A stretch of 64,000 nt of DNA from a virus (IMGVR_UViG_3300027704_000022:2791-66790); one strand, 5' to 3'; positions 1-64,000 are shown, numbered from the stretch's first letter. Numbers and translations are program-made. Notes: generated by a model not told the origin, from the sequence alone.

Positions 1-3000
1 GTAAGCTTTAGATAAAGTCGTGAAGAAACTGGTGGCTGTTCCTATAAGTATATCGCCAAGGCTCTTTCCTTGGATTATTGCTTCGGTCATAGCATCTCCT
101 ATATTCTGGGCGAATTGAGCTGAAGCGTCTATTAATTTACCATTAAACTGATCTTCCTCGACGAGCCTTCTGAATTCTTTAAAGTCTTGATTATCTATAG
201 CAGCGTCTCTATCGGCTTGACTTCTTTCGTTTCTACGGTTTTTAATCCTTTCGACAGGATTTATATTCATGTTATTATCTATTTCCCTAAACTTCGCTTC
301 GTCAGATCTTAGAATCCTTCTAATTTCTGCGGGGTCTTGTGAAGCCTTAGCTCTTTCCATTCTACTGTCTTCTGATATTTGAGCTTTTAAACGCGCAGCA
401 GGGTCTGAGATCCTGTCAGTATCGAATTGTCCTTGAATAGCTCCTCGTTCTAATACAGTAGCTAAATTTTCAGATAATTGAGCAGAACTCTCTTGAAAGA
501 AACCTGCCGCTTTTAGATTAGCTTCAGCGTTTTCTATAGCAGATTTACTTTGGGCATCTAATGCGGTGCTAGATTCAATTAATCCTTTTCTAAAATTTAT
601 AAGCTCCTTTTGCTTTACCTCATCTTTCCCCTCAAGGCTAGAAATTGCTAAATCCAACGCTTTTAAAGGGCTTTCCTGACTAACCAAATCTGCGGCTGAC
701 GGTTTAAGCTCCGCTTCAGTGAGTTTATCATAATCCTTCAATTCGAGTTTATCAAGAGTCTTGGTTAAATTACCCCCTACTGAATTATCCGCTAATAATT
801 TATCTAAATTCCCCTTTCCTATACCACCTATTTTCTCTATAATAGATTTCTTTTCATTTTGCTCTAAGTTATTTCTAGCTTTTTGAGCTTCAGCTCTAGC
901 GTTTAACACAGAGTCATTAGCTGCTTGTTTCGTTAGACTTTCTTGCTCTAATGTAGTTTTTGCTCCTCGACCTCTATTAATTGCATTTAACTGTCTAGAT
1001 TTTATCGCTTCTTCCAAAGTCTGATTTTTATTAAAAGTATTTGATTGTATATTTCCGATAGCTTTCAGATTAGAGGCTTTTCTAATCTGATTAATCTGCG
1101 CAGCTACAACCTTAATGTCCCCAAGATGTCCTTTTTGCTTAATTAATTCTCCAGTTTTCTTTTCCTCTACAGATAAAGAGTTTATTTCTCCACGTAGTGC
1201 AGCTTGAATACTCGTATCGCTTTCTTCTAGTAACTTATTAATTTTTAATACTAACTCTTCCCTTTCTTTAACTGTAAAGTTTTCTTTTTTAGAGGATTCG
1301 TTTATCAATTTTAAAAGTTCTTGTTCAGAATCCTTTATGAAAGTAAGCTCCTTGCTTGCTTGAAGCATTGCCCCTAAAGAATCAAGAGTTTTATTTCTCA
1401 AATTGAAATTAGCTTGGAGTATGCTTTGCTCTGTCTTTAGAGCTATCATTTCATCTTCATTGAGAGATTTTGATAATTCCGCCTTTAATATCTTCTCGTC
1501 CATTACGTCTAAAACAGTTCTATCTGCTTTAGCTAAATCGATAGCCAATTGTATTTTTTGTTTCGCGAGACCAGCTAGAACCCTATCACCTTTTGCGGCT
1601 TCATCCGTAGCGCTTTGCTCTATTGTTTTTAATGTTGCTGGGGCTTTTTCGGCTTCTTGGTTTAAAATGAGATCTTGAGCTTTTCTTTCCGTCATACCCG
1701 TCTCTGCCATACCTTCCCTGAATCCAGCAATACTCGGCGCTCTTTCTTTCGCCGCTCGGGCGCGTTGGAAGGGGTCACGCTCAACAAAACCTTCCTCCTT
1801 GCCTTTCTTACCAAAACTTATTAGAGCTTCAAGTTCCTCTTTATTAAGTTCTTCAAAGATTTTACTTACATCTTGAGTTTGAGCTTTCATTTTAATTACC
1901 GCATCAATAAGTTTATCAAACTCTGCGTTATCTAACTTATCGATCTTAGTAATCTGAGTACTCTCAGCATCACCGAATGTCTGTACAACTTGCTTTTTGC
2001 CTCCTATGGCTGATTTTCTTATCAATTTATCTATTGCCTCTGGATCTACGCCTGTTGCGAGAGACTGATCTATAGATTCTGTTAATTTGACAACAAAAGC
2101 ATCGGTTATACTTATATCTGCAACAGTATTATCTTTCGCTACTGATCCATCTGCTTTTTTATTGAAAATATCAGCGAGTATGTTATCTCTTTGTTTTTCA
2201 AGAGCCGCTTTATCTACTTCTCCTATACTATCCAATCTTATAGCCGCTTTATCTGCCGCATCAGCTAATTTTCTTAGCGCCATATTATTGGTGTCTGTTA
2301 TTCCTGTGGCATCTTCATAAAGCCTATTTAAACCTTCATATAGGGCAGCGCCTATACCTATAGCCGCACCAATCTGGCCTATACTTTCTATAACTTTTCC
2401 CTTTACTCCTTCCATAGACTCACCAAAATCTTTTATAGCGCTACCCGCAAAAACAGCTGTTGTAATTGAACTACCCATAGTCGTTAGTCTATTGGCGACT
2501 CGGCCAAAACCCTCTTCTGCGTCAGAAGTAGCTCCAGCTAAAGCGGAAAATGCGATCTGAGTTGCGAATATACCGCCAAGCATATCTCTAGAGCCTTTCG
2601 TGGTTTTAGCCTCTACATTTAATCGCTCTTTTGCTACATTATTTACTTTGTTTCTAACCTCTCCGTTGGTTTTTATTCCTTGGGTAAATTTCTTTAATGA
2701 TTTTTCTGCACCGTCTTGAGTGATTGTGCCTTCTTTTATTTCTTTGTTAAGTGAATCAACAAGGCTATTCAATTTCCCTAATGATTTTGCTGCTGCTGTG
2801 CTGGCATTTTTTATGCCTATATCACCCATACCTATATTAGACTTAGCGAAGTTAGGTATAGCGCCAGTAGGCTCATCCCTAGTATTAGTGACGGCTAACC
2901 CCATTGGGTTACCAGCGTTTCTAAGCTTCGGGCTTTGGTTTACGCGAATTTGATTTATTGGTAGACCAGCATCTTGTTCTCTCCCTATAGCATCTTGAAG

Positions 3001-5745
3001 AGGATTAGCGAAATTGGGTATATAACCTCTAGAAGCATTTGTTATGTCAACAAACCCACTAAACACACCGTCATTTTTTCTGAACGTTGGCCGCTGCCCT
3101 TTAGGTGTATTTTTTATAAATGTCTCACGATCCTGTTCTCTTATAACATGAGTACCCTTTGTAGTAATACCAAGATACCGTTTCGCATCGTATTTAGAGA
3201 GTTTTTTACCTTTTAATTTGGAGGTTTGAGCATCTTGCTTTTTGCCTAACACCCTATGTATTTTCGCGGCGGCAGAGGCTACATTCTTGGGGTTTAGTCG
3301 GCCTTTCACTTCTCCAAACTTAGGTTTGGTTTGTATGTTAAATAAACCCAATAATTTGTCCTGACCTGTCAGATTTAAATCAAAATTAGAATTCTCAGCT
3401 TGATCAGCATAATTCTTAAATTCCTTATCCGTAAGCATAGTAGCCAATGCTAGCTCATATATACTTCCAGCAAACCCAGCCACAGCGCCACTATTGACCT
3501 TAGCTTTGATCTTTTGGTTATGCACGGGTTTAGGCATCCCGCCTGATAATTCTTGTGATTTTTTTATACCCTGATTTATAGAATAATCTTCTAATTCTTT
3601 TATATACTCATCAACTGTTTTGCCTTCATGCTTATCATCTAAACCGTACGTGGGGACTCTTATAGGTAAAGCTCCAGGTCGTTTTGTGACATTATACTTA
3701 TTCTCTTCTGGGTGATAATATGCTAGGTTTTCAGGTTCACTTTTCCCTGTTTGACCATATAGCAATACATGACGACCTTGCGAGTTTAGAACTTTTTGTT
3801 CTTTAGCGAAATTAGGTATATAACCTCCAGCAGCCCCAATCTTCCTAGCTCCTGCTGGCATTCCCATAGAGGAAACCATATCTTGATTAAATATAGCAGA
3901 TCCACCACTTCCAGCATAATTAGGCACTACGTATTCGCTACTGTTAGCGACCATAGTCCCTTTTTGTCCACCTCCAAAATTGAAGTTGGGTATAGTAACA
4001 GGTTTCGCGGAAGTTGGAGCGCCCCCTACGCCCTTGCTGATATCAGAGCTTTCTGATCCATAACCAGCAATAGCATTGTAGTTAGGGATAAACCCTCCAG
4101 CGGCACGACCTTTACCTCCTCTACGTGAAACTGGTCTAGTGCCAGCCCTAACTCCAGGAGCTATTGTGCTAGCTATACCCTGCATTTCCTGCATCACACC
4201 TAATTGCTCCCTTATAGCTGTGGTGAAAAACTTAGTTTGAGCGACTTTTTTCTTTTCTGCGCTAAGAGAGCTATTTTCTATAGCTAAGATACTTTCTTGA
4301 ATTCCTTTGTTGCCTAACAAAGTAGAAGCGATCTGTCCCTGAAGAGTAGCTTGTTCTTTTGCTGCTCTATTTAAACCAAAAAATGTTTTTAAAGATCCAA
4401 GCCCAAATCTAGCAAGATCGACACCCAGTTTTATTATAATAGCTCCAAAGATAGCTAACCCAGGTCCACTAATAACAGCGCCTATACCTTTTACTATGCC
4501 TCTTGCAAAATCTCCACCTGCGCCTTCTCCATCTAATATCCCTTTGACATCTTCGACTAAAGTGTTAAAGAACCCTAATAGATTTTGAAGATTATCTGTT
4601 ACACCTATCCTGCCTAGAGTATCAGCTAATTCTTTTAAATTCAGTGTGGCTACATTTATAGCGGCAGATAAAGCTTCATTTAAAGCTACATTCCGTTCAT
4701 AAGCTTCTTTTGTCGCATTTTGAGAAACTTTAGTTAAATCTATTGCTATAGAGGTCTTAGAATTATAATCATCTAGTAAAGCTAAGAATGGGGCAATCTG
4801 GAATTTCCCCACTAGCCCTTCCGCTATTTGAAGCCGTTTAGCTTCAGGTAATTCGCCTAAAACTTTAGACAAATTTTGAATTAATTTAGTAGCCCCTAAG
4901 ACTTTGCCGCTAGTATCGGTGACTTGGACCCCTAAATTCTGCATTGTTTCTAACTTCTCTATACTCTGAATACGAGTGAAGATAGTTTTGAATGAGTTGC
5001 CAATAACAGATCCACCTCGCGCAGTTTTAACTTGCACGGCTGTAATCACACCGACTAATTCATCAAATGATACACCAGCAAGGTTAGCAACTGATCCTGC
5101 GCGTTTAATACCTTCGATCAAATCTCTCTCAGAAACAGCTGCCGCCACAGCTGCTGCTGACAATTTATTAAGTATTACGCTACTTGAGAGTCCAGACTTA
5201 TTAAAAGAGTTTATAGCTGCAGTCAAACCTGAAACAGCTTCAGTAGCTCCCAGACCAGACACGCGGGTTAATATCATAGAATCAGCTAATCTTTTTTGTA
5301 CTTCAGTTGCATCTAAACCTTGACGGCTTAATTCTAAAGCGGCAGTAGCTACTGTATTAAACGATTGCTCAGTATTCCTAGCAACATTAAAAATAGTTTT
5401 ACTAAAAGCCTCTAATTCTTTTGCATTAGTCCCCAAAATAGAATTGATACTTATAAGAGACTTTTCTACTTCTATAGTAGTCAAAACTAACTCTTTGAAG
5501 CCTCTAGTCACAGCGGCGAGTATACCAACAGAAGCTCCAAATGCCAAAACACGGGCATTAGCAGCCTCCATAGACTTAGTAAATTGATCGGCTTTACCAG
5601 TAATCCTACCTAAAGGCTGAGATAAGCCCTCAATACTTTTGGCGTTGCCGCCCATATTGATCTTAAGATTTCTGCCTGCTTTTTTAGCAGCGGACTGAAT
5701 GCTCGCTTCTAATCCTGTTTGAACTGTTGGTATTTTTATTGGCAT
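1..5745 (-). CDS. Tail tape measure protein (over 1915 aa, 3' end outside window)
   Basis: Missing from the ORF track because no stop lies in the window. ATG at 5745 gives MPIKIPTVQTGLEASIQSAAKKAG..ARVLAFGASVGIL; the same frame is open at position 1. Ala/Leu/Ser-rich helical sequence with GG(Y/F)IPN(F/Y) repeats, next to tail chaperone-like genes. Confidence 0.9.
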   Translation of the reverse strand, partial: MPIKIPTVQTGLEASIQSAAKKAGRNLKINMGGNAKSIEGLSQPLGRITGKADQFTKSMEAANARVLAFGASVGILAAVTRGFKELVLTTIEVEKSLISINSILGTNAKELEAFSKTIFNVARNTEQSFNTVATAALELSRQGLDATEVQKRLADSMILTRVSGLGATEAVSGLTAAINSFNKSGLSSSVILNKLSAAAVAAAVSERDLIEGIKRAGSVANLAGVSFDELVGVITAVQVKTARGGSVIGNSFKTIFTRIQSIEKLETMQNLGVQVTDTSGKVLGATKLIQNLSKVLGELPEAKRLQIAEGLVGKFQIAPFLALLDDYNSKTSIAIDLTKVSQNATKEAYERNVALNEALSAAINVATLNLKELADTLGRIGVTDNLQNLLGFFNTLVEDVKGILDGEGAGGDFARGIVKGIGAVISGPGLAIFGAIIIKLGVDLARFGLGSLKTFFGLNRAAKEQATLQGQIASTLLGNKGIQESILAIENSSLSAEKKKVAQTKFFTTAIREQLGVMQEMQGIASTIAPGVRAGTRPVSRRGGKGRAAGGFIPNYNAIAGYGSESSDISKGVGGAPTSAKPVTIPNFNFGGGQKGTMVANSSEYVVPNYAGSGGSAIFNQDMVSSMGMPAGARKIGAAGGYIPNFAKEQKVLNSQGRHVLLYGQTGKSEPENLAYYHPEENKYNVTKRPGALPIRVPTYGLDDKHEGKTVDEYIKELEDYSINQGIKKSQELSGGMPKPVHNQKIKAKVNSGAVAGFAGSIYELALATMLTDKEFKNYADQAENSNFDLNLTGQDKLLGLFNIQTKPKFGEVKGRLNPKNVASAAAKIHRVLGKKQDAQTSKLKGKKLSKYDAKRYLGITTKGTHVIREQDRETFIKNTPKGQRPTFRKNDGVFSGFVDITNASRGYIPNFANPLQDAIGREQDAGLPINQIRVNQSPKLRNAGNPMGLAVTNTRDEPTGAIPNFAKSNIGMGDIGIKNASTAAAKSLGKLNSLVDSLNKEIKEGTITQDGAEKSLKKFTQGIKTNGEVRNKVNNVAKERLNVEAKTTKGSRDMLGGIFATQIAFSALAGATSDAEEGFGRVANRLTTMGSSITTAVFAGSAIKDFGESMEGVKGKVIESIGQIGAAIGIGAALYEGLNRLYEDATGITDTNNMALRKLADAADKAAIRLDSIGEVDKAALEKQRDNILADIFNKKADGSVAKDNTVADISITDAFVVKLTESIDQSLATGVDPEAIDKLIRKSAIGGKKQVVQTFGDAESTQITKIDKLDNAEFDKLIDAVIKMKAQTQDVSKIFEELNKEELEALISFGKKGKEEGFVERDPFQRARAAKERAPSIAGFREGMAETGMTERKAQDLILNQEAEKAPATLKTIEQSATDEAAKGDRVLAGLAKQKIQLAIDLAKADRTVLDVMDEKILKAELSKSLNEDEMIALKTEQSILQANFNLRNKTLDSLGAMLQASKELTFIKDSEQELLKLINESSKKENFTVKEREELVLKINKLLEESDTSIQAALRGEINSLSVEEKKTGELIKQKGHLGDIKVVAAQINQIRKASNLKAIGNIQSNTFNKNQTLEEAIKSRQLNAINRGRGAKTTLEQESLTKQAANDSVLNARAEAQKARNNLEQNEKKSIIEKIGGIGKGNLDKLLADNSVGGNLTKTLDKLELKDYDKLTEAELKPSAADLVSQESPLKALDLAISSLEGKDEVKQKELINFRKGLIESSTALDAQSKSAIENAEANLKAAGFFQESSAQLSENLATVLERGAIQGQFDTDRISDPAARLKAQISEDSRMERAKASQDPAEIRRILRSDEAKFREIDNNMNINPVERIKNRRNERSQADRDAAIDNQDFKEFRRLVEEDQFNGKLIDASAQFAQNIGDAMTEAIIQGKSLGDILIGTATSFFTTLSKAY

Positions 5746-5778
5746 ATCCGTAAACCTTTAATGTATTTACACAAAGAT

Positions 5779-6756
5779 TTACACATCATGTCCAGCTAAT
5801 CGCATCATTTGTGTCATATCAAGTTGACCACCATGTTTTTTAGCCTCCTCTGCTAAAGAAACGCTTTGGACTCCACCTATATCTTCGACATCATCTTTTG
5901 TGGCTCCAAAAAGTATCGATCCTGAAGCATCATCTTTAATGCCGCTTGATTTTGTTCTCTCATTCTTAGAAGCAGAAAAAGAAATCAACTTTTCTGGATC
6001 TTGACGATAATCATCTGGGATATCTTCGGTATGCTGGAAAATATTATGGAACATCCTACCGAATAAAGCTACTCTCAATTGATAAACAGTTAACTCAGTT
6101 ATAGCTTTTCGGTAAAACCCTCCACAATCTTCGCAAAGCGAAAGATACATACTAAAAAAAGGTCTCAATACAGCCTTTTGAATATTATCATCCGAAAGTC
6201 GTTCTGTTATACCGTTTTGAAGTTTTGTAAGCTCTATAATCTCCCACGTTTCTAATTCTCCAAAATCCTCTTCGGAATATAAGTGTTCAGTAAGTTCTTT
6301 ATTTTTAAAAATTAAAAATCTTAATATTTCATCCCCGCTTCTCGATGAGGCGTAGTCTTCAGCAGTCTGACCTACAACTTCACTACGGTCAGATTTTAAC
6401 TTATACAATTCTTCAGCTCTCTGTAAAATTGTTTTTTGTAATTGCTCTTTTTGGGATCTTAAATTTAAGTTCTGTATAGTTCTTTTTAAATTACCTATCT
6501 CAGTTTCCAAAGAAGCTATTTTTAAATCACTCTCTTGATCCCATATCCCTTCATCTAATACATAAGAGATTCGATCTTTTTCTAAATCTAACCCTTTAGA
6601 TACGGCTATATTTTTATATTTTTCATAATATTTATGCAAATATCTTTGATCACGAATACTTATATGTTTGATATAAATATCACGGTCATGAAATAAAGCT
6701 TCAGTATAACCATCGAAAGCTTCACCAACTAAAGAGATATAGAACTCCTCTTTCAA
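5779..6756 (-). CDS. Putative tail assembly chaperone (pre-tape-measure protein)
   Basis: 325-aa coiled-coil ORF directly upstream of the tape measure; TTG start overlaps the previous stop. Confidence 0.5.
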   Translation of the reverse strand: MKEEFYISLVGEAFDGYTEALFHDRDIYIKHISIRDQRYLHKYYEKYKNIAVSKGLDLEKDRISYVLDEGIWDQESDLKIASLETEIGNLKRTIQNLNLRSQKEQLQKTILQRAEELYKLKSDRSEVVGQTAEDYASSRSGDEILRFLIFKNKELTEHLYSEEDFGELETWEIIELTKLQNGITERLSDDNIQKAVLRPFFSMYLSLCEDCGGFYRKAITELTVYQLRVALFGRMFHNIFQHTEDIPDDYRQDPEKLISFSASKNERTKSSGIKDDASGSILFGATKDDVEDIGGVQSVSLAEEAKKHGGQLDMTQMMRLAGHDV

Positions 6757-7508
6757 ACCTCACCTTTTTCAACGTCTTCAATAAGTTTGTTAAATTCTTC
6801 AGGGGTAGACGCTTGGTTAAAGAACCAAAACGCTAAGATAGTGGAGACTTTTTGCACTAGCAATCCATAAAAATCAGAATTTTCATCTTCTTTAGCATAA
6901 TAATCATCTATCCTTTTATCGAAATCATCGCCAATGAAATAAGGCTTAGGATCTTCATCGTCTTCACGTTGAATATTGGTCAACATAAGAGTATACCATA
7001 AAAGCAAACGGTTTTGGGCTTTAGTATCCGCAGTATGATCAAACAAAGACTGCATAGAAGTCTCTGAATCAATGATCTTTCTCTTTTTTATAGACAACTC
7101 TTCTTTTAAAGACTCAATCTTCTCTTTCTGTTTGTCTGTCTTTTCATCAACAGTCTCTAACCTTACAAATTCAGTCTGGATGTCAAAGATTTCTTTATAT
7201 AGTCTACCGTAGTCTTTAGCGTCATCCTCACTCCAAACGCCACCTGTATCACTATATTTCTTATATAGCATAGCCTTAGTTAGAATACCTTTTTTGACGC
7301 AGCGACTCATCTCAACAGAATATTCGAGTTCAGCTTCTTCGAGATCTCTACGAGAAGGACGTTTGATTTTTACTTGAACAGGGACTTTCTCCTTCGCTTT
7401 TTTTGTAACGGTAGTCTCTTCTCCAGTCTTTTTGTTTTTCCTCTTAGATACCTTTTCGACTTCTTTTTCTTCGTCGATAGTGAATGAATATAATTCTTTA
7501 AATGCCAT
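6753..7508 (-). CDS. Putative tail assembly chaperone
   Basis: 251-aa charged helical ORF with a VKIKRPS motif, in chaperone position. Confidence 0.5.
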   Translation of the reverse strand: MAFKELYSFTIDEEKEVEKVSKRKNKKTGEETTVTKKAKEKVPVQVKIKRPSRRDLEEAELEYSVEMSRCVKKGILTKAMLYKKYSDTGGVWSEDDAKDYGRLYKEIFDIQTEFVRLETVDEKTDKQKEKIESLKEELSIKKRKIIDSETSMQSLFDHTADTKAQNRLLLWYTLMLTNIQREDDEDPKPYFIGDDFDKRIDDYYAKEDENSDFYGLLVQKVSTILAFWFFNQASTPEEFNKLIEDVEKGEV

Positions 7509-7519
7509 AACCTTTTTCC

Positions 7520-7807
7520 TTATTTAAATATAAAACTTACTTGGTAATTATCGATCCTAGAACACAAATTTCTAATAGATTCGTTACCACAATCTAAAAT
7601 TCTTTTACGAATCCAGTTAACCTTATCAGGGGTAAAGTGATCTGCGGTATCAATAATTGGATGATACTTCTTTGGGATATTTTCATAAAGCTTATCATAA
7701 TGAAAATCGTGATCTTTTTTCATATCTTCGACCATGATTAACATCATTTTGAAAAGCCTAGAAATTTCGTCATTAGACATTTCCTCCAAATTTTTTTTAG
7801 CGTTCAT
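7520..7807 (-). CDS. Hypothetical protein
   Basis: 95-aa ORF heading the chaperone/tape-measure operon. Confidence 0.6.
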   Translation of the reverse strand: MNAKKNLEEMSNDEISRLFKMMLIMVEDMKKDHDFHYDKLYENIPKKYHPIIDTADHFTPDKVNWIRKRILDCGNESIRNLCSRIDNYQVSFIFK

Positions 7808-7851
7808 CCTTAAACCTATCTTATTATATAAATAATAGTGTAAAAATCAAC

Positions 7852-8319
7852 ATGGCAGGTTTTTTATCAAGCGATCAAATAACAAAAGTTCAGAATTTAG
7901 CTGACACTTTGCATACTACATTTGCACGGACCATAACGGTTTATAAGAATGCTAAGAAAACCCTTATAGCTTCTAGTGGTTCATGGAACTCTTTATATGG
8001 GAGAACAAACACTGGTTCTGACAGCTCTGTAGCATATACTACAGAATCCCAAACGTTTGAAGCCCGTGTCTATTATGATGATATGGACACTTCATATTTT
8101 ACAGATGATGGCCCAGCAGATCAAGCTGGGACTCAAAACAAAGTGGTGGTATCTAATGGCACAGTTAGGATAGTAGTTAAAGTCGATGGCTACAACTACC
8201 TTAGTGAAGCGCGGAGAGTAGAGTTTGATGGAACTATGTTTATAATAGAAAGCGATGGTACGCCTAGCGGTTTTACTTCTAACCAGTTCTACACTTTCGT
8301 TCTAAGCCCAACAGAATAA
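7852..8319 (+). CDS. Putative head closure/head-tail joining protein
   Basis: 155-aa beta-rich ORF with ARRVEFDG..F motif, first in the neck/tail operon. Confidence 0.5.
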   Translation: MAGFLSSDQITKVQNLADTLHTTFARTITVYKNAKKTLIASSGSWNSLYGRTNTGSDSSVAYTTESQTFEARVYYDDMDTSYFTDDGPADQAGTQNKVVVSNGTVRIVVKVDGYNYLSEARRVEFDGTMFIIESDGTPSGFTSNQFYTFVLSPTE

Positions 8320-8904
8320 ATGGCTAACTTACCTATAGATGTCCAAAATGCTTTAAAAAGGCAAGCCCCCAAAGCTCTAAGAAGAGACTTTGAAAAAGAG
8401 GCGCGTAAGAGGTTTAAGAAGCTTAAGCAAGAAATGATTAAAGACTTCCTAACTGACTCTGTGACTTTAGAGATTTTGGAGGGTGCTGGAGCAACAAATA
8501 TTAGTGGAACTTTGGGCGGGGTCAGTAATTTATTCGCATTTATCGGGTTTGATTCTGGGGATCAACCAATAACGCCCATCTTGCAATTATTAGAAGGAAC
8601 CCAAATAACTTATAAACAAGAAATCAAACAAAGAGGTATAGGGGTAGAGTTCGAAGTATCTTTACCTACCGCACAAGATATATTCGCCATTACACCTCTA
8701 CCTTGGGCTGCTGGGCGAAGCTGGTCAGAAGGTATAGAAAGAGGACTCTCTGGTTTAGGTTACTTATTAAGGAAAAATAAAGGAAGATCGGGAGCTGCTA
8801 TACAAAGCCGTGTAAATAAAGTAAGAAGCGGTAAATTTCAGAACAGACCTTATATATCTGCTTTGATTAAAAAATACAAAAAACTATTTGAAGACTTGAA
8901 ATGA
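8320..8904 (+). CDS. Putative neck/tail completion protein
   Basis: 194 aa with C-terminal NRPYI motif typical of HK97 gp10-like neck proteins; synteny fits. Confidence 0.45.
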   Translation: MANLPIDVQNALKRQAPKALRRDFEKEARKRFKKLKQEMIKDFLTDSVTLEILEGAGATNISGTLGGVSNLFAFIGFDSGDQPITPILQLLEGTQITYKQEIKQRGIGVEFEVSLPTAQDIFAITPLPWAAGRSWSEGIERGLSGLGYLLRKNKGRSGAAIQSRVNKVRSGKFQNRPYISALIKKYKKLFEDLK

Positions 8905-9752
8905 TTGAGCAATTCCAACACAAACTAACCTCATCTTTCTTTTTGTGGTTTGACAATTTCCTACTTAAAAAAGGAGAAGCTTATAGCAATAAGACTGGAG
9001 AGTTATTTAATTATGCTGACCCCAGATTAGATTCTAGATATGTAGCTTATGGAAGCCCTTATAAACAATGGGTCACAGATTCATCAATCTCTGGAGCTGT
9101 TATACCTACGGGGGTTTCAGTGGTAGGCGCGGGGACATCAGGGAGAGATGACGGAGTAGTCTTCGATTTCGAGAACGGTCGAGCCTTATTCTCTGGCAGT
9201 GATACAAGCATGACGGTCACAGGGGAATTCGCGGTAAAAGATTTTAGTGTTTATCTTACTAACGACACAGAAGACGACCTAATCGTAGAAAACAAATATA
9301 CTGTTAATTCAAGGATTCCATCTGGCCCATTAACTTATATAGAGCCTTATGATGACGTAGTCCCTGCTATTTTCCTATCTATTTCCCAAGCGGAGAATAG
9401 TGCTTTCGCTTTAGGTGGTATGCAAGAAACAAAAGTCCAAGCTAAAGCTGTTATCCTCGCAGAGGATACATATCAATTAGATGGAGTCATGTCTATTTTT
9501 ATGGATTCCGTCAATGAAGTCATCGCAGCTATACCAATGTCGGGTTACCCAATTACAGAATTAGGAGATCTAAAAGATGGGAACTTCAATTACACTGGTC
9601 TAGCCAACGATTATGGAGGGGAAACTAAATTCTGCGTAGAAAAAGTTAAGACCTCGAAACTCACAGATAGGACTAGAAACGTCCTCGCAAATGAACTTTA
9701 TGTCGGTTTCGTGGATTTTGACATAGAACAATATCGATATCGCTTCCAATAA
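8901..9752 (+). CDS. Putative tail terminator-like structural protein
   Basis: 283 aa with PAIFLS motif, immediately upstream of the tail tube gene. Confidence 0.45.
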   Translation: MIEQFQHKLTSSFFLWFDNFLLKKGEAYSNKTGELFNYADPRLDSRYVAYGSPYKQWVTDSSISGAVIPTGVSVVGAGTSGRDDGVVFDFENGRALFSGSDTSMTVTGEFAVKDFSVYLTNDTEDDLIVENKYTVNSRIPSGPLTYIEPYDDVVPAIFLSISQAENSAFALGGMQETKVQAKAVILAEDTYQLDGVMSIFMDSVNEVIAAIPMSGYPITELGDLKDGNFNYTGLANDYGGETKFCVEKVKTSKLTDRTRNVLANELYVGFVDFDIEQYRYRFQ

Positions 9753-9802
9753 ATTTCATATTTTAATTTTAAAACTGTAAACAAAATAAAGAATCTTTAA
9801 TT

Positions 9803-10960
9803 ATGGCAAGAAACAGAGTAATTTACCAATCAGAAGGCTTATATGTTAGTGAAAACGCTAGTCTTACAGGCGCAGATGACCACGAACAGTTAAACCGCCT
9901 TCAAAGTGCGAACTATAGCTTCACTATTAATCGTCAAGATGTTAACCAATTTGGTGATTTAGCAAGGATTGATTCCTTAGTGCTAGAACCCCCCACTGTC
10001 AGCCTTGACTTCAGTTATTATCTTACAGACGGTTTTAATGAAAGATCTTTAGGGTTTTTCGTTGAAACGACTGGCTCAGGGATGAATAGAGGGATTAGTG
10101 AAGGTGTTGGTAGCAAAGGCAATTTCGCCTCTGGACACTTGACTTCTAGTTCTGGAGTGAACTTCTATATAGTAACTTCTCCAGATGGTGTTGATTTAAA
10201 TCTAGAGCCATCAGTCGCTCTTGACCTTAACGATAGAGCCATCGGCGTAGGTAATTGCTATGTAAGTGATTATAGTGTGGAGTTGGCGGTCGGTTCTTTA
10301 CCTACTGTGAATGTCACGGTCGAAGGAGCTAATATGAACTCCGCTACATTTGATTCTGCTAAGGCGATACCAAGCCCAGCAGTAGAACAGACTGCTGGGA
10401 CGATCTATAACCACAAAGTAAAACTGCCAAACCCAACTAAAGATGGAGGTATCACTGGCTCTTTAGGCTCAGGAACTATTACGGCTTTACGTCCAGGAGA
10501 TGTGACTCTCACTCTAAACAATTTAAATGGATTCTCTCTAGTAGCGCTTACTGGTGATGACTCAGCGCATGTCCAAAGCGCTTCAATCTCGTTACCTCTC
10601 TCAAGATCTCCTATTGATAGACTTGGTAGCCGTTTCCCGTTCGCTAGAGAAGTAGACTTCCCAGTGACAGCAACGATGAACATCAGCGCAATTGTCGCAG
10701 ATTCACAAGCAGCTAACTTAGCAAATCTATTAAACTCTGGAGTCCAAGAAGCAAGTATTATGATTAAAGATACAGCTGGAACGGATGCTATCCAATACAA
10801 GATGAAAGGTTTAAAAATAGATAGCCAATCTTTCTCTTCAAGCATCGGATCTAACAAGACTGTCGATCTTACATTCTCGACTCAAATTGGCGGACCTAAT
10901 GATGTGCTTAATGGAGTATTCATGAGCGGAATAAATGGAGCGGTCACAGTCTTTGCATAA
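9803..10960 (+). CDS. Major tail (tube) protein
   Basis: 385-aa Ser/Gly/Thr-rich beta protein (MARNRVIYQSE.., RQDVNQFG, RSPIDRLG) with tail-tube synteny. Confidence 0.7.
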   Translation: MARNRVIYQSEGLYVSENASLTGADDHEQLNRLQSANYSFTINRQDVNQFGDLARIDSLVLEPPTVSLDFSYYLTDGFNERSLGFFVETTGSGMNRGISEGVGSKGNFASGHLTSSSGVNFYIVTSPDGVDLNLEPSVALDLNDRAIGVGNCYVSDYSVELAVGSLPTVNVTVEGANMNSATFDSAKAIPSPAVEQTAGTIYNHKVKLPNPTKDGGITGSLGSGTITALRPGDVTLTLNNLNGFSLVALTGDDSAHVQSASISLPLSRSPIDRLGSRFPFAREVDFPVTATMNISAIVADSQAANLANLLNSGVQEASIMIKDTAGTDAIQYKMKGLKIDSQSFSSSIGSNKTVDLTFSTQIGGPNDVLNGVFMSGINGAVTVFA

Positions 10961-10961
10961 T

Positions 10962-11126
10962 ATGTCTGATCAAAAAGAAAATCAAGAAAGCAAATTTTTC
11001 TCTCCAAAATGGGAGCCTAAATCTGAGCAGCCCAAAGAAGAGAAGACTAAATCTTCAGGCGGCTATCAAGGACGTAGGCGAAATAAAATTTGCAACGATG
11101 GTAAAGACTGGAAAGATTTCCACTAA
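10962..11126 (+). CDS. Small hypothetical protein
   Basis: ATG right after the tail tube stop (MSDQKENQ..), followed by a terminator. Confidence 0.4.
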   Translation: MSDQKENQESKFFSPKWEPKSEQPKEEKTKSSGGYQGRRRNKICNDGKDWKDFH

Positions 11127-11149
11127 AAGCTATCTTCTCCTTTAAAAAA

Positions 11150-11178
11150 GAAAGCGCCCCTAAAAAGGGCGCTTTTCT
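11150..11178. terminator. Bidirectional intrinsic terminator
   Basis: AAAGCGCCC-ctaaaaa-GGGCGCTTTT hairpin between convergent genes. Confidence 0.75.
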
Positions 11179-11197
11179 AGTTTACTATATAAGTGAT

Positions 11198-11683
11198 CTA
11201 GGTATAAACTATACCTATCCCGCTAGCATCTATTCCACCCAACTGTCGAGGTTGGGCTTGGTATATGTTGTATTGAGCTGCCATCTGAGTGACCTTGCCC
11301 ATACAGTCATTAGCTAATCCTCGATACACCTTCGAGACCTCATTGCGATTAACGAACGTCACAGCGCTCTCACCGTCCTTTAGAGACAAAACGTTGTCTC
11401 CACTCACAGATGACTTAGTAATGCCTCTGAGGGCGTTCCTAGCCTCCTTACTGTAGTAATTAGAAAGGTACAACTCTTTAAGGACGTTCTGAGCCTCGAT
11501 ATCCATGAACCCATAAGTCCCCGAAGCGTCATCTCCACTAAAATTTGTATATAGATAAGTGTTAACTTGTCCTAAGTTCTCATAAAGCCACCCGCTAACA
11601 CTGGCAACTGTAGCTATCCCTGTGTCACTATCGAATTCTGTAGTGACAATACCTGAAGCGAGGCTCTCTAATACATTTGGCAT
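11198..11683 (-). CDS. Putative head-tail adaptor
   Basis: 161 aa, downstream of the major capsid gene. Confidence 0.4.
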   Translation of the reverse strand: MPNVLESLASGIVTTEFDSDTGIATVASVSGWLYENLGQVNTYLYTNFSGDDASGTYGFMDIEAQNVLKELYLSNYYSKEARNALRGITKSSVSGDNVLSLKDGESAVTFVNRNEVSKVYRGLANDCMGKVTQMAAQYNIYQAQPRQLGGIDASGIGIVYT

Positions 11684-11702
11684 ACAGTTTATTACACCTT
11701 CT

Positions 11703-12143
11703 TTATCGATTTAACCAATCATGAAGTTCTTTATGTTTAGGATTATTAAGGTCTAACTCCATAGTTGGAATAGGTTGTGGTGCTGTAGCTATATTGCCTC
11801 TACTGCTATACCTATTAAACTCTTTAATAATATTGTCATGAACTGCGTTCTTTTCATAGTAAGGGTTTACGCCGACCTTACGGGAGAAAGCTTGTAAATC
11901 AGCTTTACTCATTTTGTTCAGCTTCTCTTTGAGAATATTGATATCATTGGTTCCAAAACTATTGGTTTCTCCTGTGCCGAAGATTACCTCAACTTCTTTT
12001 AGTACCTCTCTGTATCTAGCTGTGCTAGTCTGCCCAGCTTGCTTAAGCTCTTCTAGCTCTTCGAGTAAACCTTTTTTCGGGGGAGTCTCCTGCCCATTAG
12101 TGACCTCTTTGAAAGGCATCTTCTTTTCTTTTTTGTTAGCCAT
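11703..12143 (-). CDS. Hypothetical protein
   Basis: 146-aa ORF with a GTGTA motif upstream. Confidence 0.6.
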   Translation of the reverse strand: MANKKEKKMPFKEVTNGQETPPKKGLLEELEELKQAGQTSTARYREVLKEVEVIFGTGETNSFGTNDINILKEKLNKMSKADLQAFSRKVGVNPYYEKNAVHDNIIKEFNRYSSRGNIATAPQPIPTMELDLNNPKHKELHDWLNR

Positions 12144-12175
12144 ACAATATTATATACACTAAATTAAAAAATTAC

Positions 12176-12208
12176 AAAAAAAAGCCACTCCCGAAGGAGT
12201 GACTTTCT
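12176..12208 (-). terminator. Intrinsic terminator after the major capsid gene
   Basis: GTCACTCC-TTCG-GGAGTGGC hairpin followed by a T-run on the minus strand. Confidence 0.75.
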
Positions 12209-12226
12209 TTATAGGTTAATGTTAGC

Positions 12227-13384
12227 TTAGACGATAACTCCAAGAAGAACACGGTTGTCAAGGACAACTCGGCCTTCTTCGATTTGACCGTAGTAACCAA
12301 TCTTGTTCTGACGAACACTGTATTGGTCATCTGCAATCAAGTTCATCTCGCTATTGCTATCTGGATCAGTAGCAACGACACGAATGAGGGAATCGCGAGT
12401 GCGATCAACTCCGACAACAATCTCCGAAGTGGCTCCGTTGAATTGAGCGCCACCAGTTCCATCGAACTTAGCATAACTAGTATTACCTGCTGCAGTGTCA
12501 AAGATAGTATTGAACTTCTGTGTTTTGCCCATCTCATTGAATTCCAAAAGGTTAAGACCCATGAAACTGTCAAGGCCAGCATTTTGGAAAAGCTCTTGAC
12601 GAAGTGATTCTGGGGCAGCAATTGGGTTAGCAGTCGCAGCTGTTCCAGCTCCGTCGAATCCGTTACCACCGCGAGTGTTAACAGGGTTATAAGCCATAGC
12701 GCGAATACTTCCAATAATTTCTGGAGAAACAATCAGATCAGTAATACCACGATTACGAGAGGTGGGAGTTCCACCAATCCATGAAGTATTGATACGCTTA
12801 GCAAGAATCATAAGCTTGTTGAGGTCATCAAGAAGGAACGATCCAGCGAGAGCTGAACGGAATACCTGAGTATCACCAGTAAGTGGAGATCCCGTATTGG
12901 TAGCGTTAGCAAGCGAAGTCATAACAAGAGAAGCGGAAGTCCGCTCCTGTTTGAGAAGAATCTCTTGTGCAACACGCGAGAACGTCTTACCGATAACATC
13001 CATGCGGCTTTTAGCGGCATAACGACGATCAAAGTCAACAGCAGAATCAAGAGTGTAAGTAGCCAACTTCAGCTCGGAAGATGTAGGAAGTACTTGGTTA
13101 CTCGGAAGTCCACCAGCGTGGCTTTGACTCCAAACTCTGACATAATCTTCATCAGAGATGTCATAGTAAAGATCAAGCGGAATGCTAGGATTATCGTCAG
13201 CGTCAAATTGAAGCGACTGGAAGAGAGTGCTAATAGTAGGAGCATTGTTGAGAACCTCGGCCAAAACTGGTCCGATGAAATCAGCAAGAGCTACTTGAGC
13301 CTCATGTGCGACAGTACGATTGCGAGAAGCCATAGCCTTCACAAGCTCGATCTGTTCTGGGGTACGTTTTAAAGTAATTTTCAT
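12227..13384 (-). CDS. Major capsid protein
   Basis: 385 aa in the order terminase-portal-scaffold-decoration-MCP, with high-expression codon bias and a downstream terminator. Confidence 0.8.
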   Translation of the reverse strand: MKITLKRTPEQIELVKAMASRNRTVAHEAQVALADFIGPVLAEVLNNAPTISTLFQSLQFDADDNPSIPLDLYYDISDEDYVRVWSQSHAGGLPSNQVLPTSSELKLATYTLDSAVDFDRRYAAKSRMDVIGKTFSRVAQEILLKQERTSASLVMTSLANATNTGSPLTGDTQVFRSALAGSFLLDDLNKLMILAKRINTSWIGGTPTSRNRGITDLIVSPEIIGSIRAMAYNPVNTRGGNGFDGAGTAATANPIAAPESLRQELFQNAGLDSFMGLNLLEFNEMGKTQKFNTIFDTAAGNTSYAKFDGTGGAQFNGATSEIVVGVDRTRDSLIRVVATDPDSNSEMNLIADDQYSVRQNKIGYYGQIEEGRVVLDNRVLLGVIV

Positions 13385-13404
13385 AATAATATAATTTTTT
13401 TTAA

Positions 13405-14040
13405 TTATCCGTTACAATCAAAAGATACAACGATGTAATCGCCAACAAACTGATCGGTGGTAGGTCCAACACTTGTGCGGGTTCCCGTTCCAAGAACGTG
13501 ACCGAAAGTTTTAGCAGCGCCACGAAGAGCGCCAGTAACTTTTCCAGCATTGGCATTAGAAGCAATGATAGCTTTTCCTGGAGCGTAACCAGCGACACCA
13601 CCATCAAAGGCGGAAGCGGCTAAAGTGAAGATTCCTTTGGTAGCGACTGGGACAGCTTGTCCTGGGAGCATAGCTTGGAGTTCTTCTTGCTTTTGGGGAT
13701 TGTAGAGCAGCTTTTCGCCGTTCTCATCATTTTTTGCAGTTTGATACAAAGTCATGCCCAAGGGGATTTCTCCCGAAGTGGAACCTGTAATCTTGAGATT
13801 AACTTCAGGATACATATCCGTAGTACCAACGAAAGGATAATCGGTTTTACCCAAGTAGCTATTCGTTTTGTACGTTACAGGATCGTTATCAAAGTTACCG
13901 TCTGATACCTTCACGAAAACGCCAGCATCGCCAGCTCCCGTGTCGGTAGTGCTAGTGAGAACATCAGCGCTGATAACAGCGTACATGTTCACAACATCGT
14001 GGTCAGAGTATTGTCTGAATGGTAGAATTCTTAATGCCAT
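13405..14040 (-). CDS. Putative capsid decoration/minor head protein
   Basis: 211-aa Gly/Ala/Thr-rich ORF between scaffold and MCP. Confidence 0.55.
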   Translation of the reverse strand: MALRILPFRQYSDHDVVNMYAVISADVLTSTTDTGAGDAGVFVKVSDGNFDNDPVTYKTNSYLGKTDYPFVGTTDMYPEVNLKITGSTSGEIPLGMTLYQTAKNDENGEKLLYNPQKQEELQAMLPGQAVPVATKGIFTLAASAFDGGVAGYAPGKAIIASNANAGKVTGALRGAAKTFGHVLGTGTRTSVGPTTDQFVGDYIVVSFDCNG

Positions 14041-14060
14041 AATCTATTTTTTGTTTTTTT

Positions 14061-15554
14061 TTAAGAAATTTGAATGTTTTCGCGAGAGAAAGCTGATTTG
14101 AACTTGTCTCGCAATGAAGGCTCTTGAGATGCAACAGCCTCATTAGTATTAGAGACTTCCGCGTCTACTGTTTCAGCAGCGTCAAGAGCTTCTTCAATTC
14201 CAACTTCTCCAGTAGAAGCGGTTGAAAGCCTTTTCGCCACTTCATCATCAATGCGGGTTTGGATTTGAGAGTTGAACTCTTCTTGGACCTCTTTATTTTT
14301 GGCCTTCCAAAGGATATTGAGTTTTGAAGCGAATGCCTCATAAGAGGATTCATCTCCAAGACCTTTAAGCTCAGAAGCGAGGAATTCACGATCTTGGTCA
14401 TCAAGTTCGAATTTCTCGTCGATCTGATCCATGCGAGTGTTAAACGAAGCGATAGCTTCTTCGGCTTTCTTTTCGTTTTCAAAAGAACCGATTTGCTCAC
14501 TAGCTGTGCCAAGTTTAGCTTCTAGTTCTGCAACAGAAGCTTTGAGGTCTTCGTATTCTTTCGTTTTAGCTTCTTTAGCCAATCGCTCTGCTTCAATATC
14601 CTTACGGTATTGCTCGTCCCGTTGGCGGATCGCATCAGCAAAGGTATCAGTCATAGAAGCTACAGCTTCTTTTGAGAATTTCTTCTCATTGAGAAGATCC
14701 TTTAGTTCATTTAGAGTATTTTCAAGTTCCATATCGATAATGTTCTTTTGGTTGTTTACATTTAAATTATTGTTTTGTGAAATTTTATCCCGTTTATCAG
14801 AGATAAAAACTTCCGTAGCGTCTTCGGAAGGAGAGTATAGACCTTTTACATTAGCTGCTGGGTTTAAAGTATAAGCTATACCTAATGGGTAAATATCGCC
14901 TTTTATTAATCTATAAATAGTTTCTCCTTTGTCTGTTTTCCCGTTGCCTCCATAGCTCCGTAAAAAACCTCGCATCTCTAATATCTCTTCAGGGTCAGAA
15001 ATAATTTGCGCCTCACTTAATAAGTTACTACCTACTGCTAAAACATAATCATTAAAACCCACCTCCCAACTGGCAGAGACTTTCTGATATTGATTACTAT
15101 CTGGATCTAAGGATTTCTCGACTAAGTCAGTAAAATTAGAATTGATAGTCTTATATAAAACAGCTCCCAAAGCTATATTAAAAGGCTCTTTCATAGAAGA
15201 AGCTTGATTCTCTTCTATAAGCTCACTAGTTTTATAATTGCTATAACCAGCAGAGACTATATGCCCTACAACTTTTTGTTTATCATGTTCGATATTAGTA
15301 GGTTTATGAATAAAATTGTTAGCATATTTAACAGCGGTAGCTGAATCCATGCCGTCACCATTCTTATTGAATTGGTTTATAACGGCAGCGTTGAAAGCTA
15401 CACCCATAAGATCTACATTTTCATTATAATCTATATCTTTTGGGATAAGAGACTCTAAGTTCTTTAAAGAAGCCTTAGAGATTAACGAAGCTGAATTTAT
15501 CTTACAAGATGACAGTGGGGCTTCAAAAGTCGCGGTGTATTTGTAATCCATCAC
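14061..15554 (-). CDS. Prohead protease/scaffold fusion
   Basis: N-terminal NKNGD, NIEH..VVGHI, SASWEV and NPAA protease-like motifs; C-terminal acidic coiled coil. Confidence 0.7.
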   Translation of the reverse strand: MMDYKYTATFEAPLSSCKINSASLISKASLKNLESLIPKDIDYNENVDLMGVAFNAAVINQFNKNGDGMDSATAVKYANNFIHKPTNIEHDKQKVVGHIVSAGYSNYKTSELIEENQASSMKEPFNIALGAVLYKTINSNFTDLVEKSLDPDSNQYQKVSASWEVGFNDYVLAVGSNLLSEAQIISDPEEILEMRGFLRSYGGNGKTDKGETIYRLIKGDIYPLGIAYTLNPAANVKGLYSPSEDATEVFISDKRDKISQNNNLNVNNQKNIIDMELENTLNELKDLLNEKKFSKEAVASMTDTFADAIRQRDEQYRKDIEAERLAKEAKTKEYEDLKASVAELEAKLGTASEQIGSFENEKKAEEAIASFNTRMDQIDEKFELDDQDREFLASELKGLGDESSYEAFASKLNILWKAKNKEVQEEFNSQIQTRIDDEVAKRLSTASTGEVGIEEALDAAETVDAEVSNTNEAVASQEPSLRDKFKSAFSRENIQIS

Positions 15555-16321
15555 TTTTTTTCTGCCCAGCTTTTAGGGAGGGCGTTTTCAGCCCCAATTT
15601 TTTTTGCTCTACGGATTAGTTTAGCTTTGAATTGATCAAAGCTCATCGACCCCTTATATCTTCCCCAGCTACTTACTGCATCTTTTACATCTTGTGCAGA
15701 CATAACTGGAAACGAACGCCTTTCGGGATCAAGAAAATCGCTGTCTTTTAATGCACCTCGTTTTTTTCCTCCAAATCTCTCTGCGGCGATATCCATCAAC
15801 AGTTGAGCATAACTCTTCGCGGACTTCTTGTCGTATTTAATATCTTTTTTAAGATCTTTTTTCTCAGAGTCTTTCTTTTCAGATGGAGCGCCTTTTTTTA
15901 GTTTTTTAATTTTGCTCTTGTCATCTTCGATAGCATCTTTTTCATGCTGGGCCTTTTCTTTTTTAGAGTCTTGCTTGAGTTCTTTTTTATCGATCTTATC
16001 GTATTGTTTTTTATCCATACTTTCTGATTTCTTATTCACCTCTTTATGTTTTTTCATAAACGATGCGTGATCGGGACCAGCCATATATACGACTTTGCCA
16101 TCTTCATCTTTATGAGAGTGGACACCAGAAAGACCCATTCTCTTAGCATCTGCTATCGCATCGTCCTTAGACTTAAAGTAGTGTTTAGATATCTCTGGGG
16201 AGCCATAACTAGAATATTCTTTCTTTTTAGATTGACTTTCTTTGTTTTTATCTTCGCAATGCATTGCTTCAGATATATCGACTTCAATACCGTTTTCTGT
16301 ATAATTAAAATTATTTTTCAT
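15551..16321 (-). CDS. Lys-rich head-module protein with C-terminal LKDSDF..RSFP domain (DUF6582-like)
   Basis: Motif recognition; lies between portal and protease. Confidence 0.45.
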   Translation of the reverse strand: MKNNFNYTENGIEVDISEAMHCEDKNKESQSKKKEYSSYGSPEISKHYFKSKDDAIADAKRMGLSGVHSHKDEDGKVVYMAGPDHASFMKKHKEVNKKSESMDKKQYDKIDKKELKQDSKKEKAQHEKDAIEDDKSKIKKLKKGAPSEKKDSEKKDLKKDIKYDKKSAKSYAQLLMDIAAERFGGKKRGALKDSDFLDPERRSFPVMSAQDVKDAVSSWGRYKGSMSFDQFKAKLIRRAKKIGAENALPKSWAEKK

Positions 16322-18281
16322 GGCTATGATATAGGATTGCTGCTGGATAAGTTTCTAATGAATGTTCAGATGATATATTTAAAACTTGCCTTAAAGTGCC
16401 TAAATCTTCAATTTCGTTAAAATCTTTTACACATGATTCAAGAGTTTTATCCCAAGATTCTTTATCCCGTGAGCAAATGATAGATTCACACAGAGTAGCG
16501 AGCATTACCTCTTGCGCTTCGCTGAGTTCTTTTACTTTTAAATGAGAGGTCATTTTTTCTTTAGAATCATTAATAAAACTATCTATAGAATATATGGTTT
16601 TTTGTATATTAGCTCTAGAGTAAGTGGCGTTAGCTAAAGGTATACCAGTAGTCCCTTCTGGCCTACCGCCTTCTTTTTTTGGCCCTGCTGCTGGGGCATC
16701 TAAAGGAGAAAATACAGGCACTCCACCAACTAAGGGGTTAAAGTGTCCTTTTTCTCTCTCCTTAAGTAATTCTTTCTGAGCCGACTCTAATTGATCAGGA
16801 TTTGGGAATTTTCCATTTTCAAACATTTCCATCCCTTGCTTCGGGGTAATGATACCTAATTCCATAAGTCGAGTAGAAGCTCTCATAAGCTGGACCTCAT
16901 CTCTCATGTCCATATCCTTCATCTTAGCTTCGGGCCAAGATCGGAACCCCAAACTTTTTGCCACTCTTTTTATTTCCTTGTTTAAGAAATCATTCAAGAA
17001 CCCATGACGGGACTCTTTAAGTCTATCAATGAAGATTTGGGCTTTGACTTGAGTTGAGTTAAATTTCTCTTCCCCAACTATTACATTTTGTAATCCTTGT
17101 TTAATATCTTCGTTAAGCACCTGATACTTTTCTGGTCCAAGAACCAAATTCAATTCAGGCATAATGAATTCCGCCTTAGTCGTATAGTCGGAAACAAGAA
17201 CGCGACCTACGCTTTCATTTTTGAAAAGGTTTTGCATAGCAGCCATGTTATTGGGGTTAACTCCACCTTTTTCAGGGTCTGCGCCCATAGTGATAAGCAA
17301 TATTACATTTTCTACTGTGCGGGTAATGGATTGATCCATTTTTTTCAATTCAAGCTTAGCATTGATATCGTCCAACACTGGGAAACCAAATGGTATAGCG
17401 AAAGGCTCGTAATCTTGTTTTTTATAAAAAGAATAAGAAAGTCTTTTTGGATCTAAGTCAATACTGATTCCTTCATTAGAAAAAGTCCCTCCTAATATAG
17501 ATTTTTTAATTTCGTCATCTAAAGCTTCGAATATAGCTATGTCCTCTTCTGTTTGCGGGTTAGATAGTCGAGCTAACTCATATTCAGATAAAACTTTTTG
17601 ATAAACCGAACCATAGTTAAAAGTGGTGGTTCTTTTAGCTACGACATCATAAGGGTTAAGTAGGATATACTTAAGAGGAATTTTATTAGCAGAAGCGCCA
17701 ATAGTCCCCACTTGGTTCATAAGCTTGGCATAATCATCTACTTTAAATTTGCCATCAATCCTATAAAGAAAGACGTTCCCGCTGCGGTAATACTCTCTGA
17801 AGTATTGATCTTTTAAAGATGTAATATTAACTCTTTTAAACCATTCGTAAAAAAATTCTTTACTCTTTTTTGAGCCGCCTTCTAAATAGACATCAGTATT
17901 TGTAAACTCTGACATAATATCTATAGCATTCCTAAATACGGCGACATTGCAATAAGCCTTCTGGCATAATTCAATAGCGTCCCGACAGGTTATACCTTCT
18001 GATGAATATTCATATGGCAACAGACCCGAACTTATACTGGAGTAACGATTATGAAGAGTCGTATAAGCAGCGCGGTTCGTGCGAGATCCAGAAAACCCGC
18101 TGGTCGATGCCCCCTGCCTCCTAGCTTCGGATACCCCACTATAGGATGCTTCAGAAGTATAAAAAGGTTCTCCCAGTAATTCTGGAGAGGTTTCCTCGTT
18201 ATCGCGAGTATGTGATGGGTGATCTGAAGTATTGAATTTCTTCCAATATTCAGCACTTTTAGTATATTTCCTTTTCGACAT
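16311..18281 (-). CDS. Portal protein
   Basis: About 656 aa directly after TerL; FRNAIDIMSEF and YYRSGNVF portal-like motifs; ATG start at 18281 preferred over the track's TTG. Confidence 0.75.
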   Translation of the reverse strand: MSKRKYTKSAEYWKKFNTSDHPSHTRDNEETSPELLGEPFYTSEASYSGVSEARRQGASTSGFSGSRTNRAAYTTLHNRYSSISSGLLPYEYSSEGITCRDAIELCQKAYCNVAVFRNAIDIMSEFTNTDVYLEGGSKKSKEFFYEWFKRVNITSLKDQYFREYYRSGNVFLYRIDGKFKVDDYAKLMNQVGTIGASANKIPLKYILLNPYDVVAKRTTTFNYGSVYQKVLSEYELARLSNPQTEEDIAIFEALDDEIKKSILGGTFSNEGISIDLDPKRLSYSFYKKQDYEPFAIPFGFPVLDDINAKLELKKMDQSITRTVENVILLITMGADPEKGGVNPNNMAAMQNLFKNESVGRVLVSDYTTKAEFIMPELNLVLGPEKYQVLNEDIKQGLQNVIVGEEKFNSTQVKAQIFIDRLKESRHGFLNDFLNKEIKRVAKSLGFRSWPEAKMKDMDMRDEVQLMRASTRLMELGIITPKQGMEMFENGKFPNPDQLESAQKELLKEREKGHFNPLVGGVPVFSPLDAPAAGPKKEGGRPEGTTGIPLANATYSRANIQKTIYSIDSFINDSKEKMTSHLKVKELSEAQEVMLATLCESIICSRDKESWDKTLESCVKDFNEIEDLGTLRQVLNISSEHSLETYPAAILYHSHEK

Positions 18282-18330
18282 AAGATACAAATTATCTTAC
18301 ACCTCAAAGTTAACTTTCAACTTTTAAAAG

Positions 18331-20196
18331 TCAAGAAATGAACATTGGTACAAAAGTGTTTTGCCTATCTGATATGTCATCTGACTCCATATCATAGAAT
18401 ACGTTCATCATCCAATTACCTAAGACCAAGGCTGAATAAGAATCTTTACGAGCTTTGTTAGCTCCGCTTTGCCTTCTTAAGTTACGCGGTAGATCAAAAC
18501 TTTGAGTTCCTTGAGAAGATGTCGTAATTTGAACCATAGCGCATTGGACTTTAATAAGATCCATCATGTCTTTTTGGTGTTCGACGAAATCAATCATCCT
18601 CGCACCTTTTGCTCCTTTTTCATCAGTATCATTCTTTAAGAACTTCAACTCTTCTATAGGGACTCTAGATTTTCTTTGATTGTTATAATCATCATTCATA
18701 GCGGCTCCCGCAAAAAATATACGCTTATGGTCAAAAGAAGATTGTAAAGACTCGTTAGCTAGCCTAATCCAAGACGAAGTAGGCTTTCTAAGGAAAACGA
18801 ATTTTCTTTCTGATTTATTGTATTGATTTTTAAGCCTACTCAAGTTTCTATCGTAATCTTTAGATTTGTCTAAATCAGCTTCAATTACTCCTAGATTTAA
18901 ATTTTTACTTTTGAATATCTCACTCTCATTACAGGAGCTGATGAATTGAACGCCTCCATTATAATCCCCTACTACAGCTGATATATTAAAGTGGGTAAGA
19001 ATGTAAGCCATATACTTAATATGTGTTTTTAAGTTGGCTCCCGATAAAGCATAACTATGCACTATTGTCCCCTTCTTAGATTCTCTGTTGATTTTGATTA
19101 ACAGCATAGCGAAATCGTCAGAACTCTCACTCTCAGACCAAGACGGGTCAAAAGATAAGATGTATTCGTCTTTACGGTTTCCTACGACTTCAACAGATTG
19201 CCCTTCTCCATCTGGTATGGTGCAAGCTGCCATTTTACTCACCTTAAAGTATCCAGAGCTATCATCGGTGAAGATTGCTCCAAATTCCCTATTGAACTGG
19301 GCATCGCTCATAGTAGAGCGCGATTGATTAATCAAGTTCTGATCATATAGTTGCTGTGGGGCGCAATCGTAACTAAAATGCATAATTGTCCTGTGCGCTC
19401 CATCCTGTTTATTCTCATTTAGAATCAAAGCCTCATATTGTTGATATATTTTGTAGAGGTATTCGAATTTATAAGATGCGGATGATAAACCAATAATTTT
19501 GTTGTTTGGCCATCGCTTACGATCTTCTTTTTTCATTTTACCCTGCTCGATCATCTTGGTTTCTAAATCATAAACCTCTTGCCTCTCAGTGGGGTTTTCA
19601 ACTACAGACAGGAAAGGCATCAACACCTCATTATAAATTTTTTCAGGCATTAACAATAATTCATCAACGATTATTCTTTGGAATCGGAAACCTCGCAATT
19701 TTTCACCATCACCCAAGGGTAAAGCTCTGATGCTACTCCTGCCTATCTCCATTACCCATTCATCATTCATTTTCGATGTGCGGGTAATACATTGAGCAAA
19801 AAATTCTGCTTTAGGGCTTTTAGCGATATCTTCTATCTTTTTGAAAATCATTTTAGACTGTCGAAATGACTTAGAGATGATGCCTATCTGTACACCCTGA
19901 TTTAAAATAGCGTCTAATAGCGCGAAAATGCCCGTAGAGAAGCTTTTGGACATTCCACGACTCCAGATCCCCAAAAAGTAATCGGACTCCATCATGGACT
20001 TAATAGCCATATGTTGGAAAGGGAATAATTTTACCCCTGTAAACAATTCACAAGCAAAAGAAGGATTTTCTCTTAGAAATTTATAAAGAAGAATCTTAGC
20101 TTCTGTTTCTTCTAAATACCCCTCTTTTTCGAGAATGAGTTTGTTTATATCCTTGTACTCTCTGTGGAGTTTCTGTTTTCCTGTTTCCCAAGCCAT
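18331..20196 (-). CDS. terL: Terminase large subunit
   Basis: PFQ Q-motif, Walker A SRGMSKS, LRGFR..IIVDE Walker B, LSSA coupling motif, RNase H-like FDPS and KDSYSA. Confidence 0.9.
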   Translation of the reverse strand: MAWETGKQKLHREYKDINKLILEKEGYLEETEAKILLYKFLRENPSFACELFTGVKLFPFQHMAIKSMMESDYFLGIWSRGMSKSFSTGIFALLDAILNQGVQIGIISKSFRQSKMIFKKIEDIAKSPKAEFFAQCITRTSKMNDEWVMEIGRSSIRALPLGDGEKLRGFRFQRIIVDELLLMPEKIYNEVLMPFLSVVENPTERQEVYDLETKMIEQGKMKKEDRKRWPNNKIIGLSSASYKFEYLYKIYQQYEALILNENKQDGAHRTIMHFSYDCAPQQLYDQNLINQSRSTMSDAQFNREFGAIFTDDSSGYFKVSKMAACTIPDGEGQSVEVVGNRKDEYILSFDPSWSESESSDDFAMLLIKINRESKKGTIVHSYALSGANLKTHIKYMAYILTHFNISAVVGDYNGGVQFISSCNESEIFKSKNLNLGVIEADLDKSKDYDRNLSRLKNQYNKSERKFVFLRKPTSSWIRLANESLQSSFDHKRIFFAGAAMNDDYNNQRKSRVPIEELKFLKNDTDEKGAKGARMIDFVEHQKDMMDLIKVQCAMVQITTSSQGTQSFDLPRNLRRQSGANKARKDSYSALVLGNWMMNVFYDMESDDISDRQNTFVPMFIS

Positions 20197-21112
20197 CTTT
20201 TTTAATTTGTTCGTCCCAAAAATATTGCAAGTCTACTTCCCAAAGCTTCTTACCTAAAACGAGGATTTTGGGGATAAGCTCCTCGCTCTTCTCTCTAGAG
20301 CCACTAAACACAAACTGACAACAATCAGTATACTCAGATTGTATAGACCGCATCTGATGATAAACATAATCTAGCCTAAATTTCTTGAACCCCCTTTTAT
20401 TGGTCGCCCACATATCATCAAAAGCTGTTTCTATGACTATATAAAGATAACACCCCAATGACCTGCACCTCTCAAGCTCTTTTATAAAACGTGAGTAGCC
20501 ATTGGTTATAGTAGAGCAAAAATCCTGGTAAGACTTCCTATCCACAAATGTATAGTCGTATAGATCCCCGCCTACGGCGTAGTCGCCCACATCCAATTTT
20601 AATAATTCAGAATTAGTAAAAGATAATGGTTGCTGTTCCCTAGTATCAATTAGTATAGGCGTATTAGAATAATCTTTTTTAAAATCTTTGTGTAAAGACG
20701 CGGATAGCATAGGGAGCATACCAAGATGCTCGCAGGTTTCACGGTAGCTCCCAAAAACCTGTTTGCAGATGTCGATGTCGGGTAAACCGCTCGTTTGTAG
20801 GTAAGTCGAAGGTGGCCCCGCCTTAATGCCCTTGGCCCCTAATTTTTCTTTGAAAGATTTCCCTATAAATTCCTTGACCTCTTCACGCGGAGCCTGACCG
20901 CACCACTTTTTCATATTCCCCTTATTAGTAAAGTCAGCAGCGAAATACTGATCGTAATTTTTAAAAGGTATGAGTTCTTCAGTAAGTTTGTCTTTCCTAT
21001 TGTAATTCTTAACGTAATACTCCCCCAAGAACATATCGTGAGCTTTTACATGGGTATGTAAACTCCTTCTGCTCTTAAACTCCTTTTCGCACTCTTTACA
21101 TTTAAATGGCAT
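20096..21112 (-). CDS. C2H2 zinc finger plus ERCC4-type nuclease
   Basis: CKEC..HTHVKAH finger; IDTREQ, LDVGDY and DRKS ERCC4 motifs. Confidence 0.75.
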   Translation of the reverse strand: MPFKCKECEKEFKSRRSLHTHVKAHDMFLGEYYVKNYNRKDKLTEELIPFKNYDQYFAADFTNKGNMKKWCGQAPREEVKEFIGKSFKEKLGAKGIKAGPPSTYLQTSGLPDIDICKQVFGSYRETCEHLGMLPMLSASLHKDFKKDYSNTPILIDTREQQPLSFTNSELLKLDVGDYAVGGDLYDYTFVDRKSYQDFCSTITNGYSRFIKELERCRSLGCYLYIVIETAFDDMWATNKRGFKKFRLDYVYHQMRSIQSEYTDCCQFVFSGSREKSEELIPKILVLGKKLWEVDLQYFWDEQIKKDGLGNRKTETPQRVQGYKQTHSRKRGVFRRNRS

Positions 21113-22154
21113 CGTCTTGACTTATTCCTAAAACTCTGGCTTTCCATTCGGACATACCCTCTAGCCTCTCAGCTTCCTCCTTGATAGATTCTTTTTGCAT
21201 CTCCGCGATGTGGACCATTGTTTCTCTTTCTTGTTGTTCTTGGAAAAGTTGGACGATAGCGAGAAATGAGGCATTTTCTTTATGCATTTTTTTCATCCTA
21301 TCTCCCCTGTCTCCCTGTAGCTTCTTGGTTAGATTCTCAATGCGAGTTTCGCACTGGTGATACTCCCCACTCTTAGCTTTAATAATCTCAGCTAGCCTTA
21401 TAGACATCTCTTGTTGTTCATCGGCATCGTCGAACATGCTGTTCAATTTGTTTAGATGTGCGCTTATTACTTCTAAGTTAATAACTTCTTTGCAAACATT
21501 CAGGTAAAGATTTAATTCGTCCGCTGTTAGATCGGGTTTGTCCCATGTCAGCCGAATAAATTCATGCTCAAACAACACTCTGTCTTCTGAATTTAATAAA
21601 TTATTAATAATTTTAAGAAATCTAGAATTAGAAAGGTTGATTCCTAGCCTTTCTACACAAATCTGCTTTTGTCTATTAATCCTTTGTTCATTTAATGTCT
21701 GTCCAGTAGCATCATTTATCTTTTTTATGATTCTAGAGGGGGATCTTGGCGCAAGATATGAGTTTAAAGCCCCCGAATCTTGAGACGGCAACATATCTGG
21801 GTTAACTTCCCTGATTTTTTCTAAAACTACACGCTGCTCCGAACTCAAAGGCTTTACATTCCTAGACGGGAAAACAATTTTAGCTATTTCCAATGAGGAC
21901 AACCCCTCTTGGGCTTGTTGTAAAATGAACGTACCCTGTTCACTAGTCAGATTTATAACTTCTGCTGGGATTCTACAAGTAGTATTGAATTTTATAGAGT
22001 TCTCCACCAAGAACTTTCTAACAGCCCTCCCCTCTTTAGACCTTCCATCTAAAAGTTCATCGCCAAAACATTTCTTAGTCAGATCAATGAGATCTGGCAT
22101 TTCATTAGCATGAACCCTTAAGAATTCTTTTTGTTCTTTATTAAGATCCATCAC
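21102..22154 (-). CDS. Hypothetical helical protein, possible terminase small subunit
   Basis: 350 aa with an HTH-like segment (GLSSLEIAKIVF) and a coiled coil, two genes upstream of TerL. Confidence 0.35.
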   Translation of the reverse strand: MMDLNKEQKEFLRVHANEMPDLIDLTKKCFGDELLDGRSKEGRAVRKFLVENSIKFNTTCRIPAEVINLTSEQGTFILQQAQEGLSSLEIAKIVFPSRNVKPLSSEQRVVLEKIREVNPDMLPSQDSGALNSYLAPRSPSRIIKKINDATGQTLNEQRINRQKQICVERLGINLSNSRFLKIINNLLNSEDRVLFEHEFIRLTWDKPDLTADELNLYLNVCKEVINLEVISAHLNKLNSMFDDADEQQEMSIRLAEIIKAKSGEYHQCETRIENLTKKLQGDRGDRMKKMHKENASFLAIVQLFQEQQERETMVHIAEMQKESIKEEAERLEGMSEWKARVLGISQDDAI

Positions 22155-22812
22155 CTATAATATCTTGGTCTTTGAGAATATCTATAGCTACTTGAAGAAA
22201 TTTTTTCTTTAAGTTCTTAACTTGTCTATAACCAAGCTTCTTTTTTTGAGGGGAAATCTTATAACCCATGAATTTAGCGACATCTTCTTCACTGCTACTT
22301 TCAAAGTATAACATTTGATAAGCTATGTAGTGGTTGGCGCTCAAACGCGCCTCCATTTCAATATTTAACTTTCCCACAGACAATGGGAAATCAAAATCCA
22401 AATATTCTTTATTAGAGACTTCTTTTATAAAATCTTCAGTAGAAAGCGGGATCTTTAATTCTAATCCTGCTTTTTTTGACTTTTCCCATTTACTGCATAT
22501 AGAACAGTGGGCGTGAGAGTGATCGGGTAATTGGTAATCGGGGCAGGGATTGACATAATTGCCGTAATGATTTCTCACTAGGTTTCTTATTTGATTAGAT
22601 ATGATCCTACCTATCCACGGCTCAAGAGGACGACTCTGATCCCACATGTGCCATTTTTTAGCAATATGTATTTTTATGATTTGCTGAACATCCTCGAAAT
22701 CAAACCACTTAACAGCGTAAAGCCGCCATTTATATTGTTGTTTGCTTACCGCTTCGTCTATTACTTCAGAGAAGTCTTCATATGTATAATCACTTCTCTC
22801 TTTTCTTTTCAT
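22141..22812 (-). CDS. Phage sigma-70-like factor
   Basis: DFEDVQQ..WDQSRPLEPWI..IISNQIRN resembles region 2; C-terminal HTH (SEEDVAKFMG); ATG at 22812. Confidence 0.65.
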   Translation of the reverse strand: MKRKERSDYTYEDFSEVIDEAVSKQQYKWRLYAVKWFDFEDVQQIIKIHIAKKWHMWDQSRPLEPWIGRIISNQIRNLVRNHYGNYVNPCPDYQLPDHSHAHCSICSKWEKSKKAGLELKIPLSTEDFIKEVSNKEYLDFDFPLSVGKLNIEMEARLSANHYIAYQMLYFESSSEEDVAKFMGYKISPQKKKLGYRQVKNLKKKFLQVAIDILKDQDIIGDGS

Positions 22813-23131
22813 TAATAAAATCATTAACAGATTGAGTATTATCCCTTCGATTTGTTTCGATTGGGGTTGGCTCACCTAATAACGACCCTATTGTTCGATT
22901 AGAAATATCAGAGCTTTCAAATTCTACTTGAAAATTACTGATTTCAGGAACGAATTCAGCATCCGTCTCATCTGACGAAATAACCGAAGATTTTCTTTCT
23001 ATAGCAGAAGTCTTTGCAGAAACAGCAGCAACTGTAGAATTTAAAGGTTGTCCGCACTTATTACAGAAATTGGGTTTTGCGTTTGCAAAAGAAATTTTAG
23101 AGCCGCAACTCTGACAGAATAAATGAGCCAT
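22790..23131 (-). CDS. Zinc-ribbon protein
   Basis: FCQSCG..NFCNKCG motif. Confidence 0.7.
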   Translation of the reverse strand: MAHLFCQSCGSKISFANAKPNFCNKCGQPLNSTVAAVSAKTSAIERKSSVISSDETDAEFVPEISNFQVEFESSDISNRTIGSLLGEPTPIETNRRDNTQSVNDFINEKKREK

Positions 23132-23251
23132 ACTATATATTCTACTAGTTATATATTAATTTTCAAAAAAAACAAGGTTTGATGCGTTCTTTTATGTATA
23201 AGCTGTTCGCCGCTTCCGCGTTAACGCATTTCTTGTCTATAACATATGTTA

Positions 23252-23968
23252 TTACACCTTTCCCCAGTTTTGTAACTTAGAAATGATGAATTTTAAAATT
23301 TTACTTCTAACAATGTCTTTATTGGTGAACTTAAAGGTCGTAATGCCATTTTCGATAGAATCATCAGTAGAAAAGACATCAACCATCTTTTTGAACCCCG
23401 TTTTCCCATCAATATCACTTTGCATAAAGTCTCCACATATGACTAGCTTAGTATTTTCACCAATACGAGTAATCAAAGTCGTCAATTCCTTAAATGTGAA
23501 GTTTTGAGCTTCATCCGCAACTATAAGTTTGTTTTCCCAGTTCGCGCCCCTCAAAAAGTTTATAGGTATAGCGTTCACCCTTTCTTTTTGCTTTAAGTAA
23601 GCCGTATCGCCCTCATGTATTATTTCTTCCAGCTTATCATAAAGAGGCAGCGTGAAAAGGTTGAATTTCTCCGACATATCTCCAGGAAGGCTACCTAGAC
23701 CTTTATCTGCACTTTCTACGATACTTCGGACATAAAGGAGGTCTTTGTCTGAATCTTCAGACATTAACCTCAAACATCCGTATAAAGACATGTAGGTTTT
23801 ACTCGAACCCGCAGGTCCAGATACAAACATTATTTTTACATCTGGGTTTAATAGCATATCTAGGAATTTATGCTGATTCGGGGTAAATTTAAATTTCCTC
23901 TTCTTGAATTTTATTGAAAAAAAACTGTGAGGCTCCAACTGAATATCAGAAAGCTTCTTTGATCCCAT
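23252..23968 (-). CDS. phoH: PhoH family ATPase
   Basis: GPAGSSKT, LGSLPG, FLRG, DEAQN, TRIG and GDFMQSD motifs. Confidence 0.92.
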   Translation of the reverse strand: MGSKKLSDIQLEPHSFFSIKFKKRKFKFTPNQHKFLDMLLNPDVKIMFVSGPAGSSKTYMSLYGCLRLMSEDSDKDLLYVRSIVESADKGLGSLPGDMSEKFNLFTLPLYDKLEEIIHEGDTAYLKQKERVNAIPINFLRGANWENKLIVADEAQNFTFKELTTLITRIGENTKLVICGDFMQSDIDGKTGFKKMVDVFSTDDSIENGITTFKFTNKDIVRSKILKFIISKLQNWGKV

Positions 23969-23989
23969 ATGTTATATATTACACTGAAT

Positions 23990-24856
23990 TTACAGTTTTA
24001 CCTGTTTAATTGTAGCTGTAGTCTTAATTGTCTCCCCTCCTTGAGCCGAATACGATTCGGTCAAAACTCTCGCGCCAGCAGGGAATTTAATCAAATCATC
24101 AATAGGACTTGATACCCCTACGCCAACACTCCCCTGCATGTTTAATTTAACCTGTAAAGTATTGGTCAATGCTTCCCCACTAAATCCTATCAAGCTATTT
24201 AAACCTGTAGACGATACAGATATCTCCTCCTCCACTCCATCCAATAACATAGAAGACGCATTAACCGAACCTAACCCGTAAATTGGGGTGCGGGTGTATG
24301 CTCTGCTGAAATTTATTTGAGATTGAACTTGTCCCAACACAGCCTCGCTATCAATAATAGAACACGTATGACCATAAACAATCAAATCAGTATCTAATTT
24401 AGGACTTGAACTACCTATACCTACAAAATTAGTATTCCCACTTATAGTCCCACCCACAGCAGGATCTAATGAAACAAAATTAGCACTCAAAATCACTGGC
24501 TCAAATGGACTCACACTCAACGACACATCTTTAGCGTAACACTTGTTATATATCCCACTACCCAACTTCATCGTTACAAAATTATCCTGATTAGCATCCA
24601 ATAAAAAATCCAACCCCGATACCATCCCAGATTGCAATAAACAACTAATAGAGATATCCGCAGATAATGCACTATTGAAGGTAAACTGATCAGCCGCATC
24701 AACTGTCTTACCCAATTTACGCCTCACACTAGACGCAGTATTGTAGCTCACGCTCGCTTGGGTGGCTGGTAGATAATCGTTAACCTCATTCGGCGGACTC
24801 GACCCGACCCCGACTTGACCTATGTAGACTGGGAATTCACTGTATGGTAGACTCAT
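23990..24856 (-). CDS. Tail-tube-like structural protein
   Basis: Beta-rich; SQINFSRAYTRTPIYGLGS resembles SASISLPLSRSPIDRLGS of the tail tube; GTGTAA motif upstream. Confidence 0.5.
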   Translation of the reverse strand: MSLPYSEFPVYIGQVGVGSSPPNEVNDYLPATQASVSYNTASSVRRKLGKTVDAADQFTFNSALSADISISCLLQSGMVSGLDFLLDANQDNFVTMKLGSGIYNKCYAKDVSLSVSPFEPVILSANFVSLDPAVGGTISGNTNFVGIGSSSPKLDTDLIVYGHTCSIIDSEAVLGQVQSQINFSRAYTRTPIYGLGSVNASSMLLDGVEEEISVSSTGLNSLIGFSGEALTNTLQVKLNMQGSVGVGVSSPIDDLIKFPAGARVLTESYSAQGGETIKTTATIKQVKL

Positions 24857-25093
24857 TTGTTGTTATTACACTAATTAGTTATTAATTATAGGGGGGCGTG
24901 TTTTTTTTTAAACAAACAATCTAAATCATAACCCCGTCAGCGATTGGCCCAAGAATGGGTGGGGGTATGGCTGTTGAGAAATTGAAGTTAGACTCCCCCC
25001 CCGCGTATGCTACGCAAAACCCAACTAAATTTTTCAGAAATGGGGGAGGGTGTCAAGTATTAAGTGAAAATATATTTAGAAAATTAATAGTAA

Positions 25094-25129
25094 AAAAAGC
25101 TTTTTGTTTGTTCTGTTCTGTGATAAAAT
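25094..25129 (+). promoter_or_regulatory. Early-type promoter (AAAAGCTTTT class)
   Basis: AAAAGCTTTT box with TAAAAT at 25124, 6 nt before the ATG. Confidence 0.55.
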
Positions 25130-25135
25130 ATCCCC

Positions 25136-25372
25136 ATGACAACGCAAGAGGAATACAAGCAAGAACTAAAGAAGCAAGCTCGCAAATTACTCGCTTACCG
25201 TTTCGGCGGTGGCATCCCAGTAAAGCGGTCTCGCATCTTCTTTGCCGAAGTAAATAAGACCGCCAAATTAATCATTAAATCTTCAAGTCACTGCGAAACC
25301 TGCAACGGCACTGGCTGGATTCCTGAAGTATATCAGGGCGAGAGGGAGTGGAGCTGCTGCCAAGATTGCTAA
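25136..25372 (+). CDS. Small early protein with CxxCxGxG zinc finger
   Basis: CETCNGTG..CQDC motif; own promoter. Confidence 0.7.
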   Translation: MTTQEEYKQELKKQARKLLAYRFGGGIPVKRSRIFFAEVNKTAKLIIKSSSHCETCNGTGWIPEVYQGEREWSCCQDC

Positions 25373-25450
25373 GATTGCACAGGATTTTAAGCCGTCAAAT
25401 AATAGTAGAAAAAGCTTTTCTTAAATCAAAAATTACACTATAATACCGAC

Positions 25451-25645
25451 ATGACCGCAACACTAGAGCAAGTCCAAAGCACCTACAAAAATCTTGGCGT
25501 AATGAATAGCTGGGACGAAAACCCTGAAGAGTTTCAGAATATGATCTCTCAAAAGTGGCAACGTCGTACCGTCTATACGGGCGCGACTTACGAGACTCAA
25601 GCTTGTCACGAAAATAAAACCTTCTGGAAAGTCTACACCTCCTAA
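25451..25645 (+). CDS. Small early hypothetical protein
   Basis: TATAAT at 25439, 6 nt before the ATG. Confidence 0.65.
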   Translation: MTATLEQVQSTYKNLGVMNSWDENPEEFQNMISQKWQRRTVYTGATYETQACHENKTFWKVYTS

Positions 25646-25665
25646 AAAAACATTTAAAAGGGGGG

Positions 25666-25695
25666 TTGACAATCCCCCCGCCTTTCAACTATAAT
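25666..25695 (+). promoter_or_regulatory. Sigma70-type promoter
   Basis: TTGACA-18-TATAAT. Confidence 0.75.
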
Positions 25696-25701
25696 CTCAC
25701 C

Positions 25702-25833
25702 ATGACCATGACACAAGAAACGAAAGAAGCATTAGCAGCAATGGCCCAAGCCGAAGACTCTTGGAATAAGATGATTGACGAAGTTGTCGAAGCCTCCGAA
25801 AAAGCCCAAGAAGAGCCAACAGAAACACAATAG
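25702..25833 (+). CDS. Small acidic early protein (paralog of 27748-27915)
   Basis: Read manually: MTMTQETKEALAAMAQAEDSWNKMIDEVVEAS.., 43 aa. Confidence 0.7.
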   Translation: MTMTQETKEALAAMAQAEDSWNKMIDEVVEASEKAQEEPTETQ

Positions 25834-25838
25834 AAACT

Positions 25839-26063
25839 ATGAACATACACAATTTCAAAGACCAATCCAACAAGGGCAAAGCCCTTCTTCTTCTTACTTA
25901 TCCTCTCGCCATCGGTGTGCATTACATGGAATGGCATAGGATGCGAAAGCTTCAGCGCATGATCAGAAAGTGGATCAGTGCCGCTTGCAAGAACCCGAAC
26001 GGGCATGAGGCTGAGATGGTTAAGGAGTGGAGCTATGAGCTTAACGACATCTATGGCAAGTAA
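25839..26063 (+). CDS. Small early protein with a hydrophobic segment
   Basis: 74-aa ORF in operon with the preceding gene. Confidence 0.6.
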   Translation: MNIHNFKDQSNKGKALLLLTYPLAIGVHYMEWHRMRKLQRMIRKWISAACKNPNGHEAEMVKEWSYELNDIYGK

Positions 26064-26159
26064 TGCTTTCGTCAAGTGAGTATAAACACGGTTAAGCGAT
26101 CTACAAGACGTAAAATAAATAGTGATCGTGGGTTTAGCTAGCCCTCTAAGAAATAGCTA

Positions 26160-26194
26160 GCCCGTCCCCTGAGTGGGGGGCGGGTTTTCTTTTT
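26160..26194 (+). terminator. Intrinsic terminator
   Basis: CCCGTCCCC-tgagt-GGGGGGCGGG hairpin plus T-run. Confidence 0.75.
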
Positions 26195-26304
26195 CGGGTG
26201 GTTGCTTGATATCAGGGTGTCACCTCATTTTAAATCAGAACGGTGAGAACGTCAAGCCTTTTAGGGTGAAAAAAGTAAATAAAAACATTTAAATAAAAAC
26301 GCTG

Positions 26305-26379
26305 TAACTCACTGAGCGATAGGGAGTTAGCGCGGTCGCCCCGCCCGATCCGCCTAACTCGTTGATACTCAACGAGTTA
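26305..26379. repeat. 75-bp twin-palindrome element, copy 1
   Basis: TAACTCACTGAGCGATAGGGAGTTA / 25-bp GC spacer / TAACTCGTTGATACTCAACGAGTTA. Confidence 0.95.
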
Positions 26380-26525
26380 CGAGGGTTTTCCCCATATAGG
26401 AAACTCAAGCCGATGTCAAGACTTTCCTCAAAGAAAAAGATGTCAAGCCTTTAAACAAGAAAAAGAATTTGTTTTCTATGTAGAAAAAGCTTTTAATTTC
26501 TGCGTTTCTAGAGTAGAATATGGGC

Positions 26526-26771
26526 ATGTCCAACATTACCAACTCGTTCAACGTCGTTAACCTAATCAATAAGCGTGTCACTTATACCACATCCAACAGC
26601 GGCAACACCCGCAAGTATATCCTCAAAAGCATCGACCGCATCGGTGACGGATTCGCAGTCTGTAAAGTTATCGATAAGAGCGACGATAAGAAGAGCGAAA
26701 AGCAAGTCTGGAAGACTCTGCGCTTCGACGGCATCTCGTCCCTTTCCCACTGCGGTGCGCTTGTTCGATAA
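26526..26771 (+). CDS. Small early protein, WYL-like/SH3-type barrel candidate
   Basis: RVTYTT..G.TRKY and WKTLRFDGI motifs; second ATG lies 6 nt after TAGAAT. Confidence 0.6.
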   Translation: MSNITNSFNVVNLINKRVTYTTSNSGNTRKYILKSIDRIGDGFAVCKVIDKSDDKKSEKQVWKTLRFDGISSLSHCGALVR

Positions 26772-26785
26772 TGCTAACTAGCTTC

Positions 26786-26812
26786 AAAGCCTCCCGAAAG
26801 GGAGGCTTTTTT
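26786..26812 (+). terminator. Intrinsic terminator
   Basis: GCCTCCC-GAAA-GGGAGGC plus T-run. Confidence 0.85.
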
Positions 26813-26890
26813 GCTTCCATGCCAAAAAAAAGATTAAAATACATACAGAAAAAGCTTTTGATTTCTGCGTTTCTAGATTAGAATATGCGC

Positions 26891-27187
26891 ATGTCCGATA
26901 CTACTACCGCACAACGCTACTTCGTCATCACCGTTCAGTCCTGCTCTGGCCCCGACATGGGGAAAACCCTTCTCCTTGGCTTTGGCAAATCCGAAAAAGA
27001 CGCTTGGAGGGACGCGGCTGGCGATTGGTATCCACGACACTGTCATGAGTGCGATGCCGATTTCTACGAATACAGGGGGACGGCGGGAAAGATGCTGTCA
27101 TTCACGGCTACTCCCGCTTTTTACGACACCGACCCAACCCCAATAGATCTCCTGACCGTATATCGGCAGTCGCGACTGGATCAGTGA
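26891..27187 (+). CDS. Small early protein (paralog of 27492-27692)
   Basis: LGFGKSEKDAWRDA..CHECDA; second ATG lies 6 nt after TAGAAT. Confidence 0.7.
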   Translation: MSDTTTAQRYFVITVQSCSGPDMGKTLLLGFGKSEKDAWRDAAGDWYPRHCHECDADFYEYRGTAGKMLSFTATPAFYDTDPTPIDLLTVYRQSRLDQ

Positions 27188-27202
27188 TCAGCCCCTGTGA
27201 TC

Positions 27203-27225
27203 GGCTCCCGAAAGGGAGCTTTTTT
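27203..27225 (+). terminator. Intrinsic terminator
   Basis: GCTCCC-GAAA-GGGAGC plus T-run. Confidence 0.85.
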
Positions 27226-27296
27226 GCTTGTAAAGAAAAAAAGAATTTCTTTTTTGCTTGACGCTTGAGCGGGAAACACTAAGGGGGAAAACGCTG

Positions 27297-27371
27297 TAAC
27301 TCACTGAGTAGTAGGGAGTTAGCGCGGGGCGGGGGGGCGTTCGCCCTAACTCGTTGAGTATCAACGAGTTA
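27297..27371. repeat. 75-bp twin-palindrome element, copy 2
   Basis: Palindromes at 27297-27321 and 27347-27371; G-rich (reversed) spacer. Confidence 0.95.
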
Positions 27372-27491
27372 CGAAGGTTTTCCCCGTAAAGAAAACTGAC
27401 GCTCATGTCAAGCATTTAAATCAGAAAAAAAAGATTAAAATACATGCAGAAAAAGCTTTTAAAAAATCAATTTTTAAGGTAAAATCTGCCC

Positions 27492-27692
27492 ATGCCTAGC
27501 ACTACCAAATACTACGTGATCGTCGGTCAGTCCTCCATCAATTTCGGGAACTTGTATCTCGGATATGGAAAATCAAAATCAGAGGCGTGGGATGACGCTA
27601 CGGGCGGCGGTCGCAGAAATCGCGACTGGGATTGTCGCGAATGCGACGCGACGATGTATCATTCTCACGGCGAACAGGGGTCGCTCATCTAA
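27492..27692 (+). CDS. Small early protein (paralog of 26891-27187)
   Basis: LGYGKSKSEAWDDA..CRECDA. Confidence 0.7.
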   Translation: MPSTTKYYVIVGQSSINFGNLYLGYGKSKSEAWDDATGGGRRNRDWDCRECDATMYHSHGEQGSLI

Positions 27693-27712
27693 AAAAACAT
27701 TTAAAAGGGGGG

Positions 27713-27741
27713 TTGACTCCCCCCTCATTTTCAACTAAAAT
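27713..27741 (+). promoter_or_regulatory. Sigma70-type promoter
   Basis: TTGACT-17-TAAAAT, a near copy of the 25666 promoter region. Confidence 0.7.
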
Positions 27742-27747
27742 ACCGAC

Positions 27748-27915
27748 ATGACAACGACAGAGGAAGCACTCGCAGCGATGGCCAAGGCAGAAGATTCTTG
27801 GAATAAAATGATTGATGAGACCGTTCAGATTTCTGGCCAGTTCCAAAAAGACTGTGAAGAGATTTTCGCAGACGCTCCAGAGAAGCCAGAGCAAGACGCA
27901 AGATTCCTCGCTTAA
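27748..27915 (+). CDS. Small acidic early protein (paralog of 25702-25833)
   Basis: Read manually: MTTTEEALAAMAKAEDSWNKMIDETVQ.., 55 aa. Confidence 0.7.
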   Translation: MTTTEEALAAMAKAEDSWNKMIDETVQISGQFQKDCEEIFADAPEKPEQDARFLA

Positions 27916-27925
27916 AAATAACAAT

Positions 27926-28069
27926 ATGAAAACACTAGCATTCTTCACCGCAATCTCTCTGTTCGTGGCGCTCATTGGAAATCTTGAGCTTCGCGACTGG
28001 GAAGCAGACCAGAAAATTAAATTAGAAAATCGTCAAAATATCTTTGACAAACTCTCCGAAAAACTTTAA
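27926..28069 (+). CDS. Small membrane/secreted early peptide
   Basis: MKTLAFFTAISLFVALIG hydrophobic N-terminus; likely true start of track ORF 27812. Confidence 0.5.
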   Translation: MKTLAFFTAISLFVALIGNLELRDWEADQKIKLENRQNIFDKLSEKL

Positions 28070-28081
28070 AATATCCTCGTT

Positions 28082-28384
28082 ATGAAAAACACATACTACC
28101 AAATGACCCCCAGCCAACTCGCCAAAAAGATCACCAATCGCGTGATCGAGTATCACAATGAAGGCGAGTCTTCCATCAAGAAAGATGGCATTCGCAAGTT
28201 CCTTGTGGAAGAAGTGCAAGCCGATGCTTTCTCCTCCGTCGAGAATCGTCGCTACCTCAAAGTGAAGACCCGCGATCTAGATGATGGCGGCAAGTCTAAA
28301 TTCCGCACAATTCACGTTGCGGGGATTTCCAAGGTGGACGGGAAAATCAAGACGGCTGCTCGGATGGTCAAATCAGTTTTTTAA
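28082..28384 (+). CDS. Small early protein, WYL-like/SH3-type barrel candidate
   Basis: RVIEY..GIRKF..DLDDG..FRTIHVAGI; TTGACA-17-TAAAAT promoter at 28044-28072. Confidence 0.6.
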   Translation: MKNTYYQMTPSQLAKKITNRVIEYHNEGESSIKKDGIRKFLVEEVQADAFSSVENRRYLKVKTRDLDDGGKSKFRTIHVAGISKVDGKIKTAARMVKSVF

Positions 28385-28428
28385 TGTGTGTGTGTTGCTA
28401 GCCTCCTTTGGTCGGGAGGTTGGCTTTT

Positions 28429-28476
28429 CCCCTCGTTTTCGGTCTTGATTACTTCCGAAAGCGAGGGGTTTTTTTT
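28429..28476 (+). terminator. Intrinsic terminator
   Basis: CCCCTCGTTTTCGG..CCGAAAGCGAGGGG plus T-run. Confidence 0.8.
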
Positions 28477-28547
28477 GCCTGTAAAGAAAAAAAGAATTTC
28501 TTTTTTGCTTGACTCTTGAGCGGGAAACACTAAGGGGAAAAACGCTG

Positions 28548-28622
28548 TAACTCGTTGAGTATCAGTGAGTTAGGCGGGGCGGCGGGGCGGATCGCGCTAA
28601 CTCGTTGAGTATCAGTGACTTA
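28548..28622. repeat. 75-bp twin-palindrome element, copy 3
   Basis: Palindromes at 28548-28572 and 28598-28622; reversed spacer. Confidence 0.95.
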
Positions 28623-28857
28623 GAGCGTTTTTTTGAGGCCCGTAAAGTGTTGGCGCTCAGGGGGTTATATCTATTTGCTTCGAAATGTTCTGACCTACGT
28701 ATTAAGGAGAAATGTCCTGACCTGCATTTAAAATAAAAAAAAAGCAAAAAAAAGGCAGAAAGATGTTGCACACAAGTGAGATCCTGTTACACTGTGCATG
28801 TCGCTGATGAACAACTGATTCGGGGGCATCAAACCAATAACAGCAAATAATATAGTT

Positions 28858-29868
28858 ATGAACACGAAGAAAACAAAGACAGAGTTCTATAAGGACTCCC
28901 ACAAAGCAGTGCCAGAGTATAACCTCATGGCGAAACCTCTATCCAAGGCTCCACAGGTCCAAAAGGTAGGGATCTATAATATAATGCAGATAAACAAGGA
29001 AAACATCGGAATCGATGATGGCTTCCAAAGGGCATTAAACAGAAAACAAATCAAAAATATCTCAGACAATTGGGATAATGATGATTGTGATTTGCCTAAC
29101 GTTTATCTGCACGAATATAAAGGTAAATACTATCCTCAAATCACTGATGGTCAGCATAGAATTTGCGCCTCTCCTCATAAGGTCATTGATTGCAGAGTAG
29201 TTAATACACTAGCATCAATCACAAGGTGCTTGCGAGCTAATGACCCAAGGACGAAAAGTCAATGGGAAGTAAACGCTAGATTCTGGGGTAAGGCTGAAGC
29301 GATTACTAGGCTTAAAGAAGATGATCCTGAGAACATTCATGGGGCAATCAAACTTTTTAAAGAGCTTGGTTATAATCCATTGAACCCGACAAAGCAGAAA
29401 GCTCTTGATCTTGGATCTAGTGTCGCAGCACTACACGGCCAAACCTTAGCTGCTATTAACACTATGTTAAAAAACAGATTGTTGGAATCGAAAGAGAAAG
29501 TCGCCATTACTAAAAAAGTCATGGAAGACACTATCAAGATAATTGATTATGTTTTCCGAGATGAGATCGAAGGTGAAAAGAAGTTCGGAATGCAAATGTG
29601 GTCTGGATTACCTCAATTCCTGTTAGACTCTATAGAAGATAGAGGTTTAGGGGGATCGTATGATATCGATACAGTTAAAGACGCTATCAAAAATGGTGTT
29701 TGGGGTATAGGTGGTAGTCACCCAAGAAAAGACAAGCTAAAAAAGTGGATTGAATTTGAATCCGCCACTGTTGCTTATCAAGCTAGTAATATGGTAGGAA
29801 TCTCTAAAAGGAAAGCTAACTGCTGGCAGAGACTTTTCTTTGATATGCACAAACTCCATAGCAAGTAA
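28858..29868 (+). CDS. ParB/Srx-fold DGQHR-domain protein
   Basis: FQRAL..I..NWD..PNV..ITDGQHRI N-terminal domain; helical C-terminus. Confidence 0.75.
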   Translation: MNTKKTKTEFYKDSHKAVPEYNLMAKPLSKAPQVQKVGIYNIMQINKENIGIDDGFQRALNRKQIKNISDNWDNDDCDLPNVYLHEYKGKYYPQITDGQHRICASPHKVIDCRVVNTLASITRCLRANDPRTKSQWEVNARFWGKAEAITRLKEDDPENIHGAIKLFKELGYNPLNPTKQKALDLGSSVAALHGQTLAAINTMLKNRLLESKEKVAITKKVMEDTIKIIDYVFRDEIEGEKKFGMQMWSGLPQFLLDSIEDRGLGGSYDIDTVKDAIKNGVWGIGGSHPRKDKLKKWIEFESATVAYQASNMVGISKRKANCWQRLFFDMHKLHSK

Positions 29869-29881
29869 AGTATTAAACTCA

Positions 29882-29915
29882 GCCCGTCCCCGAAAGGGGG
29901 CGGGTTTTTCTTTTT
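29882..29915 (+). terminator. Intrinsic terminator
   Basis: CCCGTCCCC-GAAA-GGGGGCGGG plus T-run. Confidence 0.85.
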
Positions 29916-29928
29916 AATAAAACCTTCC

Positions 29929-30003
29929 TAACTCGTTGATTAGCAGCGACTTAGGGCGGTCGCCCCCGCGCCTCGCCGTAACTCGTTGAGTAGTAGTGAC
30001 TTA
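29929..30003. repeat. 75-bp twin-palindrome element, copy 4
   Basis: Palindromes at 29929-29953 and 29979-30003. Confidence 0.95.
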
Positions 30004-30138
30004 CAGCGTTTTTCTGAATGATCGGTCAAATGACCGATTATCACAGTCACTCTCTATTTGCTCTAAAATATACTGACCTACAAAAAAACAATTAAAAAAG
30101 TATTGCCCAAAGGAGATTTATTGTTTATATTCCCCCTG

Positions 30139-30573
30139 ATGAAACACATTGAGACCAACGAAGAGATAGAGCAAATGATGAATGAGAAGAATATGTCTTG
30201 CGGCGAGGTAATAACACTTGCTGACTTTGCTTATGATATCTCCCAATTTGAACAAGACAATGATATATTCCCTTTGGAGGATCGCGTATTACTACGTGCA
30301 TGGCATTCAGCTGCAGACTCGTTCGTGGATTCAATGACAGAGAATGCTCGCGACATGCCCCTGAGTGATTTTTACATCAGAGAAGGCGAGACAGCACTAG
30401 AAGCACAAGAGGCTCAGATAGCGTATTTTGAGGCGATGCGCCCAAGAACGAAACGCATCAATCATATCGCCAATATCTCAACTGCCAATAATTACGGTGT
30501 GTGGCTTAGTGATGGCAGCAACTCCCTTCTCGCAAAGCGGAAGGCGGAGCCGCCGAAATTGCCGAGAGCCTAG
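30139..30573 (+). CDS. Acidic early hypothetical protein
   Basis: ATG at 30139 lies 7 nt after a TTGCCC-17-TATATT promoter. Confidence 0.65.
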   Translation: MKHIETNEEIEQMMNEKNMSCGEVITLADFAYDISQFEQDNDIFPLEDRVLLRAWHSAADSFVDSMTENARDMPLSDFYIREGETALEAQEAQIAYFEAMRPRTKRINHIANISTANNYGVWLSDGSNSLLAKRKAEPPKLPRA

Positions 30574-30622
30574 AAATAGCTCATGCCGCCTCGACTCACT
30601 CCTGAAACTTAAAAAGACCTCC

Positions 30623-30697
30623 TAACTCATTGATTGACAGTGAGTTAGGGCGGTCGCCCCCGCGCCCCGCCGTAACTCGTTGAGTATCAGTGACTTA
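30623..30697. repeat. 75-bp twin-palindrome element, copy 5
   Basis: Palindromes at 30623-30647 and 30673-30697. Confidence 0.95.
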
Positions 30698-30914
30698 CAG
30701 CGTTTTTCTCTCTACTCTATAAATCGGGGCAAGTAAAGCTTTTTCTTTCTATTTGGCGCGAAATGACCTGACCTGCGCTATTTGGCTCAAAATGTCCTGA
30801 CCTACAAAAAAAAGATTAAAAAACATTAAAAAAGCCCTTGTCCACAAATCATTTTCTGCTATAATCTCCCCAGTTGAGAGACAAACTCTCACAAACAAAA
30901 AAACCATTACTACT

Positions 30915-31679
30915 ATGCTTATCTACGCAAAAAACAAAGTCAATTCGGAACAACTCGCTGGCGTTCAAACTCCAGAAGGAACTAGATCCCACACCCCTAT
31001 CCCTCATCACAACTTAGTGAAGATGACTCGCGAAGCTCTTAACATCGCAGGTCTTGAAGTGACTGAAGAGGAACATGCTCTTGCCCGTGGTGGTTTGCGC
31101 TACTTCGGAGGATTCGCCCTTAAAGGGAAAGACGTTACTGGAACTGATCGTCAGATCGTGTTAGGTCTTCGGAATGCTCATGACAAGTCTTTCGCCGCTT
31201 CAATTGCGGTAGGAAACAAAATGATGGTTTGTGATAACCTTTGTTTCTCTTCTGACATCAAGCTCGCTCGCCGTCACACGACTCACATTCTAGGCGACTT
31301 GCCTCGCGTTTTATCTTCTGCGGTCGCTCGCGTGACTTCCCACTGGCAAGATATGAGCAAGCGCATTTCAGCTTATCAAGAAACAGCTGTCGAAGATGCC
31401 GCTTCAATGATTGTTCAACTTGTAGATTCTAAGGCTTTCCCCGCCCGTGACATTTACAAAGCTGTTGAAGAATTCCGCAATCCTCGCCACGAAGAGTTTA
31501 AAGGGGGTTCTCTTTGGAGTCTTTATAATTCCGTCACTGAAAACCTGAAAGGTAGCGACTTGACAAAGCTTGCTGATCGCACGATGCGTATGCAATCCGT
31601 CTTCGATAAGTTCGCGAATCACTCTCCAGAGATCATCACTCAGGAGGATAAAGAATCCGCTTTAGTCTTACCCGCCTGA
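30915..31679 (+). CDS. DUF932/DUF945-family protein
   Basis: HTPIPH, LGLRNAHDKS, VCDNLCF, RRHT and SLWSLYNSVTE motifs. Confidence 0.75.
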   Translation: MLIYAKNKVNSEQLAGVQTPEGTRSHTPIPHHNLVKMTREALNIAGLEVTEEEHALARGGLRYFGGFALKGKDVTGTDRQIVLGLRNAHDKSFAASIAVGNKMMVCDNLCFSSDIKLARRHTTHILGDLPRVLSSAVARVTSHWQDMSKRISAYQETAVEDAASMIVQLVDSKAFPARDIYKAVEEFRNPRHEEFKGGSLWSLYNSVTENLKGSDLTKLADRTMRMQSVFDKFANHSPEIITQEDKESALVLPA

Positions 31680-31696
31680 TTGTCAAGAAAATAAAC

Positions 31697-31735
31697 AGCC
31701 TCGCTTTCCTTAATCGGAAGCGAGGCTTTTGTTTG
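31697..31735 (+). terminator. Intrinsic terminator
   Basis: AGCCTCGCTT..AAGCGAGGCT plus T-rich tail. Confidence 0.8.
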
Positions 31736-31758
31736 CCTAGGTTACAATAAAAACTCTC

Positions 31759-31833
31759 TAAGTCGTTGAGTATCAGGGAGTTAGCGCGGTCGCCCCGCCC
31801 GATCCGCCTAACTCGTTGTCGCTCAGTGAGTTA
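31759..31833. repeat. 75-bp twin-palindrome element, copy 6
   Basis: Palindromes at 31759-31783 and 31809-31833; spacer identical to that of copy 1. Confidence 0.95.
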
Positions 31834-31944
31834 CGCAGCTTTTTTCCTTAGTGTTTAATCTGCGGAAGTCAAGCACTAAAAAATAATTAAAAACAATTAA
31901 AATAGGCTTGAGCCTAGGCCAAAACCTGCCAGAATACTTTTGTT

Positions 31945-32298
31945 ATGGGATTAGATCAAAACGCTTATGCGATAGAAAAAAAAGGCTTAAAGGAACACTT
32001 TGTGGATCTTGCTTATTGGAGAAAACACAATGCTCTTCAAGGATGGATGGAAAACCTTTTTCGCCTTCGCGGTGGTAAAGGAACGTTCAACTGTCAAGAT
32101 ATTCATCTCTCTGCCGTAGATATCGACCTTTTGGAATCTGTCGTTAAATCTGACAGCTTGCCACAGACAGAAGGTTTCTTCTTTGGCGAAGACTCAAGCC
32201 TAGATAAACATAAAAAAGAAATCACTTTGCAATTCATAAAAGATGCGAGAATCCATCTTGAACTTGGAAAAGAAATTTGCTATTCTTCAAATTGGTAA
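31945..32298 (+). CDS. Conserved phage hypothetical protein (MGLD..YWRK family)
   Basis: MGLDQ, YWRKHNALQGW and GFFFG motifs. Confidence 0.7.
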   Translation: MGLDQNAYAIEKKGLKEHFVDLAYWRKHNALQGWMENLFRLRGGKGTFNCQDIHLSAVDIDLLESVVKSDSLPQTEGFFFGEDSSLDKHKKEITLQFIKDARIHLELGKEICYSSNW

Positions 32299-32310
32299 CA
32301 CAAAAAAAAG

Positions 32311-33012
32311 ATGAAATTACTAAATCAAGGCAATGCCAAAACACTCAAGGGTGAAAAGGTTGGATTCCGAACTTTCGGTCTCCATCTCTCCCCTGCTAAC
32401 AAATCAGGATTCAACGTCTGCCAATGGTCAAGTGCGGGATGCCGTGCCGCTTGCTTGGATACTGCGGGACGCGGTTGCATGTCTAACGTGCAAAGTTCTA
32501 GAATCGCAAAGACTCAAAGGTTCTTTAAGGATAACTTCGGTTTTATGTCTGATCTTAGAATTGAAATCGGCAAAGCAATCATCAGCGCAGGAAAGAAAAA
32601 CCTCACTCCCTGCTTTCGTCTTAACCTCACCTCGGATATTCCTTGGGAGAATGTCCGCAAGGCTAGCAAAACAAATATGATTGAAGAGTTCCCCAATGTA
32701 AATTTTTATGATTACACAAAGGGTTTCTATAGAATGAGGGCTTGGCTTGATGGCAAAATGCCTGACAACTATCATCTCACCTTCTCTCGTAGCGAAGAGA
32801 CTAGCGACAACAGAGTAAAAAAGATTCTTTCGTTAGGTGGGAACGTCGCGGTTGTTTTCCGTGGTTCACTCCCCAAAACTTACCTTGGATATCCCGTTGT
32901 AAATGGAGATGAGAACGATCTACGCTTTAAAGATCCTAAAGGCGTAGTCGTTGGATTGATTGAAAAAGGTCTTGCGAAGAAAGACGAAACGGGCTTTGTA
33001 GTTGAACCTTAA
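32311..33012 (+). CDS. GP88-like protein (Cys cluster, radical-SAM-related fold)
   Basis: VCQWSSAGCRAACL, RLNLTSD, FYDYTK and GDENDLRF motifs. Confidence 0.7.
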   Translation: MKLLNQGNAKTLKGEKVGFRTFGLHLSPANKSGFNVCQWSSAGCRAACLDTAGRGCMSNVQSSRIAKTQRFFKDNFGFMSDLRIEIGKAIISAGKKNLTPCFRLNLTSDIPWENVRKASKTNMIEEFPNVNFYDYTKGFYRMRAWLDGKMPDNYHLTFSRSEETSDNRVKKILSLGGNVAVVFRGSLPKTYLGYPVVNGDENDLRFKDPKGVVVGLIEKGLAKKDETGFVVEP

Positions 33013-33079
33013 GACATGACAGAATTTTTTATAACTTTGATCGCTTGTTTAATACTCATCCTAGATAGAGATAGATAAT

Positions 33080-33355
33080 ATGAAAAGAACAAATTCGGTT
33101 AGACAGGCCAAAATAGAACACGACTCATTGCTCGAAAAAGCGATAGAGAGAAAAGAAATAATACAACAATCGTCCGAAGGAAACTTCGGCATGTATGATG
33201 TCATTCCCTCAAATACAGGGCGCATCGTTGGCGATGCTTGCGATAGATTCTTTGAATCTAGAAATATAAAGTATGGTTCCTCTTGGTTCCACGAACAGAA
33301 AGACAGAAAGAAAGAATTACAAAAATTAAAAGATGAACAAAATAAAGACAATTAA
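33080..33355 (+). CDS. Hypothetical protein
   Basis: 91-aa ORF in operon. Confidence 0.55.
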   Translation: MKRTNSVRQAKIEHDSLLEKAIERKEIIQQSSEGNFGMYDVIPSNTGRIVGDACDRFFESRNIKYGSSWFHEQKDRKKELQKLKDEQNKDN

Positions 33356-33548
33356 ACTAACAGGACACTTCGACAAGACCTTTAGTGTTCAAAGGGAGGA
33401 GCCTGAATTTAGCTATAAAGGCTTAGAATATTCCATTGAATGGGATTTTGATAAGAAGAAAACTCGTATTCCTTTATCGTTACACGGTGCAAAGGAGCTG
33501 ACCGAAGTTTTTGAAAAGTTCGGCTTCACGCAAATTCACAGAAAATAA
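33333..33548 (+). CDS. Hypothetical protein
   Basis: 71-aa ORF in operon. Confidence 0.5.
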   Translation: MNKIKTIKLTGHFDKTFSVQREEPEFSYKGLEYSIEWDFDKKKTRIPLSLHGAKELTEVFEKFGFTQIHRK

Positions 33549-33550
33549 TT

Positions 33551-33844
33551 ATGAATAAAGAAATAACATTCCCGATGGTCCATCTAAACGGCACGGGAGA
33601 GACAACGCTGAGAAGAGAATACTATGATTTCTATAAGGCATTATGCAAAGCACAGTCGGCCATGAAGGAACTCACTTTTCATGCGAGAGACTACTATCCT
33701 TTAGGAGAAAACGCTTTCTCCGATGCTATAGACGAAAGAAGAGAAATGATGGATTCTTTAGTTGAATTTCGACAATATATTCGAAGGCATGTCTATGAAC
33801 TAAACAAGGGTAAAGAACGACCTTTACTTGAAGAAGAAGAATGA
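33551..33844 (+). CDS. Hypothetical protein
   Basis: 97 aa with P.VHLNGT and HARDYY motifs. Confidence 0.65.
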   Translation: MNKEITFPMVHLNGTGETTLRREYYDFYKALCKAQSAMKELTFHARDYYPLGENAFSDAIDERREMMDSLVEFRQYIRRHVYELNKGKERPLLEEEE

Positions 33845-33870
33845 AATAACTTGACAACATAAAACCCTCC

Positions 33871-33945
33871 TAACTCGTTGAGTATCAACGGGTTACGGCG
33901 GACGGGCGGGGCGACCCCCGTAACTCACTACTAATCAACGACTTA
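33871..33945. repeat. 75-bp twin-palindrome element, copy 7
   Basis: Palindromes at 33871-33895 and 33921-33945; spacer is close to the reverse complement of the copy 1 spacer. Confidence 0.95.
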
Positions 33946-34029
33946 CAGCGTTTTTTCGGAGGTTACTGTTAAAGTGAAATAAAATCTGCGGTTATGCGTT
34001 ATGCTTATTTATTGGGGTTTGTTTAGATC

Positions 34030-34345
34030 TGGGCTAATCGCTTATTTAGAATGTTTCGGTTGACCTGCGTTTATTTAGGGTTTTTCTCTTGACCTGCGAA
34101 AAACACGAAAAGATTCTGGTGCTTCGGCGTATCGTTTATTTGCGGCTTTTCGCTTGACCTGCAGAAACGCGGCTAATCGCTTATTTACGCTCTTTCGGTT
34201 GACCTGCAGTTATTGGCTGTTATTGGGTGTTATTGGATGGCCTATTAATCGTGCCACGTAATCGCGCCAAAAGGTTTAATCGTGCCACGCAATCGTGCCA
34301 TTGGGGTATTGTGTTTATTTGGGGTCTTTCAGTTGACCTGCGGTT
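34030..34345 (+). repeat. Iteron-like cluster: five TATTT-N13-TGACCTGC plus AATCG(T/C)GCCA x4 and GTTATTGG x3
   Basis: TGACCTGC at 34061, 34090, 34155, 34200 and 34334. Confidence 0.9.
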
Positions 34346-34645
34346 ATTTGCGGCTATTTGCGGCTAATCTCTTCCGATCTCTTCCGATCTCTTTCTTTGG
34401 GCTTTACATCTTGTTTCTTTCGCCATGCGCGATACCATTCACTGAACACTTCGTAGTCTGTCTTTTTGTCTCCCTTGAAATTGAACTCTCTTTGTTTCTC
34501 TTTCATTTTGTTTTATTTGCTTGCTTAGATAAAATACACCGATTAGCGAATTGTGAGTCTTCCCTATATTCAACTCTCATTAGGGAGATCTCTACGCCGC
34601 CGAGCATCTCCCAGCAGCGCCTAATGAAAGCTGAATGTAAAGAAG

Positions 34646-34719
34646 TAGATGCGGCGGGATTCGAACCCGCACTTGAGCGATTTTAAGTCGCTTGCCTCTA
34701 CCAGTTGGGCTACGCATCC
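34646..34719 (-). tRNA. tRNA-Leu(TAA) with short variable loop and no encoded CCA
   Basis: GGATGCG acceptor; AGCGA-CTTAAAA-TCGCT anticodon arm; GCGGG-TTCGAAT-CCCGC T arm. Confidence 0.9.
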
Positions 34720-34988
34720 TTTAACTCATTCCATCAAATAAAGCAAGAATAAAAGGGATATTAAAATGACGACTGATGCTTGAACTTGGTCCATGATGGT
34801 TTTAAAATGTTTTAAATGATTAAAAAAGGTATTTAAATAATTAAAAAGGAGTAGTTGATCTAAAATCCTCAATTTCTTCTGTTTCCTGATACCTACAATG
34901 ATTTCTTTGATATAATCCCCTATGTATATCTATATGGTTATGGTATACAAAGAGTAAGGTAAATAAAGTAATAAGTAATTACAAATAG

Positions 34989-35171
34989 TTACTTAAATAA
35001 ATCGTAAGGCTCATCAGTTGATTCTTCTTCGCTACGTGCATTGTGAATTATACGTTGATTCATCTGACGTAGTTTTTCTTTCACTTCGGGTTCTCTGTCC
35101 CCTAGTAGGCATTCCACCTCAGACAAGGTATCTAAGATATCAAACAATAAGTTGTTATTATGCTGCTTCAT
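34989..35171 (-). CDS. Hypothetical protein
   Basis: Last ORF of a coupled minus-strand operon. Confidence 0.5.
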   Translation of the reverse strand: MKQHNNNLLFDILDTLSEVECLLGDREPEVKEKLRQMNQRIIHNARSEEESTDEPYDLFK

Positions 35172-35485
35172 TAATCTGTATCTGTCCAGTCTTCTATTGA
35201 TCCTTCACCATAGCCAGAGTGTCCACCTAAGTCTTCAAAGACAAATCCGTTCATCTCTGTGAATTCGGTGTTACCTCTCTTGTATGTGGTCTTATCGTGG
35301 GTTAACGTGGAGATGACGGGGTTTGTCCAAGGCCAAGGTGGAGATTCCTCACTATCAAGGTGTGCATCGATAGCTTTAAACTCTTCTGACCCAATTAAAC
35401 CATCAAGACAGCCCAATACCTTTGTGTAAGCATCATCTACAGAATCAGCCTCAACTACCTTAGTAAAAGAAACTTTAATCTTCAT
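35171..35485 (-). CDS. Acidic hypothetical protein
   Basis: 104 aa, translationally coupled. Confidence 0.6.
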   Translation of the reverse strand: MKIKVSFTKVVEADSVDDAYTKVLGCLDGLIGSEEFKAIDAHLDSEESPPWPWTNPVISTLTHDKTTYKRGNTEFTEMNGFVFEDLGGHSGYGEGSIEDWTDTD

Positions 35486-35780
35486 TGATCAGAATCTTTA
35501 TGGCTCCTCTGAACCCCTTTAGTGTGACTACATCACCTGCTTGGGTCTGGTGCTTTAACTTAGTGATAGATATTCTTTTATCTCCCCTAGTCTTAGCCTT
35601 ATAGAATGTAACTTTAGCTTCGGTTCCATCAGGATACTTACCCGAAACCAAATGCTTTGTCCCGCATTCTGCTTCTGAATAATCAAAATCAAACTTCTTG
35701 GCCAATTCACAAACCGATTTGTTTGCATCGATGATACTCTTATTGAGCATCGTTTCTGTTATATTTATTTTTGCTTTCAT
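35475..35780 (-). CDS. Standalone putative DNA-recognition domain like those in restriction-enzyme-associated proteins
   Basis: ITETMLNKSIIDA..FYKAKTRGDKRISI..L....AGD pattern, recalled from MvaI/BcnI-family fusion proteins. Confidence 0.45.
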   Translation of the reverse strand: MKAKINITETMLNKSIIDANKSVCELAKKFDFDYSEAECGTKHLVSGKYPDGTEAKVTFYKAKTRGDKRISITKLKHQTQAGDVVTLKGFRGAIKILINED

Positions 35781-36034
35781 TGAATTTCGTGGGTGAATGT
35801 AATTTCTTTGATCTCTATACCGTCTACAAGCTTACCAATCAAATCATTTGCTTCTGTAAGCTCCTTCATTTCAAAGTATCTGGATACGGCTCCGTCTAAT
35901 GACGCTAGGTCGAAGTCCGCAGGGTCTTCTGGGTTGAAGTGTTTAATATCTTCAGAGAATGTATCGTCCCCAAGCCAACACACGGTCTTAGTATCATCTC
36001 TTTTATCTTTTACTACTAGTATTTTACTCTTCAT
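35777..36034 (-). CDS. Hypothetical protein
   Basis: 85 aa, coupled by ATGA overlaps. Confidence 0.6.
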   Translation of the reverse strand: MKSKILVVKDKRDDTKTVCWLGDDTFSEDIKHFNPEDPADFDLASLDGAVSRYFEMKELTEANDLIGKLVDGIEIKEITFTHEIQ

Positions 36035-36351
36035 TTTCTTTTAATGAACTTTTTATATTCTTCCTTTATGATTGGAACGACCATATGTTCTACTAGCCTA
36101 ACTAATGCTTCTTCTAGATTATCATCATTAAGGACGTTGCATACGCCGCTGACGCTAAGGGCCGCGTGATGAACTTCATGCAGAAGAGTATCTAGCTGCT
36201 CCTCCTTTGTCAAGGACTTTCTAATACAGATAATTCTTGCATCAAAATCCATCACACCGAAGTCTTCGATCTCTTTTAAAATGATTTTAAATTCCATACC
36301 CCCAATCAAAATCTTGGAAGGGAGCTTATATTGTTTTTTATTTTGTGCCAT
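36031..36351 (-). CDS. HExxH metallopeptidase-like protein
   Basis: TLLHEVHHA..EEALV motif. Confidence 0.7.
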   Translation of the reverse strand: MAQNKKQYKLPSKILIGGMEFKIILKEIEDFGVMDFDARIICIRKSLTKEEQLDTLLHEVHHAALSVSGVCNVLNDDNLEEALVRLVEHMVVPIIKEEYKKFIKRK

Positions 36352-37268
36352 TAACTTATTCTTTCTAATACTTTTATACCTTTACCAGTGATTTCTCTCT
36401 TACCGTCTATCTTCATGAATCCATTCTTCAATAGGTGAATCTCAGCATCTTTCTGAACGGCAGTTCTTGACATTCCAGTAACAGCGCAAAGCATCTGTAG
36501 GGTGCAAGCGCCCCTCTCCTTGAGAATCCTCATTACTTGAAGCTCTGTAGCATTGACACCGAATGGCATGATGCCTAGTAGATCACGTAATTTGTTCCAG
36601 TCTTTTCTAGAGAACGTAGATTTATTATTGATTTCTGCATACGCCTTGACTTCCAAAGCTCTTTTGATTGCAGATCTAGCATTGCCACGGACAGTCTCAG
36701 ATATATCCTCGATCAAGCCGTCTTCGAATGTCACCCAACTAAGTTTCTTTTTAATGATTGCACCAAGCTCAGCGCCACTGTATGGTTCAAAGTCTAACTG
36801 GGTTAGACGGTCCTTAAAAGGAGCAAACAATTTATCTGATTCCGTAGTTGCGAACAAGAAGGTCTGCCTAGAGAAATCAAACAAGAAACTAGACTCACCG
36901 AATTCAAATCGTTTGGTCTTAGTATCCTCCACATTAAAGATAGTCAGAAAAGCATTCTCCAAATCTTTAGGTAGCGCATGAGCCTCATCCAAAAGAACAG
37001 TAACATCTCTATCTAGAATAGCTGGGATGAATACTTGATCAAAAAACTGCTCAGCATTTCGAATTGTGGAACAATTGATCTCTATACATGGCTTACCTAG
37101 CGACTTAGCAAATGACTTGGCGAATTCTGTCTTACCTAATCCCTTTGCTCCATTGAACAAAAGAAAAGGGAGTGTCCCTGTAGCCTTTTGAGCCTCTGTA
37201 TAAAACCCTAAACGAGTTTTAATTGCTTTCTGCCCGACCAAACCTTCAAACATTTTAATTTTGCTCAT
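36351..37268 (-). CDS. ruvB: RuvB-like AAA+ ATPase
   Basis: VGQ, GAKGLGKT, LLDEAH, ATTE, PFKDR and RGNAR motifs plus a C-terminal winged helix (REIT.KG). Confidence 0.8.
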   Translation of the reverse strand: MSKIKMFEGLVGQKAIKTRLGFYTEAQKATGTLPFLLFNGAKGLGKTEFAKSFAKSLGKPCIEINCSTIRNAEQFFDQVFIPAILDRDVTVLLDEAHALPKDLENAFLTIFNVEDTKTKRFEFGESSFLFDFSRQTFLFATTESDKLFAPFKDRLTQLDFEPYSGAELGAIIKKKLSWVTFEDGLIEDISETVRGNARSAIKRALEVKAYAEINNKSTFSRKDWNKLRDLLGIMPFGVNATELQVMRILKERGACTLQMLCAVTGMSRTAVQKDAEIHLLKNGFMKIDGKREITGKGIKVLERIS

Positions 37269-37272
37269 AAGA

Positions 37273-37530
37273 TTAATCTTCGAATCGGTTAATAGAGAAC
37301 TGGATTTTAGCTTCAGGCTCTTCTAGAGCTGGAGTCGGCATAGCAGTAATCTTGACTGGGTTATTACTAGGCTCATTCCATAGACCAAGCTCTGTAAGAC
37401 CATCGATCCACTTCTTAGAGACTACAATAGCTGTCTCTTTACCTAGCTGGCTGACCAAGTGGTTAAGGTTAACTTTGACAAATGATGTCGAGCCTTGGGG
37501 CCGACCTCTTCTTTTGGGTGTTTCGTTCAT
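37273..37530 (-). CDS. Small AT-hook-like DNA-binding protein
   Basis: KRRGRPQGS; TTGCAC-16-TATAAT promoter just upstream. Confidence 0.55.
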   Translation of the reverse strand: MNETPKRRGRPQGSTSFVKVNLNHLVSQLGKETAIVVSKKWIDGLTELGLWNEPSNNPVKITAMPTPALEEPEAKIQFSINRFED

Positions 37531-37601
37531 ACGCAAGCATTATATCAACGATCCGACCCCGTGCAAGCCTTTTTTTGCCTTTTTTTGAATTTAAATTCTT
37601 A

Positions 37602-38294
37602 TTATAGGGTTAGTTCTTGTCGGATAGGAGCCTTAATTACATTCTTATAGGCCAAATCATACATCTTTGGCCCCAAATTCCCCCCCCAAATAGTAAGCAA
37701 AGACTCTTCTAGTATTATATTATATACTAATGCCGCTTCTTCTTCTGTTTTAAGGTTTTTTGACAAGCCAAAAGCTTTTCCATTTTGATCTATTGTATTC
37801 CTTGTAAATATTCTAGCCTTAAAACTTCCCTTATCAATTGTTACTCCCTTGTATGAACTATCGCATTCTCTTTTGTGTGGTCTTTTCTTCAGATTATTCT
37901 CTGTTTGAGTAACAATCATTAGATTGCTATGGTGATTATTGCTTGGGTCGTCATCGATATGATCGGGACATACTTGATTACAGATGAAAGTAAACTCTGT
38001 CGGAGTCTTTAAAATATGTTTGTTTCTGCCTACTAGCAAGCCATAGTAAGATACTAAAGGCGATTTAGGTAAAAGGTCATAAAATGTTTCTGCCATTAAT
38101 GAATGAACCCCGATATATGTCGGTTTATAATTTAAATAAGGGATTACACTCAAGTAACTACTAAACGGCCTTGATGTGGTCTTCAAAACCTTATCATTAT
38201 ACCTAACGCTGTAAACTTGTGAGGTATAAAAATCTATTTCATACTCAGGATAAGTAACACCCCGATAAACTGCTGGTCTTCTAAGTGATTTCAT
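37602..38294 (-). CDS. HNH endonuclease with AP2-like C-terminal domain
   Basis: DHIDDDPSNNHHSNL..N; SYKGV..TEEEAALVYN. Confidence 0.8.
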   Translation of the reverse strand: MKSLRRPAVYRGVTYPEYEIDFYTSQVYSVRYNDKVLKTTSRPFSSYLSVIPYLNYKPTYIGVHSLMAETFYDLLPKSPLVSYYGLLVGRNKHILKTPTEFTFICNQVCPDHIDDDPSNNHHSNLMIVTQTENNLKKRPHKRECDSSYKGVTIDKGSFKARIFTRNTIDQNGKAFGLSKNLKTEEEAALVYNIILEESLLTIWGGNLGPKMYDLAYKNVIKAPIRQELTL

Positions 38295-38512
38295 CTGTAT
38301 TTTTTCTCTCTTTGGTATTTAGACATTTGCCCTCTTCTTCCACCAATAGTGCCACGAATTAAATTGAATTCTTTTATACTTAAGTCTTCGATAGTATCTA
38401 AAATCCATTGCAAGTAGTGAGTCGGGACATTTTTCAGGCACTCTTCTTTATACTTACCAAAAATTATAACCCATTTCCCAGATTCTCTTTTTAATATTAT
38501 ATTTTTACTCAT
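38291..38512 (-). CDS. FGKYK-motif small protein (DUF3820/ExoX C-terminal-like)
   Basis: FGKYK..L..VP..YLQW motif. Confidence 0.55.
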   Translation of the reverse strand: MSKNIILKRESGKWVIIFGKYKEECLKNVPTHYLQWILDTIEDLSIKEFNLIRGTIGGRRGQMSKYQREKKYR

Positions 38513-38642
38513 GATCGCAGAAAAATAAACTTTTTATTAAATTAAAAATCTTTTTAAAACTTTTTTATTAATTTTTTTCTTTTTTTATTAATTTATCATG
38601 CCTTATTTGGCAAAATGTCACTCGATCTGGGGGTTTTTGACT

Positions 38643-38888
38643 TTAATCTTCCTCTAAATGTCCTTTCCCATATGTTTTAGTCTGTATACTATCTATACAG
38701 CTAGTAAGAATATTTAATTGAGCGTTATGTCTGGGGTAATATTTTTTTTCCCTCTCTAAATAAAGCAAATACTCTAAAGGTGTGTCGCTAACAGCCATGC
38801 CTTCATAGGGACCATTATCAAATTGGACTTTAGTTCCTTTATTATTCGCTTTACTAAAAGCTACTACTACATCCCAGTCTTCTCTCAT
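38643..38888 (-). CDS. Divergent FGKY-type small protein
   Basis: GPYEG..VSDTPLEYLLY motif. Confidence 0.45.
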   Translation of the reverse strand: MREDWDVVVAFSKANNKGTKVQFDNGPYEGMAVSDTPLEYLLYLEREKKYYPRHNAQLNILTSCIDSIQTKTYGKGHLEED

Positions 38889-38894
38889 AATAAA

Positions 38895-39179
38895 TTAATC
38901 AGTATGCTCGATCAACTTCGTCAAAACTCCTTCAATCCAATTATTAAAACTTAAACCTGCTTCATGGGCGTGTTTCATGTATGTAAATAATTTTTCATCG
39001 TCAAAATTGACCTCAATGCTTTCATATTTAACTTTCTTAAGTAGAAACCCTCCATCTTGTTCGATGAATTTTATCTGATCGCCTTCTTCCCAATCCAATT
39101 TGTTTAAAAGATCATCAGGTAAATCAAAATACAATTCCCCATTAACATGTTCTTTGACTTCTATTTCTGAAATTTTCAT
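38895..39179 (-). CDS. AbrB/MazE-like DNA-binding protein
   Basis: GELYFDLPDDLLNKLDWEEGDQI; start at MKISE preferred. Confidence 0.65.
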   Translation of the reverse strand: MKISEIEVKEHVNGELYFDLPDDLLNKLDWEEGDQIKFIEQDGGFLLKKVKYESIEVNFDDEKLFTYMKHAHEAGLSFNNWIEGVLTKLIEHTD

Positions 39180-39433
39180 ATCTTTATCCATTCTGCACTG
39201 CAATACTCACTAAATAACTGAGTGCCATCTGTATTGAAGCAATAATCAAACAGCCAATCCCTTGCTTCATCTACGCCGTCCTTATCGACTCCAAAGCCTT
39301 TAAACCAACCCTTCATTTGAGCTTCTTTATAAAGCTCTTCAAAATGATCGTCTTGAACCTTGCTTAGTTTTTGGATAAACTCCGCACAAGCGTAAGCTTT
39401 ATCGTCTAGTTCCGCTGCCACTTCTTTGTCCAT
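39176..39433 (-). CDS. Hypothetical protein
   Basis: 85-aa ORF after the tRNA. Confidence 0.6.
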   Translation of the reverse strand: MDKEVAAELDDKAYACAEFIQKLSKVQDDHFEELYKEAQMKGWFKGFGVDKDGVDEARDWLFDYCFNTDGTQLFSEYCSAEWIKI

Positions 39434-39447
39434 GTTTTCTATATGAT

Positions 39448-39523
39448 TGGTGCGCCCGACTGGATTTGAACCAGTGACAAAGGGTTTATGAGACCCCTGC
39501 TCTAACCACTGAGCTACAAGCGC
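39448..39523 (-). tRNA. tRNA with CAT anticodon (probably Ile2, alternatively elongator Met)
   Basis: GCGCTTG..GGGGT-CTCATAA-ACCCT..TTCAAAT..ACCA; paired 1:72, so not an initiator. Confidence 0.9.
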
Positions 39524-39531
39524 ATTGAAAA

Positions 39532-40824
39532 TTAAAGTCCGTTATCTAAGTATTTACTCATAGACGAAAAGAACCCAGTCCATTTTAAAATAAACAAGAG
39601 GATTACAGCTCCTGCGGCTAGAAGATAAATTTCTTTTTTCTCTAAACTCATATTCAACTGTTCTGGAGTAGGCTCCACCTCCTTATCGATATAAATTTCT
39701 TCTTCGCTGAAATCAAGGATCTCAAACCCCACTGGTTCGGGAGTAGTCGTCCCAACCCCGACTGGTTCGGGAGTAGTCGTCCCAACCCCGACTGGTTCAG
39801 GGGTAGTCGTCCCAACCCCGACTGGTTCAGGGGTAGTCGTCCCAACACCGACTGGTTCAGGACTGGTCGTCCCGACACCGACTGGCTTAAGGACAATCTC
39901 TTCTTTAGGAAAGGGGCTGTAGTCAGTATAATAAGAGAAGTCAGCTTCAGTGACTGTATACCCAGTATTAATCGATTCCCCTAACCTAAGACTAGCGTCA
40001 GCATCAGCTCCAGCAATCGCAGAATTCAAAAGAGAGATACTACTAGCTAGTGAACTCCCTGATCCTGACCCGCCAAATGTGAGAACATAGTTAAGAACTA
40101 ACTGTGAGCTGACATTAGAATCTTCAGGATTTGGATCAACAATAAAAAAGGCAGGATTTCCTGAGTCACCGCCAATAAGAGGTTCAGAAAGAATTTGGCG
40201 GTTAGTGTCAATAGGGTAAGCTCCATAAGAGAGCTTAGTATCAACCCTTCTTAAATCAGCGACAAGAGCTTTTTCTTCTTGATCTAAAACTAACTGTGGA
40301 GGGCGAGTATCATTAAGGTCGGGTAAGTAATTCTTCCAATTCGATGGAAGAATCTTACACGGCTTGATTGAATCAGGAAGATCCGAATCTAAAGTATAAA
40401 TTCTGAAATCAGATAAGTTTCTTCTGGCCCAATCGTCAGATGTCTTAGATCCAATAATTGTTCTAGTGTGGACATTACTATCGGCATCTACAAATCTAAC
40501 GATTAGAGGGACAGAAGATATAGATAAAGCTGCATGAGCAGACGTTATAATATGTCTTTTGGTGATTAACGTTCCTCCTACTCTATTTTTATGTTCAGAG
40601 TTCCAAGGGCTTATAGCAGTCAACTCACTAACTACGTCCGCACACCATAGCGAGGGGTTTCGAAGGTAAGTCGCAGTCTTATGATCTTGAATTGTATAGA
40701 CTCCTCCATTGACGGCCTTACTCATGCCTCTAATAAATCGCCCGTCCCATTCAGAACTTAAAGTTTCTGCTAATGATGAATATGTATTTTGTTTCATTTT
40801 TTTAATTGTTTGTTTTAAAATCAT
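39532..40824 (-). CDS. Trypsin-like serine protease domain, PT-rich repeats and C-terminal TM helix
   Basis: GGTLITKRHIITSAH, SDF and GDSG motifs; IYLLAAGAVILLFIL TM. Confidence 0.7.
   Translation of the reverse strand: MILKQTIKKMKQNTYSSLAETLSSEWDGRFIRGMSKAVNGGVYTIQDHKTATYLRNPSLWCADVVSELTAISPWNSEHKNRVGGTLITKRHIITSAHAALSISSVPLIVRFVDADSNVHTRTIIGSKTSDDWARRNLSDFRIYTLDSDLPDSIKPCKILPSNWKNYLPDLNDTRPPQLVLDQEEKALVADLRRVDTKLSYGAYPIDTNRQILSEPLIGGDSGNPAFFIVDPNPEDSNVSSQLVLNYVLTFGGSGSGSSLASSISLLNSAIAGADADASLRLGESINTGYTVTEADFSYYTDYSPFPKEEIVLKPVGVGTTSPEPVGVGTTTPEPVGVGTTTPEPVGVGTTTPEPVGVGTTTPEPVGFEILDFSEEEIYIDKEVEPTPEQLNMSLEKKEIYLLAAGAVILLFILKWTGFFSSMSKYLDNGL
39727..39885 (-). repeat. 30-bp tandem repeat, about 5 copies, encoding PEPVGVGTTT
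   Basis: Visible tandem units of ACTGGTTC(G/A)GG(A/G)GTAGTCGTCCCAAC(C/A)CCG. Confidence 0.95.
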
Positions 40825-41042
40825 TATTGTATTTGTCTACCCAAGACACATTTTCTACTGGCCCTTCGGCCTTCACAAGGCTTTCATACTCTCTATCTAT
40901 CTTTGCATTGTTTATCTGCTTCTCTCTCCATGTGGGAGGGTTAAGAATTTCAGGTCGAAAAGTAGATTTCTCACGCACAGCCCATTGTGTCGGGTGAAAT
41001 ATTTTAAATTTTAAAATCTTTTTAATTTTCATAAGCGTATTT

Positions 41043-41480
41043 CTAATCTAACACCATTTCACCAGAGAATACTTTACGCCCTAACTCCTTACCATCTCCT
41101 TCGATTCTGTCTCCATTAGAGCGGTAAGCTCTAAACCTACGGAACTTCTCACCATTTATCCAAATGAGAGATATTTGCTTCTCACCATTCTCATACCAGC
41201 TATCGAAAGGGCCATGAAGTTTACCTTCATAAATCCCTGCTTTAGCTGAAATTTCTCCATTGATATGATATCGGATAGAAGTGCCAGAAAATAAATTGTT
41301 TTTTATAATATCAGGGGCGCTGTAGAAGGTATTCGTCTTGATATCAACGAACAACTCTTCGCCGTTTACAGTCGGACCTTCGGGGTAATCGGCCCCTCTA
41401 TTCACATACATCTTTACCCCGAATTTAAATAGGAGGCTGATAATTAAAAGGGCGAATGATATTTTTAATATTTTGTTCAT
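41043..41480 (-). CDS. MORN-variant repeat membrane protein
   Basis: N-terminal TM; YHING, GKLHG..WYENG and YRSNG repeats. Confidence 0.7.
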   Translation of the reverse strand: MNKILKISFALLIISLLFKFGVKMYVNRGADYPEGPTVNGEELFVDIKTNTFYSAPDIIKNNLFSGTSIRYHINGEISAKAGIYEGKLHGPFDSWYENGEKQISLIWINGEKFRRFRAYRSNGDRIEGDGKELGRKVFSGEMVLD

Positions 41481-41771
41481 TAGTTTTTTTGGTTAGCCCT
41501 CGACTATTGAGAACGTTCTATTCGTAGAATTCACTATGTCCTTGAACAAGTCAAGAATTATTTTTAATATTTCTACGATTTCTTTTCGAACGGAAAGTTC
41601 TGATGCTCAAGTAAATAAGTGCGACTGGCACTACCGCAATCAATAAAGATAACTTGGCTCCTCTTATAAGAGGTTCTGTGTCCATAGCTCCGAAGCATGT
41701 CGATGAGCTTCGGAATTCTCTTTTTCTTTTCTTCATTTAAGTTTTGTTAGAACATCGACTCCGTAACCAAA

Positions 41772-42242
41772 TCATCCTAATTCTAATGTTGGTTTGTGCT
41801 GTTGAAGAGCCGCCTCCATGCCTTGCTCTTTTATGTCTTTGGTTATTTGCCAAGTTGGGCAACTAAAGTGATTAGTCGATTCAACACCATATTGTATCTT
41901 AAACCAAGCACCTTGCAAGTCTCTTACAACATATTTACTAAGACCAAGTGATTCCTTGGCTTCGCAGAGCGACATCCCGCCGACAACCAAATGAATTATT
42001 TTAATAGATTGCTCTGCTTTTAATTTCTTTCGTTCATCTCTAACGTCCTTCTCCCGTTGTCGAGAGAGAGTTCTTAGCTTCTCTGTAATAGGTCTTTTAA
42101 TATCTCGCAGCTTCTTTAGCTCTGCGAGCATTGGGCGCATAAGCACATTGATCTCTTCGATTTCTATTTTGCACTGTTGTTCTTTATCCATGTTTTTATT
42201 TTTGTTTAAAAAAGACACCAAGTCAAGAGGAAACTCCCTCAC
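41772..42242 (-). CDS. Hypothetical coiled-coil/HTH protein
   Basis: Open frame; the start is probably at MDKEQ. Confidence 0.5.
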   Translation of the reverse strand: MREFPLDLVSFLNKNKNMDKEQQCKIEIEEINVLMRPMLAELKKLRDIKRPITEKLRTLSRQREKDVRDERKKLKAEQSIKIIHLVVGGMSLCEAKESLGLSKYVVRDLQGAWFKIQYGVESTNHFSCPTWQITKDIKEQGMEAALQQHKPTLELG

Positions 42243-42255
42243 ATTGCTTAGAGAT

Positions 42256-42963
42256 CTATATATTATGTCCTACACTACGGAGTTTATCAAGATATCCTTT
42301 TGATTCTTTTAGTCTAAATTTATGCTCACCAGCTAAATGAAAAATATATGGAGTCTTTTTAAGTCTGGCAAAAAAATTCCTTTCTGACACATTATAGTGC
42401 TGTAGCTCTAGATAGGGCATAAGTTTTGATATTTCGTTTATATTATCAACATTATCTTTAACAAACCCCCTGACAATAGCTTGATCTTCTACCCAATTCA
42501 TTCTTGGACATAGATAACCATCTACTAATTTATGGCCGCAATACTTATCTTTTAATTCCTCTGAATAAGCCCACTTTTCTATTATATTTATGACTCGTTC
42601 TGTATTTTTAAGGATTAAAACTCCTGAATTTACTGCTGGAGGGTTTAAAGGGTTATCATCTTCGCTAAATAAAATTTCTTTTTTATATTTATTAATTAAA
42701 TCAATTATCGGGGGAGATATATTATAAAAGAATGCATCAGCGTCGATCCAAATGACGTAATCATAGTCTTTTATGTGTTTAAGTATAAGGGGGTATCTCT
42801 CCCAGTGAGGTTTTCTAAAAGGTAAGGTAGATCCATAAACTCTTTCTGATGATTTGATTAAATCATAACCGTGCTTTTTGCAATAAACTTTATTTATCTT
42901 ATAACAGTTATCTCCATAAGACTCTATATCGCTGTCATACCACATTAAAACCCCTATTTTCAT
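42256..42963 (-). CDS. Glycosyltransferase, GT34-like
   Basis: YCKKHGY, PHWER, WIDADA, NSGVLI and EDQ motifs; start at MKIGV. Confidence 0.75.
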   Translation of the reverse strand: MKIGVLMWYDSDIESYGDNCYKINKVYCKKHGYDLIKSSERVYGSTLPFRKPHWERYPLILKHIKDYDYVIWIDADAFFYNISPPIIDLINKYKKEILFSEDDNPLNPPAVNSGVLILKNTERVINIIEKWAYSEELKDKYCGHKLVDGYLCPRMNWVEDQAIVRGFVKDNVDNINEISKLMPYLELQHYNVSERNFFARLKKTPYIFHLAGEHKFRLKESKGYLDKLRSVGHNI

Positions 42964-42988
42964 TGTGTTATCTTGATGATCAGATTTT

Positions 42989-43516
42989 TTACATTGGAGA
43001 ATACCAATTCGGGGCATCTCTTTTCGTCCACTTAGCGAAGTAAGACTTATCGTAGTTATAATACTCCCTATATTTTTCTACAACAGAAAGATTTTCAAAG
43101 TTAGGGTGCGTCCTGCATTTTTGATTTTCGTTAATAGCCACGGCAAATTCCGTAAGAGACCCAGCTACGACAGTAGATCGATGCGTATTCGACATACACC
43201 ACAGAATAAACCTCTCAGAAAAATGCTCCTTCTCAGTGCGGAACTTTTTCTCTTTAGCCATAGACATACCATGACGAATTAGCCACATCATGTTAGATTT
43301 GTTCTTCATCGCCCAGATAGTGCATGGGTGTTTGGCGTAGGAGTGTTTGCGAGAATTGCCTTTTTGAGTCCTTGGGCAATCGCAGCCAGCCAAGACCTCA
43401 AGGGAGAAACAATTAGCTAACATTTGAGCAGTTTCTACCACCATCTTAGAAACATGCTTATCGCAAAGGTTTTTCGCTGCTTGGTATGGGTCTTTATCTG
43501 TAACAAATATATTCAT
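42989..43516 (-). CDS. Pyrimidine-dimer DNA glycosylase family protein
   Basis: MNIF..D, DKHVSKM.VETAQML, HPCTIW and YREYY motifs. Confidence 0.75.
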   Translation of the reverse strand: MNIFVTDKDPYQAAKNLCDKHVSKMVVETAQMLANCFSLEVLAGCDCPRTQKGNSRKHSYAKHPCTIWAMKNKSNMMWLIRHGMSMAKEKKFRTEKEHFSERFILWCMSNTHRSTVVAGSLTEFAVAINENQKCRTHPNFENLSVVEKYREYYNYDKSYFAKWTKRDAPNWYSPM

Positions 43517-43538
43517 ATCCGCAAGAATCCTACATCAA

Positions 43539-43790
43539 TTAATCGTTACTGTCAAGATCTTCTTTCAATATTTTCTCGATACTATATTCGTAAGATCTTA
43601 AACCAAGCATGACATACTCCCACAAATACGTCTCTATCAAGATGACTTTGGATGGAGATTTTACCTCGACATTTAATTGTTTTTTAATGTCGGTGTAGAC
43701 TCTCATCTTCTCGCGATTTCTATCTATGTCGATCTGGCGGATTGTTTCTGCCGCTTTTTTAATTAAAAAAAGCTTTTCTTCAGCGTTCAT
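43539..43790 (-). CDS. Hypothetical protein
   Basis: 83-aa ORF in operon. Confidence 0.55.
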   Translation of the reverse strand: MNAEEKLFLIKKAAETIRQIDIDRNREKMRVYTDIKKQLNVEVKSPSKVILIETYLWEYVMLGLRSYEYSIEKILKEDLDSND

Positions 43791-43959
43791 CCTGTTTTTT
43801 CTTTTTGAATCTCTTTTTTAATCTAGAAAATAGAGACTCCTTCTCTGGCTTAGCTGTAAAATCAGCCCACTGTTTATTGTCTGGCGAGCCAAAGAGTTCC
43901 GTTAATCTTTCTCTTTGCTCAGGGTCGATATCGAAATCGAATTCGGGTTTTTGTTTCAT
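43780..43959 (-). CDS. Small hypothetical protein
   Basis: Read manually: MKQKPEFDFDIDPEQ.., 59 aa. Confidence 0.5.
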   Translation of the reverse strand: MKQKPEFDFDIDPEQRERLTELFGSPDNKQWADFTAKPEKESLFSRLKKRFKKKKQDER

Positions 43960-44117
43960 TTCTTTATTTAAGTAAATAGTTCGAAAAGGAATTTCAACAC
44001 ATAGAATCCAGCGACACCAGAAGTAATCGCGGCTATGAATTGTATCGATGGTCTAACAGATGGTGGCGGGGGTTTCATTATTTGTTTCTATTTTGTTCGA
44101 TCTGGGTCTTTCGACGT

Positions 44118-44579
44118 TTATTTGAAACTTTTTAATTCGCTTTGGTCTAAGCAATACCCTTCCCCATGGCCAAGATCCTTGAGATTAGAGGTCTGGACCA
44201 ACTCGCTCTTCATTGCATAACCTTTTATATCTACTTCAGAGTTGTTAACTATGCATAGGACATACATATCAACGTCAGCATTGAATTTTTTTGTAGCTAA
44301 AAGTCTACCATTTTTGTAAGTTGTAGATTTTATATCGTAGGCATAACCTTTCAACTTACCATCTGCGCTTCCGCTACGAGGAGTTAACCCTAAGTCGGGG
44401 AAAGTATTAAATTGTTTAGCAAATGCATACTCAGCCTTCATACCCATGACATCAGCTTCACTACCGTCATGATTACCGACCTTCGCATCTTTAACGCCAG
44501 AGCTTCGGGCGATGATCGACCTCATCCTACCTAATTGTTCGCATATTAAAACTTCGTCTGGATCTAGATTTACAATCAT
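44118..44579 (-). CDS. PD-(D/E)xK nuclease-like protein
   Basis: G..AEYA..AD......DIKST pattern. Confidence 0.55.
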   Translation of the reverse strand: MIVNLDPDEVLICEQLGRMRSIIARSSGVKDAKVGNHDGSEADVMGMKAEYAFAKQFNTFPDLGLTPRSGSADGKLKGYAYDIKSTTYKNGRLLATKKFNADVDMYVLCIVNNSEVDIKGYAMKSELVQTSNLKDLGHGEGYCLDQSELKSFK

Positions 44580-44921
44580 TTATTTAGTTTTCTTACGTTC
44601 GATCTGGGATCTTTCTTCCATCAGCATAGCCTTAGCTAAAATAGCGTAGTTAACGATGTCATCACATGCATCTTCTACTGATTCATTACTAACCTTTAGT
44701 TCTTTGTCGTTAGTAAAGCTACGGATTCGCTGGATCTTGTCTATCACCCGCAATAATAGCCCTTGAACGGGGTGAATATCGAGGATAGATGAAGCATTGA
44801 AATTGGCGAAAGGGTCTGTAGATGATTTGCCGCCAGTATAATCACTGTTTTTTTGTTCCATTATTGCTCGACACGATTTGCACGTATCCTCATGCAATTT
44901 TAATAATTGTTTTGTATTCAT
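44580..44921 (-). CDS. Nucleotide-modification-associated domain protein (DUF1599-like)
   Basis: KNSDY, RVIDKIQRI and ESVED...DIVNYA motifs. Confidence 0.7.
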   Translation of the reverse strand: MNTKQLLKLHEDTCKSCRAIMEQKNSDYTGGKSSTDPFANFNASSILDIHPVQGLLLRVIDKIQRIRSFTNDKELKVSNESVEDACDDIVNYAILAKAMLMEERSQIERKKTK

Positions 44922-44923
44922 CT

Positions 44924-45259
44924 TTATTGGTCTTTTATGAATTTACCGCCCACCATCTTACCCGTCCGATCTTTGATCTCGTCATATGCCACATTTAAAC
45001 AATAAGTAGGATCTAATCCCATCATCTTAGCCGCAATGATAATCGTCACCAACATATCTCCTATACCATCAACCACTTCTGGCTTTTCTAACCAATATTT
45101 CTCTGGGTTGTCAAATCCCGATTGCTTAACCGCCTCTATTGTTTCATCCAACTCCTCCTGAGTTTTATCCAACTGGGCCAAAGGATCAGCAGCATCAAAG
45201 ATGCCACGCTCATCTGCCCAAACTACCACTTTCTCTACTAATGTTTCAAAGTTCTTCAT
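44924..45259 (-). CDS. MazG-like NTP pyrophosphatase
   Basis: WADERG, K.QEELDE, DGIGD and AYDEIKDRTGK motifs. Confidence 0.8.
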   Translation of the reverse strand: MKNFETLVEKVVVWADERGIFDAADPLAQLDKTQEELDETIEAVKQSGFDNPEKYWLEKPEVVDGIGDMLVTIIIAAKMMGLDPTYCLNVAYDEIKDRTGKMVGGKFIKDQ

Positions 45260-45530
45260 TGTTTATTTCTGTTTTATTTTTTTCCATTCTCTGGATATGT
45301 CTATCCCAAATATCATCTGGCTCCGCGTTTAACGCCTCCAATTGCTTCCGCATACGATCTTGCATTCTTATGTGATACAACTGAATTGGAAAAGCTACAA
45401 GGACTTTTACAAAAACGCTCACGCAGCTAACCACGGCTAGCACAACACCAAACGTCAGACCAAACAAGGCGCTGAAAAATAAACATTCAATTTTCAATAG
45501 CGTAATTCTCATAATTTTATAAAAGCGCAA
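45246..45530 (-). CDS. Membrane protein
   Basis: Long hydrophobic N-terminus. Confidence 0.5.
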   Translation of the reverse strand: MRFYKIMRITLLKIECLFFSALFGLTFGVVLAVVSCVSVFVKVLVAFPIQLYHIRMQDRMRKQLEALNAEPDDIWDRHIQRMEKNKTEINNEEL

Positions 45531-45658
45531 AGGGATAATGTGGCGTTACCCAGGCGATAGCAATGAATGTCCATAAGAGCTTGGAGCTAATCCTAGACGG
45601 TACTTAGCTATGGTCAAGAGATTTTTTCAAGATTAATAAAAAAAGTGTAAATTTAAGT

Positions 45659-45937
45659 ATGCCTCAACAATTATTAAGTGAAATACACTCCAACGCATCA
45701 GTATCATCAGGAGACTGGGCGGACTTTAGAGCTGAAGTCACAGGCATGTACCTCTTGAGTGGCCAAGCTAACAAAGAATGGGACTCTCAACACTTAATTA
45801 GGGAATATAACAAGAATATTAATGACAGATACGAAGGCTGGACTGGATCTTCTCCTGTAACAACTGGACTATTTATTGAACCTTACAATGACGGGCTGAG
45901 TTATATAGGCACAGGTGATTTCCGCAATTACCCTTGA
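45659..45937 (+). CDS. Hypothetical late protein
   Basis: Lone plus-strand ORF with AGTGTAAA 7 nt upstream. Confidence 0.6.
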   Translation: MPQQLLSEIHSNASVSSGDWADFRAEVTGMYLLSGQANKEWDSQHLIREYNKNINDRYEGWTGSSPVTTGLFIEPYNDGLSYIGTGDFRNYP

Positions 45938-46467
45938 ACCTTTTCAATAGGAAGGTCGTATTCTTGATAAGGCAAAAACCAATGGTTGCACTGCGATAAG
46001 ACATCTGAGAGAAGAACCATTGACATCCAGTCTTTCCTGCCATTGCGCTGATAACCCTTGTATAAGCAGTCGCTTACTTTTGTAACTCTATCTTTTAAAT
46101 CGCATTTTTCTTTAGCTAAGTTAAAAAGATCGATGTTTTTGACATGAAGGAAGAAAGCCCCGACATCAAAAGCTATCCAAACAGGAGTGCCTTTCTCGTT
46201 ACACCATCCAGTCTTACCATTTACATTGGTGAATTCTAGCAGGACTCTACCTTCCCGCATAGAATTCTTTATTCCTTTTAGATCCACGGTCTCTCCATCG
46301 ACGATAAAATCGACATGGCCAATATCTTGCATTTTACCTGTCTTCTTTATGGTAAGTCCCGCTGATAAACATGAGTGGTGATAACGCTGCGTAGATTCGC
46401 ACATAAGCTTTTTAGTATGCGCGACATGACTAGAACCTGAAAGACCTTTAGCTTTATTTGAAATCAT
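45928..46467 (-). CDS. PD-(D/E)xK nuclease-like protein
   Basis: HVDF......VDLK..LEF.NVNG..GW pattern. Confidence 0.55.
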   Translation of the reverse strand: MISNKAKGLSGSSHVAHTKKLMCESTQRYHHSCLSAGLTIKKTGKMQDIGHVDFIVDGETVDLKGIKNSMREGRVLLEFTNVNGKTGWCNEKGTPVWIAFDVGAFFLHVKNIDLFNLAKEKCDLKDRVTKVSDCLYKGYQRNGRKDWMSMVLLSDVLSQCNHWFLPYQEYDLPIEKVQG

Positions 46468-46562
46468 CTATACATATATTATAAAACTAATTAAAAATTG
46501 CAAGAAAAAAATAAAAAAACCCCCTACCCATGATAGGTAGGAGGTCTATCTAGAGAACTAGA

Positions 46563-46742
46563 CTATTTCTGCTTGGCTTTACCGATATTTAAAGCAGCCC
46601 AATCTACCAGTCGGTAGATTTTAGCTAAAGTGCCTGACTGCGGAGTCGGGGTCACGGCGGTAATGGCTGAAGCTAAAGCTATAGCAGCCGTAAGAACGCC
46701 AAACCAAGGGTTATCTTGAATAATTTGAATAATCAATTCCAT
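46563..46742 (-). CDS. Small holin-like membrane protein
   Basis: Read manually: MELIIQ..WFGVLTAAIALASAITAVTPTP..LNIGKAKQK; GTGTAA upstream, hairpin downstream. Confidence 0.6.
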   Translation of the reverse strand: MELIIQIIQDNPWFGVLTAAIALASAITAVTPTPQSGTLAKIYRLVDWAALNIGKAKQK

Positions 46743-46750
46743 ATAACTAT

Positions 46751-47005
46751 TTACACTGTTTTGTGTGATTGTGAAGCAATTTGTTTTGTTGCGTAACCTT
46801 GGTATTGATCAGCAGGATCTAATTCCCAGCCTTTAATGCCAAACTTATGCGCTCCGATCTCTCCACTTGTTAGGTCGTGAATTTCTGGAGAGTCTAACTT
46901 ATGGCAACAGGAATCAATAAGATTATCCTGCTCATTCAAGACTACTATCATCAATTCTCTGTAGCCATTATTGCCAATGATTCTGCTATTATATCTACAA
47001 TTCAT
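46751..47005 (-). CDS. Hypothetical protein
   Basis: 84 aa, coupled. Confidence 0.5.
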   Translation of the reverse strand: MNCRYNSRIIGNNGYRELMIVVLNEQDNLIDSCCHKLDSPEIHDLTSGEIGAHKFGIKGWELDPADQYQGYATKQIASQSHKTV

Positions 47006-47427
47006 TCCGCACTGATCACGATGTAATCGTGGAACTTTTTATAGCTATCTGCATACTCGACACAAGATTTAAAGTCGCCAGTGTAATCTATAGATGAAGG
47101 ATTGACCACAAAGAACCTTCCTTGGGGCGTTAAGAATGGATCAGAGTCCTTAACTAAATGGGTAGAGGAGATTCTCCATTCAACGCCGTCTCTCTTAACA
47201 AGAGTCTTGAATTTCAACATATCAGATGCATGAGCGTCCTCCTCATACTCGCTAAGCATCTTATCAAGCTGCCACTTAGTCAAAGAGACATGAGCCTCTA
47301 GCTTTTCTGGAGGAACCACCCTTACAATCTCTACTGTTTCAATAATTGGATTGCGATCATGCCATGCTGCTAGACCTAAGATTGAGGCGAATAAGACTAA
47401 GGTTGTTATTTTGAATATATTTTTCAT
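47002..47427 (-). CDS. Secreted/membrane-anchored hypothetical protein
   Basis: N-terminal hydrophobic helix. Confidence 0.6.
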   Translation of the reverse strand: MKNIFKITTLVLFASILGLAAWHDRNPIIETVEIVRVVPPEKLEAHVSLTKWQLDKMLSEYEEDAHASDMLKFKTLVKRDGVEWRISSTHLVKDSDPFLTPQGRFFVVNPSSIDYTGDFKSCVEYADSYKKFHDYIVISAE

Positions 47428-47447
47428 AACTCCTTGAAGTTAGCAGC

Positions 47448-47657
47448 TTAAAATTGTTTGACAAGCACATTATGCACTTCTTTTCTAATTATTACGATAG
47501 GGTTATTATAAAAATTAGCTTCCTTAATTTTATTTTGGTTGTAGACCCAATAATCCAAAGCTTCTTTTTCATCGTGGAACTCTGGAGTATTTGGGATAGG
47601 TCCGTATGTGAAGCCCTTATCTTCTGCGATTATATGGACCTGCCTATAATTCTTCAT
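47448..47657 (-). CDS. Hypothetical protein
   Basis: 69-aa ORF. Confidence 0.55.
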   Translation of the reverse strand: MKNYRQVHIIAEDKGFTYGPIPNTPEFHDEKEALDYWVYNQNKIKEANFYNNPIVIIRKEVHNVLVKQF

Positions 47658-47783
47658 TCTTTATCTGATTTTCCCCATCTTTACGGACTCTTTTATTCTG
47701 TCGGCGCTTCCCGAAGGGTCTCAAATGTTTCCACCATTCCACCGTTTTAACCGCACCCTTCCCCTTACTCGCGCTCGACATGA

Positions 47784-48074
47784 TTATATTTCTACGTATT
47801 CAGGAGCAATCTCAGCTATTTCAGCGCAAAGACTTTGGATTTCTTTTTGAGACATCTCTTTAGCCATCTTTTTTAATTTAGCCACCTCTGTATAGAATTT
47901 TTGATATTGCTCTCCTTGATTTAAATAATCTTGTGTTTTAAGATCAAGAATAAAAGAATCATAAACCTCGTATCTCGTAAAGTCTATGCACTTTTCTATA
48001 GGCTCGAACATAGAGTTGCCTACTACATAAACGAAAATATCGTTAGGGTCTACTTTGATTTTTACTTCAGACAT
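47784..48074 (-). CDS. Hypothetical protein
   Basis: 96-aa ORF. Confidence 0.55.
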   Translation of the reverse strand: MSEVKIKVDPNDIFVYVVGNSMFEPIEKCIDFTRYEVYDSFILDLKTQDYLNQGEQYQKFYTEVAKLKKMAKEMSQKEIQSLCAEIAEIAPEYVEI

Positions 48075-48108
48075 TAACCGATCTTACCCTTGTCCTATTT
48101 TATGTCCA

Positions 48109-48729
48109 CTAAAAAATCCTGATTCTGCTCCTTATCTTAGAAACATGCCTACTTTTCTCTAAAACAGAGCCTCCTTCTCTGCTTCCTCCCCCATTTGTGT
48201 TACCCTCTACAGTCTTGACATACCCTTTAGCGTCTACGTCTTCGACGGCCAAACCAATATGAGAGAACTCAAACACCACAATATCTCCCGCTTTTATATC
48301 CTCATTAGTTGGCTTACGAAGCTCTACACCTTTACCTGATTGCTGTTTAGCCCAGTTTTCAAAATCCCAAGCTGAAGCGGTTTTAGGGCGTTTACACTCT
48401 ACATCTTTTTGCTCAATAGCTTCTCTGACTACCCAACAAATGAAAGCAGCGCACCAAGGCCAAGCTTCTTTTGGGTCTAACCAAGTAGCAGCTTTGTATT
48501 CGTTCACTCTAGGACCGCAATTTGTTCCGTCTACTTCTGAGACCCCTATCTCTCCTCTAGCTATAGAGACCATTATAGCGGCAATCCCACCTCCCACTAC
48601 AGGCCCATGTTCTTTAGATAGCTCCGCGAGTATAGCATTCCAAGTAATTGGCCCATCTCGGCCATCATCAGAAACACCGATTAAGTTTTGGACGGCTTTA
48701 ACCACTTGTCTTTTTCCTTTAAAATCCAT
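48109..48729 (-). CDS. Endolysin: peptidoglycan-binding domain plus CHAP amidase
   Basis: VQ..IG...DG..GPITW; PWCAAF, SHIG and VEGNT motifs; start at MDFKG. Confidence 0.85.
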   Translation of the reverse strand: MDFKGKRQVVKAVQNLIGVSDDGRDGPITWNAILAELSKEHGPVVGGGIAAIMVSIARGEIGVSEVDGTNCGPRVNEYKAATWLDPKEAWPWCAAFICWVVREAIEQKDVECKRPKTASAWDFENWAKQQSGKGVELRKPTNEDIKAGDIVVFEFSHIGLAVEDVDAKGYVKTVEGNTNGGGSREGGSVLEKSRHVSKIRSRIRIF

Positions 48730-48733
48730 TTTA

Positions 48734-49051
48734 TTATTTTTTAATAAATTTATCGGGGTTTTTAGCGAATTTTTCCCCGATCCGAACAATACCAGTAATA
48801 ACTTCTGGACTAATGACCCCAATGATACCATAAGTAATAGCTTTAGTTAAAGATGAAACATCTGTTTGCTCTAGAACAAACCAAGCGATAGTAGCAGCTA
48901 TAGCAGCTGTTATTATTTTCTTGAATTGTTCCACATAAGACATGTTTTTATTAGCGTGTAGTAATCTAGCGCACATAGCAACTGCACCTATAATAGAGAC
49001 AACCCAGCCACCACTTATAAACTCTTTAAGTATAGACTTCTCTGGCTCCAT
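48734..49051 (-). CDS. Holin
   Basis: Three hydrophobic helices, adjacent to the endolysin. Confidence 0.65.
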   Translation of the reverse strand: MEPEKSILKEFISGGWVVSIIGAVAMCARLLHANKNMSYVEQFKKIITAAIAATIAWFVLEQTDVSSLTKAITYGIIGVISPEVITGIVRIGEKFAKNPDKFIKK

Positions 49052-49115
49052 GTTATACTAATTACACTTTATAAAAAAAAAGCCCACTTTGTAATAGCGT
49101 TTTTTCAAATATTAA

Positions 49116-49370
49116 TTATTTAACTAAATAGACTTCCCGTTCAAGACGGCGGAACCTTGCATCTGAATGCCAGACCTCATCAGCATTAGGTGTATAAATA
49201 CCTTCTTCAGTCAGAACCGACTTCCCTTTCTGCAGTTTCAGAGTGGAAGGTTGATAAATATTTAAATCTCGAACGTTCAGAGATGAGTCTTTCGCGCAAG
49301 AGGTCAGCCCAATCAGAGTCATTACTAGTGCCGCTTTGCCTGAGATTTTCAATTTCTTTAATAATTTCAT
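49116..49370 (-). CDS. o-spanin-like lipoprotein (Rz1-like)
   Basis: LIGLTSC lipobox; overlaps the next ORF in another frame. Confidence 0.55.
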   Translation of the reverse strand: MKLLKKLKISGKAALVMTLIGLTSCAKDSSLNVRDLNIYQPSTLKLQKGKSVLTEEGIYTPNADEVWHSDARFRRLEREVYLVK

Positions 49371-49476
49371 ATTCTTCTTTCTTATGTTCTTTTTCTAAAT
49401 CATAATAAAACCGTTTATTCTTTAGGATTAAGAATAGTTCTAAAGATTTTAAAAGAGATTTAATTAAATGTAGCAT
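49207..49476 (-). CDS. i-spanin-like protein (Rz-like)
   Basis: Hydrophobic/amphipathic N-terminus and coiled coil, overlapping the lipoprotein gene. Confidence 0.5.
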   Translation of the reverse strand: MLHLIKSLLKSLELFLILKNKRFYYDLEKEHKKEEYEIIKEIENLRQSGTSNDSDWADLLRERLISERSRFKYLSTFHSETAEREVGSD

Positions 49477-49670
49477 TAGACTTCTACCCCGTTGGTATAT
49501 ATCTTCTTCTCTGTTTTTTCTAAATCATCAGCCACTTGAGTTACATAGCCATCCACTACTCTTGCACAAGAGATGGCCCATTCGCGAGACCCTTTGAGTT
49601 TAGCACTGTAAGCGTGATGATACTCTCCTTTTCGAGTATATACTTTGTAAAAAATAGTTTTTGTTTTCAT
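49476..49670 (-). CDS. Hypothetical protein
   Basis: 64 aa, coupled. Confidence 0.55.
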   Translation of the reverse strand: MKTKTIFYKVYTRKGEYHHAYSAKLKGSREWAISCARVVDGYVTQVADDLEKTEKKIYTNGVEV

Positions 49671-50383
49671 TCGTTTGGTATAAATTCTAAAGAAATATTA
49701 CCGACATTTTTTTTATTGTCCGATAGATGCCCGTGGATAATAACAGATTTAGATAAAAAATCAATACCTTTTTCGTCTAGAAGGTAAGTATTCTCTCCGT
49801 CAGAGAACTCTCTTAGCAGCCCATGCTTGATTTTTTTTGTCCCGCGCAATAGAAGATCTTTACCCATTAAATGGGTAGTGGTCTTATTTGCCCCCACAAC
49901 TTTGAATTTAATTGTCATTATGTCTCTATTACACCAAACGACAGTATTATTTTCGTCGTTAAATATTATGACTTTTTTATCATACCTTTCAATGAATTTT
50001 TTAAAGGAGTTTTTTTTGTGTTTTCTCCTTATATTGCTTTTGATATAATTTTTACCTAATTCTTTCATGGCGTGATCAAATATACCTCGCGCAGTAGCCA
50101 TCAAATCAGGACTGCTAAAACTTTTTGTGATCATAAATATGAACGTTAAATCTAAATAATCCCTAGCATCAAAGATAAAAACAGCCACTTTGAGTTTAGA
50201 GTCTTCTTCGACAATATACACCTCAGAATTTCTACAATAACCAACAAATAAAGCCTCTATTTTCTGCCTCCTTAAATGAGGAGACCGTATATGATCTAGA
50301 TCATAAGGCTTAGAGCTTAAAAAGAAATTATAAAATTCGAGCTTTAACTCCTCGCTGTAGTTTTTTAGATGTGTAATTTTCAC
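49667..50383 (-). CDS. Hypothetical protein (N-terminal part possibly GNAT-like)
   Basis: 238-aa open frame; the fold guess is weak. Confidence 0.45.
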   Translation of the reverse strand: MKITHLKNYSEELKLEFYNFFLSSKPYDLDHIRSPHLRRQKIEALFVGYCRNSEVYIVEEDSKLKVAVFIFDARDYLDLTFIFMITKSFSSPDLMATARGIFDHAMKELGKNYIKSNIRRKHKKNSFKKFIERYDKKVIIFNDENNTVVWCNRDIMTIKFKVVGANKTTTHLMGKDLLLRGTKKIKHGLLREFSDGENTYLLDEKGIDFLSKSVIIHGHLSDNKKNVGNISLEFIPNE

Positions 50384-50424
50384 TTCTTTTTAATATTATA
50401 TACTAATAAAGTGTAAATTACATT

Positions 50425-52566
50425 ATGGCGGAAGAAGGAAAAAACAAAGTAGCACGTAGTTTATTAGACCTACAGCCGACCGCATTATTAGAACTGTTTA
50501 GAGTTTACCCAGATAGGGTTAATAATCCAACCGTATGGTTAGGGTTTCATGGAGGAGCTGTCTATTCTGAATCTATCCAGTGGCAAGGTTTTAAATATTT
50601 GCCTTTAGCTATGGAGAGCGAAGGGTTTGATATATTAGGAGATGGCAAATTAGCTAGACCCAAAATCCGTGTAGCCAATCAAAATAATATCATTACCCAA
50701 CTCCTTCAGGTACATAAAGATTTTAAAAATGCCAGCTTTGTTAGAAAAAGAGTATCCGTAAAATTTATTGATGATGAAAACTTCGAGGGGGGTAATCCTT
50801 TTGGTGAAGCTGACCCTAAAGCAGAATTGACAGATGAAACTTGGTTGATGGGCAGGAAAACCCAAGAGTCTAGATTGTTCGTAGAATTCGAACTTAATTC
50901 TCCGTTAGATCTTGAGGGGTTCAGCGTCAATTCTCGTAGCGTTGTTTCTAAATTCTGTTATTGGCAATACAGAGGAGAGGGGTGCAGGTATCAAGGTCTT
51001 CCTATAGAGAGAAGTGATGGCGAAAACTTCCAAGACCTCAGTGGAAGTGGGGTAGCGCCTAATTATACCCCAGTAGGTGGCGCAGGTTCATTTTTTAATA
51101 GCTCAGATTCTATATGGGCTGCGTCAAAGCCGTATAGTAAAGGCAATATAGTAATAACACAAAGTCCTACCATTTTCTTAGCTAACCCTGATCCCAATAT
51201 ACAGGGAGAGCCATTAAAAACAGCATACGTCTGCGTCCAAGATAATTCAGGACAATTGCCAGAAGACAACCCCAGCTTCTGGCAAAGAGATGGGTGTACT
51301 AAAAAACTTTCCGCATGTAAAAAAAGATTTAATGAGATCGATTTAGTAGGATTTGTCGAAGGACAAAATATCAATAGCGGTTTTAACGCTATCCATATTT
51401 CTGGCATGACAGCTTCAGACGAAGCCGATAAATTAGTACAACCCAATGGTCGTTCAAATTTAATACCACTTCATACAGGACTATTCCATACTAACGCCTT
51501 AGAATTAACAGGTCAGCTAACTGGACAATTCACCATCATGGGTTGGGTTAATATCAATGATATTAGCCCAGCAGGAGCAGGAATATTAAGCACTTCAGCG
51601 AGAGACGGGTTAAACTGGCCTAATAATCAATTTTTGAATGTTAATGCTGATGTTACGCCTGTTGATCGTAATTGGAATAAGACTAAAGGCACTAAGACTA
51701 ATCAGATCTCAGCTAATTATATGGGTTATCAGATAGATGATGATAGCGAAAGTCATAATACAAATGCCTATAGAACTATAAGTCTACACGAAGAACAAAA
51801 CGCTGGAGATTCTAGAGAATGGATGCAATACATAATAACAAATAGCACGGGAGATCCCGCTATTAATGGAATAGGAGAAGACGCAAACACATTGATTAAG
51901 TTTTATGTAAACGGAGTAAATCAATCAACCAGCACAGTGACTTTAGGGGGGGGTAAAATTAATGAAAATCTAGGTAATTTTGCTAGCTTAACACAAAGAA
52001 AAGCTATGACTTGGGGGCAGAACAGCGAAAAAGCCTTACCTCAAACTTTTATGTTAGGTGCTGTTGAATATTACCCAGGAAAAAAAGGATACAAGGCCCC
52101 CACTACATACCCCTCCACGACCTCAATGAATGGAGCGCTTGGGCCTTGGGCTTTATGGAATAGACCTTTGAATGATGAAGAGATAAGCTACCTTTACAAA
52201 AGGATACCAAGTCCAAATAATGTTTCTAATAATTTAGATTTCGCACCGCGAAATTATAATGAATGCACTGGACGCTTTGGGACACTAACTGGTAGTGGTA
52301 TCGGATCACTTTCTTACGGAGCGGACAGCTTAGTCGCTTGGTGGGATGCTTCAACTGGATTTATCCCTTCTACAAGTACTATCGGGATGTTAGATATCCA
52401 CACAGGAGATATTCATTTGACGGGCAGTGGAGAATTTAAAGGCATTCTCCAAGATTATAAAGAAGCCCCATTAACTCTTATTCAAAACCCAACGCCGACA
52501 TTCCCTAATTTTGGAGGTTTTCCTGGGACCGATGGATTCAGCTATGCAAGAAGTACACAAATGTAA
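50425..52566 (+). CDS. Minor tail protein, lambda gpL-like, with inserted LamG-like domain
   Basis: RPKIRVAN, C.WQYRGEGC, DGCTKKLSACKKRF and terminal FGGFPG motifs. Confidence 0.85.
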   Translation: MAEEGKNKVARSLLDLQPTALLELFRVYPDRVNNPTVWLGFHGGAVYSESIQWQGFKYLPLAMESEGFDILGDGKLARPKIRVANQNNIITQLLQVHKDFKNASFVRKRVSVKFIDDENFEGGNPFGEADPKAELTDETWLMGRKTQESRLFVEFELNSPLDLEGFSVNSRSVVSKFCYWQYRGEGCRYQGLPIERSDGENFQDLSGSGVAPNYTPVGGAGSFFNSSDSIWAASKPYSKGNIVITQSPTIFLANPDPNIQGEPLKTAYVCVQDNSGQLPEDNPSFWQRDGCTKKLSACKKRFNEIDLVGFVEGQNINSGFNAIHISGMTASDEADKLVQPNGRSNLIPLHTGLFHTNALELTGQLTGQFTIMGWVNINDISPAGAGILSTSARDGLNWPNNQFLNVNADVTPVDRNWNKTKGTKTNQISANYMGYQIDDDSESHNTNAYRTISLHEEQNAGDSREWMQYIITNSTGDPAINGIGEDANTLIKFYVNGVNQSTSTVTLGGGKINENLGNFASLTQRKAMTWGQNSEKALPQTFMLGAVEYYPGKKGYKAPTTYPSTTSMNGALGPWALWNRPLNDEEISYLYKRIPSPNNVSNNLDFAPRNYNECTGRFGTLTGSGIGSLSYGADSLVAWWDASTGFIPSTSTIGMLDIHTGDIHLTGSGEFKGILQDYKEAPLTLIQNPTPTFPNFGGFPGTDGFSYARSTQM

Positions 52567-52951
52567 AGGGGAGGTTACGGCCCTACATAAAATAAAAGAA
52601 ATGTCTCATAAACATTTTAAACAGGAAATCTGTGGATTTTTAGGTTATGATCATGAGAAAAAAGAATTTATAATTCAAAAAGAGGATAATATCGCGACAG
52701 ACCCTCGATCACATTTCTTAATAAACCCTCTAAGCTATTTACTATTTAAAGATTCTTATATTATGATAGCGGTTTTCCATAGTCATATCGTAGGGGATGA
52801 AACAGAATCTGAATTTGATGTCAAAATGTCAGACAATTGTTGCCAGCCATTTTTGATATATAGCCTTAACACAAAAAAAATAAATATTTATACGCCCGAA
52901 ACTATAGAATCAGATGTAAATATACTGGAAAGGATAAAGGCTGTAAAATGA
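52544..52951 (+). CDS. JAB/MPN protein (lambda gpK N-terminal-like)
   Basis: EICGF, FHSH and S..D motifs; no NlpC/P60 domain. Confidence 0.8.
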   Translation: MQEVHKCKGEVTALHKIKEMSHKHFKQEICGFLGYDHEKKEFIIQKEDNIATDPRSHFLINPLSYLLFKDSYIMIAVFHSHIVGDETESEFDVKMSDNCCQPFLIYSLNTKKINIYTPETIESDVNILERIKAVK

Positions 52952-53553
52952 CGATAGTAAATATACATGGAATTCTAGCAAGGGAGTTTGGAAACTCATT
53001 CTTATTAAGCCTACCTAACCCGAAAGATGTTTTAGAGGCTATAGATTGTAATAGGGGAGGTTTTTTGCAAAGATTAGTGGAACTACAAAGAGAAGGTTTT
53101 TGTTATGACCTTATAATAAATAAACGAAGAATTACTCATGGCCCAGATATGGATAACATATCGGACGCAGCCACGATAGATTTAGTTCCAGCTATAACAG
53201 GTAGTGGCGGCACTGAGATTCTAGCTATTATTAAATTTTTAGGATCAGGCAGTTTTTTTGCTAATGTAGCTAATGCCATCATTTTTGCAGCAATTACTTA
53301 TGCATTAACACCTAAACCAGAAAACGAAGCTCTAGAAATATCATCGAAAGCCTCAAAAAGCTCTTTAATTTTTAGTAATACCGCTAACTTAGCAGACCAA
53401 GGATCGCCAGTCCCCATAGGTTATGGGCGCTTAATAGTCGGCTCTCAAGTCATACAAGCCACTATAAAATCGTTCCCTCAACATCAAGCCCCCTCAAAAG
53501 CATTACAAGGTGACAGCAGTAACCCAGTCTTCATAGGAAATAGAACATCATGA
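52948..53553 (+). CDS. Tail assembly protein, lambda gpI-like
   Basis: HGILAREFG, VPAITGSG and QGSPVPIGYGRLIVGS motifs. Confidence 0.85.
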   Translation: MTIVNIHGILAREFGNSFLLSLPNPKDVLEAIDCNRGGFLQRLVELQREGFCYDLIINKRRITHGPDMDNISDAATIDLVPAITGSGGTEILAIIKFLGSGSFFANVANAIIFAAITYALTPKPENEALEISSKASKSSLIFSNTANLADQGSPVPIGYGRLIVGSQVIQATIKSFPQHQAPSKALQGDSSNPVFIGNRTS

Positions 53554-56500
53554 AACATATTCTTAAAAAGCTAAGTATTGCAGGAGCAGGAGGTAAAGGG
53601 GGTAAACCTAAGCCCCCTATTTATAAACCCCCCGTTATGGGGGAACTACAATATGGAGCCTCTCACAGTTACGCAGAGACATTAGATTTATTGAGCGATG
53701 GACCCATCGAAGGTATTGTCAACTCTCATGGAGAACTGGTTGATGGTTTAAATATATTGCAAGGCATTTATTTAGATAATACGCCCGTGGCTGTGACTAA
53801 CCAATCTGAAACAAAGTCTGATCAGCTAACGCCCCTAGAAACCGAAACTTTTAATTCTCTTAATTTAGAATTATCTAGCGGAGAAGGAGTCGCGTATTGT
53901 CGTGAATTTTTTCAAGAATTAGGAGAGGCCACCAATAGAAGTAGCGGCGGGAAAATAACATCTTTAAAATCTAGCACGGCTGGAGGATCAGATATTTTCG
54001 AGGCTGAATCATGGCCTGATGTCGGAATGATGTTTTTAAGGACGAATACGAGGAGCGTAAACAGCCTCGCTTTCCTTAATCGGGAGCAAGCCTTACCGAA
54101 AAGGATAGAAAATTATGCTCTTTTTATCAGAGGTTTTATTAAATATAGAGGACTAGATGGAGCGCAAACATTTCCTTGGTATCTCAATGGAGATCTTCAA
54201 ACGGTATATAATGATAACAATGCAGCTTACAGAAACGACGCTCAACCGAAAGGGACAGTCCAAAACGGCAGCTTAATATGGGGAGATAGTACGCTCAGCG
54301 CATCTAAATTCTTATTTGCTTTTAACCCTGTTCTATCTTTTTCCAGATTGATCATTACACCACCTAATATAACGGGACGGGGTGGATCTATACGGCACGG
54401 TAACACAGAATCTTCTAAAATATTCGCTAATAATACAGAAGTACTTAATAAGTTAATACTCCAAGATCTCAATCTTATTCTAAATTTGTATAATACAAAT
54501 AATATAGTTGGAGGTAACTCATCACAAAGAGAACTAGCGAGCAGAGCTTTGAGTAGCATAGGGTGGACAGAAGGAAGCGTAAACGACCTTTTGTTTAATC
54601 ATCTAGATACGGAGTTAGGAGGAGTAGTTATATGTAAGGTCACTTCTTCAAATTCTAATTTAGAAGACAAACAAATACTAGATGGGAACGACTTAATGCA
54701 GATGCAGACTTTACCTCATGGGTCTACCCGTGGCGCAAATCTTATAGCCTACATGCAAGCCAATGGGATGATAGTCACTGATGTCACTTGCCCTGAAGTC
54801 TCTACTGATGGAGTTTTAACTGGAGTTATGAACGGGTTCTTGATTTTTCAATTTCCTATAGAAAATAAAACTTCAGATAATTTTGCTTACGATAATAAGA
54901 GCAATGGCAACGTAGTATTTGGAAAGAATCACACATTCCAAATACCTTCGGAAATTATAACGGCATTAAAAGATTTAAATTCTTTTAAATACACAAAAAA
55001 GATCGGAAACGGACCAAACTCTACGACACTATCTTTAGATCCTACAATTAATCCTATTCACACGAATAGCTTAAAATTTAATTATAGTAACGTCTTAGCT
55101 GAAATTCGCAAAGGCGAAGAAAATCAATCTCCTTTTAATAATTTTAAAAAGATTTTTATTGATCATCCATATGGCAAGGAGTTATTCGGACCTTTTGGGA
55201 CGGCTAAATCTTTAGGAGACCCGAATACTTCAGAGGAACAAGAAAATGCACCGCAACGCATAACGCCTAATAGCTCCATGTTGTCAAGAGACAACGTAGT
55301 CGGGCAATTAGCAAATAACTTTAATACTTTATTGGATAATGGTTTACCTCCTTTTGAAGGGAGCGATGATGAAAGACTAGATGCTAGTAATAAGTCTAGA
55401 AATTATTCTTCTTGGGCAGAAAGTTCCCTAGCTAATTTCGATGAAGAAGCTATCTCAGTCATACATACGGTCTATAACCCTAATGTAGAAGAAGCTTTTA
55501 TAACTTTAGACGTTTCTTCTCTAAAAGATACTCTTATTAAAGAGGTCAAAAACGTAAGAGACGGTAGGTCAATCGATGATAAAGATTTGAGTATAGGCAC
55601 TAGTTTCCCTACCGTATTAAACATAAGGGTAGAAACTGGTAGGGATGGCTCTGAAGGGGAAATACCACATAAACAATATAACTTTAGAATAGTAGCTTTA
55701 ATAGAAGGAGGTACTTTAATCGACATTGGCAACCCCGATTATAAAGGGGCTAGCGGTAGAGAGTTTGTCGTCGAGTTAAATGGAGCAGATGATAATTTAA
55801 ATTATCTTTCTCGACCTTTCGAGTTGCCTCCTAATGAGACTCAAAAAAATGACTCTCTTACAGAAAGTGGAGAACAAGCTATACAAGCTGGCGTTATCAA
55901 CAAAACGCAGACACAAAACAGGTATATAAAAATAACAAAACTCTCTTATGAAAGTAATTCTGTTATGTTGGATAAAATCGTCTCGGTTAATAAAGTCACA
56001 GAAATTATAAATGTTAATTTACCCTACCCATTCTCTGCTATAGTAGGAACTAAATTAGATTCTAGATCTTTTGGAAGCATCCCCAAAAGAACTTATGATT
56101 GCAAACTTAAAAAAGTAAAAATCCCCAGTAATTATTTCCCCACTGATAAAGGTATAGATAAAAGATATTATGATACCGAAGCGGAATTCGATAATGCTAG
56201 CCAAAAAAATAAATTAATTTATAAAGGAGATTGGGATGGCTCATTCCATACCAGCCTACAATGGACAGATAATCCTGCATGGATATTGTATGATCTATTG
56301 ACTAATGTCAGATATGGTATGGGTTCGCATATTAATATTAATCAAATTAATAAATGGCAACTATATAAAATAGGTAGATTTTGTGACAATGTAGATAACG
56401 AAGGTTATTTCTTAGGAGTCACAGACGGTAGAGGAGGAAAAGAACCCCGTTTTTCTTGTAATATAATCTTTGATCAAGGACAGAAAATATTTGACGCTAT

Positions 56501-58208
56501 AAACACTATCGCCGCCCTCTTCAGAGGAAGGACTTTCTTTAGTAATTCTGAGATTAACTTTGTAGATGATAGACCTAGAAACGCAATTAATTTATTTACT
56601 AACGAAAGCGTTAAAGATGGTTTGTTTTACTATTCTAATAATAGAAGAGACGAACAATTTAATACTATAGAGATAGGGTATAAAGATAGATTTAATAACT
56701 ATGAACCCAAAATAGAAGTTATTGAAGACGAAGAAGACATAAAAGAACGCGGAATCTTTAAGAAGCGCATAGATGGTATAGGAATAACCTCTAGAGCTAT
56801 GGCTCGTAGAGCCGCTAAACATCAAATTTTTTCTAAAATAAAAGAAAACCAGCAAGTAGCTTTCACTGCAGGTTTAGAGACTCTCTTGTGTAAACCTGGA
56901 GATCTGGTTATAATAGAAGACGAATTAAAAACAAATATAACTAATTTTGGAAAGGTTTTAGATGTCAATTTAGAAAATGAGACAATTAGACTTAGCAATA
57001 ATTCCTCTTCCGCTATGACGACTGGCGTTCTCACTGTTTATAATCCTACAGGTGTAGATAGTATAGACGAATTAAATACTGCAGCTAATCAAATTAGGCA
57101 AAGATATGACAGCTTTACTATAACAGGTCTAGCCACTGACTCTTGGCATCGTTTCACTGGAGATTATAGTTTCTCAGGTTACACTGAGGGGTATGAACTC
57201 AGCGGACTCGTCTCAGGAGATACTAGATATGTTGATTACGCTTCTTATACGGGGATCTCTGGTACAAACGTATATTTCGAAACAGGTGTAACTGGTTGGA
57301 TTCTAGGTTCTGGAAATGCTATAGCTTTAGATTCTGGCGATTTTATTGCCAAAGAAACGGGCGCTCAAAGTCTCCTATCATTTAATACAGGAGAAATAGC
57401 AGTGCTAGATATGAACGCCGCTGCTGGTGATAAAAGAGGAGCCTCTGTCGTATTTTCTGGTTTTGATTTAGCTAGTTTCCAAAACTATAGCAGGGGTATA
57501 ACTAATTCAGAGCTATCTAATGTGTCTCCCACACAAATAACAGAAATCGCTCTCACTGGTATAGTGACCAACCTAGACTATGGATGTCTACTCTCAGGCT
57601 TCGATAGGCCAGAGATATTGCCATTAGTTAAATTAGGTAGTGCTGCTAAATTCCAAATTAAAGACGCTAGCCCTTTCTTTTATAAAGTTATCTCTATGAA
57701 AGAAGAGAACCCCAATGAGTATCTTGTGACTGCCACAAAATACGACACTGGTAAATTTAATTTGATTGACAAAAATATTAGTATAGAAAACAAAGCTAAT
57801 ACTTATAGTTATCAAGTTGCTCAGACAATCAATGGAGTGACGTATCAGACTCTAGATCCACCTACGTTTGTAGGCGATGTGACAACTGGGATACCTAACG
57901 CCGCAGATCAGACCTTTAACATAACTGGAAATTGGACTGCGGTAACTGACAGCACTGGTTATGGAGTGAGGTTAACTTTACCAAATGGTCAAGTATTTGA
58001 TACCGAAACTGCGACTACTGGCATAAGTATTTCTGGATTAAATCAAGTGGGAGTCTTTAATTTAGGTGTAAATGCATTAGGGAATATGGGAAGAAATGGC
58101 GGGGATGCATACTATAATTCTCCATATATAAACACTGGGATATTTGTCCTTTATGAAGAATCGCTCGTTTACTCTAAATCGTTTTTAAATAACATTACAA
58201 TTCTATAA
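53550..58208 (+). CDS. Tail tip/host-specificity protein, lambda gpJ-like
   Basis: LSDGPIEG, WTDNPAWILYD...RYG, EPRFSCN and PGDLV motifs. Confidence 0.9.
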   Translation: MKHILKKLSIAGAGGKGGKPKPPIYKPPVMGELQYGASHSYAETLDLLSDGPIEGIVNSHGELVDGLNILQGIYLDNTPVAVTNQSETKSDQLTPLETETFNSLNLELSSGEGVAYCREFFQELGEATNRSSGGKITSLKSSTAGGSDIFEAESWPDVGMMFLRTNTRSVNSLAFLNREQALPKRIENYALFIRGFIKYRGLDGAQTFPWYLNGDLQTVYNDNNAAYRNDAQPKGTVQNGSLIWGDSTLSASKFLFAFNPVLSFSRLIITPPNITGRGGSIRHGNTESSKIFANNTEVLNKLILQDLNLILNLYNTNNIVGGNSSQRELASRALSSIGWTEGSVNDLLFNHLDTELGGVVICKVTSSNSNLEDKQILDGNDLMQMQTLPHGSTRGANLIAYMQANGMIVTDVTCPEVSTDGVLTGVMNGFLIFQFPIENKTSDNFAYDNKSNGNVVFGKNHTFQIPSEIITALKDLNSFKYTKKIGNGPNSTTLSLDPTINPIHTNSLKFNYSNVLAEIRKGEENQSPFNNFKKIFIDHPYGKELFGPFGTAKSLGDPNTSEEQENAPQRITPNSSMLSRDNVVGQLANNFNTLLDNGLPPFEGSDDERLDASNKSRNYSSWAESSLANFDEEAISVIHTVYNPNVEEAFITLDVSSLKDTLIKEVKNVRDGRSIDDKDLSIGTSFPTVLNIRVETGRDGSEGEIPHKQYNFRIVALIEGGTLIDIGNPDYKGASGREFVVELNGADDNLNYLSRPFELPPNETQKNDSLTESGEQAIQAGVINKTQTQNRYIKITKLSYESNSVMLDKIVSVNKVTEIINVNLPYPFSAIVGTKLDSRSFGSIPKRTYDCKLKKVKIPSNYFPTDKGIDKRYYDTEAEFDNASQKNKLIYKGDWDGSFHTSLQWTDNPAWILYDLLTNVRYGMGSHININQINKWQLYKIGRFCDNVDNEGYFLGVTDGRGGKEPRFSCNIIFDQGQKIFDAINTIAALFRGRTFFSNSEINFVDDRPRNAINLFTNESVKDGLFYYSNNRRDEQFNTIEIGYKDRFNNYEPKIEVIEDEEDIKERGIFKKRIDGIGITSRAMARRAAKHQIFSKIKENQQVAFTAGLETLLCKPGDLVIIEDELKTNITNFGKVLDVNLENETIRLSNNSSSAMTTGVLTVYNPTGVDSIDELNTAANQIRQRYDSFTITGLATDSWHRFTGDYSFSGYTEGYELSGLVSGDTRYVDYASYTGISGTNVYFETGVTGWILGSGNAIALDSGDFIAKETGAQSLLSFNTGEIAVLDMNAAAGDKRGASVVFSGFDLASFQNYSRGITNSELSNVSPTQITEIALTGIVTNLDYGCLLSGFDRPEILPLVKLGSAAKFQIKDASPFFYKVISMKEENPNEYLVTATKYDTGKFNLIDKNISIENKANTYSYQVAQTINGVTYQTLDPPTFVGDVTTGIPNAADQTFNITGNWTAVTDSTGYGVRLTLPNGQVFDTETATTGISISGLNQVGVFNLGVNALGNMGRNGGDAYYNSPYINTGIFVLYEESLVYSKSFLNNITIL

Positions 58209-61200
58209 TGGACTACACAGGCTACACAGTATTAAAGACCCCCAAAATTGGCGCAGCCTTTGCATATGCAAAAGAAGCAAGGGAATTTGCGACTGGAGCT
58301 ACAGGGGCAGGAGGATATTTAAATTCCGCCGCGACTGCTAGTGGTTGGACTGATGTTCATTTTGTAAGCGCAATTACAGAAGGATCTAGTCCTTTGCCTG
58401 TATCTATAGGAGCGACTTACACGCATATTTATACTGGTGTATCTACTGTCATTGGCGGCTCTACCCCTATAGGAGATTTAAGATCAGAAGATAGCCCATA
58501 TGTTGGTGTAGGAACTAGTTCTGTTTATTACACTAAAAAAGGCCAAGAATATGGTGCAGCTTTTTACGCTACTTATATAGGAGGGACTAAATCATTACCA
58601 ACAAAAATAGGTATTGGAACTTCCGCTGGAGATATTACTACAAGTGGATACTACGAAGGCGGTTTTACTACTCGCAGCATTTATGAATTTGAAACTTCAT
58701 TTACCCCTGATCTTGACGATTTAACAAAAATAACAACAGGTAGCGGAGTCTATAAAGACGGGGCTGATGTATCTTTACAGTTTAATATCTTAAACAGAAA
58801 TGGAGAACTACTCACTTCTGCGTCTCAAATAGCTGCTGACCCTTTTGTAGAAAAGCAAATTATCAGTATTTTAGATTCTGATTCTAATGTGGCATTTCCT
58901 AGCTACAGGACAAATGGAGATTCCACCTTCACTTTCTCCCGATCTCAAAATATAGATGTTTTTGGCTCTTACAATAGGAACTTCGGAATAAGAAATGAGA
59001 TTGTAAATGCGGACGGAGGAATATCCACTGGAGAGTTCTACCTTTACGCTAATACAGCGACTTTTGATAAAGTAATAGTCCAATCTTCTGGGGAAACTTC
59101 CTTAAACGAAAACCTTACTAATCATTCTCCACCAGATACTGGGAGTATAACCTCTGCCGCTGATAGAGCAGACGCAATTAAGTATTTTAATAACCAACCC
59201 ATAAACACATCTGGTTCTACTGGTTTTATAGAGTTAACGTTAGGTTTTAATGAAAGTCCGAACTTTACTAATTTAGGTGACCTCACTATATGGAAGGGAA
59301 CATCTGGTGATTTTACAACAAACAGAGGTAATTTAGTAAGTAATTATCCATTAAATTCAATTCAAGAAGGGCAGCGCATTAGAATTACTGCTAACGATGG
59401 TATAGAAGAAGCCACTCCTCTCTTTTTTAAATTAGCAGCAGACAGTGAAGTCGCGTTTGAATCAGAGTTGTTGACTATAGGACCATATACTCTTGAGCCT
59501 AATGTCGAAGGCCCAGATTTAAATCTTTATAACCAAGGAGACCAATCATTGATTGGAGACTTTACTATCCAAGGGGGGTTAGAAGGAGATGATGCTAACG
59601 GTGGTAATTTAAATGTTAGCGGGAACGCTCTAGGCACAGGTGACGGGGGTAGACTGACAGGTCCAGAAGGTAAACCTTACTTGCTCACGGGAGATGCAGG
59701 GACCGAATCAGATACTTTACAAAGTGTTACTAATCGAGGTAATACTACAACGAAGTCGATCATATCTACTGGGCCATACCTCTCAGGTACGAAGGGATAC
59801 TTTGGTGACGTTGGTATTGGGACAACCAATTCAGACTCTAAATTAGAAGTAATAGGAAATAATGCCAGAGTACAAATAGCTACACCCGATGGGTATTCAA
59901 TCAAAACTTCTACAAAAGCTGTAATAGCGGGAGTAGGGAGCCAAACCATTTCTTCACTAGGATCAATGATTGCTGGAGGATCAGGCCAGCACATTAGTGG
60001 AGATTATGATACTATTGCTGGAGGAGCGCTTAATAATATTTCAGGATGCGACTTCTCCTTTATCGGAGGCGGATATAACATCGATATTATCGAATCTGAA
60101 TACTCTTCTAGTATAGGAGGTTATAACAATGACATATCTGGATCTAATTACTCTGTGATTGGAGGGGGTCTAAACAATTCTATAGAAGGTTCACCTTCTA
60201 ATTATATAGGGGGTGGAGAAAATAATTTAATTACTGGAGCCAACTCTTTTATTGGAGGAGGAAACGCAAACAAAGTTTTAGCCGACTATTCTTTTGTCGG
60301 CGCAGGAGAACAAAATACTGCTAGTGGAGACTTTTCCATAATTATAGGAGGAGAGAATAACAAGACATTTGGCAGTTATTCTATAGTTGCTGGAGGAGAA
60401 GGGAATATCGCTAGTGGATTACGCTCGTTCGTAGGAGGTGGCCTATCAAACGAAGCCAACTCAGAATTTTCTTACGCTTTCGGTAGACGAGCCAAGATAA
60501 CAGAAAGCCATAGTGGAGCAGCCCTCTTTACCGATGGCAATAACTCCGATGCTCTATCAAGTGGCGCACATACTGCGACTTTAAAATTCCAGAACGGAGT
60601 TTACGTCCAAACAGATAGTGGTCTTTATGTAAATGGAAACCCTGTAGCGACTGGATCTACAGCAGAAACTGATACATTACAAAGTGTTACTAATAGAGGC
60701 GCTACAAGCACAAATGCTATTAGCGTAACTAATACAATAACAGCTAATCAGGTACTTGGAACGGGAATAGGTAATCGTATCACAAATAACAATGTTCCGT
60801 ATCTCCTTTCGGGAGACTCGCCAGCAGAAACTCAGACGCTGCAAGACGTTACTAATAACGGAAACTCGACCACAAAAGCTATAACTGTCGGAGCTTTCAC
60901 GGCGACAGGCACTGCGAACATAAGCGGTATTCTTTCTATCCCTAATGGACGAGCAGTCGCTTCTAATGATGTTTACTACATCGTTAAGCTCACTCAAGCG
61001 GAGTATGACGCGATTACTCCAGATGCGTCCACAATGTATATTATTACAGATGAAGATTTTAATTCTCCTGTAATTAACCCAATAAAAACTGTTGCGTCTA
61101 ATTATACGATAACAGATACAGACTATACAATTTTAGTTAGCGGAAGTTCTACAGTCAATATCGCTTTACCGTCAGCTACAATTAATAGTAATTATGTTTA

Positions 61201-61342
61201 TAACATTAAAAACATCACTACCAATAGTGTTGTTGTAGCCCCTTCAGCTGGATATATAGACGGGAATACATCCAAAACAATTAATCAAAAATTTGAATCA
61301 ATCGCAACTCAGTCAGATGGTTCAAACTGGTATATAATATAA
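58208..61342 (+). CDS. Tail fibre-like protein with Gly-rich beta-roll repeats
   Basis: IGGG..N repeats, VGIGTT and TLQ.VT..G modules. Confidence 0.75.
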   Translation: MDYTGYTVLKTPKIGAAFAYAKEAREFATGATGAGGYLNSAATASGWTDVHFVSAITEGSSPLPVSIGATYTHIYTGVSTVIGGSTPIGDLRSEDSPYVGVGTSSVYYTKKGQEYGAAFYATYIGGTKSLPTKIGIGTSAGDITTSGYYEGGFTTRSIYEFETSFTPDLDDLTKITTGSGVYKDGADVSLQFNILNRNGELLTSASQIAADPFVEKQIISILDSDSNVAFPSYRTNGDSTFTFSRSQNIDVFGSYNRNFGIRNEIVNADGGISTGEFYLYANTATFDKVIVQSSGETSLNENLTNHSPPDTGSITSAADRADAIKYFNNQPINTSGSTGFIELTLGFNESPNFTNLGDLTIWKGTSGDFTTNRGNLVSNYPLNSIQEGQRIRITANDGIEEATPLFFKLAADSEVAFESELLTIGPYTLEPNVEGPDLNLYNQGDQSLIGDFTIQGGLEGDDANGGNLNVSGNALGTGDGGRLTGPEGKPYLLTGDAGTESDTLQSVTNRGNTTTKSIISTGPYLSGTKGYFGDVGIGTTNSDSKLEVIGNNARVQIATPDGYSIKTSTKAVIAGVGSQTISSLGSMIAGGSGQHISGDYDTIAGGALNNISGCDFSFIGGGYNIDIIESEYSSSIGGYNNDISGSNYSVIGGGLNNSIEGSPSNYIGGGENNLITGANSFIGGGNANKVLADYSFVGAGEQNTASGDFSIIIGGENNKTFGSYSIVAGGEGNIASGLRSFVGGGLSNEANSEFSYAFGRRAKITESHSGAALFTDGNNSDALSSGAHTATLKFQNGVYVQTDSGLYVNGNPVATGSTAETDTLQSVTNRGATSTNAISVTNTITANQVLGTGIGNRITNNNVPYLLSGDSPAETQTLQDVTNNGNSTTKAITVGAFTATGTANISGILSIPNGRAVASNDVYYIVKLTQAEYDAITPDASTMYIITDEDFNSPVINPIKTVASNYTITDTDYTILVSGSSTVNIALPSATINSNYVYNIKNITTNSVVVAPSAGYIDGNTSKTINQKFESIATQSDGSNWYII

Positions 61343-61346
61343 TATT

Positions 61347-63212
61347 ATGGGAGTTAGAGTAGGAAATAGTAAAATAAAGAATATTGCGGTTGAGGATGCG
61401 GATAATATATTGCCTCCTCTTGAGCCAACCCCTTGGGTTAGGAATCCTGATTGGATTGACATGCCTAACATACCAACTGGAGAATCAAAAGCTGCATTTC
61501 TATTCGCAGTAAGTCCAATTTTACAAAATAGAGTAGGCCTAAAAGCGCAAGATAATTATTTTGTTGATTGGGGTGATGGCAATTCTGGTTATCATGGAGA
61601 TGGACAACAAACAGGGCATCAATATTCATTTGGCGACTTACCTGCTTCCACTGAGTTCATCCATACAGATGGCTATACTTATAGACAAGCGGTTTTTACA
61701 GTGACTCCATCTGGATCACATGAATTTAAAATTATAGATATAGTAGAAGATCACCCAGATACTCCAAGCGAGCATTATGGATCTAGAGCATATTTAGATA
61801 TCCATATAAATGGCCCAGACTTAACTGCTATAAATTTGTCGAGCAGTAACACAAATATAGGTCTTCAGGTAGAACATATAAAAATTGGCAATATTGATTC
61901 CCTAACAAGTTTTCTAAATCTTTGCTATAATATGGAAGAAATGAGGAGTTTTGAAGTGGGAGATACATCAAATATCACAAACTGGACAAGTGCATTCGTT
62001 CGTTGTTTAAATATTCAAGAGTACCCAGAGTTTCAATTCGCATCTGGATGCAACCTTAAAAATATATTTTATGAAAATAGGAATCTTCTTAAGGTTCCAT
62101 CTGAAATTTCTGGGTCTTGCCCAACCACTTTGGATTCCACTTTTTATAATTGCAATAGTTTAACTTCTATTCCATATATAGATACTAGTAATTCAACTAG
62201 TTTTTATAGAGCTTTCCTTGGATGTCGGGATATAAGTTATCTCCCTGATTATGATTTTTCGAGCGCTACAAGAGTAGATGAATGTTTTAGTCGTTGTTTT
62301 AAGCTAAAAGAAATACCCAAGAGTTTTCAGGTTCCTAACCCAACTCATAATGAGGGGCTTGATCAAACTTTCTTTTATTGCCGATCTATTAAAAGCATCC
62401 ATTACTTTGATACTTCACATGTAAAAAAATTCCAAAATACTTTTAGTAACTGCCAAATGTTGGAGCGAATTCCAGCTTTTGATTTTTCAAGTTCTACGAA
62501 TATAATATCAACCTTTTTTTCATGCCACGAATTAAGATCATTGCCTTTTATAAACGCTACTGGATGCACATCCTTAAGCAATACGTTTGGTAGTTGTTAC
62601 TCGTTGGAGTCAATAGATGGATTTCCTACTCCAAATTCCACTGATTTTAGGGGCGTTTTTACTAGTTGTCTTAAGCTAAAAGAAATCCCTTCTGGTTTTA
62701 CTACAGAATCGGCTAGTTACACTAATGCTTTTGATAATTTTCTAAGCAGCACTCTCAAGATAACCTCATTACCAGAGGGGGTTTGCAGTGGTTTTGGAAA
62801 TGCTGGCGTTACAGATTATGGGGAAGCTTTTGAACTCTCTAGTATTTATAAATTACCAGAGAGTTTTACTGGAATAAATAACAACGCTTCAAATATAACA
62901 ACTTACGACCAGCTATTTAGTGCCGCCAATCAAATCAAATTTATACCAACTATTGATGCTACAAATGCAACAAATTATGGTAACACTTTTGCAAATTGTT
63001 GGTCTTTAGAAGTAGGAGGTATTCTCTCAGGAGTCACTCAAAATGTCTCTTATAAATCCACAAAGTTTGATAGAGAAAATATGACAGCTATATTTAGCGG
63101 TTTAGGGAACGCCAGTAAAACGATTGATATCAGAAATACCCCATCAATAGATACCTTGACTAACGCCGACAAACTCATTGCGACAAATAAAGGTTGGACA
63201 ATTACGACATGA
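61347..63212 (+). CDS. BspA/DUF285-like repeat protein (putative receptor binding)
   Basis: Repeats of F..C..L..IP..D.S; VDWGDG PKD-like motif. Confidence 0.75.
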   Translation: MGVRVGNSKIKNIAVEDADNILPPLEPTPWVRNPDWIDMPNIPTGESKAAFLFAVSPILQNRVGLKAQDNYFVDWGDGNSGYHGDGQQTGHQYSFGDLPASTEFIHTDGYTYRQAVFTVTPSGSHEFKIIDIVEDHPDTPSEHYGSRAYLDIHINGPDLTAINLSSSNTNIGLQVEHIKIGNIDSLTSFLNLCYNMEEMRSFEVGDTSNITNWTSAFVRCLNIQEYPEFQFASGCNLKNIFYENRNLLKVPSEISGSCPTTLDSTFYNCNSLTSIPYIDTSNSTSFYRAFLGCRDISYLPDYDFSSATRVDECFSRCFKLKEIPKSFQVPNPTHNEGLDQTFFYCRSIKSIHYFDTSHVKKFQNTFSNCQMLERIPAFDFSSSTNIISTFFSCHELRSLPFINATGCTSLSNTFGSCYSLESIDGFPTPNSTDFRGVFTSCLKLKEIPSGFTTESASYTNAFDNFLSSTLKITSLPEGVCSGFGNAGVTDYGEAFELSSIYKLPESFTGINNNASNITTYDQLFSAANQIKFIPTIDATNATNYGNTFANCWSLEVGGILSGVTQNVSYKSTKFDRENMTAIFSGLGNASKTIDIRNTPSIDTLTNADKLIATNKGWTITT

Positions 63213-63445
63213 ACTTAGAACCATATTACACTGAAGGGTTTTACAAATTAGAGGGCGAAGATTTATTGTGCGCCCCTAATTCTGTGACATCCTCGACTAT
63301 ATCTTTGCTAAAAGAAAAGAAAGACTCTTATGAATACCCTCAAAATGGATGGTATTGGTTTGTTTCTTTAAATGAAGCGTGTCATTTTTGGGATTTAGAT
63401 GTAAACATATATAGAGAGAAGGGAGAAGATTCAGATGTCATTTAA
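63209..63445 (+). CDS. Small tail-associated hypothetical protein
   Basis: GFYK..YEYPQNGWYWF; ATGA overlap. Confidence 0.6.
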   Translation: MNLEPYYTEGFYKLEGEDLLCAPNSVTSSTISLLKEKKDSYEYPQNGWYWFVSLNEACHFWDLDVNIYREKGEDSDVI

Positions 63446-64000
63446 ACCTATACCTACATTAAGCGGCGATAACGCAGATTTTATCGCAAACGTAACAGTT
63501 TCTGGGAGTATTCTAGGCACGGGGGATGGTAGCCGCATCACCAATAACGGGGTTCCTTATCTCCTCTCTGGTGATTCGCCAGCAGAGAATGACACGTTGC
63601 AAGATGTCACTACTCGCGGCAATACTACTTCAACCTCAATCATTTCTACAGGCCCATATATCTCTGGTGTCTCTGGATTATTTAGTGATAAAGTAGGAAT
63701 AGGAACAACAGCACCAACAGAAAAACTAACGGTAGCAGGTAATATAAAGATAAACAAGACAGATGATACCATAGCTAGGTTATCTATTCTAACTGATAAG
63801 GCTTTTGGTAGGGAGTTTTATCTTGAAAACAATGGTACTACACAAGAGATAGTAGCTGAAAACACCCTAACGATAAGGACTCTAAACAATGATAATAAGA
63901 TAATTTTAGAAGGGGGCAGTAATACCGATAACATTCAATTCGTTACTGACGAGGTTGAACGAATGAGAGTAACCAACACAGGTTTGGGTATTGGAACAAC
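63435..64000 (+). CDS. Tail fibre protein (partial, runs off the right edge)
   Basis: Read manually: MSFKPIPTLSGD..PYLLSGDSPAENDTLQDVTTRGN..VGIGTTAPTEKL. Confidence 0.8.
   Translation, partial: MSFKPIPTLSGDNADFIANVTVSGSILGTGDGSRITNNGVPYLLSGDSPAENDTLQDVTTRGNTTSTSIISTGPYISGVSGLFSDKVGIGTTAPTEKLTVAGNIKINKTDDTIARLSILTDKAFGREFYLENNGTTQEIVAENTLTIRTLNNDNKIILEGGSNTDNIQFVTDEVERMRVTNTGLGIGT

Follow-up and report, generated by a model that had tools for sequence, protein, structure and literature searches.

Twin-palindrome elements between gene cassettes of marine siphovirus-like phages: candidate architectural punctuation and homology patches

The window analysed here—the whole stretch of 64,000 nucleotides of viral DNA—contains an island in which genes are set apart by seven copies of one palindromic module. 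What is such a module for, and what would hold its geometry constant while its sequence drifts? An earlier note on this DNA took the fixed geometry as a sign of either a protein–DNA complex or a cruciform, and considered cassette recombination and the loading of a ParB-like protein as roles. From this first interpretation, the two-site protein complex and cassette recombination find support, whereas the cruciform and ParB loading do not. Our tentative reading, to which we assign a probability of roughly 0.4, is that the elements might be DNA-level architectural punctuation bound by a host protein of the IHF/HU type, and might in addition provide homology patches for cassette shuffling, as promoter-early stem-loops (PeSLs) do.

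Seven elements in one island

Element copies are present at all seven starts reported before (26305, 27297, 28548, 29929, 30623, 31759, and 33871), with start-to-start spacings of 992, 1251, 1381, 694, 1136, and 2112 bp, and a repeat search of the window returns them as one gapless 97-nt repeat family. The module comprises about 95 bp: a 25-bp palindrome, a 25-bp GC-rich spacer, and a second 25-bp palindrome, plus 10-nt A-run/T-run flanks. The copies are the following.

26295–26389, plus strand: element copy 1 (core 26305–26379), with an IHF-consensus match on the minus strand at 26355–26367
27287–27381, plus strand: element copy 2 (core 27297–27371), with an IHF-consensus match on the plus strand starting at 27359
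28538–28632, plus strand: element copy 3 (core 28548–28622); two plus-strand matches to the IHF consensus begin at 28560 and 28610
29919–30013, plus strand: element copy 4 (core 29929–30003), whose first palindrome holds a minus-strand IHF-consensus match; a terminator at 29881–29906 precedes the copy
30613–30707, plus strand: element copy 5 (core 30623–30697), upstream of a DUF932 gene
31749–31843, plus strand: element copy 6 (core 31759–31833), directly after the DUF932 gene; preceded by a terminator at 31697–31727
33861–33955, plus strand: element copy 7 (core 33871–33945), the final one in the island; two plus-strand matches to the IHF consensus begin at 33883 and 33933

Within the window, the 25-nt palindrome (up to three mismatches) matches exclusively inside these seven elements; 100 dinucleotide shuffles gave 0 matches, and the whole 66,790-bp record holds no match outside the elements. 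A profile HMM trained on 101 elements, all taken from contigs other than the window, recovers exactly the seven copies (E ≤ 1e-20) and places the next match at E = 1.7, which bears out the claim that the element occurs nowhere else in the window.

The twin 25-25-25 layout holds as described, but full symmetry does not: flanks, loops, and spacer are oriented differently between copies. Copies 1 and 2 resemble copies 4, 5, and 7 better as reverse complement (I3 81% versus D1 63–69%), and the spacer of copy 2 is G-rich on the plus strand. The GC spacer itself bears a dyad symmetry centred on the element, with 0.58 paired in the central register versus 0.34–0.46 in 12 other registers.

Placement relative to genes and promoter-like boxes

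All seven copies are intergenic, as had been noted, and the usual order of terminator, element, and promoter is also confirmed: canonical plus-strand terminators end 20–120 bp upstream of copies 1, 2, 4, and 6. Some copies are flanked by boxes that point into the element and whose hexamers suggest a promoter function.

26391–26419, minus strand: putative promoter-like box into copy 1 (TTGACA, then TATGGG)
27258–27285, plus strand: putative promoter-like box into copy 2 (TTGACG, 16 nt, TAAGGG; second hexamer atypical)
27383–27411, minus strand: putative promoter-like box into copy 2 (TTGACA, then TACGGG), forming a convergent pair around this copy with the box at 27258–27285
28509–28536, plus strand: putative promoter-like box into copy 3 (TTGACT, 16 nt, TAAGGG)
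31845–31872, minus strand: putative promoter-like box into copy 6 (TTGACT, then TAAGGA)

Across the family, about a third of the flanks have a −35-type TTGACA box that points into the element and whose distance to the palindrome edge is constant at 39 bp; TTGAC boxes at exactly −39 were counted in 52/258 flanks. The second hexamer of these inward boxes is atypical, with T as its last base in 3/43 only.

The DUF932 gene is bracketed by elements at the positions of copies 5 and 6 on each side in 25 of the 25 loci holding that flank, and this synteny holds across 57–96% protein identity. The distance from element to DUF932 start is not fixed (214–385 bp), which counts against a strict promoter-architecture role. 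Elsewhere, the tail genes of the phage are siphovirus-like and of the lambda-J type.

A family of elements in related phages

At least 158 IMG/VR stretches match the element; it is a widespread family that extends beyond one phage. From these matches, 130 unique twin copies were obtained. In 103 of them the palindromes repeat with a period of 50 bp; the others have periods of 48 (4 copies), 49 (7), 51 (7), 52 (7), 53 (1), and 58 bp (1), and the related genome G001 shows a period of 52–53 in all its elements. The lengths described as invariant are thus invariant within the window, but in a minority of the family's copies the period is 48–53 or 58 bp. Variable spacer length in homologues, which the earlier note had named as evidence against its reading, is in part what is seen, as a small length variation.

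Sixteen columns are invariant across 59 diverse copies. Imperfect palindromes are common, position 4/22 being unpaired in 20/59 first and 35/59 second palindromes. Each genome has its elements confined to a single island or to two; the related records G001 and G002 bear six and seven of them, and one of these records is rated 100% complete.

The palindromes as candidate IHF-type sites

The palindrome loop together with one arm fits the IHF consensus WATCARNNNNTTR, and the 13-mer made up of the loop and the right arm is identical to WATCAANNNNTTR, the consensus stated in PMC9452768 (WATCAR-NNNN-TTR). The variable palindrome positions 18 (A/G), 19, and 22 coincide with R/N positions of this consensus, and the rule of a central W followed by A is kept in 193/258 loops. 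Each element of the window holds at least one exact match, and the seven together hold 10 of the window's 18.

These sites are polar. Oriented by gene direction, the perfect consensus is found on the coding strand in 62+75 cases versus 8+8 on the other strand (137 versus 16), and within the loop, conservation covers the A at position 14 but not the mirror position 12. They are also tandem: the two palindromes of an element agree in the orientation of the site in 48 cases and disagree in 7, and the loops of paired palindromes are direct repeats. Half-sites that are conserved yet vary independently of their partners, together with a polar, tandem match to the IHF consensus, suggest that the fixed geometry reflects a protein–DNA complex with two sites 50 bp apart—one of the possibilities raised at the outset.

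The binder is probably a host IHF/HU-type protein, as judged from the sites themselves. The three phage records contain no DNABII gene, so this protein would have to come from the host. The phage is without Shine-Dalgarno sites, and the host may hence belong to a lineage with an unstudied IHF specificity. The match has its limits: the IHF consensus carries only about 15 bits of information, a perfect match is missing in 26/101 first and 14/101 second palindromes, and among 258 palindromes 218 are classed as "not all perfect" and 40+40 are without an exact consensus match.

Conservation also exceeds the IHF consensus, at G20, A21, and the entire second arm, so a different symmetric protein fits equally well. 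It is possible, albeit rather doubtful, that the palindromes are operators of a dimeric or tetrameric regulator, either of the phage or a non-IHF host factor, which would bind both palindromes, might bridge the GC core, and would silence the adjoining promoter-like boxes and cassettes or set their timing. Both palindrome arms are conserved, the outer slightly above the inner; the spacer dyad is exactly element-centred; a TTGAC box at −39 would let the palindrome span roughly +4 to +28 of a transcript, as an operator would; and all three genomes encode a conserved protein of 87 aa that bears an AT-hook-like KRRGRPQG motif. However, none of the candidates covaries with the element in the data examined, and the 29 ORFs common to the three genomes include none with a recognised sequence-specific DNA-binding domain. 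The polar loop rule would be unexpected for a symmetric dimer, and 61/129 elements lack a TTGAC box in the nearest 45 nt.

RNA, hairpin, and cruciform readings

Might the palindromes instead act as folded single strands? As a three-hairpin sRNA, a bidirectional terminator, a stabiliser of mRNA ends, or an extruded cruciform, the element would work as RNA or single-stranded DNA, and we consider this unlikely. The single-strand folds are stable (z −4.1 to −6.2 in 8 of 10 strands folded; −0.7 and −2.1 for the plus strands of copies 4 and 7), and the GC spacer shows some i:26-i complementarity. Yet no base-pair covariation is present in either palindrome of the family, and selection for a cruciform or an RNA hairpin—the second possibility of the earlier note—is for this reason not supported. 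A three-hairpin structure is paired to 75.7% versus 74.9% in shuffles, 48/500 of which reach it, and helices 1 and 3 hold just 2 and 1 doubly changed pairs, respectively; the pairing of one long hairpin even falls below chance. The compensated C-G pair at palindrome position 8 is rarer than expected (3 observed), the unpaired position 4/22 in over half of second palindromes argues likewise, and the balance of G-U against A-C on the coding strand (161 versus 139) indicates no RNA polarity.

The A-run/T-run flanks do resemble those of bidirectional terminators, and the folded strands are mostly stable. An intrinsic terminator, however, has a GC-rich stem with the U-run immediately behind it, whereas here the T-run starts 5–6 nt past an AT-rich stem; four of the seven copies are already preceded by canonical terminators, and the terminator scan calls lie upstream of the elements, not on them. 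Transcripts from the promoter-like boxes would begin about 5 nt ahead of the first palindrome, and in bacteria a related single palindrome often lies behind tRNA genes and is followed by T-runs. One RNA-library contig covers a whole hybrid copy 1/2 element, so transcription through the elements is possible, although contigs of this kind cannot show RNA ends. The element has no Rfam match; the Rfam covariance models returned tRNA hits and sub-threshold chance hits only.

Cassette shuffling and mobility

Relatives and metagenome contigs differ by exactly one cassette plus one element, which supports the role in cassette recombination that had been suggested. Compared with its relative L308, the window has an additional unit of element 4, ORF, and element 5, and the single element of L308 is chimeric, with the left flank of element 4 and the right flank of element 5. 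L310 carries one extra unit relative to L312, and L308 and L307 arrange their cassettes in different orders. In window coordinates, the junctions in marine contigs connect 26295 with 27288 (exactly from copy 1 to copy 2), 27376 with 28545, and 31680 with 33870; one further junction runs back from 33902 to 31825. G002 contains a stretch, 5.3 kb or longer, that is 100% identical at two places; it begins at an element edge and reaches the contig end. Of the homology break points, 18–20% are located 15 bp or less from an element, versus 8–9% for random island positions, an about 2-fold excess that an intergenic-only null could remove.

No integrase, resolvase, or Y1 transposase was found in the three phage records, which favours general recombination, and a module of about 95 bp recurring every 0.7–2 kb would supply the homology for it. 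That the elements are instead selfish mobile DNA (MITE- or REPIN-like) or sites of a dedicated, integron-attC-like recombinase, with no phage function, is quite improbable. Each cassette-sized indel carries exactly one element, spacer and flanks occur in either orientation between copies, and one Microscillaceae MAG holds a related single palindrome 118 times (up to one mismatch) in a unit of about 170 bp with terminal inverted repeats, along with three Y1-transposase matches. Against this, none of the three phage records, of which one is rated complete, contains a tyrosine recombinase, serine recombinase, or Y1 transposase, synteny around DUF932 and a GP88-like gene persists at 50–66% protein identity, and the elements stay confined to their one or two islands. 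The pattern is missing in 300/300 other sampled genomes of one host phylum. The twin GC-cored element is nearly absent from bacterial genomes (3/125 loci, one examined record being a small MAG contig). A match to a host repeat or MITE, also named earlier as contrary evidence, applies to the single palindrome, which is sporadic in bacteria and once part of a MITE, but not to the twin element.

Finally, it is highly improbable that the elements are centromere-like loading sites of the ParB-like protein whose gene lies between copies 3 and 4: a ParB-N-like ORF does lie inside the island (weak PHROG hit, E 9.5e-6), but the protein was found in the window's own record as positive control and not in the element-bearing records G001 and G002, and the cassette is also missing in close relatives such as L304, leaving this earlier proposal unsupported.

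Proposed mechanism

Under the architectural reading, the island would hold hypervariable accessory—probably early—genes of a lineage of large, uncultured marine siphoviruses. Its 25-bp palindromes would be symmetrised IHF/HU (DNABII)-type sites, in which WATCAR-NNNN-TTR, on the coding strand, is made up of the central W, the A that follows it, and the right arm. Two like-oriented sites, 50 bp apart, would sit astride a stiff, GC-rich 25-bp core with weak dyad symmetry. A host DNA-bending protein might occupy both sites shortly after injection and so fold every terminator–promoter junction into a compact nucleoprotein knot. Such a knot could keep adjoining transcription units apart, and it might leave the inward promoter-like boxes occluded or poised. 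The repeated modules would also give homology for general recombination, by which terminator-to-terminator cassettes could be deleted, inserted, or reordered with genes left unbroken.

Comparison with known systems

The H′ site of lambda attP is an example of an IHF binding site. With such sites the elements share, as known here from sequence, the 13-mer WATCAR-NNNN-TTR, variation at its N/R positions, and polar orientation. They differ by symmetrisation to a 25-bp palindrome, the extra G20/A21, the tandem arrangement at 50 bp, and the GC-rich core.

Integron attC sites are imperfect palindromes of drifting sequence and fixed geometry that separate small, promoterless-to-short gene cassettes, and the elements likewise combine palindromes of drifting sequence and preserved geometry with a position between small cassettes. 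Here, however, the phages are without integrase, the cassettes have their own promoters and terminators, and structure-preserving covariation is absent; attC was rejected as an assignment for lack of PF00589 in the phage records and of folded-strand covariation. REP/REPIN with RAYT was likewise rejected, with no PF01797 in G000, G001, and G002, long-hairpin pairing below chance, and copies confined to islands. A mini-CRISPR or repeat decoy was discarded since a GC-rich consensus and dyad symmetry are common to the spacers, which are thus unlike diverse acquired ones, and arrays never exceed two repeats.

BIME-1/RIP/RIB of E. coli (REP–IHF site–REP) and the Correia elements of Neisseria are extragenic mosaics of palindromes and an IHF site at gene ends, which influence transcription, mRNA, and recombination. 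The present element is BIME-1 inverted: two IHF-like palindromes flank a GC-rich core, where in BIME-1/RIP/RIB two GC-rich REPs flank an IHF site. In contrast to both families, it is phage-borne and island-confined rather than dispersed genome-wide.

PeSLs of T4-type phages consist, as described in PMC2839356 and PMC4122927, of a strong sigma-70 promoter and a terminator stem-loop. As PeSL proper the element was rejected, as it does not have this make-up and does not reside in a T4-type phage. There, the PeSL is outlined as a composite, conserved intergenic motif of about 100 bp, associated with promoter and terminator and repeated in hyperplastic regions rich in small ORFans, all of which the element shares (PMC2839356, PMC4122927). 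In both systems, close relatives differ by an ORF plus one motif, as from recombination between neighbouring motifs, and chimeric junction motifs are found here (PMC2839356, PMC4122927). Set against the PeSL outlined in PMC2839356, the core of the element consists of twin IHF-like palindromes and a GC-rich 25-mer, with terminators and gene promoters outside; its boxes point inward with an atypical −10, and its stems are without covariation. The PeSLs of that source belong to T4-like myoviruses, the elements to marine siphovirus-like phages.

The twin-palindrome element and its copies

Across 26200–34100 of the window, one unit recurs in the order A-run, 25-bp palindrome, 25-bp spacer of ~85–90% G+C, 25-bp palindrome and T-run—with each palindrome made of two 11-bp arms around a 3-bp loop (positions 12–14 of 25). 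Seven copies were read from the sequence.

Copies of the element in the window (start, strand, feature)
26305, + strand, copy 1
27297, + strand, copy 2
28548, + strand, copy 3
29929, + strand, copy 4
30623, + strand, copy 5
31759, + strand, copy 6
33871, + strand, copy 7

The copies, spaced 992, 1251, 1381, 694, 1136, and 2112 bp apart, align without gaps over 97 nt in a repeat search of the window. Matches to the consensus palindrome with up to three mismatches are confined to them—in the window as in the rest of the 66,790-bp IMG/VR record—and 100 shuffles yield none. A profile HMM trained on 101 elements, all from other contigs, recovers exactly these seven copies (E ≤ 1e-20; next hit E = 1.7) and scores each at least as high on the + strand as on the − strand. 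The seven 25-25-25 elements of the earlier note are thus confirmed by sequence, repeat search, and a model built from relatives, and its statement that the window holds no others is borne out by HMM and palindrome scan. Its claim of invariant lengths holds within the window but not among relatives, where 103 of 130 unique twin copies have a palindrome period of 50 bp, 14 deviate by 1 bp (49 or 51 bp), 11 by 2 bp (48 or 52 bp), and one each has 53 and 58 bp. The related phage records G001 (109 kb) and G002 (148 kb, rated complete) bear six twins with a period of 52–53 bp and seven twins in two clusters with a period of 50 bp, respectively. This spread describes a geometry that is strongly, not absolutely, fixed.

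Distribution among phages

The window belongs to an uncultured phage without a close cultured relative: among 50,697 records of cultured phages, neither near nor distant DNA similarity gave a real match, and protein searches with TerL and GP88 led to remote cultured relatives only. It encodes lambda-J-type tail genes, a T4-type large terminase, PhoH, an ERCC4 nuclease, and a sigma-like protein. An island of raised G+C on the + strand (~24.9–34.7 kb), flanked on either side by a − strand block, carries the elements; the island's small ORFs are mostly without known function. Shine–Dalgarno motifs are nearly absent from the window, and the DNA upstream of start codons is A-rich; tRNA-Leu(TAA) (34645–34719) and tRNA-Met (39448–39523) are encoded on the − strand.

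Near-identical DNA occurs in 18 marine metagenomic DNA runs of nine coded studies, each holding at least 84% of the sampled words, whereby four of these runs may themselves be the source. A degenerate palindrome pattern matches at least 158 stretches of IMG/VR contigs, and most of the stretches listed show the twin architecture with GC-rich spacer; the element-bearing contigs are many and reach 180 kb. The anatomy and the family are real and conserved. As neither the motif strings nor such repeats were found described in CC-licensed PMC papers and bioRxiv, the family is, as far as these searches reach, undescribed in this literature.

Predicted IHF-type sites

A literature search by arm sequence led to a table of predicted IHF sites with the entry AATCAACGAGTTA, in a paper that also states the IHF consensus 5'-WATCAANNNNTTR-3' (PMC9452768). 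Aligned to the palindrome, this consensus spans the middle base of the loop (W), the A after it, and the right arm, which together read T-A-T-C-A-A/G-N-G-A-G/C-T-T-A. The positions that vary in the family (18, which is A or G only, 19, and 22) coincide with R and N positions of the consensus, and of 18 consensus matches in the window, 10 fall inside the seven elements, with at least one in each.

The loop sets which orientation is a perfect site, and W followed by A is found in 193 of 258 loops. The two loops of one element are direct, not inverted, repeats, and hence both sites point the same way (48 elements versus 7). Orientation by the C-rich spacer strand had masked this polarity; orientation by gene direction exposed it. 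When the conserved DUF932 gene is used to orient 101 unique elements of 26 islands, first and second palindromes carry a perfect consensus on the coding strand in 62 and 75 cases, on the other strand in 8 and 8, on both in 5 and 4, and on neither in 26 and 14. The loop itself is polar, with 1.2–1.3 bits at position 14 (A) and 0.2–0.3 bits at its mirror position 12. A DNABII-type site would be expected to show just such a polar, tandem arrangement, and we infer that the palindromes are IHF/DNABII-type sites. The proposal that the fixed geometry reflects a protein–DNA complex with two sites 50 bp apart gains support from these predicted sites. Likeness to the Fur box, LexA boxes, parS, and N4 hairpin promoters was set aside for unfit motifs or spacing.

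Conservation in the element exceeds what the IHF consensus requires, and the elements might alternatively be bound by a dedicated regulator; a phage-encoded HU/IHF gene was not found in the three phage records (the window's own, G001, and G002). An 87-aa protein (37273–37536, −) with an AT-hook-like KRRGRPQG motif, possibly DNA-binding, is conserved in these three phages and encoded next to a RuvB/clamp-loader-like ATPase.

Hairpins and cruciforms

Selection for RNA hairpins, as under a rival reading of the element as RNA or terminator, or for a cruciform—the latter suggested earlier as a reason for the fixed geometry—should make variable stem positions co-vary, and no such covariation is seen. 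In 129 elements, Watson–Crick pairs at palindrome positions 4, 7, and 8 are as frequent as in shuffles or nearly so; at position 8 they are even fewer (61 observed versus 74 expected). In an alignment of 59 non-redundant sequences oriented by gene direction, a three-hairpin structure is 75.7% paired versus 74.9% in shuffles (48 of 500 reach the observed value), compensatory-change pairs in the two AT palindromes number only 2 and 1, and in 35 of the 59 sequences the second palindrome lacks a pair at position 4/22. Pairing for one long hairpin is significantly below chance, and coding-strand counts of G-U versus A-C (161 versus 139) leave a strand polarity unsupported. RNA or cruciform hairpins, the single long hairpin, and G-U polarity thus each lack support in the pairing counts; a hairpin would moreover not predict the polar, tandem IHF-type pattern. 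No Rfam family matches the element. In the GC spacer, a weak dyad symmetry has its centre exactly at the middle of the element: across 43 sequence clusters, the paired fraction is 0.58 in the central register and 0.34–0.46 in twelve others. Among contigs from RNA libraries, parts of several genes and one element are represented and most elements not at all, a coverage that speaks for neither side.

Position between transcription units

Canonical + strand terminators end 20–120 bp before copies 1, 2, 4, and 6, and predicted promoters of the next genes follow 75–145 bp after the elements, which places most elements in DNA between transcription units. TTGAC near elements points inward in 97 cases and is reversed in 19, lying exactly at −39 from the palindrome edge in 52 of 258 flanks; of 129 elements, 29 have the box on both sides, 39 on one, and 61 on neither. 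In the window, boxes point into copies 1 and 6 from the right, into copy 3 from the left, and into copy 2 from both sides. Among 43 unique flanks, the profile reads TTGACA, 16 nt, TA-w-r-G-r, A-run, C and G. As the second hexamer ends in T in only 3 of these flanks, the boxes are atypical promoters, if promoters at all.

Further motifs surround the elements. ATGTCAAGC(C/A)TTT boxes follow copies 1, 2, and 6 (26413–26449, 27405–27413, and 31865–31873); the one closest to the element coincides with the −35-like TTGACA of the inward box, and the second one after copy 1 is without a −10 partner. A second repeat family, CTATTTG..AAATGTCCTGACCTRC, lies between elements and next promoters (28671–28723, 30054–30079, 30749–30803, and 34032–34348) and includes, after copy 7, five 44-nt units containing TTGACCTGC; these repeats resemble regulator boxes or iterons. 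Many genes of the island seem leaderless, with a TAnAAT-type hexamer ~7 nt before the ATG (25124–25140, 25437–25453, 26508–26522, 26873–26887, 27479–27494, 27736–27750, and 30126–30144). In run X20, RNA-library contigs start at 25839, 28856, and 30915—at or 2 nt before start codons; contig ends do not prove RNA starts. Among the window's − strand and late genes, several structural or late ones carry (T)AGTGTAA ~10 nt before the ATG, for example, upstream of 7852, 12143, 23968, 24856, and 50425, which may be a phage-specific late promoter; the conserved sigma-like protein (22141–22875; weak Sigma70_r2 match) is encoded beside the island.

Cassette differences at the elements

The DUF932 gene (30915–31679) is found in 26 IMG/VR loci at 57–96% identity, one of which (L329, only the first 23 residues) was left out of element mapping. 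In 25 of 25 loci holding the flank, window included, an element lies 214–385 bp upstream of its start—a range that rejects a fixed element-to-next-gene distance—and in 25 of 25 another lies just past its stop. In G001 and G002, elements likewise bracket DUF932, together with a GP88-like gene. The other cassettes vary in number and content among loci: the window has an extra unit of copy 4, ORF156, and copy 5 relative to L308, whose single element combines the left flank of copy 4 with the right flank of copy 5; L310 has one unit more than L312; and cassette order differs between L308 and L307. One joint in marine-run contigs, 26295 to 27288, skips exactly the copy 1-to-copy 2 distance; further joints are 27376 to 28545, 31680 to 33870, and 33902 back to 31825, and two lie away from elements (27754/30543 and 32972/33841).

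In G002, at least 5.3 kb are 100% identical at two places (~18.5–23.4 kb and 142.9–147.7 kb; L166 and L167), beginning at the right edge of an element and running to the contig end, with the palindromes absent from the paralogous site; diverged paralogous islands precede the repeat. Either the repeat is genuine, or the assembly joined two strain variants of the island. Paralogous small ORFs in the window's island (26885–27187/27492–27692 and 25666–25833/27748–27915; 40% and 66% identity) indicate that cassettes have been duplicated.

Over all pairs, 18–20% of internal homology ends fall within 15 bp of an element versus 8–9% for random island positions. Cassette recombination, as proposed earlier, is therefore upheld by exact cassette-plus-element differences and tempered by a break-point excess of only ~2-fold over random positions anywhere in the island, with most break points elsewhere. 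Searches of the three phage records for an integrase, a resolvase, and a Y1 transposase found none; the simplest route is therefore general homologous recombination between the ~95-bp repeats, and selfish mobility of the elements loses ground.

The palindrome module has scattered bacterial relatives. The strict pattern with a 20-nt all-G/C spacer was not found in bacterial genomes; a looser one matches at least 125 bacterial loci. Most of these hold a single palindrome and come from Fibrobacter and Bacteroidota MAGs; the loop is usually A/T, and the palindrome often directly follows a tRNA gene or separates convergent genes. A palindrome starting 4–14 nt past a tRNA 3' end occurs in the bacterial loci L170, L211, L216, L221, L283, and L291 and in phage contig L059 (175–275). 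W followed by A is found in the loops of 50 of 68 distinct bacterial palindromes. One Microscillaceae MAG (G005), with three Y1-transposase matches, holds the palindrome 118 times (up to one mismatch) inside a ~170-bp MITE-like unit (L177, L239, L247, and others) with terminal inverted repeats CAGCAATTCCCAC... and three TGAT(A/T)ATCA-centred palindromes. A phylum-wide host motif was dropped, since none of 300 other genomes sampled in one such phylum has the exact pattern. These sporadic singles, of which only 3 of the 125 loci listed have a GC-rich neighbour, mark the twin element as a phage feature.

Loading by the embedded ParB-like protein did not hold up, as this protein was not found in the element-bearing relatives G001 and G002. 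The window's ParB-N-like protein (28858–29868, +) has a DGQHR motif and weak PHROG and DUF6551 matches; its cassette is absent from relatives.

Conclusions and perspectives

The best-supported mechanism is a DNA–protein one, in which tandem predicted IHF/HU-type sites would serve as architectural punctuation between expression cassettes; cassette shuffling would then be an evolutionary by-product or co-function. If the IHF reading is true, the phage uses an architectural protein of its host to structure the accessory region. A bolder and rather improbable extension is that the module is an undescribed kind of phage-borne chromatin insulator, making accessory genes integrase-free, integron-like plug-in units. 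Hereby, two tandem IHF-type bends would be clamped by a rigid GC core, and convergent, −35-perfect and −10-defective pseudo-promoters flanking the module would park host RNA polymerase. Each accessory gene might thus become a topologically and transcriptionally autonomous unit, swapped freely among abundant marine siphoviruses.

A conserved, recognisable cassette boundary marker would help to annotate the hypervariable islands of uncultured marine phages, which probably serve anti-defence, and the relatives-based HMM can be used for finding further islands. The elements would also make a concrete, testable case, outside the T4 group, of regulatory repeats channelling modular gene exchange. They can be compared with BIME-1/RIP, Correia elements, REPINs, and attC. 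For the promoter-early stem-loops (PeSLs) of T4-type phages, general recombination between repeats has been proposed and shown (PMC2839356, PMC4122927), just as homologous recombination between repeats would exchange cassettes here.
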